Shown: positions 1-32,000 of the stretch, piece after piece | How the letters are laid out: each line of letters begins with the position of its first letter | Numbering within the stretch: position 1 is the first letter of the stretch | NCBI GenBank assembly: GCA_964589775.1 | Contig: CAZPUN010000013.1 | Span: 30,001 to 62,000 of the forward strand | Reading direction: 5' to 3' | Origin: an uncultured archaeon | GTDB lineage: Archaea; Asgardarchaeota; Thorarchaeia; Thorarchaeales; CAZPUN01 | Length of the DNA: 32,000 nucleotides | Position numbers and translations under genes: made by a program | Notes under the pieces: model-generated | Told to the model about the DNA's origin: nothing | The model's input: only the letters and a program-made list of their open reading frames with translations | Databases searched by the model: none

Positions 1-614
1 ACACGAGGATCTAAAAGTTCCTTGAATTTAAGGTCATTGGAAATTCCAATTATAGATACACGAGCCTTATTTAGCGTTGTATTTAATCGCGTAAGATTAT
101 AAAGTACATCATTACCAGTGGTATTATTCTTTTTAACAATCTGATCAACTTCATCTAAAACCACAATAAGTAATTGCTCCTTCTCATCAAGCTTTGAAGT
201 GAAAATATTATAAACTTCATCAGTGGGAAGGCCAGTAAACGGAACTTCGGTACCTACGGCTTCACAAAGACGAGCAAGAACTCTATAACTTGTACCAACT
301 AATCGACAATTAATATATGCAACAAGAGGAGTCTCAAGATCAGGGATTTCTTTAGCTTTATTCACTAAATGATTGAGAACATACTTAGATACAGCAGTTT
401 TTCCAGTACCGGTTTTGCCATACAGAAGAATATTACTGGGAGTAGCGCCTTGTAATGCAGGGCCTAAGATCATAGCTAGTTTTTCCATTTGCTCTTCACG
501 ATAGGGCAATTCATCAGGAATATATGATGGCCTTAATACATTACGATCCTTAAATATGCCACTACCTTTTACAAAGCGGTCAAACAGTTTGTCCAATGGT
601 TTATCTTGAATCAT
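1..614 (-). CDS. cdc6: Orc1/Cdc6 replication initiator (5' part; runs off the window)
   Basis: Manual translation of the minus strand from ATG 614: MIQDKPLDKLFDRFVKGSGIFKDRNVLRPSYIPDELPYRE..., Walker A LLYGKTGTGKT, YINC, Walker B IVVLDEVD, VSIIGISN, LDPRV. TGAGG SD upstream. Absent from the ORF track because it is truncated. Confidence 0.96.
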   Translation of the reverse strand, partial: MIQDKPLDKLFDRFVKGSGIFKDRNVLRPSYIPDELPYREEQMEKLAMILGPALQGATPSNILLYGKTGTGKTAVSKYVLNHLVNKAKEIPDLETPLVAYINCRLVGTSYRVLARLCEAVGTEVPFTGLPTDEVYNIFTSKLDEKEQLLIVVLDEVDQIVKKNNTTGNDVLYNLTRLNTTLNKARVSIIGISNDLKFKELLDPR

Positions 615-794
615 ATCGAAATGCCTCATTCAATTTAAGATTATTAAGCATCTTAATTATTTGAAAAATAATTACTAAGCCTTAGTATTACGCGTGTTGC
701 ACACTTATTTACAATTTGTGAATACTTGTGAATAAAAAATATAAAAAAAGGATTATGAATGCTTTATTTTGAATACAAAGGATTAATAATTAAA

Positions 795-808
795 TTCACA
801 TATGTGAA
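795..808. promoter_or_regulatory. Perfect 14-bp palindrome TTCACATATGTGAA next to ORB1
   Basis: Seen directly; 8 bp from the G-string of ORB1; shares the ACATATGT core with the palindromes at 1947 and 2167. Confidence 0.65.
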
Positions 809-816
809 ACATCAAA

Positions 817-838
817 CCCCTTGATTTCCACTGGAAAA
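817..838 (-). promoter_or_regulatory. Origin recognition box ORB1
   Basis: Minus strand reads TTTTCCAGTGGAAATCAAGGGG, matching the archaeal ORB consensus (TTCCAGTGGAAA plus G-string); about 200 bp upstream of cdc6. Confidence 0.92.
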
Positions 839-1126
839 TAAAAATAAGAATGCATAACGGATAATTTCTAAGAGATAAGAATTGTGAATAGATAAAATGT
901 TGTGAATTTTGTATAAAACTAAATATTTCTAAGAAAGAACTTAATAAAATATATTTTTAAAAAATAAAGTGTTATAAATGGATATTTATAAAAAATAGGA
1001 GTAATATTCCATTAGACAATATTACAAAAATATTTATCAAATATCACAATATATATAATTCACAGATAATCATTTAAATATGTGAATAACAAGATTAACA
1101 TGGTATTTTGTGAATTGGTGAATAAG

Positions 1127-1582
1127 ATGCCGGGCAAAAAATTAAAGATAGAATATGAGGATCCTGAAACAGATGACAAAGTCGTTATTGTAATAGAGGG
1201 ATCCTTAAAAAGTGCCCGGAAAATCTTAGATTCAATTATCTCACAACAAAATGAAGCTGAAGAAAGGCCTGAATCAGTAAATGATGTAGATATTGAATCA
1301 ATGACAACAAAAGATAAACTAACATACATTATTGTATCAACTTTGAAAAATGGTTGGTTCACATCACAAGATGTAAGTGATTTCTATAAAGATACGTTTA
1401 AAACAGAAATTTCAATGAGCACAATTTCGACCTATTTAAATAGGTTATGGCAAAAAGGTAGCGGAATTTTAGATAGATCCGGAAATAGAACAGGATATAA
1501 ATATAGATTACGTACAGAATTAAAAAAGGTGCAAAAATTAATCAAGAAATATGAATCAATAGAGATCCAAGTAGAACATTAA
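1127..1582 (+). CDS. Uncharacterised protein with C-terminal winged helix-turn-helix domain
   Basis: WFTSQDVSDFYKDTFKTEISMSTISTYLNRLWQKGSGILDRSGNRTGYKYRL has wHTH helix-helix-wing pattern. ATG 1127 with GGTGA SD preferred over the track start at 1082. Confidence 0.8.
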   Translation: MPGKKLKIEYEDPETDDKVVIVIEGSLKSARKILDSIISQQNEAEERPESVNDVDIESMTTKDKLTYIIVSTLKNGWFTSQDVSDFYKDTFKTEISMSTISTYLNRLWQKGSGILDRSGNRTGYKYRLRTELKKVQKLIKKYESIEIQVEH

Positions 1583-1624
1583 GTAATACAAACAATTTTC
1601 AAATTAAATTCCAATACAAAATAC

Positions 1625-1918
1625 ATGTTACTTTATGTATACGATGTTGACCAAAAAAGCCCAACATATACTAATGCAAGACGAATTTCCTTTTTCAAAA
1701 AGATATATGGATATAAGTACAAATGGAAAGGGAAATATGGAAATAAAGTGAGATTAAAAGAAGGCCTCATACATCTATCTGAAGATATAGAACGTGTTGC
1801 AGATAGCGTCTTAATGGTTCCAGATCATTTGAAGGAAGTATTCGATAATGTTTTTTTGGAATATCAGGACATGATTAAATTCAGGGTATTTAGAATTATC
1901 GATGAAAGAAATTATTAA
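1625..1918 (+). CDS. Small Cas2/VapD-like (ferredoxin-fold) protein, not CRISPR-associated here
   Basis: 97 aa; N-terminal hydrophobic strand ending YD (MLLYVYDV), then a basic helix (RRISFFKKIYGY) and an RVADSVLMV motif resembling the Cas2 R-x-Q-x-S-V strand. Confidence 0.55.
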   Translation: MLLYVYDVDQKSPTYTNARRISFFKKIYGYKYKWKGKYGNKVRLKEGLIHLSEDIERVADSVLMVPDHLKEVFDNVFLEYQDMIKFRVFRIIDERNY

Positions 1919-1946
1919 AAATAATAATTTAAATAAAATTAATAAG

Positions 1947-1964
1947 TTAGAACATATGTTCTAA
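1947..1964. promoter_or_regulatory. Perfect 18-bp palindrome TTAGAACATATGTTCTAA
   Basis: Seen directly; 1949-1967 is identical to 2167-2185 (19 bp). Confidence 0.75.
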
Positions 1965-1982
1965 AATAAATTGACCTTCACA

Positions 1983-2003
1983 CCCCATGATTTCGTATGG
2001 AAG
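1983..2003 (-). promoter_or_regulatory. Degenerate origin recognition box ORB2
   Basis: Minus strand reads CTTCCATACGAAATCATGGGG; same spacing from TTCCA to GAAATCA to GGGG as ORB1 and ORB3. Confidence 0.75.
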
Positions 2004-2135
2004 AAAAATATGATTTATTTAAAAGTTTATTTAAATAATCAAAAAATATGATATACCCCATTAGTATATAATTTTTTTATATTTAAACATTTGTATTATA
2101 TTGTAACAAATTTTATCCTATATGATCATTTTATA
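2004..2135. other. Putative duplex-unwinding element of oriC
   Basis: About 130 bp of very AT-rich non-coding DNA bracketed by oppositely oriented ORB2 and ORB3. Confidence 0.7.
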
Positions 2136-2156
2136 GTTCCAATGGAAATCAAGGGG
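2136..2156 (+). promoter_or_regulatory. Origin recognition box ORB3
   Basis: GTTCCAATGGAAATCAAGGGG; one mismatch to the ORB1 core, opposite orientation. Confidence 0.9.
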
Positions 2157-2166
2157 AAGTAGTCTA

Positions 2167-2180
2167 AGAACATATGTTCT
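2167..2180. promoter_or_regulatory. Perfect 14-bp palindrome AGAACATATGTTCT
   Basis: 10 bp from the ORB3 G-string; second copy of the 1949 element. Confidence 0.75.
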
Positions 2181-2245
2181 AAAATGACTCAAATAAAAAC
2201 TGTAATAAATGAAAATTATTAATCTTGACACATATTTGAAGGACG

Positions 2246-4135
2246 GTGATTAATAAATTGGCGAAGCCGAAAAACATTCTGAAAGGTTCCCAAGGTGATA
2301 AATTACTTTTGTTAGGAAATGAGGCCATAGCAAGAGGTGTATTAGAAGCGGGAGTTGGTGTTGCTACTACTTACCCTGGAACTCCTTCTTCTGAAATTGC
2401 GGATACTTTAAGTGGTATGGCCTCTGAAGCTGGTTATTATTTTGAATATTCTGCAAATGAAAAAGTAGCGGTTGAGGTTGCAGGTAGTGCTGCCGTAGCA
2501 AAAATAAGATCTTTTGTCTCCATGAAGCATGTGGGATTAAATGTTGCTGCAGATCCATTCATGACTTTGGCATATGTTGGTGTTCGTGCGGGTATGATTA
2601 TTCTAAGTGCTGATGACCCTTCAATGTGGAGTAGTCAAAATGAGCAAGACAATCGATATTATTCGTTGCTTTCTGGCATGCCTATGGTAGAAGCTGCAAA
2701 TCCACAAGAGGCCAAAGATTTTATCTTGGATGCATATGATTTTTCTGAGAAAATAGAAATGCCGATTCTATTTAGAACTACAACACGTTTGAATCATACT
2801 CGTGCACCTGTAACCTTAGGTCCCCGAAGGCCTATTGAAACAATTGGTGACTTTATTAAAGAGCCAGGTCGATTCGTACCGGTTCCCTCTGTGGCTCGCA
2901 AGCGACATCTTGTTGTTCTTGAAAATCTTAAAAAAGCTGAAGAATTATCTTACAAGACCAATTTTAATAAAACATTTGGTGAAGGCTCAATTGGTATTAT
3001 CACATCTGGTGTTGGTTTTAACTATACTATGGAAGCAATAAAATTGTTAGATCTTGATGCAGAAGTTCTTAAATTAGGAATGACAAATCCCCTTCCAAAA
3101 GATTTGATTTCCGATTTTCTAAAGCGTCACAAAAAGATCTTTATTGTTGAGGAATTAGAACCTTATTTAGAACTCAACGTAAGATCATTAGCAAAGGATG
3201 TTGCACCAACTGTAGAAATTTTTGGAAAATATACCGGTCATATTCCTAGGTATTATGAATTAAATACTCGAAAAGTTTTGGAAGGCCTATCATCTGCATT
3301 TCATTTGGAAATACCATTTAATTTCAAAAAGGTTGATGAATTATATAGTTCTATTTCATCTGAATTACCTCCGCGACCTCCTGTCTTGTGTGCCGGATGT
3401 CCTCATCGTGCAACATTTTATGAAATAAAAAAGGCAACTTTCAATAAAGGAATTTATCCAAGTGATATTGGCTGTTATACCTTAGCTATTCAAGATCCAC
3501 TTCACATGGCTGATATTTTGTTCTGTATGGGTAGCTCTGTTAGTACAGCCGCAGGTCTTTCAAAAGTTACTGATAAGACTGTTGTTGCAGCCATTGGTGA
3601 CTCTACATTCTTCCATACTGGTATTCCTGCTTTAGTAAGCGCTGTTTACAACAAACATCATTTCACATTAGCTATTCTTGATAATCGTACAACAGCAATG
3701 ACTGGACATCAGCCTCATCCTGGTATTGGTATTACCGGAATGCATGAGCAAGGCGAAAAAATTGACATTGAATCCGTAGTTAAGGGAATTGGCGTTAAGA
3801 ATGTTGTAAAAATAAATCCATTCAAGGTTCGTGAATCTATTAATGCAATTCGAGCTGCAACTAGAACCGAAGGTGTATCTGTGGTTATTTCAGAAGCTCC
3901 TTGTGCATTAGTTGATGTGGCTGAAAAACGAAAGAAGGGCGAAAAAATAACACCATATGTCGTAGTACCTGAATTATGTATCGGTTGTAAGATCTGTATT
4001 GATCAACTCGGTTGTCCAGCTATTTATTGGAATGAATCTACTGTCAAAGCAGAAGTAGACATAACTCAATGTACTGGATGCAGTGTTTGTGCTCAAATAT
4101 GTCCTAAAGATGCTTTCAAACTAAAGGAGGATTAA
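2246..4135 (+). CDS. iorA: Indolepyruvate:ferredoxin oxidoreductase alpha subunit
   Basis: GNEAIARG, YPGTPSSEI, MKHVGLNVAAD, SSQNEQD, CAGCPHR, TPP motif GDSTFFHTG...DNRTTAMTG, two C-terminal 4Fe-4S motifs. Confidence 0.96.
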   Translation: MINKLAKPKNILKGSQGDKLLLLGNEAIARGVLEAGVGVATTYPGTPSSEIADTLSGMASEAGYYFEYSANEKVAVEVAGSAAVAKIRSFVSMKHVGLNVAADPFMTLAYVGVRAGMIILSADDPSMWSSQNEQDNRYYSLLSGMPMVEAANPQEAKDFILDAYDFSEKIEMPILFRTTTRLNHTRAPVTLGPRRPIETIGDFIKEPGRFVPVPSVARKRHLVVLENLKKAEELSYKTNFNKTFGEGSIGIITSGVGFNYTMEAIKLLDLDAEVLKLGMTNPLPKDLISDFLKRHKKIFIVEELEPYLELNVRSLAKDVAPTVEIFGKYTGHIPRYYELNTRKVLEGLSSAFHLEIPFNFKKVDELYSSISSELPPRPPVLCAGCPHRATFYEIKKATFNKGIYPSDIGCYTLAIQDPLHMADILFCMGSSVSTAAGLSKVTDKTVVAAIGDSTFFHTGIPALVSAVYNKHHFTLAILDNRTTAMTGHQPHPGIGITGMHEQGEKIDIESVVKGIGVKNVVKINPFKVRESINAIRAATRTEGVSVVISEAPCALVDVAEKRKKGEKITPYVVVPELCIGCKICIDQLGCPAIYWNESTVKAEVDITQCTGCSVCAQICPKDAFKLKED

Positions 4136-4137
4136 AA

Positions 4138-4728
4138 TTGGAAAAGTATGAAATTTCTCTAGTTGGTGTTGGTGGTCAAGGTATTTTAACCGCAGCAGAA
4201 CTTTTAGCAAAGTGTGCTATGCTAGATGGTCATAATGTTAGAGTCGGGGAAATTCATGGTATGGCACAACGTGGCGGAATTGTTCAAAGTTCTGTTAGAA
4301 TCGGAAAAGATGTTTATGGCCCTATAATTTCTGAAGGTATGGCTGACCTTATTATTGGTTTTGAACCTGTTGAGGCAATGAGGGGTCTTTCTTTTGCATC
4401 CGAAAAAACAATTGTTCTTCTTAATGAACATATTGTTTATCCTACTGTTGTATCTATGGGTAAAGCAAAATATCCTGATATGGACTACATAAAATCTTCC
4501 ATCAAAAAGTTCACTTCAAAACTTTATTCATTTAATGCTATGGATCTTGCATTGGAAGCTGGAGCTGCCATTACTATGAATTTAGTCTTACTGGGCGCGG
4601 CATTTAAAATCGGCAATATTGGCTTAAATAAAGAATCTATGGAATCAATTATCACTTCGACGTTTCCAGAGCGTTTCAAGAAAACCAACCTAAAAGCATT
4701 CAATCTTGGCTATGATTATTTCAAATAA
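4138..4728 (+). CDS. iorB: Indolepyruvate:ferredoxin oxidoreductase beta subunit
   Basis: GVGGQG, EIHGMAQRGG, NLKAFNLG; directly follows iorA. Confidence 0.95.
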   Translation: MEKYEISLVGVGGQGILTAAELLAKCAMLDGHNVRVGEIHGMAQRGGIVQSSVRIGKDVYGPIISEGMADLIIGFEPVEAMRGLSFASEKTIVLLNEHIVYPTVVSMGKAKYPDMDYIKSSIKKFTSKLYSFNAMDLALEAGAAITMNLVLLGAAFKIGNIGLNKESMESIITSTFPERFKKTNLKAFNLGYDYFK

Positions 4729-4775
4729 AATTATTAAAAAAATTAGGAATAATAAATATAATATTCCTATTATTT

Positions 4776-6167
4776 TTATTTTCTTTTTGCATATTGGTAC
4801 ATTAAACCTAATACTTTTGCTGCAGTTTGTGGATCATTATATGTTGGTATTCTATGCTGTTCCAAAAATTCTGTTCCTGGTTTTGCAATTTCTCCTGCCA
4901 TCCATACCGCGATAACTGGCTTTTCTGTCTTTGAATCTTTTATCGCTTCATAAACACCTTCTGCATGTTCTGTTCTTGTCATTCCCATGAATGTTGGTAC
5001 TACGCAACATACAATTACTGCATCTACATTTTTATCTTCAAGTGCAATCTTTGTAGCATTATAATAGTCTTTCTTATTTCCACTTGCAATTACATCAATT
5101 GGATTTGATTTTGACGCAATCGGTATTAATGTCTCATCTAATTTCTTTCTTGATTCTTGCGTAAATGTAGCTAGTGTTAAACCATACTTTGATAGTTCAT
5201 CAGTTGTAAGAACTCCTGCTCCCCCTGCATTCGTTATAATTGCAACTTTATTACCTTTCGGGAGATTCTGAAAAGCAAATCCTAACGAGACATTAAATAG
5301 GTCATACAAATTATCTACTTCAATTGCTCCGACTTGTTTTATTACAGCTTCAAAAATCTTATGTGATCCTGCTAATGATCCTGTATGTGATGAAACTGCT
5401 TTTGCACCCTCTGGTGATTTTCCTGCTTTTAAAATTACTAATGGTTTTTTCTCAGATGCATATTTTGCAGCATCCATAAACTCTCTTCCATCTTTTACTC
5501 CTTCTACATATAATGCAATTACTTTTGTATGTTTGTCCTCTGAAATGATTTTTAATAATTCTGAAAATCCTATATCTGTGGAATTTCCAATACTTGCAAA
5601 TTTGCTTAGACCAATACCCCGTTCTCTTAACCAGTATACTGAAGCTGCACCAAGAGCTCCGCTTTGTGAAATGAATGAAATATCTCCTTTATCTGGATCC
5701 ATAATAAATGTACCATTAAAATTAATTGTCTTATTTATAATTCCAACACAATTTGGCCCTATGAATCTTATATTATATTTTTTCGCAATTTCTTTCAATG
5801 AATTTTCTAATTTTTCTCCCTCTTCTCCAATTTCACTAAATCCTCCTGATAAGACTACAGCATGATGTATGTTTTTCTTATGTAGATCCTCAAATAGATC
5901 TGGAATATATTTTGCAGGAATTATTATTATTGCTAAATCAATATCGTCTGGTATATCTAAAACTGATTTGTAAGCTTTTACACCTAATATTTCATCATCT
6001 GACCTTGATATAGGATATATTGTTATTTCTGCCTTTTGTAAATTCTTCATTATCGTGTATCCAAACTTTTCAGGATTGTTTGATGCACCCACTAACGCTA
6101 CTTTTTTGGGATAAAAGAATTTTTCTAATAAATTTATTAAATTTGTTTTATTTAACAAATTTATCAA
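4776..6167 (-). CDS. acdA: Acetate/acyl-CoA ligase (ADP-forming) alpha subunit
   Basis: CoA-binding VGAS, GPNCVG, SQSGALG, phospho-His motif SHTGSLAG, TNAGGAG, SNPIDV. Confidence 0.92.
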   Translation of the reverse strand: MINLLNKTNLINLLEKFFYPKKVALVGASNNPEKFGYTIMKNLQKAEITIYPISRSDDEILGVKAYKSVLDIPDDIDLAIIIIPAKYIPDLFEDLHKKNIHHAVVLSGGFSEIGEEGEKLENSLKEIAKKYNIRFIGPNCVGIINKTINFNGTFIMDPDKGDISFISQSGALGAASVYWLRERGIGLSKFASIGNSTDIGFSELLKIISEDKHTKVIALYVEGVKDGREFMDAAKYASEKKPLVILKAGKSPEGAKAVSSHTGSLAGSHKIFEAVIKQVGAIEVDNLYDLFNVSLGFAFQNLPKGNKVAIITNAGGAGVLTTDELSKYGLTLATFTQESRKKLDETLIPIASKSNPIDVIASGNKKDYYNATKIALEDKNVDAVIVCCVVPTFMGMTRTEHAEGVYEAIKDSKTEKPVIAVWMAGEIAKPGTEFLEQHRIPTYNDPQTAAKVLGLMYQYAKRK

Positions 6168-6260
6168 CCTCGCGTCCTTTATTTATGTTGATAGAAGTAA
6201 ACTTTATTAAAAAGTCTATCCGTATACGATTTTGTATCCATAAAAAGAGGCGCGCCAATA

Positions 6261-6773
6261 ATGAATACAAAAGAACTTATGAAACATTATTCCGAAATAA
6301 AAAGAACTTTAAACGACCCTATTGTTAAAATATTGCTTGAAAACTCTCATTTAACTTTGAAAATGCTTGAAACCCTTTTGATTGATATTCTTCTTGAGGA
6401 CAAATATGACGAAAAAATTCCATATGATGTCAAAGCAAGAATACGTCAGATCGTTGGGGATAGTAACCGAAAAGGTGTATCGCGGGGAGCTTTTAATAGA
6501 ACTTTACGTCAAGCGCGATTAAATATCATTAAGTCTATGTATACACTTTTACTTATTGGTTATCTTGGATTATTGGATGGTCCTATTTTCCAGCCTTATA
6601 TCTCTCTGTCTCAAAATATTCGAAATTTCATTGAAACACAAGATGAAGTTTGGTCTAGATATCTTGAGGGTAAAGCTACTGAAGAAGATCTTGTAATTAT
6701 CCAGACTTTGCAACAAAATATTGTTGGATTACTCCAGAATCTATCTCATCCTCTTTCACTCTCAAATAAATAA
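6261..6773 (+). CDS. Uncharacterised archaeal protein with Tfx/sigma-region-4-like HTH
   Basis: VSRGAFNRTLRQARLNIIKS resembles a recognition helix of Tfx-type HTH proteins; transcribed divergently from acdA. Confidence 0.55.
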   Translation: MNTKELMKHYSEIKRTLNDPIVKILLENSHLTLKMLETLLIDILLEDKYDEKIPYDVKARIRQIVGDSNRKGVSRGAFNRTLRQARLNIIKSMYTLLLIGYLGLLDGPIFQPYISLSQNIRNFIETQDEVWSRYLEGKATEEDLVIIQTLQQNIVGLLQNLSHPLSLSNK

Positions 6774-6823
6774 TATTTTTTATAATATTATTATTCTTAT
6801 TTTTTCTATTAAATTTATTATGC

Positions 6824-9178
6824 TTATTTGAATATACCGTATATTGCTTGGCCAGCTGAAATTCCTCCATCTCCTGGTGGTATTTTTCTATGTTGGATAT
6901 ATTGTATTTTTTCACTTTCTATTCTACGCTTCATAATTTCTGAAATATATGTATTTAATGCAACCCCACCGGTAAATCCTATTTTTTTGACATCATACGT
7001 TTTTGCGAGATCTATCGCTATTGATGATAATCCAACTGCTATAGCATCTAATATTGCATATGCTATGTTCTCCCTAGAAATTCCTTTTTCAATAGCTTCA
7101 TATACCTCTCTAAGAATGTTTTTGACATCAAGTATAATTAAATTATTATTTTTATTATTTATAATATATTTATCTGATTTAATAATAAAATCTCCTTTCC
7201 TCGCACTAGCCTCAAGTTTCATTGGGCATTCGCCCTCATATGAATTTTCATTACAAATTCCTAATGCTAGTGCAGTTGCATCCAAAAATCTGCCCAGGCT
7301 TGTTGATTCAAATGCATTGATTCTTTGATCGATCTGCTTTAGTAGAATCTGCAATGTGTTTTCATTAAGAATTCTGTTCTCTGATATTTTTTTATTAAAT
7401 ATATTTTTCCTAATAATTTTATTATCTAATTCATCTTTCATATATGCTATAAGCGTCCTTACAGGGTATTTTGCTGCAAGATCTCCTCCCGGTATAATAA
7501 CTTTATTAATTGTAGCAATTCTATTAAATTTATTATAATTATTAAGAAAAATCTCACCACCCCAATTAGTACCGTCATTCCCATATCCATAGCCATCACA
7601 AGATATTGTTATCATTTCTTGATCCATTGGAATATTATTATCGACCATAAGTGAAAGTGCATGTGCGAAATGATGTTGAATTTGTACGAATTTTGCCTGA
7701 TATTTTCGAGATAATTCTTTTCCTAATTCCGTAGTATAAAAGTCTGGATGAAGATCTGATACAACAATATCTGGTTTCTTTATTCCAAAAATTTTCATAA
7801 AATGATTTATGGCGTTGATTAGAAAATCTAGATTGTCTGGATTTTTTGTATCTCCAATATGCTGTGTCTGATATATTTTGTCGTTGATTAATATTGAAGC
7901 AGTGTTCTTTAGTTCAGCTCCAAGTGACAAAACAATTTTATCTGAAACAATGGGTATTTTGATTGGCTCTGGAACATATCCTCTGGCTCTTCTTATGAAT
8001 GTTGGAATTTCATTAATAAATTTAATAACACTATCATCAGCTCTTTGAATTATTCTTCTATTATGCAATAAGTGATAATCAACAATTCCTGATGTATATT
8101 TTATTGCCATTTCTTGACTAATTGCCATAGGCTGACCTGATTCATTTGCACTTGTCATTACTAGAGTTGGTAGATCTAAATCATCAAATAATATGTAATG
8201 TGTTCCTGTGTATGGAAGCATTACTCCGACAGTATCTAATCCTGGTGCAATATATTTTGAAATAAATTTATTATTTTTATTAGAAAAAATATTTTTATTA
8301 ATTTTGATAGTTATAATAGGCCTTCTCCATGATTGTAATAGTTCAATCTCTTTTTCGCTTGGCTTAGCAAATTCTAGAAGGTCATCTATTGATCGGACCA
8401 TTATTGCAAAAGGTCTACTTGGTCTTTTCTTTCTATTTCGTAATCTGATTATTATTGAATCTTCATAAGCTTTACAAGCTATATGAGTTCCACCTATTCC
8501 CATAATTGATACTATTTTATTTTGAATAATATATTCTGCAATTCTTTTAATTGGGTCTTCACAGGGTATTTCAAATCCGTTTCTATCATAAACTCTATAT
8601 TGTGGACCACAATTAGTGCAACATGTGGTTTGCGCATGAAATCGTCTATCTAACGGATCTGTATATTCTTTATAACACTCATCACAAAATGGAAAATCCT
8701 TCATTGTCGTATTTGGCCTATCATAAGGTAGTTGAGTTATAGTTGTAAATCTTGGTCCACATTCTGCACATGAAGTAAATGGATATCTATATCTTCTATA
8801 TTCATTTTTTGAGAATAATTCTGAAATGCACTTATTACAAATTGCTATGTCGGGTGGAAATATTGGTGTTTTTGATTTTTTATTTTCATCTGATTTTATA
8901 ATATTAAATTTATTATACCTTTTATTTTTTATATTTTTATTAAATTTAATAATTTTATTATCTATCCTTCCAATTGATGGAATGTCATTTTCTAATTGAT
9001 ATAAGAATTTCTCAATATCTTGAAAATCCCCTTCAACAACAATTTTTACTTTTCCATCGCCAGTATTTTTTACATATCCTGTTAAATTATTCTTTATAGC
9101 GATCCTATATACAAAGGGTCGGAATCCAATTCCTTGTACTATTCCTGTAACTTCTATATCTGCTCTAGTTTGCACCAC
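6824..9178 (-). CDS. hypF: [NiFe]-hydrogenase maturation carbamoyltransferase HypF
   Basis: Acylphosphatase GIVQGIGFRPF, two Zn fingers, YrdC-like domain, QHHFAH, PGDGGISAGQ. Confidence 0.97.
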   Translation of the reverse strand: MVQTRADIEVTGIVQGIGFRPFVYRIAIKNNLTGYVKNTGDGKVKIVVEGDFQDIEKFLYQLENDIPSIGRIDNKIIKFNKNIKNKRYNKFNIIKSDENKKSKTPIFPPDIAICNKCISELFSKNEYRRYRYPFTSCAECGPRFTTITQLPYDRPNTTMKDFPFCDECYKEYTDPLDRRFHAQTTCCTNCGPQYRVYDRNGFEIPCEDPIKRIAEYIIQNKIVSIMGIGGTHIACKAYEDSIIIRLRNRKKRPSRPFAIMVRSIDDLLEFAKPSEKEIELLQSWRRPIITIKINKNIFSNKNNKFISKYIAPGLDTVGVMLPYTGTHYILFDDLDLPTLVMTSANESGQPMAISQEMAIKYTSGIVDYHLLHNRRIIQRADDSVIKFINEIPTFIRRARGYVPEPIKIPIVSDKIVLSLGAELKNTASILINDKIYQTQHIGDTKNPDNLDFLINAINHFMKIFGIKKPDIVVSDLHPDFYTTELGKELSRKYQAKFVQIQHHFAHALSLMVDNNIPMDQEMITISCDGYGYGNDGTNWGGEIFLNNYNKFNRIATINKVIIPGGDLAAKYPVRTLIAYMKDELDNKIIRKNIFNKKISENRILNENTLQILLKQIDQRINAFESTSLGRFLDATALALGICNENSYEGECPMKLEASARKGDFIIKSDKYIINNKNNNLIILDVKNILREVYEAIEKGISRENIAYAILDAIAVGLSSIAIDLAKTYDVKKIGFTGGVALNTYISEIMKRRIESEKIQYIQHRKIPPGDGGISAGQAIYGIFK

Positions 9179-9326
9179 AATTCCTCATTTCTATGATTTT
9201 TACTAATATTTATTGCGATAAATTAAAATGTATTCCGATTGTAATACATAAAATAAAATTATAATTTCCAATAAATTTATTTGAAATAATAAAATTAATA
9301 ATTTAATTATATTTAATAGGAGAGAT

Positions 9327-10298
9327 GTGGTTGCAATGATTATAGATGAATCTGCATTTTTCAAGCATTTTAACGTACGTAAGGAGACAATACAAAAGTG
9401 GCATAATAAAGTAGGTTTTTCGTCCTCCCCGTTTAAAGGATTCAAAATGCCTGACCCTAGATTATATGTTGAGCACTCCGAATTTTTGGATGAAATGGTT
9501 GATATTATTATCACAAATGAACGACATATATTTTTAAGAGGTCCTATCGGTATTGGAAAATCAACTCTAATGCTTTTAGCTTTGAGAGACCTTCCAAATC
9601 TAACAGATAGACGTGGTCGTGAATTTGTTGTTGGCTATGTTGGTATGACGGGCTTATACGAAAAGCAAATGGCAGCTGCAATAGCTAATGCTTTGCGTAT
9701 TAAATATAAACGAAGCTGGGAATCGCAACAAATTATTGATGAAATAGCTAAAGTTACACTGAAACGATATATTGAAGAAAACAAAAGATCTGTACTGTTT
9801 ATTGAAGATGTAGCTGATAATCAAGAAAACAGTTTTCATAAACTTAGATATTTAGCAGATCTTCCATCGCAAGAAATGATTGATGAATATCATATTGATG
9901 AACCAATTATTACTCTTGTTATGAGTGGTACTCCCGAATATTGGTCTGCAATGGTTAACTTCTTACCACAAATTGCAGATCGTACAGAACCTCTAGACGT
10001 TCCCCCAATGAATGTTGATCAAACAAAAGAATTCATCGGGCGTCGTATATATTATGCTCGGGGTGATTTAGATAATTTTGACCCTAACGATTATGACCTT
10101 TATCCCTTTGAGGTAGAGGCTGTTGAAGTTCTACATGATGCAGCAAAGGGTGTGCCTCGTGATATTCGAATGTTGGGTCGTGCATGTGAGCAACTAGCGG
10201 CTGAGAATTATAAAAATACTAATGACCCTGTCATATCCCAGAAAATTGCTGAATTGGTTGCTGAAGCATATCAATCAATTTTTGAGGAGGTTAAATAA
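9327..10298 (+). CDS. ExeA/GspA-like AAA+ ATPase
   Basis: N-terminal GF..SPF...PDP motif, Walker A GPIGIGKST, variant Walker B VLFIED, IADR, sensor-2-like GVPRDI. Confidence 0.75.
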   Translation: MVAMIIDESAFFKHFNVRKETIQKWHNKVGFSSSPFKGFKMPDPRLYVEHSEFLDEMVDIIITNERHIFLRGPIGIGKSTLMLLALRDLPNLTDRRGREFVVGYVGMTGLYEKQMAAAIANALRIKYKRSWESQQIIDEIAKVTLKRYIEENKRSVLFIEDVADNQENSFHKLRYLADLPSQEMIDEYHIDEPIITLVMSGTPEYWSAMVNFLPQIADRTEPLDVPPMNVDQTKEFIGRRIYYARGDLDNFDPNDYDLYPFEVEAVEVLHDAAKGVPRDIRMLGRACEQLAAENYKNTNDPVISQKIAELVAEAYQSIFEEVK

Positions 10299-10597
10299 TG
10301 CCCACTGTATTAGGAAAATATCGGAAAGAGGTATTAGAGCCTCCTGAGAAAAAAACAACTCATGTATCAAAAGAACCTACAAAAACTAAAGTAACTGCAA
10401 AAAAACGAGGTCGAAAGCCTATTCCTGATAAACGTGTGATTTTTACATGTAGTATCGAATCTGATTTATTAGAATGCCTTAAAACCATTAGTAAAGAACA
10501 GTTTTTAAATTTAAGTCGATGGACTGAACAGAAATTAATTCAAGCGGTTATTCGTGAATTTCCAGAATATGCAGAAAAATATGGAATTAAAAAATAA
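10298..10597 (+). CDS. Small DNA-binding protein: disordered basic N-terminus, AT-hook-like KKRGRKP, ribbon-helix-helix-like C-terminus
   Basis: Alternating strand RVIFTCSI, helix SDLLECLKTISKE, NLSRWTEQKLIQAV. Start overlaps the ATPase stop (TAATG); GAGGAGG SD. Confidence 0.65.
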   Translation: MPTVLGKYRKEVLEPPEKKTTHVSKEPTKTKVTAKKRGRKPIPDKRVIFTCSIESDLLECLKTISKEQFLNLSRWTEQKLIQAVIREFPEYAEKYGIKK

Positions 10598-10740
10598 ATT
10601 TATTATTGTTTATATTTTTATTATTTTTATTTTTTATATTATTTTTATTATTCCTATTATTAATAATCTTTACACAATATTTTTATGTATATTATATTAT
10701 CCAAAAATTGTTAGTGAATTACTACTGGAGTGATATATCA

Positions 10741-11007
10741 ATGGAAAATCGTGCACTAAGTATCATGAAATCCTTTGCGGTACTAATGGGGCTTGCATCA
10801 TTAGCTGGTATTGGTATATTTTTTGTATTTGACATTGCATTAACTATAAAATCAATGAGTCTTCCATGGCTAGCCATATATTCATTTGTAATTACCTTTG
10901 CAAGTATCAAGCTTATGGAAGAAAATCCATCAAAAAGCTATTTTAATCAATGGATTATTGGATTAGTCTTTGGAGCATTTCTAGTGGCTTTAATATTCAT
11001 TGTGTAA
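10741..11007 (+). CDS. Small membrane protein (about 3 TM helices)
   Basis: ATG 10741 with GGAGTGA SD; three hydrophobic segments. The extension back to 10606 is low-complexity intergenic DNA. Confidence 0.7.
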   Translation: MENRALSIMKSFAVLMGLASLAGIGIFFVFDIALTIKSMSLPWLAIYSFVITFASIKLMEENPSKSYFNQWIIGLVFGAFLVALIFIV

Positions 11008-11023
11008 AAAGGAGGATTTTTAA

Positions 11024-11659
11024 TTGTCTAAAGTTCTACCTGGTACAAAAGCAACGCGTATGGAATTACTTAGATTAAAGACACGACTGAAATTAGCGAA
11101 TCGTGGTCATGATCTTTTAAAGGAAAAGCGCGATGCTTTGATTATGGAATTCTTTAATGTAATTGAGGATGTTAAAAAAGCCAGACATGAAGTTAATGTT
11201 GCATTAGAAAATGCATTTAGAGCATTGACACGCGCTAAAATGTCTATGGGTGTTACAAAACTAGCAGAAACCGCAATGCAAATGGATGTTTCATTAAATC
11301 TTGAAACTTTTACAAAAAACATAATGGGTGTACGGACTCCTATCTACAAATTTACAAAAAAAGTTCCTGAGCTTCCATATAATCTTGTAGATACAAGTCC
11401 ACAATTAGATGATGCAATTGATGAATTTAATGAGGCATTAAACAAAATTATCGTTCTTGCCGAAAAAGAATCTGAAGTTGAACGACTTGTTACAGAAATT
11501 GAAAGAACAAAGCGCCGAGTTAATGCATTAAAATATATTGTCATTCCCCGACTTGAAGCTACAGTTCGTTTTATTAAATTACAATTAGAAGAACATGAGC
11601 GAGAAGACTTCTTTAGACTTAAACGTGTCAAAGATATGCTCGAGGCGGGATCTGATTAA
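11024..11659 (+). CDS. atpD: A/V-type ATP synthase subunit D
   Basis: TRMELLRLK...GHDLLKEKRDAL, NIMGV, EIERTKRRVNAL, EREDFFRLKRVK; GGAGG SD. Confidence 0.97.
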   Translation: MSKVLPGTKATRMELLRLKTRLKLANRGHDLLKEKRDALIMEFFNVIEDVKKARHEVNVALENAFRALTRAKMSMGVTKLAETAMQMDVSLNLETFTKNIMGVRTPIYKFTKKVPELPYNLVDTSPQLDDAIDEFNEALNKIIVLAEKESEVERLVTEIERTKRRVNALKYIVIPRLEATVRFIKLQLEEHEREDFFRLKRVKDMLEAGSD

Positions 11660-11669
11660 TCCCGCTTTT
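11643..11669 (+). terminator. Hairpin plus T-run overlapping the atpD stop
   Basis: AGGCGGGAT-ctgatta-ATCCCGCTT followed by TT. Confidence 0.5.
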
Positions 11670-11724
11670 ATTAAACTTATTACATATATTATTTTAAATA
11701 AAATTATTAAGAAAATTATTTTTA

Positions 11725-12081
11725 TTATGATTTTAACATCATTATAGCTCGAGCTAAATCTCCATTAGTTTCTTCTAATGCTTTCTTTGCAGCTTCTGGC
11801 GAGGCACCTGTTTGTGCAACAACTAGTGAAATATCCTCTGGAGCTATTTCGATCTTTTCAGTTTCTTCTTTTTGAGTACTTATTCTCTCGGATTTCTTTC
11901 CAATTATTTGATAGATTTCTTGACCGGCTTGTATAATTAATGAAATTTGCGGATTTTTTATAACCCATTCTTTACCTTCGAATTTAATAACGACCTCCTT
12001 TGCGCCTTCTACCTCTTTTGTTGAAATTCCCATTTGTTTCATTAGTCTTTTCATTTGTCTTGGGTTAAGACCTCTTGCCAT
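11725..12081 (-). CDS. nac: Nascent polypeptide-associated complex protein
   Basis: NPRQMKRLMKQMGI, C-terminal UBA-like EDISLVVAQTG...GDLARAIM; ATG 12081 with GGTGA SD. Confidence 0.95.
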   Translation of the reverse strand: MARGLNPRQMKRLMKQMGISTKEVEGAKEVVIKFEGKEWVIKNPQISLIIQAGQEIYQIIGKKSERISTQKEETEKIEIAPEDISLVVAQTGASPEAAKKALEETNGDLARAIMMLKS

Positions 12082-12082
12082 T

Positions 12083-12937
12083 TTATTCACCTGATTTTTT
12101 TATACTAAAATCTATAGCCATATGTTTTACATACGGAGAATAATTTTTTATAAATCGGTAATTTAATTTTATCATTTCATAATTTTTTATTTTTAATTGT
12201 TTATTTATATAATCTGTTATTTCATTTAATTGTTCATTATTGTGTACAGATATATGCATAATAATTCTTCCGCCTTGTTCCTTAAGACCTTTCAATGCTG
12301 CTTGAATATATCTATGTGTTGAATGCAAATATCCCATAATTATTAAATCTGCTTTATTTGATGGGATTACTTTCCTTGAATCACCCAATATTGGTGTGAT
12401 ATTTTTTATTTTATTTAATTTAATACCTTCTATCAAGTAATCGAATGCTTTTGGATTAATTTCGATTGAGATTACTTCCTTTGGTTTTGCGCCTATTGCA
12501 ACAGGAAAACTAAATTGCCCCACGCATGCAAACATATCAATAACAATCTTGTTTGGAAGATTCATGTTATATAATCTTAATCGTTCCCTTTGGTTTCCAA
12601 GTGAAAAAGTAATCTCAGTGGGATCCAGTACATACTTTATCCCATTTTCAATATGTACTGTTTTCGTAGATTCCTCGCCATATACTATTTCATATTTTAC
12701 ATTGCGGGTAATATATTGCGATTTTTCCTTTTGTATTGCTACAGTTCTAATTTTGTTATTCCATTCCTGAATTAGTTTTGAAATACTTACTATGTGGGGT
12801 TCTAATATGGGTTCTATTTTTAGTAGTGCAACATGTCCTATAATTTTAATAGTCTTTGGAAGTACTTCTAATTCTTTATCTGTCAGAATGTCCTGTAAAT
12901 GTGTCTTTAGAAATTTTTTTAATGGAATGTTTGTCAT
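12083..12937 (-). CDS. Trm5/Taw2 (Met-10+) family SAM-dependent tRNA-modifying enzyme
   Basis: HIENGIKY, FSLGNQRERLR, DMFACVGQFS, EINPKAF, ADLIIMGY. Confidence 0.85.
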   Translation of the reverse strand: MTNIPLKKFLKTHLQDILTDKELEVLPKTIKIIGHVALLKIEPILEPHIVSISKLIQEWNNKIRTVAIQKEKSQYITRNVKYEIVYGEESTKTVHIENGIKYVLDPTEITFSLGNQRERLRLYNMNLPNKIVIDMFACVGQFSFPVAIGAKPKEVISIEINPKAFDYLIEGIKLNKIKNITPILGDSRKVIPSNKADLIIMGYLHSTHRYIQAALKGLKEQGGRIIMHISVHNNEQLNEITDYINKQLKIKNYEMIKLNYRFIKNYSPYVKHMAIDFSIKKSGE

Positions 12938-13229
12938 GTTGATCTCCTACAAAACGTATTGAACCAAAGTTTTAAGAAGGTATTATGCGAAAGAATCATT
13001 TGAAATTAATCATCATGGGATATGATAAAAAATCCCATTTGTATTACAATCATTAAAAATATCAATCTTAAGATAAATGCATAATTGATGATTTATGATT
13101 ATCAATGATTTCACAATGCATTGTGAATTGAATGATTGATAATTTCGTGATCATGCTACAAGAAATTGTGGGCAATCATATTTCAAATCAATTATATTAT
13201 CATAATCACGCTTATAGGAGAAAACTCGT

Positions 13230-14492
13230 ATGGGAACGGATTACGATGCTAGTTCAACAAAGTATGTTATAAAAGCGAGAATTGAAGTCGATGGGGTTGT
13301 TGAAAACCCTGATGTTATTGGTGCTATATTTGGTCAAACTGAAGGTCTTCTTGGTGAAGAACTTGACCTTCGTGAATTACAAAAATCCGGCCGTATTGGT
13401 CGTATACAAATAAGTATGAAATCCCAAGGCGGGCATAGCCGAGGTGAAATTATTATTCCATTAAGTATGGACCGTGTCGGAACTGCTATTCTGGCTGCAT
13501 CTCTAGAAACAGTCGATCGAATAGGTCCCTGTTCTGCTAGGATTACTCTAGAAAAAATAGAGGATGTCCGAGATGCTAAACGAAAACGCATTATCGGGCG
13601 TGCTGTATCAATTCTTAAGAACTGGGAGGAACAAATCTCCCCAGGTGCGGACGAAATTACGGATGAAGTAATTAAAGCAGCTAGAATTAGTGATATTATA
13701 CGATATGGTCCTGAAGGATTACCTGCTGGATCTGCAGTTGAGGAAAGTCCCTCAATTATTGTTGTTGAGGGTCGAGCCGATGTGCTTTTACTTCTTAAAT
13801 ATGGAATTAAGAATGTAATTGCAGTGCAGGGTACTCATATTCCTAAGACAGTCATCGAACTTAGCAAACGAAAAAATGTTACGGCCTTTGTCGATGGTGA
13901 TCGCGGCGGAGAACTAATATTAAAAGAACTATTGCAAGTAGCAAATATTGATTATATTGCGCGAGCTCCCGAAGGAAAGGAAGTTGAAGACCTTTCTAAA
14001 AAGGAAGTTTTCGCCGCACTTCAAGCAAAAGTTCCGGCAGATCAATATTTCACGCATGAAAAGCGTCATATTCATCATGAGCGAAGAAAGAAAGAATCTA
14101 CTATTGAGAAGCGTGAAACAAGATCCCGTGAAAAACCTGAGCCTAAAAAAGTCATTCAAAAAGTCAAAAAGGCAGTTCGTCCAAAGAAAGTATTAAAGTT
14201 TCCCATTGAAATTATTGAAAAAGCAGAAAATATCAAAGAAACATTAACTGCAATTTTACTTTCAGATGATTATTCAGTAGTTGATACAATTCCTGTTGCT
14301 GAACTCGCTGAAAAATTACAGAATATTGAACATGGTACAGTAAAAAGTATAATATTTGATGGTGTCATAACGCAACGATTAGTAGATATTGCAAGTTCAA
14401 TCGGTGTAAAAACCATAATTGGCGCTAGAATTGGTAATATTACAAAACGACCTATCAATCTTAAAATTGCGACATTTAAAGATCTTGAATGA
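13230..14492 (+). CDS. dnaG: Archaeal DnaG-type primase / exosome-associated protein
   Basis: DVIGAIFGQTEGLLG, LQKSGRIGRI, TOPRIM VVEGRADV and DGDRGG, FDGVITQRL. Confidence 0.97.
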   Translation: MGTDYDASSTKYVIKARIEVDGVVENPDVIGAIFGQTEGLLGEELDLRELQKSGRIGRIQISMKSQGGHSRGEIIIPLSMDRVGTAILAASLETVDRIGPCSARITLEKIEDVRDAKRKRIIGRAVSILKNWEEQISPGADEITDEVIKAARISDIIRYGPEGLPAGSAVEESPSIIVVEGRADVLLLLKYGIKNVIAVQGTHIPKTVIELSKRKNVTAFVDGDRGGELILKELLQVANIDYIARAPEGKEVEDLSKKEVFAALQAKVPADQYFTHEKRHIHHERRKKESTIEKRETRSREKPEPKKVIQKVKKAVRPKKVLKFPIEIIEKAENIKETLTAILLSDDYSVVDTIPVAELAEKLQNIEHGTVKSIIFDGVITQRLVDIASSIGVKTIIGARIGNITKRPINLKIATFKDLE

Positions 14493-14512
14493 GATTAATG
14501 TGAGGTATTAAA

Positions 14513-15595
14513 TTGGAGGTCATCAAGAAGGATCTTAAGCATGGTATGATTACTCTCAAAATAACAACTCTTGATGACCTCTGGCATCTTTATAATATTA
14601 TATTACCGGGTGATTTTGTAACTTCAAAAACCGTTAGACGAATAAAGAGCTCTGATGAAGATGGAAAACCCGATAAGGGTAGCCGTAAGCCTATGACTCT
14701 TAAAATTCAAGTTGATGATGTTAGTTTTCATGCATTTTCTAATAGGTTGAGAATTAAAGGTAAAATTGTTAGTGGTCCTGAAGATCTAATTTCAATTGGA
14801 ACTTTTCATACTTTAAATATTGAAATTGGCAGTATTCTTACAATTGAAAAAGATGAGTGGCCTCGTTATTTACTTGAACGAATTGAACAATCTTCTAAAT
14901 ATAGTTCTAAACCTATGGTACTGATTGTTACCATTGATGATGGTATTGCAGATCTTATCGTTGTTTCTGAGTATGCCTTAAGAACAGTTCTAAGTATTTC
15001 ACGCTCTATAACTGGAAAACGAGGTGAATTAAAAGACCGCGAATCTGCCATTGAAGAATTTTTCAAAGAATTATTACAAGGAATTAAACAAGTATTAAAG
15101 AATTATAAAATTGACTTAATTGTGGTTGCAGGTCCTGGATTTACTAAGGAACACTTTGTAGAATTTTTAAAACAAAATAAGCACAATTTTCCACAAATAA
15201 TTATGGATTTTGTTAGTAATGTTGGTATTCCTGGTGCAAAGGAAGTTCTTAGTAGAGGAATTATTTCTCAGGCAGTTGAAGGCTTACGTATTGAGCGTGA
15301 AACTCAATTACTTGATGAATTATTAATGCATATCGGAAAAGAAGATGGAAAAGCTGCATATGGTACTGAATATGTAATGCGGGCAGCTCAAATTGGTGCA
15401 GTTTCCGTATTGTTATTAATAGACAAGTTACTTAGAACTAATGATCCAGATAAACGCCGCTTTTTTGATGAATTAATAAAATTAGTTGAATCTTCTGCAG
15501 GCGATGTTGTTATTATGAGTACTGAGCATCCTTCAGGAAAACAATTGGAAGCTCTTTCTGGTGTTGCAGCAATTCTAAGATTCCCCATTGAGTGA
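14513..15595 (+). CDS. pelA: mRNA surveillance protein pelota
   Basis: DDLWHLYNII, RLRIKGKI, FHTLNI, AGPGFTK, GVAAILRF. Confidence 0.97.
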   Translation: MEVIKKDLKHGMITLKITTLDDLWHLYNIILPGDFVTSKTVRRIKSSDEDGKPDKGSRKPMTLKIQVDDVSFHAFSNRLRIKGKIVSGPEDLISIGTFHTLNIEIGSILTIEKDEWPRYLLERIEQSSKYSSKPMVLIVTIDDGIADLIVVSEYALRTVLSISRSITGKRGELKDRESAIEEFFKELLQGIKQVLKNYKIDLIVVAGPGFTKEHFVEFLKQNKHNFPQIIMDFVSNVGIPGAKEVLSRGIISQAVEGLRIERETQLLDELLMHIGKEDGKAAYGTEYVMRAAQIGAVSVLLLIDKLLRTNDPDKRRFFDELIKLVESSAGDVVIMSTEHPSGKQLEALSGVAAILRFPIE

Positions 15596-16711
15596 AAGTG
15601 CATCTAGTGGAATAAATTGTGTTTGAAGTCGGTCCCATGTTGGATATTCTTCGGCAATTCCTATCTCAAAATCGATGTTGTGCTGTTCAAGTATTTGCTT
15701 TATCTCATTACCTAAGTTTTCTATTATTTTTGGTGTTGTTTCGATTCTATTTCTTTTCTCATTAAATACAAATAGTTCATTTGGAATTCCAAACTCATTC
15801 TTGATTTGATTTATTAAATCATTAATATTTAATATTCCTATTATTTTTATTATTCCTAATATCAGCAATCCTTCATCGGTTATTTGTTCATATTCTTTTG
15901 CAATATTTTTAGCTCTACGTTTCAAGCGATTTCTTAATTGGGTTCCATCTTTTAATTTACTAGTACAATAATGTACATTTAGTTTCTTCAATCGTTTTGA
16001 TGCCCATTTTAAAAATTCCATAGCTGTCTCATTACTTTCCTTTATAGCTGCTGATATATCATCTTTCATGAGATATCCTCTTTTTACCATATTTTCAAAA
16101 TTAGTCTCACTATATTCGAGTTCATTTAAATTTAGAAATTTCACACCTCTCAATTCTGCTCTAATTGCTATACGTTGCAAGTATTCTAAGGTTCCAGGTA
16201 GAACTGGTATTTCAATTCCAACGTCCATTTTTGTTTGAAGTGCTAGTTCAATTGCATGCCATGTTCCTGAGCGAATATGAAAGCGAATTTCATCTAATCC
16301 TGCAGATTCTAAATCTTTAATTATTTTACGTGTTAATTTTCTTCCGGTTGTATATAGATGAATATGAAAATTCTTTCCAAATGTTTCCTTTAATAATCGA
16401 ATATATTTTATAGTTCTTTCAATTCTTTCTAATGGATCTCCTCCGGTTATACTTGCACCCTCAGCTGATATCATTTTTGATTCATATATTATGTCCTCCT
16501 CACTTTCTACTGGCATTTCATCAGCAAAAATAACATCCTTGTTTTTACGTTCTTCTGATAAGGGACAATAGAAGCATCTTTCAGAACAAATACCAGTTAC
16601 AAATAGGACCATTTTTGCACCTTTAATACACAATTTGCATCCTTCTGGTAACTCTCCGATGTAGTATGAATTTCCCTCTGTTTCTTTAATCTCTCGGGTC
16701 ATTTTAATCAT
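15575..16711 (-). CDS. Radical SAM protein (conserved archaeal family)
   Basis: GCKLCIKGAKMVLFVTGICSERCFYCPLS (CxxxCxxC), TGGDPL, HIHLYT, LDEIRFH. Confidence 0.9.
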   Translation of the reverse strand: MIKMTREIKETEGNSYYIGELPEGCKLCIKGAKMVLFVTGICSERCFYCPLSEERKNKDVIFADEMPVESEEDIIYESKMISAEGASITGGDPLERIERTIKYIRLLKETFGKNFHIHLYTTGRKLTRKIIKDLESAGLDEIRFHIRSGTWHAIELALQTKMDVGIEIPVLPGTLEYLQRIAIRAELRGVKFLNLNELEYSETNFENMVKRGYLMKDDISAAIKESNETAMEFLKWASKRLKKLNVHYCTSKLKDGTQLRNRLKRRAKNIAKEYEQITDEGLLILGIIKIIGILNINDLINQIKNEFGIPNELFVFNEKRNRIETTPKIIENLGNEIKQILEQHNIDFEIGIAEEYPTWDRLQTQFIPLDALSLNGES

Positions 16712-17427
16712 ATCCTTGTTTCTCTTTTGTAAATTGTTCTTCTAATTGCAGGGTCTCTATCTAATACTTTTTTTAGTGCACTTTCAAAACTTTCATTTTC
16801 TGATAATCTATATTTTAGATAAACACCGGTGCGTCCAATATTATTTCGGCGTGTTAAAACTCGAATTCTCTCATCAATAATTTTTTTGTTTACACCTATT
16901 AACTTTGATGCAAGTAATTCATTTCCGATCAAAGAGAATTCTTCATGTCCAAAATTTTTTGGATTTATTACAAGTAAGCGTTTATCAATACCTGGAACTC
17001 GTACTCCTGTTGTTAATTGAGATAAATCGAGTAGTCCTCCGAATTTATAAAATTCATATTCAAGACTTCGCATCTTTATTAATGGAAAGACTATCGTAAT
17101 ATTATCTGACATATGAAGTTCTGCTTTTAATACATGAGATGGTGTTGCTTGTACAATATATCGTTCTTCATAATCAATTATTGTTTCTATTTTAAACGAT
17201 GAGATCTTTTGAAAAATAATGATATCAATATCGCTGTTTTTTGATACATCGCCTCTAGCAACACTTCCATAGACGTATCCCTTAATTCCATTTATCTCTA
17301 GAGTCTTCAGTATTTCAATTGCCTTATTTCTATATTGCTCTAATTGATTCCATCTTTCTTTTGTATATTTTATTTGTTTAAAATATCCCGCTCTAATTAT
17401 TTGTTCTCTCAAAAAATCACCATTCAA
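16708..17427 (-). CDS. Pol-beta superfamily nucleotidyltransferase (conserved archaeal)
   Basis: YGSVARGDVSKNSDIDI, EFYKFGG, RVPGIDKRL, GRTGVY. Confidence 0.88.
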   Translation of the reverse strand: MNGDFLREQIIRAGYFKQIKYTKERWNQLEQYRNKAIEILKTLEINGIKGYVYGSVARGDVSKNSDIDIIIFQKISSFKIETIIDYEERYIVQATPSHVLKAELHMSDNITIVFPLIKMRSLEYEFYKFGGLLDLSQLTTGVRVPGIDKRLLVINPKNFGHEEFSLIGNELLASKLIGVNKKIIDERIRVLTRRNNIGRTGVYLKYRLSENESFESALKKVLDRDPAIRRTIYKRETRI

Positions 17428-18362
17428 TATTTTATTTTACTTCTCACGTTAATTTGCGATAATAATTGACATGTTTTACAAATTTCTCCTGATGTTGGCG
17501 CACCACATATTTTACATTTATTTAATGGGCGTTTTTTACCTATATTTTGTATATGTGGATGAATTTGTAAAAATGTTCTTAATATTGCGAACATTGTACC
17601 CGGTCTTTTTTCTTCCATTGAATCTATAAAATATCTTATGTCATTTCTCATTGCTTCAGAGCTATATGGACATTTTTCCTGTTGATATTTAATACCTTTA
17701 AATTTTGCAAACAACTCAATTTCATATTCTGGGATCTCAAATAATGGTTTAACACGCGGTATGAAATTTTCATGTTTATATGTTAATTTTGGTCCGATTC
17801 GTGCTAAGTGGTGTGCATCGCCTCTAAGAAAGTTCATTATTATTGTTTGGGCTTGATCATTTAGATTATGCCCAGTTGCTATTACTGTTGCATTATGCTT
17901 CTTAGCTAACCAATTCAATGCAGATCGTTTCATTACGCCACAATAGGCGCATGGTGTTAATTTAGAATCCTTAATTTTTAATACAAGTTCATCTAATGTT
18001 ATTCCAAATATTTCCTTAAAAGTATATGATATTAATGGGATTTCCAATTTCTCAATATTTTCTTTTATAATTTGTTGTGTTATTTTACTATATTCTCCTG
18101 CTAATTCATTTATATTAATTGCAAATATTTCAGTTTCCGGATATTTTTTCTCGATCTCAGATAATATGTGTAATAAGACTATACTATCTTTTCCTCCAGA
18201 AACGCCAACTGCAATTTTGTCATCTAACTTAAACATAGAAAACTTGTTAATCGTTCGTCTTACTCTATCTATTATATTTTTAATAAAACATGAAGAACAT
18301 AGCGGCTCGCCTGAATAGGGTCTCACATAAACTGCAGGCTTGCCGCATTTATTACATTGCAT
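17424..18362 (-). CDS. ttuA: TtuA/Ncs6-family tRNA 2-thiolation protein
   Basis: N- and C-terminal Zn fingers, PP-loop SGGKDS, CAYCGV, TGHNLND, CPY. Confidence 0.9.
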   Translation of the reverse strand: MQCNKCGKPAVYVRPYSGEPLCSSCFIKNIIDRVRRTINKFSMFKLDDKIAVGVSGGKDSIVLLHILSEIEKKYPETEIFAININELAGEYSKITQQIIKENIEKLEIPLISYTFKEIFGITLDELVLKIKDSKLTPCAYCGVMKRSALNWLAKKHNATVIATGHNLNDQAQTIIMNFLRGDAHHLARIGPKLTYKHENFIPRVKPLFEIPEYEIELFAKFKGIKYQQEKCPYSSEAMRNDIRYFIDSMEEKRPGTMFAILRTFLQIHPHIQNIGKKRPLNKCKICGAPTSGEICKTCQLLSQINVRSKIKY

Positions 18363-18379
18363 TTTTCATTACCTATTCT

Positions 18380-19564
18380 TTACAATAATGGTTTTCCGGT
18401 TAAGAATGTCATTATAAAGTTCAAAGCTAATATTACCAATGATAATAGTCTTACTGAATTAAGAATTATTGATTTTGCTTTGATTTCTTTCTGTTTTATT
18501 ATAATATGTTTTTCCTTTAGTGCTTTTGTTAATAGGTCCGATAATAAATAGTCTCCATCCAATGGTATGAGGGGTAATAAATTGAACATTCCAACGCTTA
18601 TTAAGACAATCATGGACCATGTTAGTGTCATATATAGATGTGTTGACACCATTGGATCTATCCATGTTGCCCATGGTCTTGGTGGATAATATGTTGTTCC
18701 ATATATTCCTATATAACCTATATTTGGATTCGATGGATTTGTTCCAAGTGTAAGTTGTAAAATTCCATTGGATGTGTTTATTATGAGAATGCTTCCTGGT
18801 GTTGTATTTTGCATAAACATACCTAAATCTGTCCATGTTTCTATTTGGGTGCCATTTAATGAATATATTATTGTTCCTGGTGTAATTACACCATCTGCAG
18901 GTCCACCTTGTTGAATATTATATACATATACTCCTGCCGCAGGTTGATTTGTTAAGGAGATTAATGCAGGAAAATTCATAATCATAATCATAAACAAAAA
19001 TCCAAAAATGATATTTGAAAATGAGCCTGCGCCATAGACTCTCATTCTTTTTCTAATTGGTGCTTTTTTAATGACTTCTTCATCTGGTTCAACAAATCCA
19101 CCAATTAATACTAAGAGAAATACTAATCCTGAACTTTTTACGGGAATATCATCTGCTTCGGCAGCTATTCCATGAGCTAATTCATGAGTAAGTAATGTAA
19201 TTGTTAGGCCTATTAATATGTAGACCAATGGCATTCCTGAAACTGTAATTCCTGGGATTATCGGTACTACAGCTCCTGCATTTGCTGGCGCCGTAAAGAA
19301 TGCAACTAAATTCATATATAGTGTATAAAATATGTATCCCATTCCAAAGAAACCAACTACAATTCCTAAATCCCATAGCGCTCTCCAAAAGCGTGGTGAT
19401 TTCTTTGCGATTTTCCTTAGAAATTGGTTTAATCTCTCTGTTTTATACATTATCATAAATGGCGCAATTTCAATGCCTCTCTTCTTTACATCAAAACTTT
19501 TTCCAATTGCCATGATTATTATCCAAATGATTAATAATACAATCCACGGATTTAATTCTAGCAT
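18380..19564 (-). CDS. Site-2 protease (M50) with PDZ-like insert
   Basis: HELAH, GGFVEPD, AGSFSN, NLLPLIPLDG; multiple TM segments. Confidence 0.93.
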   Translation of the reverse strand: MLELNPWIVLLIIWIIIMAIGKSFDVKKRGIEIAPFMIMYKTERLNQFLRKIAKKSPRFWRALWDLGIVVGFFGMGYIFYTLYMNLVAFFTAPANAGAVVPIIPGITVSGMPLVYILIGLTITLLTHELAHGIAAEADDIPVKSSGLVFLLVLIGGFVEPDEEVIKKAPIRKRMRVYGAGSFSNIIFGFLFMIMIMNFPALISLTNQPAAGVYVYNIQQGGPADGVITPGTIIYSLNGTQIETWTDLGMFMQNTTPGSILIINTSNGILQLTLGTNPSNPNIGYIGIYGTTYYPPRPWATWIDPMVSTHLYMTLTWSMIVLISVGMFNLLPLIPLDGDYLLSDLLTKALKEKHIIIKQKEIKAKSIILNSVRLLSLVILALNFIMTFLTGKPLL

Positions 19565-19680
19565 TTTGATCCCATTCTATAATTAAGTTAATTTGGAAAT
19601 ATATTGAATATATGATAAACTTTCTGTTTAAGATATGGACTGAATGGATAGGTTTTTTAATATTTTTTACGAAGTAAATA

Positions 19681-19993
19681 TGGCGGGTAGGCCCGGGGCG
19701 TTTGCCGTGCCCTGTAACCCGTAATCGGCAATAGCGGGGGGCAGTAACCCAATGGAAGGCATACCTCCGCGGTAATGGCCTGCATGTCCCTACGATGATA
19801 CCCAGTCCCTTGGGGATACCGTTGGCGCAGCCACTCATGGAGGTGAGTGGCCAAGGCCAGAGGGAGCGAACCTGGCTAGGCCCGGGAGGGAGCAACCTAA
19901 GTTCCCGCGGTTATCGCTCAGGGGAGCACTGGGTTGAGGAATGGCATGCAATCAGCCATTATCGCGGGGTGTGTCGACCTGCGGGGGCCGCCA
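19681..19993 (+). ncRNA. ffs: Archaeal SRP (7S) RNA
   Basis: GC-rich, about 313 nt; terminal helix TGGCGG/CCGCCA; Alu CTGTAACC; helix 6 CCACTCAT-GGAG-GTGAGTGG; helix 8 TAGGCCC-GGGA-GGGAGCAACCTA. Confidence 0.95.
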
Positions 19994-20049
19994 CTTAATT
20001 ATTACACAATAGAAAACTTGATAAAGTGATTTGAAAAACAAAAATATGC

Positions 20050-20125
20050 GGGCCGATGGTCTAGTGGCTATGATTTCGCGCTTACACCGCGAAGATCGCT
20101 GGTTCGAATCCGGCTCGGCCCACCA
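20050..20125 (+). tRNA. tRNA-Val(TAC), no intron, CCA encoded
   Basis: Acceptor GGGCCGA/TCGGCCC, anticodon arm TCGCG-CTTACAC-CGCGA, T-loop TTCGAAT. Confidence 0.97.
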
Positions 20126-20144
20126 TTCTTATCTTTAACTTAGC

Positions 20145-20316
20145 GCTGGGGTATCCAAGCCCGGTATGGAGCCAGCCTGCTAAGTTGGTGACCCTTGTGG
20201 TCTCGAGGGTTCGAAAGTGTATATACACCGATAATCTCGTGAGAGGCGAAGTAGCCCATGAGTACGGTGTACCGGTTGAAAGTGTATATGCACCGAAAAT
20301 CCCTCCCCCAGCGCCA
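20145..20316 (+). tRNA. tRNA-Ser(GCT) with 84-nt T-loop intron at 59/60 (20216-20299)
   Basis: Acceptor GCTGGGG/CCCCAGC, anticodon loop CTGCTAA, long variable arm. Strict BHB: TTCG/CGAA helix, AAA and AAT bulges, 12-bp intron stem. Confidence 0.92.
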
Positions 20317-20408
20317 TAAAATGTTCGAAAACGTAGAATTCATAACTGTTTGTGTCGTATTATATATTATATAAAAAAATTTCTTCTACTGAAGGTGAAA
20401 GGTACTAT

Positions 20409-20939
20409 ATGTATGACGCAATGAGAATTAATAGTGATTTATTCAAAACTGTATTGGAAGAATTAGGCGGAAAAGAAGCAGTTGAAATTGCATCTGTATT
20501 AATTAATGTTCCAGAAACTACTGATGAGGGTATTGCTACAAAAACCGGTTTAAGATTAAATGTAGTACGTAAAGTGCTATATAAATTACATTCAAATAGC
20601 TTGGCTTCCTATCGTCGAATTCGAGATCAATCTACTGGATGGTTTATTTACTTTTGGAAATTAAACCCCGATAGAGCGCAATACTTGATTAATAAAAAGA
20701 AAAAAACAGTTCTGAATTTATTGGAACAAAGATTAGAATATGAAAAAAACAATGTATTTTATGTCTGTAAAAATAATGATACTCCATTATTAACATTTGA
20801 TGAAGCAATGGAATATTCATTCAAATGTCCACATTGCGATATGCCTCTGATATACTTTGAAAACAAAGCTGCTATTGAATTTCTAGAAAAAAGAATTGAC
20901 GAGCTCAAGCGAGATCTATCAAGATATAATAACCTATAA
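20409..20939 (+). CDS. tfe: Transcription factor E alpha
   Basis: TDEGIA...LNVVRKVLYKL, GWFIYFW, Zn ribbon FKCPHC; ATG 20409 after AGGTGA SD. Confidence 0.95.
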   Translation: MYDAMRINSDLFKTVLEELGGKEAVEIASVLINVPETTDEGIATKTGLRLNVVRKVLYKLHSNSLASYRRIRDQSTGWFIYFWKLNPDRAQYLINKKKKTVLNLLEQRLEYEKNNVFYVCKNNDTPLLTFDEAMEYSFKCPHCDMPLIYFENKAAIEFLEKRIDELKRDLSRYNNL

Positions 20940-20982
20940 AAATATTCTATACTTTCCGATAATAAAAAAGGAATGAGGCATA

Positions 20983-21738
20983 TTGTCATCAATTATTTTA
21001 GCTCGTAGGCTATATGGTCCTTTTTTAAAAAAGGCCTATAATTATTTCAAACGAGAACTTAGTGAGATTTTTTCTGAATTGGATCTTAAATTTGTTTGTA
21101 ATTTACTTGACGATGGTCGTTTAAAAATTAAATTAGAGGGTATTGATAGCGAATTTGCATCAAATCTATTGAAACAAAAGTATGGCGAGTGTATTTCTGT
21201 ATCACAACTAAAAATTGGAACAAAATTCATAGGAAATCTAATTGATGTTGGAAAACATGGATTTGGTCTCTATGTTCGACCGTGTTACTGTAGTGAGTTT
21301 TATAAAGACGCGCTATTACCTTTGTATTTAATAAAAAAACAATTATCTAATGAATCCTTACGCAAGCTTGTTTTTAGATATGGTTTTGTCGAGTTTCAAA
21401 ACATCGAAGTTGAAATTGTGGATTTAGATTATAAATTAGAATCTCCTGATGTTCCATACAAAATTTCTGTTAATTTTACAAGGCGTCAATTAGATATATT
21501 TAATTCTTGGGTCAATGCAAACCATGATCGTATTATTATTTCAGGTGCATTGCTATCTGATGTGCGACGTGCGCTGATTAAAACAGATCATATATCTGAT
21601 ATTTTAAAAATGAAGAGTCCCTGGATATTAGAACATATTCTTGTTGTAAAAAAGTCATCAAATGCTACTGGCATTTTATCCTCTATCGGAAAATATCTCT
21701 CAAATGTACCTATAGGTATTATTCGTCGTAAGAATTAG
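20983..21738 (+). CDS. DUF2110-like conserved archaeal protein
   Basis: GIDSEFASNLL...YG, GNLIDVGKHGFGLYV, ATGILSSIG; family usually found downstream of tfe. Confidence 0.75.
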   Translation: MSSIILARRLYGPFLKKAYNYFKRELSEIFSELDLKFVCNLLDDGRLKIKLEGIDSEFASNLLKQKYGECISVSQLKIGTKFIGNLIDVGKHGFGLYVRPCYCSEFYKDALLPLYLIKKQLSNESLRKLVFRYGFVEFQNIEVEIVDLDYKLESPDVPYKISVNFTRRQLDIFNSWVNANHDRIIISGALLSDVRRALIKTDHISDILKMKSPWILEHILVVKKSSNATGILSSIGKYLSNVPIGIIRRKN

Positions 21739-21750
21739 GAGGAATTTATT

Positions 21751-22413
21751 CTGAGACTCGACGAATATATTCGATTTTTAGGAATAGTGGAGTCTAGAAA
21801 TAGATCTCAAAATTTAATTCAAAATGGTATGGTCTTTGTTAATGGAAAAATGGTAAAGAAGCGGTCCTATGTTGTCAATGATAGTGATTTTTTGCTTGTT
21901 TTATTAAATGATGACTATCGCTATCCATTGGGTTATTCAAAAATAAAGAGATTGTTAAAATATATAAATATACAAATTTCCAAAAAAGCAAAAATATTGG
22001 ATGTAGGTTCAAGCCATGGAGGATTTATTGAATATTTCTCTCAATATACACATAATATAACTGCTATAGAAATTGATAAAGAAAAGGTTAATTATTTAAA
22101 ATCAAAATATAATTTTTTGGAAATAATTTGTGCCGATGCTTTTAAAATTCCGTATAATAAATTTAAGAAAAATTCATTTGATATTATTTCTATTGATGTT
22201 ACTACTGAACCTGAGGGCACTTTAAACTTGATTAAAAAATTTCTTTTATTCTTAAAAGGTGAAGGCATTCTTATTGCTGCATTTAAGTGTAATTGTTCTT
22301 TTATTGAAAATGAATTGAATAATATAAAATATTTTGGGGGTGTTGTAAAAAAGGTCATTCAGCTAGATGAAAAAAAGCGTGAATGCCACGTATTTATTTC
22401 CCGCGACGTTTGA
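21751..22413 (+). CDS. TlyA-like S4-domain SAM-dependent RNA methyltransferase (probable CTG start)
   Basis: In-frame upstream extension (L)RLDEYI...SRNRSQNLIQNGMVFVNG gives a complete S4 domain; LDVGSSHGGF; GGAGG SD 8 nt before CTG 21751. Confidence 0.82.
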   Translation: MRLDEYIRFLGIVESRNRSQNLIQNGMVFVNGKMVKKRSYVVNDSDFLLVLLNDDYRYPLGYSKIKRLLKYINIQISKKAKILDVGSSHGGFIEYFSQYTHNITAIEIDKEKVNYLKSKYNFLEIICADAFKIPYNKFKKNSFDIISIDVTTEPEGTLNLIKKFLLFLKGEGILIAAFKCNCSFIENELNNIKYFGGVVKKVIQLDEKKRECHVFISRDV

Positions 22414-22909
22414 TCTTTACAACATCCCCTAGTGTTAATTCTTCATCTTTTTTATCAAGTTTTATAGGAATGTCAGGTATTTCTATTCGTAAGCTTATTC
22501 CTAAGACTCTCTCTAATTTTTTAATTGTTTTATTTTCTGGGACTATCCGTTTAGTCTCGATTGCTTGTAAAACTGATAGTCGTTCTCCAATTTGTCTCGC
22601 GAGTTCTTGTTGTGAAAGTCCCAATTTTTGGCGTCTCTCTTTAATTACTACATTGTAGTCCTCAATAATTTCATAATCTTCGTCCAATTGTCTTGATTTT
22701 TTATGCGTTCTAATTTTTGGCTTTGGAATGTAGACTTGTTTTCTTATTCTTTTTGAACTGTGTTTCTTTTGTTCTATAGGCTCAGATTTAATTTCCTCAC
22801 CTAATTTTGCGCACGTAGAACAAACAGTCATTGTGGCTCCTTCAATTCTAATGGTAATTGGTTTGCCCTTTATAGGGCGCCCACAAATCTCACAAAGCAA
22901 TTTGGTCAC
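22394..22909 (-). CDS. mbf1: Multiprotein bridging factor aMBF1
   Basis: CEICG...VCSTC Zn ribbon, Cro-like HTH GLSQQELA, TLGDV; divergent from pan. Confidence 0.93.
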   Translation of the reverse strand: MTKLLCEICGRPIKGKPITIRIEGATMTVCSTCAKLGEEIKSEPIEQKKHSSKRIRKQVYIPKPKIRTHKKSRQLDEDYEIIEDYNVVIKERRQKLGLSQQELARQIGERLSVLQAIETKRIVPENKTIKKLERVLGISLRIEIPDIPIKLDKKDEELTLGDVVKIKRRGK

Positions 22910-23015
22910 CTTTTATATAATATAAAAAGCATTAACACAAATAACCGTTACAATTTTATTTATAGCATTTTTTATATTAAAAGTAACAAATATAAACATA
23001 TAAAATAAAGAATTA

Positions 23016-24230
23016 ATGGGTATGACAATGACGGGATCAGTAACTGACAAAGATAACAAACGAATTAATGATGCATATTTATCTAGTTATGCACAACATC
23101 TTGAAAGAAAATTAAGAGCTCTTGAAACTGAAAAGCAAATCTTGCATGCTGAAAGAGCAAGACTTCAACAAGAGCTTCATTCATTACGAGTTGAATTAGA
23201 AAAAATGCGGCATCCTCCGCTTGTTGCTGCTACTATTGTTGATGTATTACCTGATGGGCGAGCTATTGTTCGTAGTACTACTGGGCCCTCGTTCGTTGTA
23301 TATGTTGCATCATCAATACCACAAAAGTATTTACAACCGGGAAGTCATGTTGCATTAAATCAGAGAACTTTTGCGATAGTTGAAGGTCTTCCTGTAAATC
23401 GAGAACCATTTATTAAAAATATGGAAATTGAAGAGGTTCCGAATGTTACATATGATGATATTGGTGGATTACATGAACAAATCCGTGAAATTAGAGAGAC
23501 TGTTGAACTTCCACTATTAAAACCCGAATTATTTGAAAAAGTTGGAATTGAACCACCAAAAGGCATATTACTTACTGGGCCTCCCGGGACTGGAAAAACA
23601 TTGTGTGCAAAGGCTGTTGCACATGAAACAAAAGCAACATTCATTAAAGTAATTGCATCCGAATTCGTTCAGAAGTTTATTGGTGAAGGTGCGCGTATTG
23701 TTCGTGAAATTTTTGACTTAGCACGTGAAAAAGCCCCTACAATTATGTTTATCGACGAGTTGGATGCTGTTGGAAGTCGCCGCTTAGATATTGCAACTAG
23801 TGGAGATCGTGAAGTACAACGGACTCTTATGCAGCTTCTAAGTGAGATGGATGGTTTTGAATCTCGTGGGAATGTCAGAATTATTGCAGCTACAAATCGA
23901 CCTGATATTTTAGATCCTGCACTGTTAAGACCCGGACGCTTTGATAGAATCATTGAATTTACTCTACCTAATCTAGATGGGCGTATTGAAATATTCAAAA
24001 TCCACACAAGAAATATGAATATAGATAAAGATATTGATTTCATAAAATTAGGCGAATTAAGCGAACATGCAACCGGTGCAGATATTAAGGCTATTACGAC
24101 TGAAGCCGGCATGTATGCCATACGCGCAGGTCGAACAAAAGTAACAATGGATGATTTTATCAACGCAATTGAAAAAGTTTTACATAAAACAAGTAGATCA
24201 TTCAAAGCTCCTGTTGATATTTACGCCTAA
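23016..24230 (+). CDS. pan: Proteasome-activating nucleotidase
   Basis: Coiled coil, OB domain, [37 protein letters not shown]-terminal HbYX motif IYA. Confidence 0.98.
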
Positions 24231-24345
24231 TTTTTCCTTTTTTTACTTAACAATTTTTTATATTCTGATGTATTTTTTTAATATGTACATATTATTTTTA
24301 TCTGATAACGTAATTCTATTAAGATTATAAATCTCAATTTTATTT

Positions 24346-24428
24346 GCGATGACGAGATATTCCCACTATCGAGGGCGCGTTGAGAAATATCGATGATACG
24401 CTGCGCAATATGTGGGAAACATCTGAGC
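24346..24428 (+). ncRNA. Atypical box C/D-like RNA with long spacers
   Basis: C-like ATGACGA 24349, D'-like TTGA 24380, C'-like ATGATA 24393, D CTGA 24423; terminal TTGC/GCAA stem; internal TTCCCAC/GTGGGAA stem. Confidence 0.6.
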
Positions 24429-24555
24429 AAGCGCCGGAACTACAGAAACACCAGAATTCCTGGCACGAGAGAGCTCAGCAGAGGTGGACGGAATGTCCTG
24501 ACTGTGAAGCTGAGTGTTAGTGCGTTAGGATACAGGTGTTCCTGTACCGGCGCTT
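24429..24555 (+). ncRNA. Unclassified long-hairpin structured RNA
   Basis: Nested stems AAGCGCCGG/CCGGCGCTT, TACAG/CTGTA, AACACC/GGTGTT, TCCTGG/TTAGGA, GCAC/GTGC, GCTCAGC/GCTGAGT, GGAC/GTCC; G-U pairs favour the + strand. Confidence 0.6.
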
Positions 24556-24562
24556 TTAGATT

Positions 24563-25228
24563 TTAAATCTCAATTGTATCTCCAGGATTTAGAATGTGTG
24601 CTTTTGTATTTGGCGATTCTTTTTCGACGTATTTCATAAATTCATTAGGATCTTTCTCTATTACCGGAAATGTGTTATAATGCATAGGTATTACATGTTT
24701 AACTCCTAATAGTTTAGTAGCAATAGCTGCTTCCTTAGGTCCCATTGTGAATGTCGAACCAATCGGTAATAGTGCAATATCTGGTTTATAAACATCGCCT
24801 AATAATTTCATATCACCAAATAATCCAGTATCACCGGGATGATAAATTGTATGACTTGCAAATTTCACAATGAAGCCGATAGGTGCCCCGATTGATGAAG
24901 AATGGAATGCTCGGGTCATAATTATTTCGGTATTTCCTAATTTATATGTACCACCAATATTCATCCCTAATGTATTTTTCACTCCTTTTTCAGAAGCAAC
25001 ATTTGCTAATTCGAAGATACTCACAAAGGTTGCATTGGTTTTTTTAGCAATTTCTATGCCTTCATCTAGTCCATGGTCTCCATGATCATGAGAGACAAAA
25101 ACAAAATCACATTTATTTATGTCATCAATTTTCATTTTTGAAGTTGGAGCTGATAACCATGGATCAAAGAAAGCAATTACATCATCCTCAATTTTAAAAC
25201 CTGCATGTCCTATGTATGTTATTTTCAT
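24563..25228 (-). CDS. Metallo-beta-lactamase-fold metal-dependent hydrolase (UPF0173-like)
   Basis: MKITYIGHA, SHDHGDH, HPGDTG, LLPIG, IPMHY; start ATG 25228 after GAGGTG SD. Confidence 0.92.
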   Translation of the reverse strand: MKITYIGHAGFKIEDDVIAFFDPWLSAPTSKMKIDDINKCDFVFVSHDHGDHGLDEGIEIAKKTNATFVSIFELANVASEKGVKNTLGMNIGGTYKLGNTEIIMTRAFHSSSIGAPIGFIVKFASHTIYHPGDTGLFGDMKLLGDVYKPDIALLPIGSTFTMGPKEAAIATKLLGVKHVIPMHYNTFPVIEKDPNEFMKYVEKESPNTKAHILNPGDTIEI

Positions 25229-25296
25229 AATAACCACCTCATCCAAATCTTTAATTGTATTTATGCATTTTAATTCATCGATTATATTATAGGAGG

Positions 25297-26199
25297 TTGA
25301 ACACCTCGAACGATGAAATATTAGAAAAATATTTGTTAGCTGGAAAAATTGCTGCAAATGCACGAGAAAAAGCTGCAGCATTAGTAAAGCCTGGTGCTAT
25401 GGTACTTGAAATCTGTGAATTTGCAGAGAATTATATTCTTCAATCTGGTGCAAAGCTTGCATTTCCGTGTAATATTTCCATTAATGAGATTGCTGCACAT
25501 TATACACCTTTTGTTAATGATTTAACGAAAATACCAAAAAAAGGGCTTGTAAAAATTGATGTTGGGGCTCACATTGATGGATATATTGCAGATACAGCAA
25601 AAACTGTCGATATTGATGGTAGCTATCAAAAATTAACCGAGGCTTCGCTACATGCATTAACTATGGCAATTGAGCACATGCGACCTGATGAATCTCTTTC
25701 CAACATTGGAAAAATTATCATGAATTCTATAAATTCATATGGATTTAAGCCGATTCGCAATTTAACTGGTCATCTACTTCAAAGATATATTTTACATGCC
25801 GGTAAAAGCGTTCCAAACGTTCCTATGAGTGGATTACCCAAAATAAAAGTTGATGAAGTTTATGCGATTGAACCATTTGCGACTGATGGTGCTGGATCTA
25901 TTTTTCAAATTCGCCATGGTCAAATTTTTAGTTGTGTAAAAAAACCAACATTCTTTGCGACAAAATCAAAGCGTGAACTCTGGAAGATACTAAAATCTAA
26001 ATTTGGCACTCTACCGTTTGCAGCACGATGGCTTAAAGATACATGGAAAGAACCTGATGAACGATTGCATAAACTAGCAAAATCACATCTTCTTTATGAA
26101 TATCCTCCACTTATTGAATACAAACGTGGTATGGTTTCTCAATGGGAACACACAGTAATTGTAACATCAGAAGGTCCAATTATAACTACAAAAATATAA
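25297..26199 (+). CDS. map: Methionine aminopeptidase type II (start uncertain)
   Basis: AFPCNISINEIAAHYTP, KIDVGAHIDGYIADTA, NLTGH, AIEPFAT, SQWEHT. Confidence 0.95.
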   Translation: MNTSNDEILEKYLLAGKIAANAREKAAALVKPGAMVLEICEFAENYILQSGAKLAFPCNISINEIAAHYTPFVNDLTKIPKKGLVKIDVGAHIDGYIADTAKTVDIDGSYQKLTEASLHALTMAIEHMRPDESLSNIGKIIMNSINSYGFKPIRNLTGHLLQRYILHAGKSVPNVPMSGLPKIKVDEVYAIEPFATDGAGSIFQIRHGQIFSCVKKPTFFATKSKRELWKILKSKFGTLPFAARWLKDTWKEPDERLHKLAKSHLLYEYPPLIEYKRGMVSQWEHTVIVTSEGPIITTKI

Positions 26200-26209
26200 A
26201 AAAAAAGGA

Positions 26210-26572
26210 TTATAATTCGGGATTCTTTTCTTCCTCTTTTTCTACAAATATTCCCTTTATTACTAATTCGGAATTACATTTTGGGCAATTTCCGACGACT
26301 TTAAAGATGTAATCATCATCTTTGAAGTTTCTTATTTCCTTAAATCCGCAAGATTTGCATATTATAAGTGTATGTGTTTCAGGTTCAGGTTCTTCCGTAG
26401 TCCTCTTTGTTCCTGTTGATAATAATGTAAATGCTGTGGAAATTAGTAATAAAGCTATAAAGAAATTCAAATAATCATCTTGGGGATTTCCAAAAAACAA
26501 AAAATAACTTCCCAATGACATCAAAATGAATGCAATAATGGTTGTTATTAGTGATTTTATGTTGACTTTCAT
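26210..26572 (-). CDS. Membrane protein with C-terminal Zn ribbon
   Basis: Two TM helices, then CKSCG...DDYIFK...CPKC; follows the DUF1512 gene. Confidence 0.8.
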   Translation of the reverse strand: MKVNIKSLITTIIAFILMSLGSYFLFFGNPQDDYLNFFIALLLISTAFTLLSTGTKRTTEEPEPETHTLIICKSCGFKEIRNFKDDDYIFKVVGNCPKCNSELVIKGIFVEKEEEKNPEL

Positions 26573-26573
26573 T

Positions 26574-27689
26574 TTATATACCAACTCCAATTGTATTTCC
26601 AATTCCAGCTAAGATTATGTGATCACCTGGTTTTGTTCTTTTCAATATCGCTTCTTCTATTGTTTTTACAATTTCATCGACAGTGTCCAATATTTGTTTA
26701 TTCATTGTACCTACTGCTTCTGCTTCTGACTGTTTACATACTATTGCATCGATTGGTATGTTTCTTTCTGTTGCTGTTTGTTCAATTGCATATTTTTCCG
26801 GCCCTGGATCACCAATAGCGGCTCCGACACCCTCTACAATCGTTCCCGTCTTTTCGCCTTCTAGTTTTAGTGCAGCATCAACAGTTATGATCCGTTTAAT
26901 TTCATTTTTATGAAGATCTATCATTTTTTTAATAGCAAAACCTGGTTTTCCAACTCTTCCTCCCGGTCCAGTAGCGCGAATAACATATATTGTTCTTCCT
27001 TCAAAATTCACCTGATAATATCCAATTTCTTTTTCAAAGTTGTCATGATATTCAGGTGCATTATGTTTTTTAGCAAAGGTGGTAACTGATAATGGGCCAA
27101 TACTATCTCCGATGGGTTTTCCTTTTGAAAATGGATCTATTGCTTTTGCATATGATTTCGCTAATCTCATAATGTCTGCTAATTGCATCTGTAATTGCAT
27201 AATTATTAGAGTACTTCCTGTCTTTTTACCTAAAATCCAATAATGTCTTACAATTCTAAAAATTAAATTTAATACCATAGCTACTTCGACTGTATTTTCT
27301 AAATTGCTCCGTGTAACTTCATTTGCATTTGGTGCAATGTCTTTGATAAATTCTTCAAATCTTTCTTTTCGTGTCTCAATTAAATGCTCAAGTCTATCTA
27401 AAACACCTGCTGGATCTTTATCAACAGGTTCTATTGTAAAGAATTCCAAGAATTTTTCAAATTTTTCTTTTGGATCTTTTCCTTCTTCAGTATACTTCTT
27501 TATGACTTCTAGCGCCTTTTCTTTGCTATTTATCATCATTATTCGTAATTCTATTAAAGCAGATTCTATTTGTCTTAACCACATATGTAATTGAAATTTT
27601 TGACCGTATAGAGAAAATACTATTATAAAGACTAAGAATGCTATGTTTATAATCCAACCAAAATCTGATGTATCATTAAGAAATTGCAT
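26574..27689 (-). CDS. DUF1512 family protein
   Basis: IEPVDKDPAG, VRHYWILGKK, PIGDSIGP, DAALKLEGE, GIGNTIGV. Confidence 0.85.
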   Translation of the reverse strand: MQFLNDTSDFGWIINIAFLVFIIVFSLYGQKFQLHMWLRQIESALIELRIMMINSKEKALEVIKKYTEEGKDPKEKFEKFLEFFTIEPVDKDPAGVLDRLEHLIETRKERFEEFIKDIAPNANEVTRSNLENTVEVAMVLNLIFRIVRHYWILGKKTGSTLIIMQLQMQLADIMRLAKSYAKAIDPFSKGKPIGDSIGPLSVTTFAKKHNAPEYHDNFEKEIGYYQVNFEGRTIYVIRATGPGGRVGKPGFAIKKMIDLHKNEIKRIITVDAALKLEGEKTGTIVEGVGAAIGDPGPEKYAIEQTATERNIPIDAIVCKQSEAEAVGTMNKQILDTVDEIVKTIEEAILKRTKPGDHIILAGIGNTIGVGI

Positions 27690-27767
27690 TTTACCTCACT
27701 TGTTCTTCTAATTTACTTGCATAATTTCAATAAATGAAACTTATAAAACTAGTTCTGATTGCATTCG

Positions 27768-27845
27768 TGGTGGGCTGGGGGAGATTTGAACTCCCGACCT
27801 CTTGAGCCCAAGTCAAGAATCATAGCCAAGCTAGACTACCAGCCC
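27768..27845 (-). tRNA. tRNA-Pro(TGG), no intron, CCA encoded
   Basis: GGGCTGG/CCAGCCC acceptor, CTTGA-CTTGGGC-TCAAG anticodon arm, TTCAAAT. Confidence 0.96.
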
Positions 27846-27846
27846 A

Positions 27847-27939
27847 TGGAGCCCCGGGCGGGACTTGAACCCGCGGCCTCCTCCTTACCAAGGAGGCGAT
27901 TTGGCCCTTTACTTGTCTAACCAACTGAGCTACCGAGGC
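27847..27939 (-). tRNA. tRNA-Thr(GGT) with about 16-nt D-arm intron (27901-27916)
   Basis: GCCTCGG/CCGGGGC acceptor, CCTCC-TTGGTAA-GGAGG anticodon arm; extra 16 nt in the D arm with only a relaxed BHB; 1 nt upstream of tRNA-Pro. Confidence 0.85.
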
Positions 27940-27991
27940 AACGTGTTCATTCATTTTTCTTTTGCTTTAAAAATCTTTTTTAAATGGTATA

Positions 27992-28193
27992 TGGTGGGGT
28001 CGACGAGATTTGAACTCGTGACCATTACCCCGAATTGCAGCGTATGCAATTCGCACAGGTTTCTCAAGGCTTGCCTCTCCAGAAGTTCATCATCTGATCA
28101 TCAGCAAACCTGTGTTGGCGCACAGCCTTCTGGAGCCTGCCGCGATTCAGGGCTTTTGGTATGACCAAGCATACCTGACTTCGCCACGACCCC
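27992..28193 (-). tRNA. tRNA-Trp(CCA) with three introns: 21/22 (28146-28171), 37/38 (28061-28129), 43/44 (28025-28054)
   Basis: Removing 26, 69 and 30 nt at BHB-like junctions gives a 77-nt cloverleaf with GGGGTCG/CGACCCC acceptor and GCAGG-CTCCAGA-CCTGT anticodon arm. Confidence 0.9.
28061..28129 (-). ncRNA. Box C/D guide RNA inside the tRNA-Trp 37/38 intron
   Basis: ACAGGTTT-G-CTGA (guide to C39), ATGATGA, CTTCTGGAG (guide to C34); same layout as the known euryarchaeal pre-tRNA-Trp intron guide. Confidence 0.82.
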
Positions 28194-28355
28194 ATCTATA
28201 TTCATCAAATAATGAGTTAACATTATAAAATAAACATTTCGATAATATCCTATCTGGGCGCTTTATTTTATGGCGCCTGTATATAATCTAAATTATATAC
28301 TTTGTGCAATTAAAGAAAACTTTATTTACAAAACTTATGATACTATGAATCGGTA

Positions 28356-28472
28356 TGCTGGCCATAGGTGGTGGTGATACGCCTGTTCCCATCTGAACAC
28401 AGAAGCTAAGACCACTACCGGTCCGCGTAGTAGTGCGGTGCGCGAGCCCGTGCAAGCCGCGGATAGCTAGCA
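28356..28472 (+). rRNA. rrf: 5S rRNA, unlinked to 16S/23S (ends approximate)
   Basis: Helix I TGCTGGC/GCTAGCA, GGCCATAG, CCTGTTCCCATCTGAACACAGAAGCTAAG, GCGAG loop. Confidence 0.93.
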
Positions 28473-28587
28473 GCCATTCTCTTCTTATTCTAATATCTCT
28501 GCTTATTAAATGGCATGAGATAACTATATCCAAAAATATACCTAACAAAAAGATTTAAACATAAAATATAATAAAATAAGAGTGTGT

Positions 28588-28726
28588 GCGGAGGTATCCA
28601 AGCCCGGTCAAAGCCTGTCGGCTTACCGACGACTACCTCTGAGAATGGGGTCAGGCGATCTAAGGAGCCAGACTTAAGATCTGGTCGAGTAGTCGTTCGC
28701 GTGTTCAAATCGCGCCCTCCGCACCA
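28588..28726 (+). tRNA. tRNA-Leu(TAA) with 51-nt intron at 21/22 (28612-28662)
   Basis: GCGGAGG/CCTCCGC acceptor, CCAGA-CTTAAGA-TCTGG. Strict BHB: GGTC/GATC helix, AAA and TAA bulges, GCCTG/CAGGC stem. Confidence 0.94.
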
Positions 28727-28762
28727 GCTTTATTCTCATAAATCTTTACAAATAGTTCAGGA

Positions 28763-30094
28763 TTGATGTCTTTGGTCGATTACATTGGTAAAGCCAAATC
28801 CGTAGTGGATAAATTTGGTATTCATGTTGGAGATCTTATTGAAATAAAAACCAATAGTGGCTCATATATTGGAAGATTACTCCCTCGATCTCATTATGAA
28901 GGCGCTGATGAATTTATTGTTGTTAAACTAACAAATGGTTATAATATTGGTATTTCTGTTGAAAAGATAAATTCCATAACTCTATTAGAATCTCTTGAAA
29001 ATAAAAAGAATGAGCCTCCTAAAACATTTCAAAAGAAAAAGGATTTACCTCACGTGGTTTTGATAAGTACTGGTGGTACGATATCTAGTAAAATCGATTA
29101 TTCTACTGGTGCTGTTAGTCCTGCATTAACGGCAGAGGATCTATATCTTGCAGTGCCTGAATTAAAAGAAATTGTAAATATTGAAGTTGATGTTTTATTT
29201 AATGAATTAAGTGAAAATATATATCCCGAGCATTGGGAAAAACTTGCTGAGCGCATATTTCATCATATTGAAAATGGTGTTGATGGAATTATTGTGGCAC
29301 ATGGCACTGACACATTAGGTTACACTGCTGCAGCTTTGAGTTTCGCGCTTCAAAATCTTCCAGTTCCAATAGTTTTGGTAGGTTCTCAACGTTCGAGTGA
29401 TCGTCCTTCCTCAGATGCATTTATTAATTTACGTTCGGCAGCTGTTGTTGCAGGTTATGCAAATCTTGCAGAAGTTGTTGTTGTAATGCATTCAACAACT
29501 AGTGATGATATTGTTGGGGTATTCAGGGGTACAAAAGTTCGAAAAATGCATACAAGTGCACGAAATGCATTCGTATCTATTAACATACCTCCTTTGGGAT
29601 TTGTAAAAGGAATGAAATATATTGAGAACATTGCTCCAATTCGTACTCGAAATAAAAATCGTAAAATTTTATTGAAGAATAAATTTGATAAAAAAGTTGC
29701 ATTAGTTTATTCCTATCCTGGATTGTTATCGGATATTTTCACTGAACTAATAAATAATAGGTATTCTGGAATCCTTATTGCAGGTACTGGTCTTGGGCAT
29801 ATATCAAATAGGCTTCATAAGGTTCTCAAGTCTGCGATTGAAAATGATATTGTTATTGCGATAGCCTCCCAATGTATTTTTGGTCGCACAAATTTGAATG
29901 TCTATAGTACTGGAGTAAACCTGCAAAAAATTGGAATAATTGAATCTCAAGATATGTTTCCTGAAACTGCATATGTAAAATTATTGTGGGCGCTTTCCAA
30001 CTATTCTAAGGACAAGGCAATTTCTATTTTCCAAGAGAATATAGTTGGTGAAATTATTGGTCGTACTTATCCTGAAACTATTTTTAATAGGTGA
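28763..30094 (+). CDS. gatD: Glu-tRNA(Gln) amidotransferase subunit D
   Basis: KLTNGYNIG, STGGTISSKIDY, HGTDT, GSQRSSDRPSSD, RKMHTSAR. Confidence 0.98.
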   Translation: MMSLVDYIGKAKSVVDKFGIHVGDLIEIKTNSGSYIGRLLPRSHYEGADEFIVVKLTNGYNIGISVEKINSITLLESLENKKNEPPKTFQKKKDLPHVVLISTGGTISSKIDYSTGAVSPALTAEDLYLAVPELKEIVNIEVDVLFNELSENIYPEHWEKLAERIFHHIENGVDGIIVAHGTDTLGYTAAALSFALQNLPVPIVLVGSQRSSDRPSSDAFINLRSAAVVAGYANLAEVVVVMHSTTSDDIVGVFRGTKVRKMHTSARNAFVSINIPPLGFVKGMKYIENIAPIRTRNKNRKILLKNKFDKKVALVYSYPGLLSDIFTELINNRYSGILIAGTGLGHISNRLHKVLKSAIENDIVIAIASQCIFGRTNLNVYSTGVNLQKIGIIESQDMFPETAYVKLLWALSNYSKDKAISIFQENIVGEIIGRTYPETIFNR

Positions 30095-30099
30095 GATTA

Positions 30100-31986
30100 A
30101 TGAATTATTCTGAAATTAAGTTAAAAGTTGGTCTAGAAATTCATCAACAATTAGACACTAAAACGAAATTATTCTGTGAATGTCCAACAATATTACGTGA
30201 TGATGATCCTTCTGGTGTATTCATAAGAGAACTTCGCCCAACAATGAGCGAGCTGGGTATAATTGATCAAGCTGCAATATTTGAATCTAAAAAGGTAAGA
30301 AAATTTGAATATGAATTTTATAATGACTCAACTTGCCTAGTTGAACTTGATGAAGAACCCCCACATGCATTAAACGAAGAGGCAATAGATATATGCCTTA
30401 CAATGGCTTTGTTGTTAAATTCTGAACCACTAGATGAAATTCATGTTATGAGAAAAATTGTTATCGATGGTTCAAATACTTCTGGTTTTCAAAGAACATC
30501 GATAATTAGTATGGGCGGTTCTGTTTCTGTTGGCGACATTAATTGTAGAATACAAACTATATGTCTAGAAGAAGATGCAGCCAGAAAAATAAACGAAGAT
30601 ACTAAAAATGGAATTGTGCGTTATAGATTGGATCGCTTAGGTATTCCACTTATTGAGATTGCAACTGCACCCGATATTCATACTCCTTCTGCAGCACAAA
30701 AAGTTGCATTACGAATCGGAAAGTTACTAAGAACAACCGGTAAAGTAAAACGCGGCCTTGGAACTATCAGACAGGATGTAAATATTTCCATCTTAGATGG
30801 TCCAGTTATTGAAATTAAGGGAATTCAGCAGCTCGATCTGATAGAGAAAGTTGTCGAAATTGAGGCGAAAAGACAACTTGAATTAATCAATATTATGAAT
30901 GAACTAAGAAAGCGTAATGTAACTGCTAAAGATTTATCGAACGAAAAACATGACATAACTGATTTATTGCAATATTCGAAATCAAAAATTATCAAAAGAG
31001 CATTAAAGCAAAAGGCAAAAATATTAGCTATAAAACTAAACGGATTTAGTGGCTTGTTGGGCCGAGAAATACAACCTGGTAAGAGATTTGGAAAGGAATT
31101 GGCATATTATGCTGGCTTTTATGGTGGTGTAAAAGGAATTTTTCATTCAGATGAATTACCTAATTATGGAATTACGCAAGATGAAGTTGATAAAATTAAG
31201 AAATTTCTAAATTGTAGTTCGCAAGATGCATTTGTACTTGTTGCTGCGCCTAAAGTATCTGCTGAAAAAGCATTAGATGGTGTCTTTGAACGTGTTCTTA
31301 TGGCTTTTTCTGGAATTCCTGAAGAGACCCGCAAAGCTGAATCTGATGGTACAACTTCATATTTGCGACCAAGACCTGGCGCAGCCAGAATGTATCCCGA
31401 AACTGATGTTCGTCCTGTTATTATTTCTAATGAACGCATTAATAAAATTAAAGATAATTTACCTGAACTTCCAGAAGAAAAAGTCAATCGATATATCAAA
31501 GAATACAATTTAAATGAAGAATTAGCTGATGAACTTGTATCTTCTCCAGATTTTATATTGTTTGAAAAGCTTTTGAGTGACGTTGACATAACTCCAAAAA
31601 TTATCGCTACATATTTACTAAATACGTTCAGGACTTTAAGGCGAAATAACATTCCTGTTGATGACATTCCTTATGAACGTATTGTACAAATTCTTAAACT
31701 ATTAAAAGATAAAAAGATCGCAAAAGAGGCGCTACCTGAGATTACCGAAAAAATCGCATTGAATCCTAAAATCGAAATTTCCAGTTTTGTATCTTCAATA
31801 ACAATATCAGATCTTGATAAGATTATTTCAAAAATAGTACAACAAAAACATGATTTTATTCTCGAACGAGGTGAACGTGCATTAAGTCCTCTTATGGGTG
31901 TCGTAATGAAAGAAGTGCGTGGTAAGATCGATGGAAAAACTGTACGTGAACACTTGAAAAAAGCTATTGATGATGCACTAAAGTAA
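30100..31986 (+). CDS. gatE: Glu-tRNA(Gln) amidotransferase subunit E
   Basis: GLEIHQQL...KLFC, RKIVIDGSNTSGFQRT, DRLGIPLIEI, RPRPGAARMYPETD; ATG 30100 after AGGTGA SD. Confidence 0.98.
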   Translation: MNYSEIKLKVGLEIHQQLDTKTKLFCECPTILRDDDPSGVFIRELRPTMSELGIIDQAAIFESKKVRKFEYEFYNDSTCLVELDEEPPHALNEEAIDICLTMALLLNSEPLDEIHVMRKIVIDGSNTSGFQRTSIISMGGSVSVGDINCRIQTICLEEDAARKINEDTKNGIVRYRLDRLGIPLIEIATAPDIHTPSAAQKVALRIGKLLRTTGKVKRGLGTIRQDVNISILDGPVIEIKGIQQLDLIEKVVEIEAKRQLELINIMNELRKRNVTAKDLSNEKHDITDLLQYSKSKIIKRALKQKAKILAIKLNGFSGLLGREIQPGKRFGKELAYYAGFYGGVKGIFHSDELPNYGITQDEVDKIKKFLNCSSQDAFVLVAAPKVSAEKALDGVFERVLMAFSGIPEETRKAESDGTTSYLRPRPGAARMYPETDVRPVIISNERINKIKDNLPELPEEKVNRYIKEYNLNEELADELVSSPDFILFEKLLSDVDITPKIIATYLLNTFRTLRRNNIPVDDIPYERIVQILKLLKDKKIAKEALPEITEKIALNPKIEISSFVSSITISDLDKIISKIVQQKHDFILERGERALSPLMGVVMKEVRGKIDGKTVREHLKKAIDDALK

Positions 31987-32000
31987 ATCTCATCATCAAT

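Follow-up and report, generated by a model that had tools for sequence, protein, structure and literature searches.

Organization of the Probable Origin Region

The window, i.e., the whole stretch of 32,000 nt analyzed here, originates from an uncultured archaeon of the Thorarchaeia. Positions 615-2245 harbor in this order an orc1/cdc6 gene, an ORB element (ORB1), a wHTH gene, a gene for a 97-aa protein (p97), and an inverted ORB2/AT-rich/ORB3 arrangement, all of them located where the original prediction had placed them. The two motif families distinct from ORBs that it had proposed are present as well, namely a TGTGAAT array (716-1123) and a palindrome (PAL) bracketing the ORB2/ORB3 core. 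The orc1/cdc6 gene is of the Orc1-1 type, is situated on the minus strand (3-629), and shows AAA+ Pfam matches. Its N-terminal 209 codons lie inside the window and the gene runs on to the left of it, the full ORF encoding 419 aa (C13:29373-30629). The start codon ends at 629, leaving 187 bp to ORB1, and the protein shares 50-68% identity with products of orc1 genes adjoining ORBs in other Asgard genomes and in Bathyarchaeia. On the other side of the core, iorA starts at 2246. An Rfam search of positions 1-5000 revealed no RNA family.

ORBs were searched in the whole 2.16-Mb genome with a 20-nt pattern allowing up to three mismatches. Apart from the three sites of the origin, four poorer and isolated matches were obtained, all at the three-mismatch limit. 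ORB1 (ACCCCTTGATTTCCACTGGAAAA, 816-838) and ORB2 (CACCCCATGATTTCGTATGGAAG, 1981-2003) are oriented on the plus strand, and ORB3 (2136-2157, minus strand) is inverted with respect to both. ORB2 has a degenerate core with two mismatches, yet it aligns column for column with ORB2 of the relatives. The ORB2/ORB3 pair encloses an AT-rich spacer of approximately 130 bp (2004-2135; 81-88% A+T in 100-nt windows), the presumed duplex-unwinding element (DUE), and both the layout and the spacer length are kept in the 13 aligned relatives. The AT skew of the 70-kb contig switches its sign at this spacer; the GC skew shows no inflection on the contig. At least two ORBs, an inverted ORB pair around an AT-rich element, and an adjacent orc1/cdc6 gene, i.e., the features by which an ORB-type origin is recognized, occur together at this locus. 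This full anatomy supports an assignment to the Orc1-type chromosomal oriCs; that replication would actually start here is hinted at by the AT skew only. Near the second orc1 paralogue of the genome, on contig C12, neither an ORB nor TGTGAAT was found.

Like the Orc1-1 origin of Pyrococcus and oriC1 of Sulfolobus and Aeropyrum, the region shows ORBs in which a dyad, TTCCAnTGGAAA, is combined with a GGGGT/ACCCC string. An AT-rich unwinding element enclosed by two inverted ORBs and an adjoining orc1/cdc6 gene are shared as well. The region differs from these canonical origins by two protein-coding genes that separate ORB1 from the ORB2-DUE-ORB3 core (1.1 kb here, approximately 4 kb in the main Thorarchaeial family) and by two additional conserved motif families built into the origin. 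A further difference is that most origins of the Thorarchaeia lack any adjacent orc1 gene.

Both embedded genes are situated on the plus strand. The wHTH gene (1127-1582) encodes 151 aa; the ATG at 1127 is its likely start codon, and the GTG listed at 1082 falls within a motif copy. The co-oriented p97 gene (1625-1918) follows 43 bp downstream. Both products are annotated as hypothetical, and we found no paper describing either of them. Sequence profiles of Pfam, NCBIfam, PADLOC, PHROGs, and PDB gave nothing significant for the two proteins, with marginal PHROGs matches only (E approximately 1e-3 or weaker).

The TGTGAAY Array

The iteron-like TGTGAAT(A) array comprises ten copies on both strands. 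TGTGAAT occurs on the plus strand at 717-723, 727-733, 883-889, 901-907, 1081-1087, and 1109-1115, accompanied by the variants TGTGAAA (803-809) and GGTGAAT (1117-1123), and on the minus strand at 794-800 and 1058-1064. In the genome, 716-1123 is the densest cluster for TGTGAAT as well as for TTGTGAAT and TGTGAATA. A second TGTGAAT cluster on contig C33 lies in a region without small intergenic context and was not taken as meaningful.

The array positions around ORB1 and the wHTH promoter are conserved in all 14 class relatives examined. In their alignment, at least eight TGTGAAY copies occur at fixed columns of a conserved non-coding block of approximately 650 bp, one of them just 5' of the wHTH start. 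The TGTGAAA copy is located 6 nt from the G-string side of ORB1, with identical spacing in the relatives. Since both TGTGAAY and PAL are conserved in relatives, the two motif families are not due to chance. Outside the Thorarchaeia, the flanks of 20 Asgard wHTH genes contain 47 TGTGAAY copies versus approximately 10 expected (4.5-fold), and two scrambled control words were not enriched in the same flanks. TGTGAAY was not found flanking the wHTH genes of Odinarchaeia-like genomes, most Heimdallarchaeaceae, and one further family, which is explained either by a drift in specificity or by a link between wHTH and TGTGAAY that is not general.

The wHTH Protein and Its Linkage to Origins

In the model of the wHTH protein, an N-terminal module of two strands and a helix is connected by an acidic linker to a winged helix at the C terminus (residues 60-143). 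Its pLDDT is 78 overall and above 88 in the winged helix (88-93), where the order of elements (H61-72, H80-91, H97-111, E115-118, E125-128) is that of a winged-helix fold. The predicted recognition helix, S-T-x-S-T-Y-L-x-R, is the best-conserved segment of the protein. In Foldseek, the model matched PadR, MarR, MecI, the winged helix of Orc/Orc2, and the C-terminal domain of Cdt1 with probability 1.0 and E values of 3e-3 to 2e-2; the Cdt1 domain (3a4c, E 0.013) is one of many weak fold matches. Scores for BlaI/MecI/CopY regulators remained below the cut-offs (PF03965, 16.7 vs. 22.6 bits; TIGR02698, 16.4 vs. 121.95), the alignment covering the winged-helix portion only. Members of the family mostly comprise 130-170 aa, and approximately 210 aa in the main Thorarchaeial family.

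The synteny expected by the original prediction was observed well beyond this genome, for both genes. In other Asgard families, orc1-1 is situated within 4.5 kb of the wHTH gene at 18 out of 20 loci, its orientation being variable, and most of these loci have full ORBs on the flanks of the wHTH gene. The family also occurs in 46 out of 81 genomes of the Bathyarchaeia, where orc1 is the divergent neighbor of wHTH at 27 out of 30 loci, usually with ORB cores in between. One homologue of the Thermoprotei has no orc1 within 6 kb. Independence of the homologues from cdc6 and ORBs was not observed: those of the main Thorarchaeial family have no cdc6 next to them, but sit among ORBs at the 14 loci examined. 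The notion of a gene pair holds insofar as both genes are linked to origins, but the pairing is not obligate: the wHTH family is found in 146 out of 332 Asgard genomes, as a single copy in nearly every carrier, and in Bathyarchaeia, whereas p97 is found in 84 of the 332. Where both were found outside the Thorarchaeia, p97 is located within 2 kb of wHTH (14 out of 14 genomes); in the Thorarchaeial class, the distance is 0.6-3.5 kb on nearly every contig carrying both. In case of five Thorarchaeial genomes lacking both genes, the orthologous iorA was not found either, merely paralogues of 36-40% identity, and therefore the locus is probably missing from these assemblies and not lost.

In the main Thorarchaeial family, orc1-1 is situated 60 kb to 1 Mb away from the wHTH/ORB locus, and the order ORB1, TGTGAAT array, wHTH, p97, PAL, ORB2, DUE, ORB3, PAL is kept there. 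This departure of orc1 represents a natural experiment that separates what belongs to the origin from what belongs to the orc1 gene. Upstream of the relocated orc1-1 genes, only 0-3 mini-ORB cores and no TGTGAAT cluster were found. A regulation of cdc6 transcription, which had been suggested as one possible role of the wHTH protein, is thus disfavored: the array stayed with wHTH and ORB1, while orc1-1 moved without it. For the same reason, we rejected TGTGAAT as an element mainly controlling cdc6, because the relocated genes lack the motif.

It is rather unlikely that the wHTH protein is no more than an ordinary transcription factor with autoregulation, its gene hitch-hiking by conserved gene order and TGTGAAT serving as its own operator only. 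The winged-helix fold is generic and weakly resembles repressors of the BlaI/MecI/CopY, PadR, and MarR types, the homologue of Nitrosopumilus carries a BlaI/MecI/CopY regulator annotation, and one motif copy overlaps the promoter or start region of wHTH, all of which would suit such a regulator. However, the adjacency has outlasted changes of order and orientation across the Asgard classes and the Bathyarchaeia, and the wHTH gene remains with the ORBs, not with orc1, once these separate. Moreover, an operator requires one or two sites, whereas 8-10 are spread here over 400-650 bp, interleaved with ORB1 at fixed spacing.

A further winged-helix protein with a gene next to an origin is the Cdt1-like initiator WhiP, which acts at oriC3 of Sulfolobus. 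WhiP replaces Orc1 at an origin devoid of ORBs, whereas the wHTH protein coexists with Orc1 and ORBs; in addition, WhiP has tandem winged helices and the wHTH protein a single predicted one plus the small N-terminal module.

The Palindrome and Its Association with p97

PAL-1 (1949-1962) and PAL-2 (2167-2180) are situated immediately outside ORB2 and ORB3, respectively, and thereby bracket the core. At up to one mismatch, these two sites are the only matches to AGAACATATGTTCT in the whole genome. PAL-1 aligns with GAACAYGTGTTC in 10 out of 13 relatives and with a degenerate copy in the remaining three. Each embedded gene co-occurs with one of the extra motif families, wHTH with TGTGAAY and p97 with PAL. 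PAL was observed at 5 out of 7 loci with p97 versus 0 out of 13 without (Fisher p = 0.0014), counted across related genomes and hence not as independent evidence; by family, the ratio is 5 out of 6 versus 0 out of 9. In relatives, a PAL is located approximately 30 nt 5' of the p97 start in the p97 promoter, and in four lineages PAL flanks the p97 gene on both sides. One p97-bearing family shows a co-varying form of the palindrome, GTTAACATGTTAAC. In Odinarchaeia-like genomes, p97 abuts an ORB and no PAL was found.

Genome-wide, 2-17 PAL sites were counted in class relatives versus 0-3 for the reversed control word; the counts were 22-23 in one further family with p97 and 6-9 in another. Up to approximately 20 further sites per genome match the 12-bp palindrome GAACAYRTGTTC, mostly in intergenic regions in the two genomes inspected. 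In the genome described here, PAL occurs at two other places only, within a coding region and overlapping the start of an Lrp/AsnC regulator gene, and this regulator is a plausible candidate for a PAL-binding protein. Some matches in other families merely encode the peptide EHMF. An enrichment in the Heimdallarchaeaceae was rejected on these grounds, the single site inspected encoding EHMF in a PEPCK gene; in other genomes of the same genus, PAL recurs approximately 8 kb from wHTH.

The p97 Protein

The p97 model is a small ferredoxin-like alpha/beta protein (pLDDT 93). A Lys/Arg-rich beta-hairpin (residues 30-47) is its most conserved surface feature, and all 16 sequences compared, which represent six families, have Tyr6-Asp7 where strand 1 ends. 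The label "Cas2/VapD-like" given by the original prediction draws on a common fold and the YD motif only, and fails in Pfam, in PADLOC, and in profile-profile comparison. Cas2 5h1o is the top Foldseek match (E 0.03, TM 0.51-0.56), VapD is also among the top matches, and a VIA comparison with Cas2 gave Z 6.5-7.2 at an rmsd of 2.4-3.0 Å over 68-73 residues. These fold scores are tied with those for S6, PII, ACT, and NikR-C, and many unrelated ferredoxin-like proteins match equally well. Similarities to Cas2 and VapD comprise size, the predicted ferredoxin-like order of secondary-structure elements, and the acidic residue ending strand 1; the differences are the extra basic hairpin of p97 and its lack of a sequence-level match and of a cas/CRISPR context.

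Accordingly, p97 being a degenerate orphan nuclease of the Cas2/VapD type or the remnant of a toxin module, placed by the origin by chance, is hardly credible. Apart from the Foldseek ranking, this idea draws on Cas2 chains showing the highest sequence identities to p97 (16-24%) and on two features that Cas2 also has, the YD ending strand 1 and a DS[AV]I strand. Yet no Pfam match was obtained for 15 members at E values up to 1 and no PADLOC Cas2 match at E values up to 10, and hhalign against 11 genuine Thorarchaeial Cas2 proteins returned a probability of 1.6%, on which basis p97 was rejected as a Cas2. In relatives, the Cas2 profile PF09827 picks up true cas2 genes, which are located on other contigs (16 out of 61 relatives), and never p97; none was found in this genome. 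No repeat array occurs in 600-2300, neither cas1 nor any other cas gene nor an antitoxin-like partner was seen among the ORFs read around the locus, and p97 is a single-copy gene with strict origin linkage.

Rather than belonging to p97, PAL may be the operator of another regulator, e.g., of the Lrp/AsnC type, with p97 as one target that has its own role elsewhere, such as RNA or small-ligand binding. We regard this as unlikely, although several observations fit: PAL precedes unrelated genes, among them an HDAC-like one in two distant genomes, it overlaps the start of the Lrp/AsnC gene mentioned above, p97 exists without PAL in the Odinarchaeia-like genomes, and the RAM domain of Lrp, ACT, PII, and NikR-C match the p97 model as well as Cas2 does (Z 5.9-7.6). 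On the other hand, PAL enrichment tracks the presence of p97 across families, PAL lies on both sides of the p97 gene in four lineages, the variant palindrome accompanies a divergent p97, and the Lys/Arg-rich hairpin stands out as the most conserved surface feature of p97.

The best analogue of PAL and p97, the latter a putative PAL binder, is ucm/UBP of Sulfolobus. There, oriC1 requires the ucm motif, to which UBP binds, a small basic protein with hundreds of further sites (PMC12141716). In both cases, a non-ORB element in an Orc1 origin goes along with a small basic protein and with many other motif sites in the genome. Differences are that UBP is not encoded at its origin whereas p97 is encoded within it, that ucm lies inside the DUE and PAL outside the ORBs, and that the UBP structures (9EFD-F) are not among the top structural matches listed for the p97 model, i.e., not among the best 50 matches listed in each of three structure searches.

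Proposed Roles of the Two Proteins

Taken together, the wHTH and 97-aa genes are good candidates for origin accessory factors, whose products would bind origin DNA and act in replication. The explanation that we favor, and to which we assign an even chance as a whole, is an Orc1-1-dependent chromosomal origin of a deep-branching Thorarchaeote with two resident accessory genes. As parts of this explanation, the wHTH gene would have been situated beside ORB-type origins since before the divergence of Asgard archaea and Bathyarchaeia, and p97 would be a later addition in some Asgard classes. The wHTH protein would bind to TGTGAAY, an asymmetric sequence, with the copies forming an iteron-like array. 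Since these copies cover the wHTH promoter and abut ORB1, such binding would repress the wHTH gene itself and influence how Orc1 binds or the origin fires at ORB1. p97, presumably as a dimer, would bind the 12-bp palindrome or be controlled through it, much like UBP and ucm in Sulfolobus.

It is tempting to speculate further, and here we are doubtful, that the wHTH protein represents an ancient second origin-binding factor to which a p97/palindrome layer was added. It would then go back to the ancestor shared by Asgard archaea and Bathyarchaeia, possibly also by more archaea, and would act together with Orc1 as a co-initiator or as a regulator of licensing, reading the TGTGAAY array beside ORB1. 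Some Asgard classes would possess, in p97 and the palindrome, a second level of regulation that clamps the ORB-DUE-ORB core. If true, this would add a missing and widely conserved initiation component in the archaeal lineage closest to eukaryotes.

In plasmid iteron/Rep systems (RepA, RepE, pi), short repeats likewise border an AT-rich region, and the gene for a winged-helix protein lies next to them. Asymmetric direct and inverted repeats, with a repeat in the promoter of the encoded protein as in autorepression, are shared with the locus described here. Unlike those systems, it belongs to the chromosome, is passed on vertically, and overlies an Orc1/ORB origin, and the wHTH protein is much smaller than Rep proteins, with no homology detected. 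We consider it very improbable that wHTH, iterons, and p97 constitute a captured plasmid- or virus-like replicon integrated beside oriC, as proposed for oriC3/WhiP in Sulfolobus. The capture of extrachromosomal origins is documented in archaea (PMC4010727), and the short tandem and inverted repeats by an AT-rich region with an encoded winged-helix protein do resemble iteron/Rep. However, the wHTH family occurs essentially as one copy per genome, has been conserved by vertical descent in entire classes, and is always accompanied by Orc1-type ORBs. Neither an integrase nor any other gene of a mobile element turned up in the ORFs read in the vicinity of the locus, and the PHROGs matches are marginal.

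How archaea control the initiation of replication is poorly understood. Apart from Orc1/Cdc6, we know only of WhiP and, since 2025, of UBP with ucm, both from the Sulfolobales. Two small soluble proteins, two short DNA motifs, and a conserved origin layout provide a defined and testable set. If the wHTH protein acts at origins, a widespread component of archaeal replication has been overlooked through its annotation as hypothetical; in the Bathyarchaeia, the family is the standard neighbor of orc1.

Organization of the origin locus

The window contains an Orc1-type origin in which two resident genes and two additional motif families have been kept together with the origin recognition boxes (ORBs) over large evolutionary distances and through rearrangements. 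The region 615-2245 had been described in the original prediction as a composite origin with an embedded pair of a winged-helix (wHTH) and a Cas2-like gene, and the order of the features, genome-wide motif searches and a survey of contig C13 bear out this description in full: the listed genes, the ORBs, the AT-rich core and both motif families are present. The N-terminal half of orc1/cdc6 (full gene 419 aa) is situated at the left end of the window (3-629, minus strand). Its start codon is followed by an intergenic stretch rich in TGTGAAT (716-1123), within which ORB1 (816-838) lies, and then by the wHTH ORF (1127-1582, 151 aa) and the p97 ORF (1625-1918, 97 aa). The core comprises ORB2 (1981-2003), a 130-bp spacer of up to 88% A+T and ORB3 in inverted orientation (2136-2157), and is bracketed by two copies of the palindrome AGAACATATGTTCT (1949-1962 and 2167-2180); iorA begins at 2246.

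The window corresponds to positions 30001-62000 of contig C13. In the whole genome (2.16 Mb, 64 contigs, 35% G+C), the 20-nt ORB pattern matches ORB1-3 and four poorer, isolated sites at the 3-mismatch limit, the 14-nt palindrome, allowing one mismatch, has no match outside its two sites in the window, and the array at 716-1123 is the densest TGTGAAT cluster. Neither an ORB nor TGTGAAT was found near a second orc1 paralogue (31% identical) on contig C12. The AT skew of C13 has a positive sign between 1 and ~32 kb and a mostly negative one from there to ~58 kb (~26 kb), with the sign change coinciding with the AT-rich spacer of the origin; no switch was seen in GC skew. At 727-735 and 1081-1089, TGTGAATAA is identical to the bacterial DnaA-box consensus TGTGNATAA (reverse of TTATNCACA). 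Since DnaA is, to our knowledge, absent from archaea, we take this identity as a coincidence.

Microsynteny in the Thorarchaeial class

In the genome library the class consists of one order with 87 species, of which the genome studied here is the sole member of family f1 and the other 86 fall into the main family, f2. Homologues of wHTH and p97 are named in NCBI as Candidatus Thorarchaeota MAG proteins, all annotated as "hypothetical protein". The wHTH gene was found in 51 out of 60 relatives (70 out of 86 at class level) and the p97 gene in 53 out of 60, both as single copies in nearly all relatives carrying them. Five genomes without both genes also lack an orthologous iorA, and thus the whole locus is probably unassembled there.

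In case of f2 (L025-L038, e.g., L027:7977-10607), two minus-strand genes, one saccharopine-dehydrogenase-like and one AlaDH/LKR-like (LKR, lysine-ketoglutarate-reductase), are located between wHTH and p97, so that the origin is split, with ORB sites ~4 kb apart. The compact layout in the window matches that of other Asgard classes. In one relative (L033, G006:C17:147000-165000), a local inversion at the origin has turned wHTH around with respect to p97 and iorA.

No orc1 was observed within 7 kb of the f2 loci. The f2 orthologue of orc1-1, the orc1/cdc6 type adjoining the ORBs in the window, is 62-68% identical and separated from the ORB cluster by 60 kb to 1 Mb (L097-L101), in two out of five loci adjacent to the gene of the PolD small subunit; an orc1 paralogue is 12-21 kb distant. 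The short upstream region of the relocated orc1-1 contains zero to three mini-ORB cores without a G-string, possibly reflecting Orc1 autoregulation, and no TGTGAAT cluster was found in these regions.

The f2 loci retain a full ORB upstream of wHTH and one or two ORBs between p97 and iorA. When 13 relatives were aligned with the window, the downstream block read p97 stop, (T)AGAACAYGTGTTC, ACCCC-ORB2, ~130 bp of AT-rich DNA, ORB3-GGGGT, TAGAACACGTGTTCTAA and iorA; f2 has a third palindrome copy, ~30 nt ahead of the p97 start. Preceding wHTH, 14 relatives share a conserved stretch of ~650 bp of non-coding DNA, in which at least eight TGTGAAT copies occupy fixed alignment columns. One of these lies 6 nt from the G-string of ORB1, the same spacing as that of TGTGAAA at 803-809 in the window, and another directly precedes the wHTH start. 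The palindromic form with a ACATATGT core beside ORB1 is restricted to the genome studied here; the aligned relatives have a single TGTGAAT there. Where orc1 and the origin are separated, wHTH, p97 and both extra motifs remain with the ORBs.

Occurrence beyond the class

Among 332 Asgard genomes of at least 80% completeness, 146 gave a match to the wHTH profile, nearly always a single one, and these genomes cover most families; the largest family is essentially devoid of it (weak matches in 5 out of 118). Named members occur in Heimdallarchaeum aukensis, other Heimdallarchaeaceae, Njordarchaeales and Borrarchaeum, further ones in MAGs labelled Odinarchaeota, Hermodarchaeota or Asgardarchaeum. 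In 18 out of 20 loci of other Asgard families, orc1-1 (49-61% identical) is located within 4.5 kb of wHTH, in divergent, tandem or convergent orientation, and full ORBs flank wHTH in most of the 20. In the Odinarchaeia-like locus L052, a further small wHTH gene (7560-7860, minus strand) is situated between ORB3 and the conserved wHTH gene.

A full HMM search over 1.84 billion representatives yielded 410 wHTH-family clusters, with named members outside Asgard in Syntropharchaeia, Nitrosopumilus (annotated as a BlaI/MecI/CopY regulator) and Thermoprotei. In the Bathyarchaeia, 46 out of 81 sampled genomes carry the family, and orc1 is the divergent neighbour within 1.5 kb in 27 out of 30 loci, usually with ORB cores in between; two of the three exceptions are at contig ends. 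One Thermoprotei homologue has no orc1 within 6 kb.

The p97 gene is rarer than wHTH (84 out of 332 Asgard genomes, from the Thorarchaeial class and five other families); in each of the 14 non-Thorarchaeial genomes where both were found, at most 2 kb separate the two. In family f14 (G166, G167, G169, and G170), ORFs of 190-200 aa with weak matches to the p97 profile (E 6e-5 to 4e-4) sit ~6 kb from the wHTH genes.

Predicted structures of wHTH and p97

The wHTH model (pLDDT 78) begins with an N-terminal module of two strands and a helix, continues with an acidic linker that is disordered, and ends in a confidently modelled winged helix. The best-conserved stretch of the protein (S-T-x-S-T-Y-L-x-R) is the predicted third helix of this domain. 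All fold matches (PadR, MarR, MecI/BlaI, RosR, the winged helix of Orc2, and the C-terminal domain of Cdt1) are weak and generic. Members from f2 carry ~50-60 additional N-terminal residues, which by eye resemble a duplicate of the N-terminal module.

In the p97 model (pLDDT 93) the elements follow the order beta, alpha, beta-hairpin, beta-hairpin, alpha, beta; conserved are a Tyr-Asp ending strand 1, a Lys/Arg-rich hairpin and a DS[AV]I strand. Cas2 ranks first in Foldseek (E 0.03), and VIA gave Z 6.5-7.2 for Cas2 and VapD, tied with S6, PII, ACT, NikR-C, and Lrp RAM domains. Neither Pfam nor PADLOC gave a match, and when the p97 profile was aligned to one of 11 bona fide Thorarchaeial Cas2 proteins, the probability was 1.6%. 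As a lead only, and independently of the f14 ORFs, the ESM Atlas lists look-alikes among archaeal proteins of 90-100 aa and a p97-like domain in Pol-beta-type nucleotidyltransferases of ~190 aa.

Association of the motifs with the resident genes

Within 750 bp on either side of the 20 non-Thorarchaeial wHTH genes, TGTGAAY occurs 47 times versus ~10 expected from the rest of the same loci, and two scrambled control words showed no enrichment there. Clusters of at least three copies occur in seven families and are missing from Odinarchaeia-like genomes, most Heimdallarchaeaceae and family f15, the loci of which are dominated by other short repeats. We propose that the wHTH protein reads the TGTGAAY array and would thereby repress its own gene and modulate Orc1 at ORB1.

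The palindrome, searched as GAACAYRTGTTC, was detected in five out of seven loci with p97 versus none of 13 without it (by family, five out of six versus none of nine); its form in f15 is GTTAACATGTTAAC. Counter-examples are given by the Odinarchaeia-like p97, which abuts an ORB without a palindrome and in the L052 genome ends 2 nt from it, and by some matches that encode the peptide EHMF. Another is found in the genome studied here: of its only two extra sites, one (C31:4635-4646) lies across the start codon region of a gene (C31:4191-4655, minus strand) for an Lrp/AsnC-family regulator, which is a possible alternative palindrome-binding factor. Considering the co-occurrence with p97, we presume that p97 itself binds, or is governed by, the core-bracketing palindrome. 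For the proposed roles of wHTH and p97, the Sulfolobus ucm motif with UBP (PMC12141716) offers the nearest functional precedent, with looser parallels in WhiP and plasmid iteron/Rep systems. We found no paper on accessory genes residing at the origin in either Asgard archaea or Bathyarchaeia.

Genome-wide, 2-17 palindrome sites were counted in class relatives versus 0-3 for the reversed word, and 22-23 and 6-9 in two other p97 families, with mostly 0-3 elsewhere. In the two genomes inspected, the extra sites are mostly intergenic. Sites upstream of an HDAC/acetoin-utilisation-type deacetylase gene in two different Asgard families (L073 of G335 and L078 of G020) hint at a small conserved regulon of the palindrome.

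Follow-up and report, generated by a model that had tools for sequence, protein, structure and literature searches.

The closest described relatives of the locus analysed here, in organisation if not in sequence, are two-gene partition systems. In type Ib cassettes (ParF-ParG-parH of TP228; delta-omega of pSM19035), the gene for a deviant-Walker ParA NTPase is followed by the gene for a small CBP having a flexible basic N-tail and a C-terminal ribbon-helix-helix (RHH) fold, and short repeats are clustered around the operon, promoter included. SegAB of Sulfolobales is an archaeal chromosomal operon of two genes, in which SegA is of ParA type; SegB, an RHH protein, binds sites beside the operon and stimulates the ATPase through its unstructured N-terminus (PMC8682754; PMC12139799). 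A second set of comparisons comes from the AAA+ ATPases, i.e., archaeal Orc1/Cdc6, the ExeA/GspA and TIGR03015 proteins (Pfam AAA_22, COG3267), and TnsC, MuB and TniB. The last three form ATP-dependent assemblies on DNA, and a terminal peptide of a partner switches them; MuB works as a diffusion-ratchet, like ParA. Asgard archaea are the closest prokaryotic relatives of eukaryotes, and we know of no account of how they segregate or organise their chromosomes; literature searches yielded no description of the gene pair considered below, nor any report of SegAB or ParABS in the Asgard lineages that carry it.

The window, i.e., the whole 32,000-nucleotide stretch of Asgard archaeal DNA that was analysed, contains an AAA+ ATPase gene and a small RHH-like gene near a replication origin, for which the original prediction proposed a system analogous to type Ib and SegAB partition, built on an ExeA/TnsC-like ATPase. 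This interpretation is partly supported: the computational checks put forward with it all turned out in its favour, whereas three of its details (the AT-hook-like motif, the general proximity to the origin and the label "orphan") do not stand. The reading preferred here, at a probability of roughly 0.5, is that the pair, which is widespread in several Asgard lineages, forms a partition-like or origin-domain-organising nucleoprotein machine.

The operon and its distribution

The operon has three elements:
9327..10298, + strand: AAA+ ATPase gene, 323 aa, with a GTG start and an in-frame ATG at 9336
10284..10290, + strand: GAGGAGG Shine-Dalgarno sequence inside the ATPase 3' end; together with the TAATG overlap it spans 10284..10300
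10298..10597, + strand: small adaptor protein gene, 99 aa

The proposed overlap of stop and start codons was confirmed, the ATPase TAA (10296-10298) and the small-gene ATG (10298-10300) sharing one base in TAATG; with the Shine-Dalgarno sequence this is a predicted translational coupling signal. The ATPase gene is single-copy in its own genome, the one genome sampled from its family. A metagenome scan for close relatives returned one 1-kb fragment; relatives are represented by a cluster of ATPases at 93% identity. It is present in 70 of 77 sampled genomes of the sister family (Thorarchaeota) at 62-69% identity, the region being missing in 7 of the 77, and can still be recognised in another five Asgard families. 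Immediately after the ATPase comes a small ORF, in 30/30, 79/79 and 10/10 loci, with a gap that is mostly -4 to +3 nt in Thorarchaeota, ~60 nt in a family with Heimdall/Gerd labels and ~45-100 nt in most of the distant families; in all readable loci this ORF is the tailed one, as the expected co-occurrence of both genes would have it. Identity of the ATPase declines family by family while synteny is kept. The operon is vertically inherited, single-copy and tightly coupled, and "orphan", as the ATPase had been called, is the wrong label because the pair is a conserved family across seven Asgard families.

The ATPase and its relatives

Motifs of the ATPase, by residue, are as follows:
72-80: Walker A, GPIGIGKST
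E160-D161: Walker B, LFIEDV
T202: sensor-1, role assigned by position in the structure model
R219 (PQIADR): candidate arginine finger, role assigned by position in the model
R278 (GxPRDIR): sensor-2, role assigned by position in the model

The Walker A sequence is of the classical form, as had been claimed, and the deviant ParA form KGGxxGK is not present in the protein; the reported reversal of the Walker B acidic pair, ED in place of DE, also reads as described. This ED is kept in Thorarchaeota, DD is found in two other families, and the canonical DE occurs in the family with ~1.4-Mb genomes. Among 46 aligned homologues G75, G77, K78, T202 and R278 are invariant, and D161 and R219 are at least 90% conserved. 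As modeled, the ATPase has the full AAA+ catalytic motif set appropriate to a competent oligomer, without a DNA-binding domain.

The structure model (pLDDT 90) most closely matched Drosophila Cdc6 (Z 19.8) and S. solfataricus Cdc6/Orc1 (Z 19.2) in a fold search, followed by ShCAST TnsC (Z 17.7) and MuB (Z 17.3). The AAA+ base and lid thus match Orc1/Cdc6 best, at Z 19-20, and the ATPase further resembles these proteins in the pair of helices that separates strands 2 and 3, an arrangement shared with the initiator-specific motif, in its GxPRDIR sensor-2, and in the location of its gene beside an origin. Unlike Orc1/Cdc6, the model has no winged helix, the chain ending after the lid at residue 323, and the score against TIGR02928 (Orc1/Cdc6) is 15.7 bits, far under the cut-off of 181.3; the AAA+ fold itself matches, but on both counts the protein lies outside the Orc1/Cdc6 family. 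Lacking a winged helix, it would need DNA targeting to be supplied in trans. With TnsC, MuB and TniB it shares the AAA+ clade (Z ~17) and the lack of a sequence-specific DNA-binding domain of its own; unlike these proteins it has no transposase partner, is single-copy and vertically inherited, and is paired with an RHH protein.

By sequence, the nearest profile is TIGR03015, the PEP-CTERM-associated ATPase, which aligns over nearly the full length (E 1.3e-11) and includes the whole ATPase domain with its N-terminal PF motif; the score of 44.5 bits against a cut-off of 324.5 places the protein outside that family. Pfam AAA_22 (PF13401) scores 26.4 bits against a gathering cut-off of 27, and several homologues carry PF13401 in precomputed tables. 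"ExeA-like", as originally proposed, therefore holds at the superfamily level only, and the membrane segment and the peptidoglycan-binding domain of ExeA/GspA are both absent from the model, as is any secretion context. No match to AAA_31 or CbiA was found at E<=1, which sets the ATPase apart from the ParA/SegA type; the same search tool scores a true ParA of another Asgard genome at 1e-53. A PDB sequence search gave no better than P-loop-level matches for the ATPase; the small protein had none. At E<=1e-10, 897 ExeA-like representatives align full-length with a profile of the ATPase family, general ExeA-like proteins doing so at ~1e-18, and since only 10 representatives are reached at E<=1e-30 in a search of 1.84 billion proteins, the family appears to be a tight clade inside the ExeA-like superfamily. 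In fold and profile comparison the ATPase does not group with archaellum, pilus or gas-vesicle ATPases. Its predicted place is in the ORC/Cdc6-TnsC-MuB-ExeA part of AAA+, being ExeA-like by sequence and Cdc6/Orc1-TnsC-MuB-like by modeled fold.

The closest sequence homology of the ATPase, i.e., to ExeA-like proteins, counts against a role on DNA; the one studied ExeA-like member works in secretion and not on DNA.

The small protein and the palindromic boxes

Two elements of the small protein are conserved or modeled:
N-terminus: conserved peptide (M)PTVLGKYRKE, with MSLLGKYRKE as an alternative form
C-terminus: RHH as modeled, with a strand at ~45-54, helices at 55-68 and 72-87, and an extra helix at 89-95

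The flexible basic N-tail of the original prediction is borne out by residues 11-41, which have pLDDT <50 and are read as a disordered basic linker, and by a count of 13 K/R vs 5 D/E in residues 1-44. The RHH-like C-terminus is likewise supported, the best match in a fold search being the omega repressor (2bnw; Z 4.8, rmsd 1.7 A over 49/49 residues) and the top matches being mostly RHH proteins, SegB and ParG among them; the C-terminus thus models as a ribbon-helix-helix (Arc/MetJ/CopG) fold. Pfam gave no match for the small protein, and an Arc-like phrog was matched only at E 0.038. An AT-hook-like KKRGRKP is indeed present at residues 35-41, but it has RGRKP instead of the canonical RGRP and is limited to the window protein and the two relatives closest to it, being absent from ~110 other homologues; the motif is thus confined to the present lineage.

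Features upstream of, within and around the operon are:
6261..6773, + strand: orf170, a conserved syntenic partner with no Pfam match
9228..9249: inverted repeat ATGTATT-N8-AATACAT in the promoter region, holding one GTAATAC; candidate operator
6127..6138: perfect AATAAATTTATT palindrome at the divergent ACS/orf170 junction
8261..8272: perfect AATAAATTTATT palindrome inside hypF, where it codes N-K-F-I and the surrounding stretch is variable and bears insertions
9270..9281: perfect AATAAATTTATT palindrome in the promoter region of the ATPase gene
10593..10604: perfect AATAAATTTATT palindrome overlapping the small-gene stop codon
6808, 7523, 8015, 8903 and 8939 (span 6808..8950): five relaxed boxes WWTAAATTTAWW, at the orf170/hypF junction and inside hypF

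Between the TATA box and the ATPase start, 69 of 79 loci of the sister family and its relatives have a conserved 27-nt element, a candidate operator built from three 9-bp units, and the repeat at 9228..9249 is the local remnant of the GTAWTAC element of those promoters. Reading the 27-nt element as an RNA hairpin was rejected, since its variable inner positions can pair in no more than 20/33 and 24/33 distinct sequences and show no compensation, and since its "loop" bases are invariant; for these reasons a protein site is favoured, not decisively, over a hairpin.

Four of the six genomic AATAAATTTATT copies fall within 4.5 kb around the operon, and nine of the 51 genomic relaxed boxes (the four perfect ones included) fall within 6127-10604, a field read in one genome. 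For the strict GTAWTAC heptamer there is no enrichment, either in this genome or in the window, with 360 copies genome-wide and 7 in the window vs 5.3 expected. In a complete 2.58-Mb chromosome of the sister family, 7/8 TGTAWTACA sites lie within 13 kb of the operon, and in another sister-family genome 15/22 lie within 10.5 kb; in a complete 3.58-Mb genome of another family, 8/9 GATATC pairs lie within 11.4 kb, and the GATATC field in one family covers the cdc6 flanks. A crude k-mer test revealed no clear field in three families (loci L046-L050), which does not show that fields are absent there. The operon lies in a palindromic box field that differs by lineage and has no, or hardly any, counterpart elsewhere in the same genome, and the statistical clustering of these repeats (4/6, 7/8, 8/9) is of the kind found around a type Ib cassette.

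The RHH small protein is a candidate reader of these boxes; orf170 and a wHTH gene adjoining cdc6 are encoded nearby as well. For a sigma-70 region-4-like HTH in orf170 there are only weak Atlas leads and an impression by eye, and orf170 lies 0.1-4 kb from the ATPase in all seven families having the module.

Several minor observations touch on the boxes. AT-only words are common in a genome of 32% GC, for which the genome-wide control allows. Some intragenic boxes coincide with conserved codons, possibly by chance. The predicted DNA-facing strand residues of the small protein, read by eye, are R-I-T-S here vs S-I-S-S in the sister family; such residues differ little between lineages having different boxes, which counts against the RHH protein as box reader.

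Set beside type Ib cassettes, the pair has the same layout of an NTPase gene followed by a small CBP-like gene, the same tailed architecture with a predicted RHH fold, the same clustering of short repeats that takes in the promoter, and omega as the best structural match of the small protein. It differs in its motor, an ORC/ExeA-clade AAA+ with classical Walker A, sensors 1 and 2 and a candidate arginine finger in place of a deviant-Walker ParA, and in being chromosomal and conserved across an archaeal phylum. With SegAB it shares the archaeal chromosomal operon of two genes and a structural match of the small protein to SegB; unlike SegAB, neither protein of which is related in sequence to the Asgard pair, it lies in larger fields (4.5-13 kb) in which the box sequence varies between families.

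Chromosomal context and competing explanations

The origin side of the window contains:
817..2156: replication origin, with an inverted ORB-like pair (817-845 / 2128-2156), next to cdc6
3-629, - strand: cdc6, running off the window's left edge; 434 bits to TIGR02928

The claimed proximity to oriC, ~7 kb, holds for this genome, where the origin is real and the ORBs and cdc6 are 7-9 kb from the pair (cdc6 8.8 kb), and extends to five of the seven Asgard families (8.8 kb here, 3-5 kb in four others); it is lost in the sister Thorarchaeota family, where cdc6-1 is 74 kb to 1 Mb from the operon. The annotated neighbours are POR, ACS, HypF, V-ATPase D, NAC, a Trm5-like gene, DnaG and aRF1, and the stated absence of secretion, pilin, transposase and integrase genes was upheld among them. 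In another Asgard family the same slot between cdc6 and orf170 is filled by ParA (AAA_31, E 1e-53) and ParB. Distant homologues of the ATPase are carried by pNG100 (Haloarcula), together with a ~100-aa ORF, and by six other haloarchaeal plasmids; the pairing was checked on three of these plasmids, two of which have an orc1/cdc6 gene after the pair. The box fields, the ParA-ParB slot and the plasmid-borne relatives together make a context that fits a partition-like role, and the pair may serve segregation.

Among the alternatives, an accessory role at the replication origin survives best, although it is considered unlikely. The Cdc6/Orc1-like ATPase without a winged helix, directed to its target by the RHH protein, would then help the nearby origin to be licensed, fired or silenced, as a split initiator or helicase-loading cofactor, and would not segregate DNA. 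The Cdc6/Orc1 structural matches of the ATPase, the distance of 3-9 kb to the main cdc6 in five families, the rep gene of orc1/cdc6 type after the pair on two of three plasmids, and the GATATC field on the cdc6 flanks in one family all accord with such a role. It is opposed by the sister family, in which field and operon stay together while cdc6-1 is far away, by fields that at 4.5-13 kb and across many intergenic gaps are far wider than an origin, by the filling of the slot with ParA-ParB rather than an initiator, and by the ATPase sequence, which is ExeA-like and not Orc1/Cdc6.

Local transcription control appears more doubtful still. The RHH protein would then be an ordinary autorepressor, or a regulator of POR, ACS, HypF and V-ATPase D, with the ATPase as co-regulator or unrelated. 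RHH proteins act as repressors in most cases, the best-conserved site has a classic repressor position between TATA box and operon start, and many boxes are intergenic and beside promoters; however, a regulon limited to one patch of 5-13 kb, with boxes inside genes and few or none elsewhere, would be unusual. Nor does such control account for the plasmid copies next to rep genes, for ParAB in the same slot, for the conservation of the N-terminal peptide, or for the strictness with which the RHH gene is coupled to an AAA+ ATPase that is 65% conserved and has an arginine finger.

A mobile-element, defence or toxin-antitoxin cassette (an AAA+ effector whose RHH partner is antitoxin or regulator), or a transposition helper of TniB/TnsC type, is highly improbable: RHH proteins are frequent among antitoxins, TniB, TnsC and MuB belong to the AAA_22 ATPases, and relatives occur on plasmids, but the pair is single-copy with identity falling by family in kept synteny, as in vertical descent, no transposase or integrase adjoins it in the window, and searches with its genes found nothing in PADLOC (best E 0.007) and nothing meaningful in PHROG. 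An ATPase for secretion or envelope assembly like ExeA/GspA or the PEP-CTERM-associated ATPase, as suggested by the TIGR03015 profile match and the JGI annotation of homologues ("type II secretory pathway predicted ATPase ExeA"), is the least likely of all, given its score far under the cut-off, the missing membrane and peptidoglycan-binding parts, the lack of secretion genes nearby and a partner having a DNA-binding fold.

For the preferred partition-like or origin-domain-organising machine, a mechanism in four steps can be envisaged. RHH dimers would bind the boxes, which are AATAAATTTATT here and GTAWTAC in the sister family, and would repress their own promoter; the ATP-bound ATPase would assemble on DNA, like TnsC, MuB and ORC; the K-Y-R-K peptide at the adaptor N-terminus would contact the ATPase and trigger ATP hydrolysis or disassembly, in parallel with ParG on ParF, SegB on SegA and MuA on MuB (for tail-stimulated ATPase activity see PMC8682754); and a local protein gradient or compacted domain would then position or separate the origin-side chromosome region. 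A broader proposal, held tentatively and at somewhat under even odds, is that the pair represents a new class of DNA-partition machine with an ORC/ExeA-clade AAA+ motor, not ParA, actin-like or tubulin-like, that would be old in its Asgard lineages, exchangeable in situ with ParABS, and also present on haloarchaeal plasmids, with boxes re-written between families; the window would capture a switch from GTAWTAC to AATAAATTTATT and a newly gained AT-hook-like adaptor tail. If true, this would be the first partition-type system with an AAA+ motor of the initiator clade. An ORC-like ATPase, an RHH adaptor and an origin-side box field provide a concrete, testable candidate for Asgard chromosome segregation or organisation, and the natural box switch of the present genome a built-in test of specificity.

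The haloarchaeal plasmid copies make the idea testable in genetically tractable hosts. On pNG100 no ParA-type match was found; palindromic repeats flank both genes of the pair, and three TTAATATTAAGA-type repeats accompany the cassette.

Operon organisation and predicted folds

The operon comprises two genes in which a single base is common to the ATPase stop and the small-gene start (TAATG):

9327-10298, AAA+ ATPase ORF, same direction as the small gene, 323 aa
10298-10597, small ORF with a predicted RHH C-terminus, same direction as the ATPase, 99 aa
7 nt 5' of the small-gene ATG, Shine-Dalgarno GAGGAGG

The Walker motifs are as the original prediction described them, with a classical Walker A (GPIGIGKST) and a Walker B of ED order (LFIEDV). 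The ATPase falls just under the threshold of Pfam AAA_22 (26.4 bits; threshold 27) and aligns nearly end to end with the ExeA-like family TIGR03015 (E 1.3e-11, far under the family cut-off). Among homologues K78, T202 and R278 never vary and D161 and R219 hardly do; judged by position they would serve as Walker A, sensor 1, sensor 2, Walker B and the arginine finger, respectively, and so an oligomer that hydrolyses ATP between subunits is predicted. The ATPase model (pLDDT 90) consists of an AAA+ base and a lid, strands 2 and 3 being separated by two helices, and the modeled chain ends without a winged helix. Structural matches were to Drosophila Cdc6 (Z 19.8, rmsd 2.8 A, 251 residues), S. solfataricus Cdc6/Orc1 (Z 19.2), A. 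pernix ORC2 (Z 18.9), ShCAST TnsC (Z 17.7) and MuB (Z 17.3), with generic AAA+ proteins at about 15 or less; Foldseek ranked the same families first.

A Pfam search of the small protein gave no match, and PHROG a faint Arc-like one. In its model residues 11-41 are disordered and 45-99 confident (~80), and the best match, omega repressor (Z 4.8, rmsd 1.7 A over 49/49 residues), is accompanied by a long list of RHH proteins, SegB and ParG among them. Low Z values are as expected for a 49-residue half-dimer; it is the consistency with which RHH proteins fill the list, not those values, that supports the proposed RHH-type C-terminus. The protein begins with a conserved peptide (MSLLGKYRKE, with variants MSVLKKYRD and MSLLQKYRKE), followed by a variable charged linker and a conserved C-terminal block. 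In all evaluable loci of Thorarchaeota and relatives (30/30 and 79/79) the ATPase gene is closely followed by an ORF of 91-117 aa, most Thorarchaeota having a gap of -4 to +3 nt and the Heimdall/Gerd-labelled family one of ~60 nt. Four distant families have a 113-160-aa ORF after the ATPase, with a different basic N-terminal peptide (e.g., FAERFKKIDGG) and an RHH-patterned C-terminus. The AT-hook-like KKRGRKP, earlier noted as a feature of the partner, is indeed present, but it lies in the variable linker and is confined to the window protein and its two nearest relatives. Among the lineages, only the window's has an adaptor tail that is basic and bears the motif.

Conservation and box fields

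The pair had been regarded as an orphan, a description that no longer holds. The ATPase is single-copy in the window genome and, in a 300-genome sample of the phylum, occurs in 70/77 genomes of the sister family (a Thorarchaeota family; 62-69% identity to the window protein), in 8/11 genomes (9 with a profile) of an NCBI-labelled Heimdall/Gerdarchaeota family (42-45%), and in all or nearly all members of four further families (23-33%; profile E 1e-87 to 1e-119). Strong matches were absent from the largest other families in this sample (0/28 and 0/21), and a 68-genome family gave weak partial matches only. More than 120 homologue clusters of ~324 aa carry Thorarchaeota labels (62-68% identity). 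Among 1.84 billion representative proteins only 10 matched at E<=1e-30, all clade members or fragments, followed at E<=1e-10 by another 897 general ExeA-like proteins; the clade is thus tight and lies inside the ExeA-like superfamily. The absences in seven sister-family genomes look like region-level gaps, since the neighbour gene orf170 is missing from all seven and HypF from the three that were checked.

Clusters of short, lineage-specific palindromic words surround the operon. In an upstream-region alignment, 69/79 loci have a 27-nt element with invariant blocks between TATA box and start codon, made of three 9-bp units each ending TAC (TTGTATTAC, AAGAAGTAC, TTGTGATAC); no compensatory pairing was found at its variable positions. 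The sister-family heptamer GTAWTAC (W = A/T) occurs 10-25 times per 20-kb locus vs 2-4 expected, mostly in intergenic sequence and often as 9-bp tandems. Genome-wide, TGTAWTACA is no commoner than its reversed control, yet its copies are concentrated at the operon, with 7/8 within 13 kb in a complete 2.58-Mb sister-family chromosome and 15/22 within 10.5 kb in another sister-family genome. The Heimdall/Gerd-labelled family has TGTAATACA near the operon (7 per 20 kb vs 0.3 expected), and in a complete 3.58-Mb genome of another family 8/9 GATATC pairs spaced 12-13 bp apart lie within 11.4 kb, in a field extending from cdc6 to beyond HypF.

The sample contains no other genome of the window genome's family, and the field here is therefore described from one genome. 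The GTAWTAC field is absent (7 copies in the window vs 5.3 expected), and the ATPase promoter retains one imperfect pair (9228-9249). The word singled out by an unbiased k-mer test was the palindrome AATAAATTTATT; the 2.16-Mb genome contains it 6 times in perfect form, four of these at window positions 6127, 8261, 9270 and 10593; of the relaxed box WWTAAATTTAWW, 9/51 genomic copies fall within 6127-10604. The sites are at the ACS/orf170 and orf170/hypF junctions, within hypF, in the ATPase promoter and at the small-gene stop codon. Boxes within hypF (6824-9178) encode N-K-F-type tripeptides in variable or inserted stretches; five are AAATTTA-type, two of these in a stretch with lineage-specific insertions. 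The 9-mer TGTATTACA has two copies only on the contig, one in the ATPase promoter and one (13040-13048) in the long spacer 5' of dnaG. Occurrence of an all-A/T box together with KKRGRKP, a minor-groove-type motif, is suggestive of co-variation in this one lineage; predicted DNA-facing strand residues of the adaptor are nearly the same as in the sister family.

Origin proximity and synteny

Genes near the operon in the window are housekeeping ones: a 2-oxoacid:ferredoxin oxidoreductase pair, an ADP-forming acyl-CoA synthetase-type CoA ligase, HypF, V-ATPase subunit D, NAC, a Trm5-like methylase, DnaG and aRF1. The expected origin about 7 kb from the pair was confirmed by inverted elements resembling origin recognition boxes beside cdc6:

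left edge of the window, cdc6, 434 bits to TIGR02928
817-845 and 2128-2156, inverted ORB-like pair

Proximity to an origin extends to the distant families, where the ATPase adjoins orf170 and is separated by 3-5 kb from the orthologous cdc6 with its wHTH neighbour, but not to three sister-family genomes, in which the main cdc6 is 74 kb, 166 kb and 1.0 Mb from the operon and a second cdc6 is ~34 kb away. The sister-family order is POR-A, POR-G, HypF, orf170, ACS, small gene, ATPase, V-ATPase D, NAC, Trm5. In the L046/L047 family ATPase, small gene and orf170 make up a single three-gene string, and in the two smallest-genome families the DNA polymerase D small subunit (an ORF named by eye from sequence) is also nearby.

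Every family having the ATPase, plus a few others, has orf170 (6261-6773), a conserved 170-aa protein without a match in a Pfam search; inspection by eye and weak Atlas leads suggested a sigma-70 region-4-like HTH. It is syntenic with the operon across seven Asgard families, hypF remains adjacent to it in most families, and ESM-Atlas features and structure place it also in Bathyarchaeota- and Nitrososphaerota-labelled clusters. The interval separating the small gene from V-ATPase subunit D holds a hydrophobic ORF of 133 aa (10606-11007); the sister-family loci L031 and L037 have a weakly conserved counterpart there (~30% identity). Identical 19-mers AGAACATATGTTCTAAAAT at 1949-1967 and 2167-2185 flank the origin core on its two sides, adjacent to the ORB-like elements; in a distant Asgard family (L050) the palindrome they share, AACATATGT, ranks first among the words enriched around cdc6. 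A Cas2/VapD-like ORF of ~118 aa (named by eye) and a wHTH ORF lie between cdc6 and the operon in L045-L047 (two distant families), an arrangement also seen in the window's origin region (1082-1582 and after).

A partition-like reading and its parallels

Relatives of the ORC, TnsC and MuB type form assemblies on DNA in the presence of ATP, and a terminal peptide of a partner protein switches them; MuB works as a diffusion-ratchet. On these grounds a ParA-like mode of action is mechanistically plausible for the ATPase. Taken together, the features match type Ib partition cassettes and SegAB in their logic; the motor here comes from the ORC/TnsC/MuB AAA+ clade. In SegAB, the unstructured N-terminus of the RHH protein stimulates the ATPase (PMC8682754). 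Partition-like or origin-domain organisation is assigned a probability of about 0.5. Origin control is a considerably less probable rival reading, and the pair may instead act as a purely local regulator. A literature search found no paper describing this ATPase/small-protein system.

In an Asgard family that has orf170 and lacks an ATPase of this clade, canonical ParA (AAA_31, E 1e-53) and ParB (ParB_N + HTH_ParB) genes are located between cdc6 and orf170 (L144:6885-8478, a complete genome), the slot that elsewhere holds the ATPase/RHH pair. At another locus, from a family without the clade (L145:11222-12930), the slot adjoining orf170 is taken up by an AAA+ ATPase gene (434 aa, ATPase_2 / AAA_22-like) and, after it, a 130-aa ORF whose N-terminal peptide is basic; these may represent a third, more divergent version of the module.

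The 33-kb Haloarcula marismortui plasmid pNG100 (L143) encodes a 309-aa ATPase homologue (24.5% identity over 88% of query, E 2e-4), directly followed by a 101-aa ORF that has an RHH-patterned segment as well as the shared ERFxK..GG peptide; ~0.9 kb beyond the pair is an orc1/cdc6 gene, and no ParA-type (PF13614) match was found on the plasmid. An AT-rich element that contains a TTAATATTAAGA-type palindrome occurs three times, before, between and after the two genes:

17482-17518, TTAATATTAAGA-type element
18448-18484, TTAATATTAAGA-type element
18782-18818, TTAATATTAAGA-type element

The ATPase family is present on seven plasmids from five haloarchaeal genera, and the paired small ORF on 3/3 of those examined. 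ORB-like inverted repeats (pNG100 19285-19553) are also found 5' of the orc1/cdc6 gene.

Follow-up and report, generated by a model that had tools for sequence, protein, structure and literature searches.

The tRNA-Trp locus

The 32,000-nt stretch of archaeal DNA analysed here (the window) carries a tRNA-Trp(CCA) gene of 202 nt at 27992–28193 on the reverse strand, with an encoded CCA end; all coordinates given below for parts of this gene refer to that strand. Neither ARAGORN nor Rfam detected the gene in the window. Joining its four exons gives a 77-nt cloverleaf, which ARAGORN calls as tRNA-Trp(cca) and which, in gap-free alignments, is identical to three intronless Trp genes of Asgards at 61–63 of 74 positions, and all three splice junctions match these intronless genes exactly. 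By sequence alone each junction could slide by at most 1 nt, and the BHB geometry settles its position. Exon 1 (28172–28193; tRNA positions 1–21, including 17a) was assigned from its sequence and from its match to the intronless Trp genes, and exon 4 (27992–28024; positions 44–76) from the same match. Exon 2 (28130–28145; positions 22–37) holds the anticodon CCA at 28131–28133, and exon 3 (28055–28060; positions 38–43) is 6 nt long and has three alternative pairing partners. Upstream of the gene there is a BRE/TATA-like stretch (28223–28241, reverse strand), a predicted archaeal promoter, the upstream part of which is kept in a sister species.

No other credible Trp tRNA was found in the genome, the assembly of which is 96.75% complete. 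The one other 'Trp' call, made by ARAGORN on another contig (C18:33912–34084), was rejected as false as it has no tRNA features. The sister species (GCA_053985755.1 and others; DUF1512 94% identical to that of the host) has the same three introns in its tRNA-Trp gene with only five substitutions, all of them in intron loops or tips and none in splice helices, boxes or guides. Judged from its sequence, the locus is a real, conserved triple-intron gene with a reduced methylation guide aimed at its own tRNA, with splicing and methylation as predicted steps.

The genes near tRNA-Trp (PAN, GatD and GatE) are archaeal, and the best named relatives of the host EndA and DUF1512 are mostly from Thorarchaeota and other Asgards. 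The host is alone in its GTDB family and the one sister family in its order comprises 86 genomes; it probably belongs to a lineage that branches deep within Thorarchaeales. Introns are present in many of its tRNA genes. In the window, tRNA-Thr(GGT) (27850–27939, reverse strand) has a short D-loop intron, the middle of which differs in the sister species, and is directly followed by tRNA-Pro(TGG) (27768–27845). tRNA-Leu(TAA) (28588–28723, forward strand) has a long D-loop insert, which departs from that of the sister species at several positions, and was missed by ARAGORN and Rfam. A stand-alone 5S rRNA gene (28354–28475, forward strand) lies divergent from tRNA-Trp, and an archaeal SRP RNA (19681–19993, forward strand) is followed by tRNA-Val. 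ARAGORN also reported a tRNA-Phe with a 191-nt intron at C13:57847–58136; this call is false and fuses tRNA-Thr with part of tRNA-Trp. The false ARAGORN calls illustrate how standard annotation goes wrong here, and that both programs miss tRNA-Trp is of consequence for annotation.

Introns, splice motifs and processing machinery

A strict or relaxed BHB motif flanks each of the three introns, which together account for 125 of the 202 nt. Intron 1 (28146–28171; 26 nt) interrupts the tRNA at 21/22 with a relaxed BHB and an intron hairpin; its central helix of 4 bp pairs CAGG (28174–28177) with CCTG (28148–28151), and the sister species has two substitutions in it with the same boundaries. Intron 2 (28061–28129; 69 nt), at 37/38, houses the methylation-guide module. 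Its motif has three Watson–Crick pairs out of four in the central helix, with a C35–U mismatch, a 5-bp intron helix and both outer helices. Intron 3 (28025–28054; 30 nt), at 43/44, is identical in the sister species. It has an HBh'-type motif with no outer exon helix, in which a 4-bp central helix pairs ACCT (28057–28060) with GGGT (28027–28030) and the intron forms a 9-bp stem. The three insertion sites, the CAGG/CCTG and ACCT/GGGT helices, the 9-bp stem and the intron total had all been proposed in a first-pass annotation of the DNA, and each was reproduced here. Elsewhere in the genome, tRNA-Met(CAT) (C43:24974–25077, reverse strand) has a 43/44-type intron with an end much like that of Trp intron 3.

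The genome encodes a two-subunit EndA from unlinked genes (alpha at C23:43099–43353 and beta at C13:65571–65831). The alpha subunit is closest to Aeropyrum pernix EndA (E = 6e-51) and keeps the crenarchaeal specificity loop, with its lysine linked to broad specificity, as well as the catalytic Tyr/His/Lys triad; the catalytic His is absent from the beta subunit. Genes for the RtcB ligase and for fibrillarin, Nop5 and L7Ae-family proteins are also encoded.

The probable methylation guide in the 37/38 intron

The 37/38 intron has the layout of a box C/D guide with canonical internal boxes and eroded terminal ones. The box C site (28117–28123) reads GUGCGCC in place of RUGAUGA, with a C replacing the conserved kink-turn A; in Jordarchaeia homologues the same stem is followed by UGUGAAU. 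The D' guide (28106–28113) is complementary to the last 2 nt of the intron and to exon positions 38–43, and the N+5 rule places its target at C39. It is followed by a canonical box D' (CUGA, 28101–28104) and a canonical box C' (AUGAUGA, 28087–28093). The D guide (28077–28085) forms a 9-bp complement to C32–G37 and the first three intron nucleotides, in register for C34, and the box D site at N+5 from C34 (28071–28074) reads GCAA in place of CUGA. At 9 bp each, the two antisense elements are at the short end of the ∼9–12 nt range, and in a shuffle test of 9-nt guide complementarities each arose by chance once in 5000 and both together 0 times in 5000. Taken on its sequence, the intron acts like a C/D guide and yet lies outside the canonical four-box class, with its terminal C/D kink-turn, because GUGCGCC and GCAA are not C and D boxes. 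The intact C'/D' boxes and the two covarying guides bear out the earlier proposal that the anticodon intron carries a guide, and the guide probably methylates tRNA-Trp itself. That it pairs with its own anticodon arm is inherent in any Trp intron of this type.

Of 37 homologues, 16 have a D' guide that matches its target at 8 of 8 positions; they represent seven different guide/target sequence pairs, and the last two bases of the intron show compensatory changes. In about one homologue in three this guide to position 39 has decayed. In all 37, the C34 guide pairs by 8–9 nt with the intron-containing form and by only 7 nt with the spliced one, a conservation that is partly selected since this guide belonged to the search pattern, although that selection does not extend to its covariation with the first bases of the intron. 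The D' guide here also has a C that pairs with the first base of intron 3; we take this to be chance and not a guide built to read into intron 3, because by inspection the pairing is not kept in the other genes with a 43/44 intron.

The eroded ends raise the alternative that the guide is partly vestigial, with methylation at C39 alone or at neither site, and with the C34 antisense retained to block the 37/38 helix, in a role in folding or timing. CUGA occurs at the box D position in none of the 37 homologues (13 end in GA), which together with GCAA and the lost kink-turn A in this gene points in that direction; pairing of the C34 antisense in cis competes with the 37/38 helix in the folds, and the Haloferax volcanii intron is dispensable, as cited in PMC7714728. 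The canonical C'/D' boxes, the N+5 register that both antisense elements hold while covarying with their targets, and the presence of the fibrillarin, Nop5 and L7Ae-family genes argue against a vestigial guide, and we regard it as decidedly unlikely.

Recurrence in other archaea

With a tight pattern of box C' plus guide, which gave almost no control matches, guide-bearing Trp introns were found in nine Asgard families; direct sequence retrieval added a tenth, the Atabeyarchaeia. The named Asgard genomes are from Jordarchaeia, Freyarchaeia, Baldrarchaeia, Helarchaeota and Asgardarchaeum, and matches beyond the Asgards are from Bathyarchaeia, Nitrososphaerales, Nezhaarchaeota, Methanomethylicia and Undinarchaeota. 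Throughout this set from Asgard, TACK and Undinarchaeota genomes (L274–L313 and L314–L317) the C' box is canonical and the terminal boxes are eroded. The Trp genes of Atabeyarchaeia-1 and -2, which are tabulated with three and four introns, respectively, in the supplement of PMC11291895, have the C' box and the C34 guide, as does that of Freyarchaeia-1 (L277). Other searches were less productive: a BLAST-type search of 60 relatives matched only the T-arm ends of other tRNAs, three loose DNA patterns gave mostly chance matches, the sole match to a 5'-end pattern was the host's own tRNA-Trp and a related-locus search with GatD gave no match. Rfam was found to hold no family for the Trp 37/38 intron.

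The first-pass annotation had considered the combination of a guide and three introns in one gene unusual and had suggested a database survey. The genes collected here do not sustain that view: 17 of 34 distinct guide-bearing Trp genes, with this gene and its sister included and inserts counted by length, have three or four inserts, and eight genes outside the host family pair the guide with a 43/44 intron. These are two Helarchaeales-type genes (L291 and L292), four Bathyarchaeia genes (L281, L288, L293 and L313) and two Bathyarchaeia-like metagenome contigs (L190 and L231); L293, L313 and L190 have an identical layout of D-loop, 37/38 and 43/44 introns. The sample is motif-selected and its members are related, so the counts describe recurrence and not frequency. 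A recent Asgard census gives 2.2 inserts per gene in intron-rich Asgard families, with no mention of Trp or of a guide; by its own statement, splicing in an Asgard cell is on record for none of its newly identified intervening sequences.

The sister family (Thorarchaeaceae-like; L107–L127) has mostly single-intron Trp genes of another design, with an anticodon intron of 31–62 nt that lacks the TGGAG guide and contains a conserved GGGGTCA complementary to positions 30–35. Several of these genes have a T-loop intron too.

Competing pairings and the order of splicing

Nucleotides 38–41 have three mutually exclusive partners, namely the central helix of the 43/44 motif, the anticodon stem and the D' guide, in agreement with the first-pass annotation, which had held that these could not coexist. 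Using ViennaRNA, which leaves out kink-turns, protein binding, tertiary structure and co-transcriptional folding, the cost of forming each motif in the full precursor is 3.2 kcal/mol for 43/44, 5.7 kcal/mol for 21/22 and 6.3–7.3 kcal/mol for 37/38. Forming the 37/38 and 43/44 motifs together costs 10.8 kcal/mol, compared with 6.3 and 3.2 kcal/mol singly. The cost of the 43/44 motif drops to 0.5–0.9 kcal/mol after the loss of intron 1 or intron 2, and in each of the eight splice states, among the motifs present, 43/44 costs least and 37/38 most. The processing steps are thus predicted to be sequential, because the partners of exon positions 38–43 exclude one another and the joint motifs cost more. 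The further claim that this competition implies an ordered maturation found no support: mutual exclusion calls for one step at a time but does not by itself dictate an order, and the 43/44 motif has no outer helix either before or after 37/38 removal and forms at similar cost. On the folding models the overlaps at 38–41 would favour an order without forcing one.

No BHB motif in this gene is formed only by earlier splicing, and all of them can form in the full precursor. We considered whether removal of the 37/38 intron creates an outer helix for the 43/44 motif and rejected this, as there are no in-register pairs in ten genes and no gain in energy. In the same ten genes no outer exon helix was found at 43/44 either before or after 37/38 removal, and in seven of the ten the 43/44 cost with and without intron 2 differs by no more than 0.5 kcal. 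In the opposite direction, removal of intron 3 lowers the 37/38 cost in seven of eight other genes, although not in this one (7.3 to 6.8 and 7.6 to 8.1; 3.2 to 4.9 for the fragment).

These numbers bear on a stricter reading, in which the order is obligatory and the 43/44 intron gates the anticodon stem and the 37/38 motif, keeping the precursor open for methylation. A gate of this kind would suit the cost of the 43/44 motif, the lowest of the three, its incompatibility with the anticodon stem, the easing of 37/38 in the homologous genes and the occurrence of the guide with a 43/44 intron in three separate lineages; strictly ordered nested introns are also known in Thermoproteales, as covered in the review PMC3978253. 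The gate is unlikely nonetheless: the helix that splicing would have to create is absent in both directions, the 37/38 cost in this gene is not reduced by intron 3 removal, and the 43/44 intron is not tied to the guide, because most guide-bearing genes lack it and a non-Trp gene, the tRNA-Met on C43, has one.

In the lowest-energy fold of the naked precursor, a pairing of about 14 bp joins 28139–28152 (the end of intron 1 and the D-stem) to 28028–28041 (the 3' half of intron 3) and masks both splice motifs. It has P ∼ 0.005 against shuffles, in a post hoc comparison, and is absent from four Bathyarchaeia genes, so it is not a general device. An extended version of the gate makes use of this pairing. 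It holds that a single-kink form of the Trp intron guide, able to methylate C34 although it has no proper box D, is common to Asgard and TACK archaea, that in the lineages gaining the 43/44 intron (the family of this tRNA-Trp, Helarchaeales-type Asgards and Bathyarchaeia) this intron acts as a gate that enforces a splice–methylate–splice order, and that the 14-bp pairing is a latch in this gene. We think this combined scheme improbable.

A proposed maturation route

The reading that we consider fairly likely is that the gene yields a functional tRNA-Trp by the standard archaeal route, with sequential action of EndA and RtcB, guide methylation and a biased order in which the 37/38 intron leaves last. 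An (alpha-beta)2 EndA of broad specificity would cut the three relaxed motifs singly and RtcB would join the exons. The 37/38 intron would assemble an L7Ae/Nop5/fibrillarin particle, mainly on the C'/D' kink, and this particle would guide 2'-O-methylation at C39 and C34. It would most likely act in trans, and before the precursor has lost the 37/38 intron; against methylation of C34 stand the eroded terminal C/D and the missing textbook box D. The order would be a kinetic bias and not a lock, with 21/22 and 43/44 removed early, methylation next and 37/38 last. The 43/44 and 21/22 introns would be lineage-level gains on an old guide-bearing Trp gene common to Asgard and TACK archaea.

At the other extreme, the three introns could leave in random order as folds are sampled, with the excised circular intron methylating independently. 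Each motif is topologically possible in every intermediate, the D' guide also pairs with the spliced tRNA (with a G–U at 37) and circular Trp introns are common in archaea (PMC12558985), all of which this would accommodate. Motif costs that lie 3–7 kcal/mol apart and a C34 guide that spans the 5' splice junction make it very improbable, and the biased sequential route remains the reading that we prefer.

Comparison with known systems

The layout of this tRNA-Trp reveals no new kind of system. What it does is add Asgard and TACK archaea to the range of the self-aimed Trp-intron guide, which is textbook knowledge for Euryarchaeota, and in these archaea the terminal boxes of the guide are eroded; a literature search with most subscription journals outside its reach found no paper on such a guide in these groups. 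The 202-nt gene is also a compact substrate on which to ask how an (alpha-beta)2 EndA copes with motifs that overlap, and whether one kink-turn is enough for a C/D particle to methylate.

The closest counterpart of the guide is the euryarchaeal pre-tRNA-Trp intron, a box C/D guide for Cm34 and Um39 in H. volcanii and in Pyrococcus (sR50) (PMC7994747, PMC4090602, PMC7714728), which acts sequentially and in trans (PMC7994747). Both are 37/38 introns of tRNA-Trp(CCA), 69 nt long here against a median of 65 nt for Trp introns (PMC4090602), and in both the D' element addresses position 39 and the D element position 34 by the N+5 rule, with guides that span the splice junctions. They differ in that only C'/D' is canonical here, the terminal C/D being eroded, and in that the target is C39 and not U39. 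The host here is an Asgard with a two-subunit EndA, and its gene has two extra introns, one of which uses the target of the guide as a splice helix.

Multi-intron tRNAs have been described in Asgards, with up to five introns per gene (Valentin-Alvarado et al., 2024, PMC11291895; preprint 10.64898/2026.10.13.758758). The present gene shares with them the non-canonical BHB introns and the two-subunit EndA, whereas their extra introns lie in the D-loop and at 45/46 and 59/60; the main texts of both reports mention neither Trp nor the guide. Thermoproteales nested pre-tRNAs, according to the review PMC3978253, likewise have three BHB introns with overlapping motifs and an (alpha-beta)2 EndA. There the last motif needs prior removal of the others (Sugahara, 2007; Tocchini-Valentini, 2009; same review), and here none does. 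The multi-intron tRNAs of Cyanidioschyzon merolae (PMC3728597) resemble the order proposed here, with independent motifs whose removal is ranked by stability and 37/38 last. In C. merolae the order was shown by RT-PCR, with a eukaryotic enzyme and no guide, while in tRNA-Trp of the present host it is predicted.
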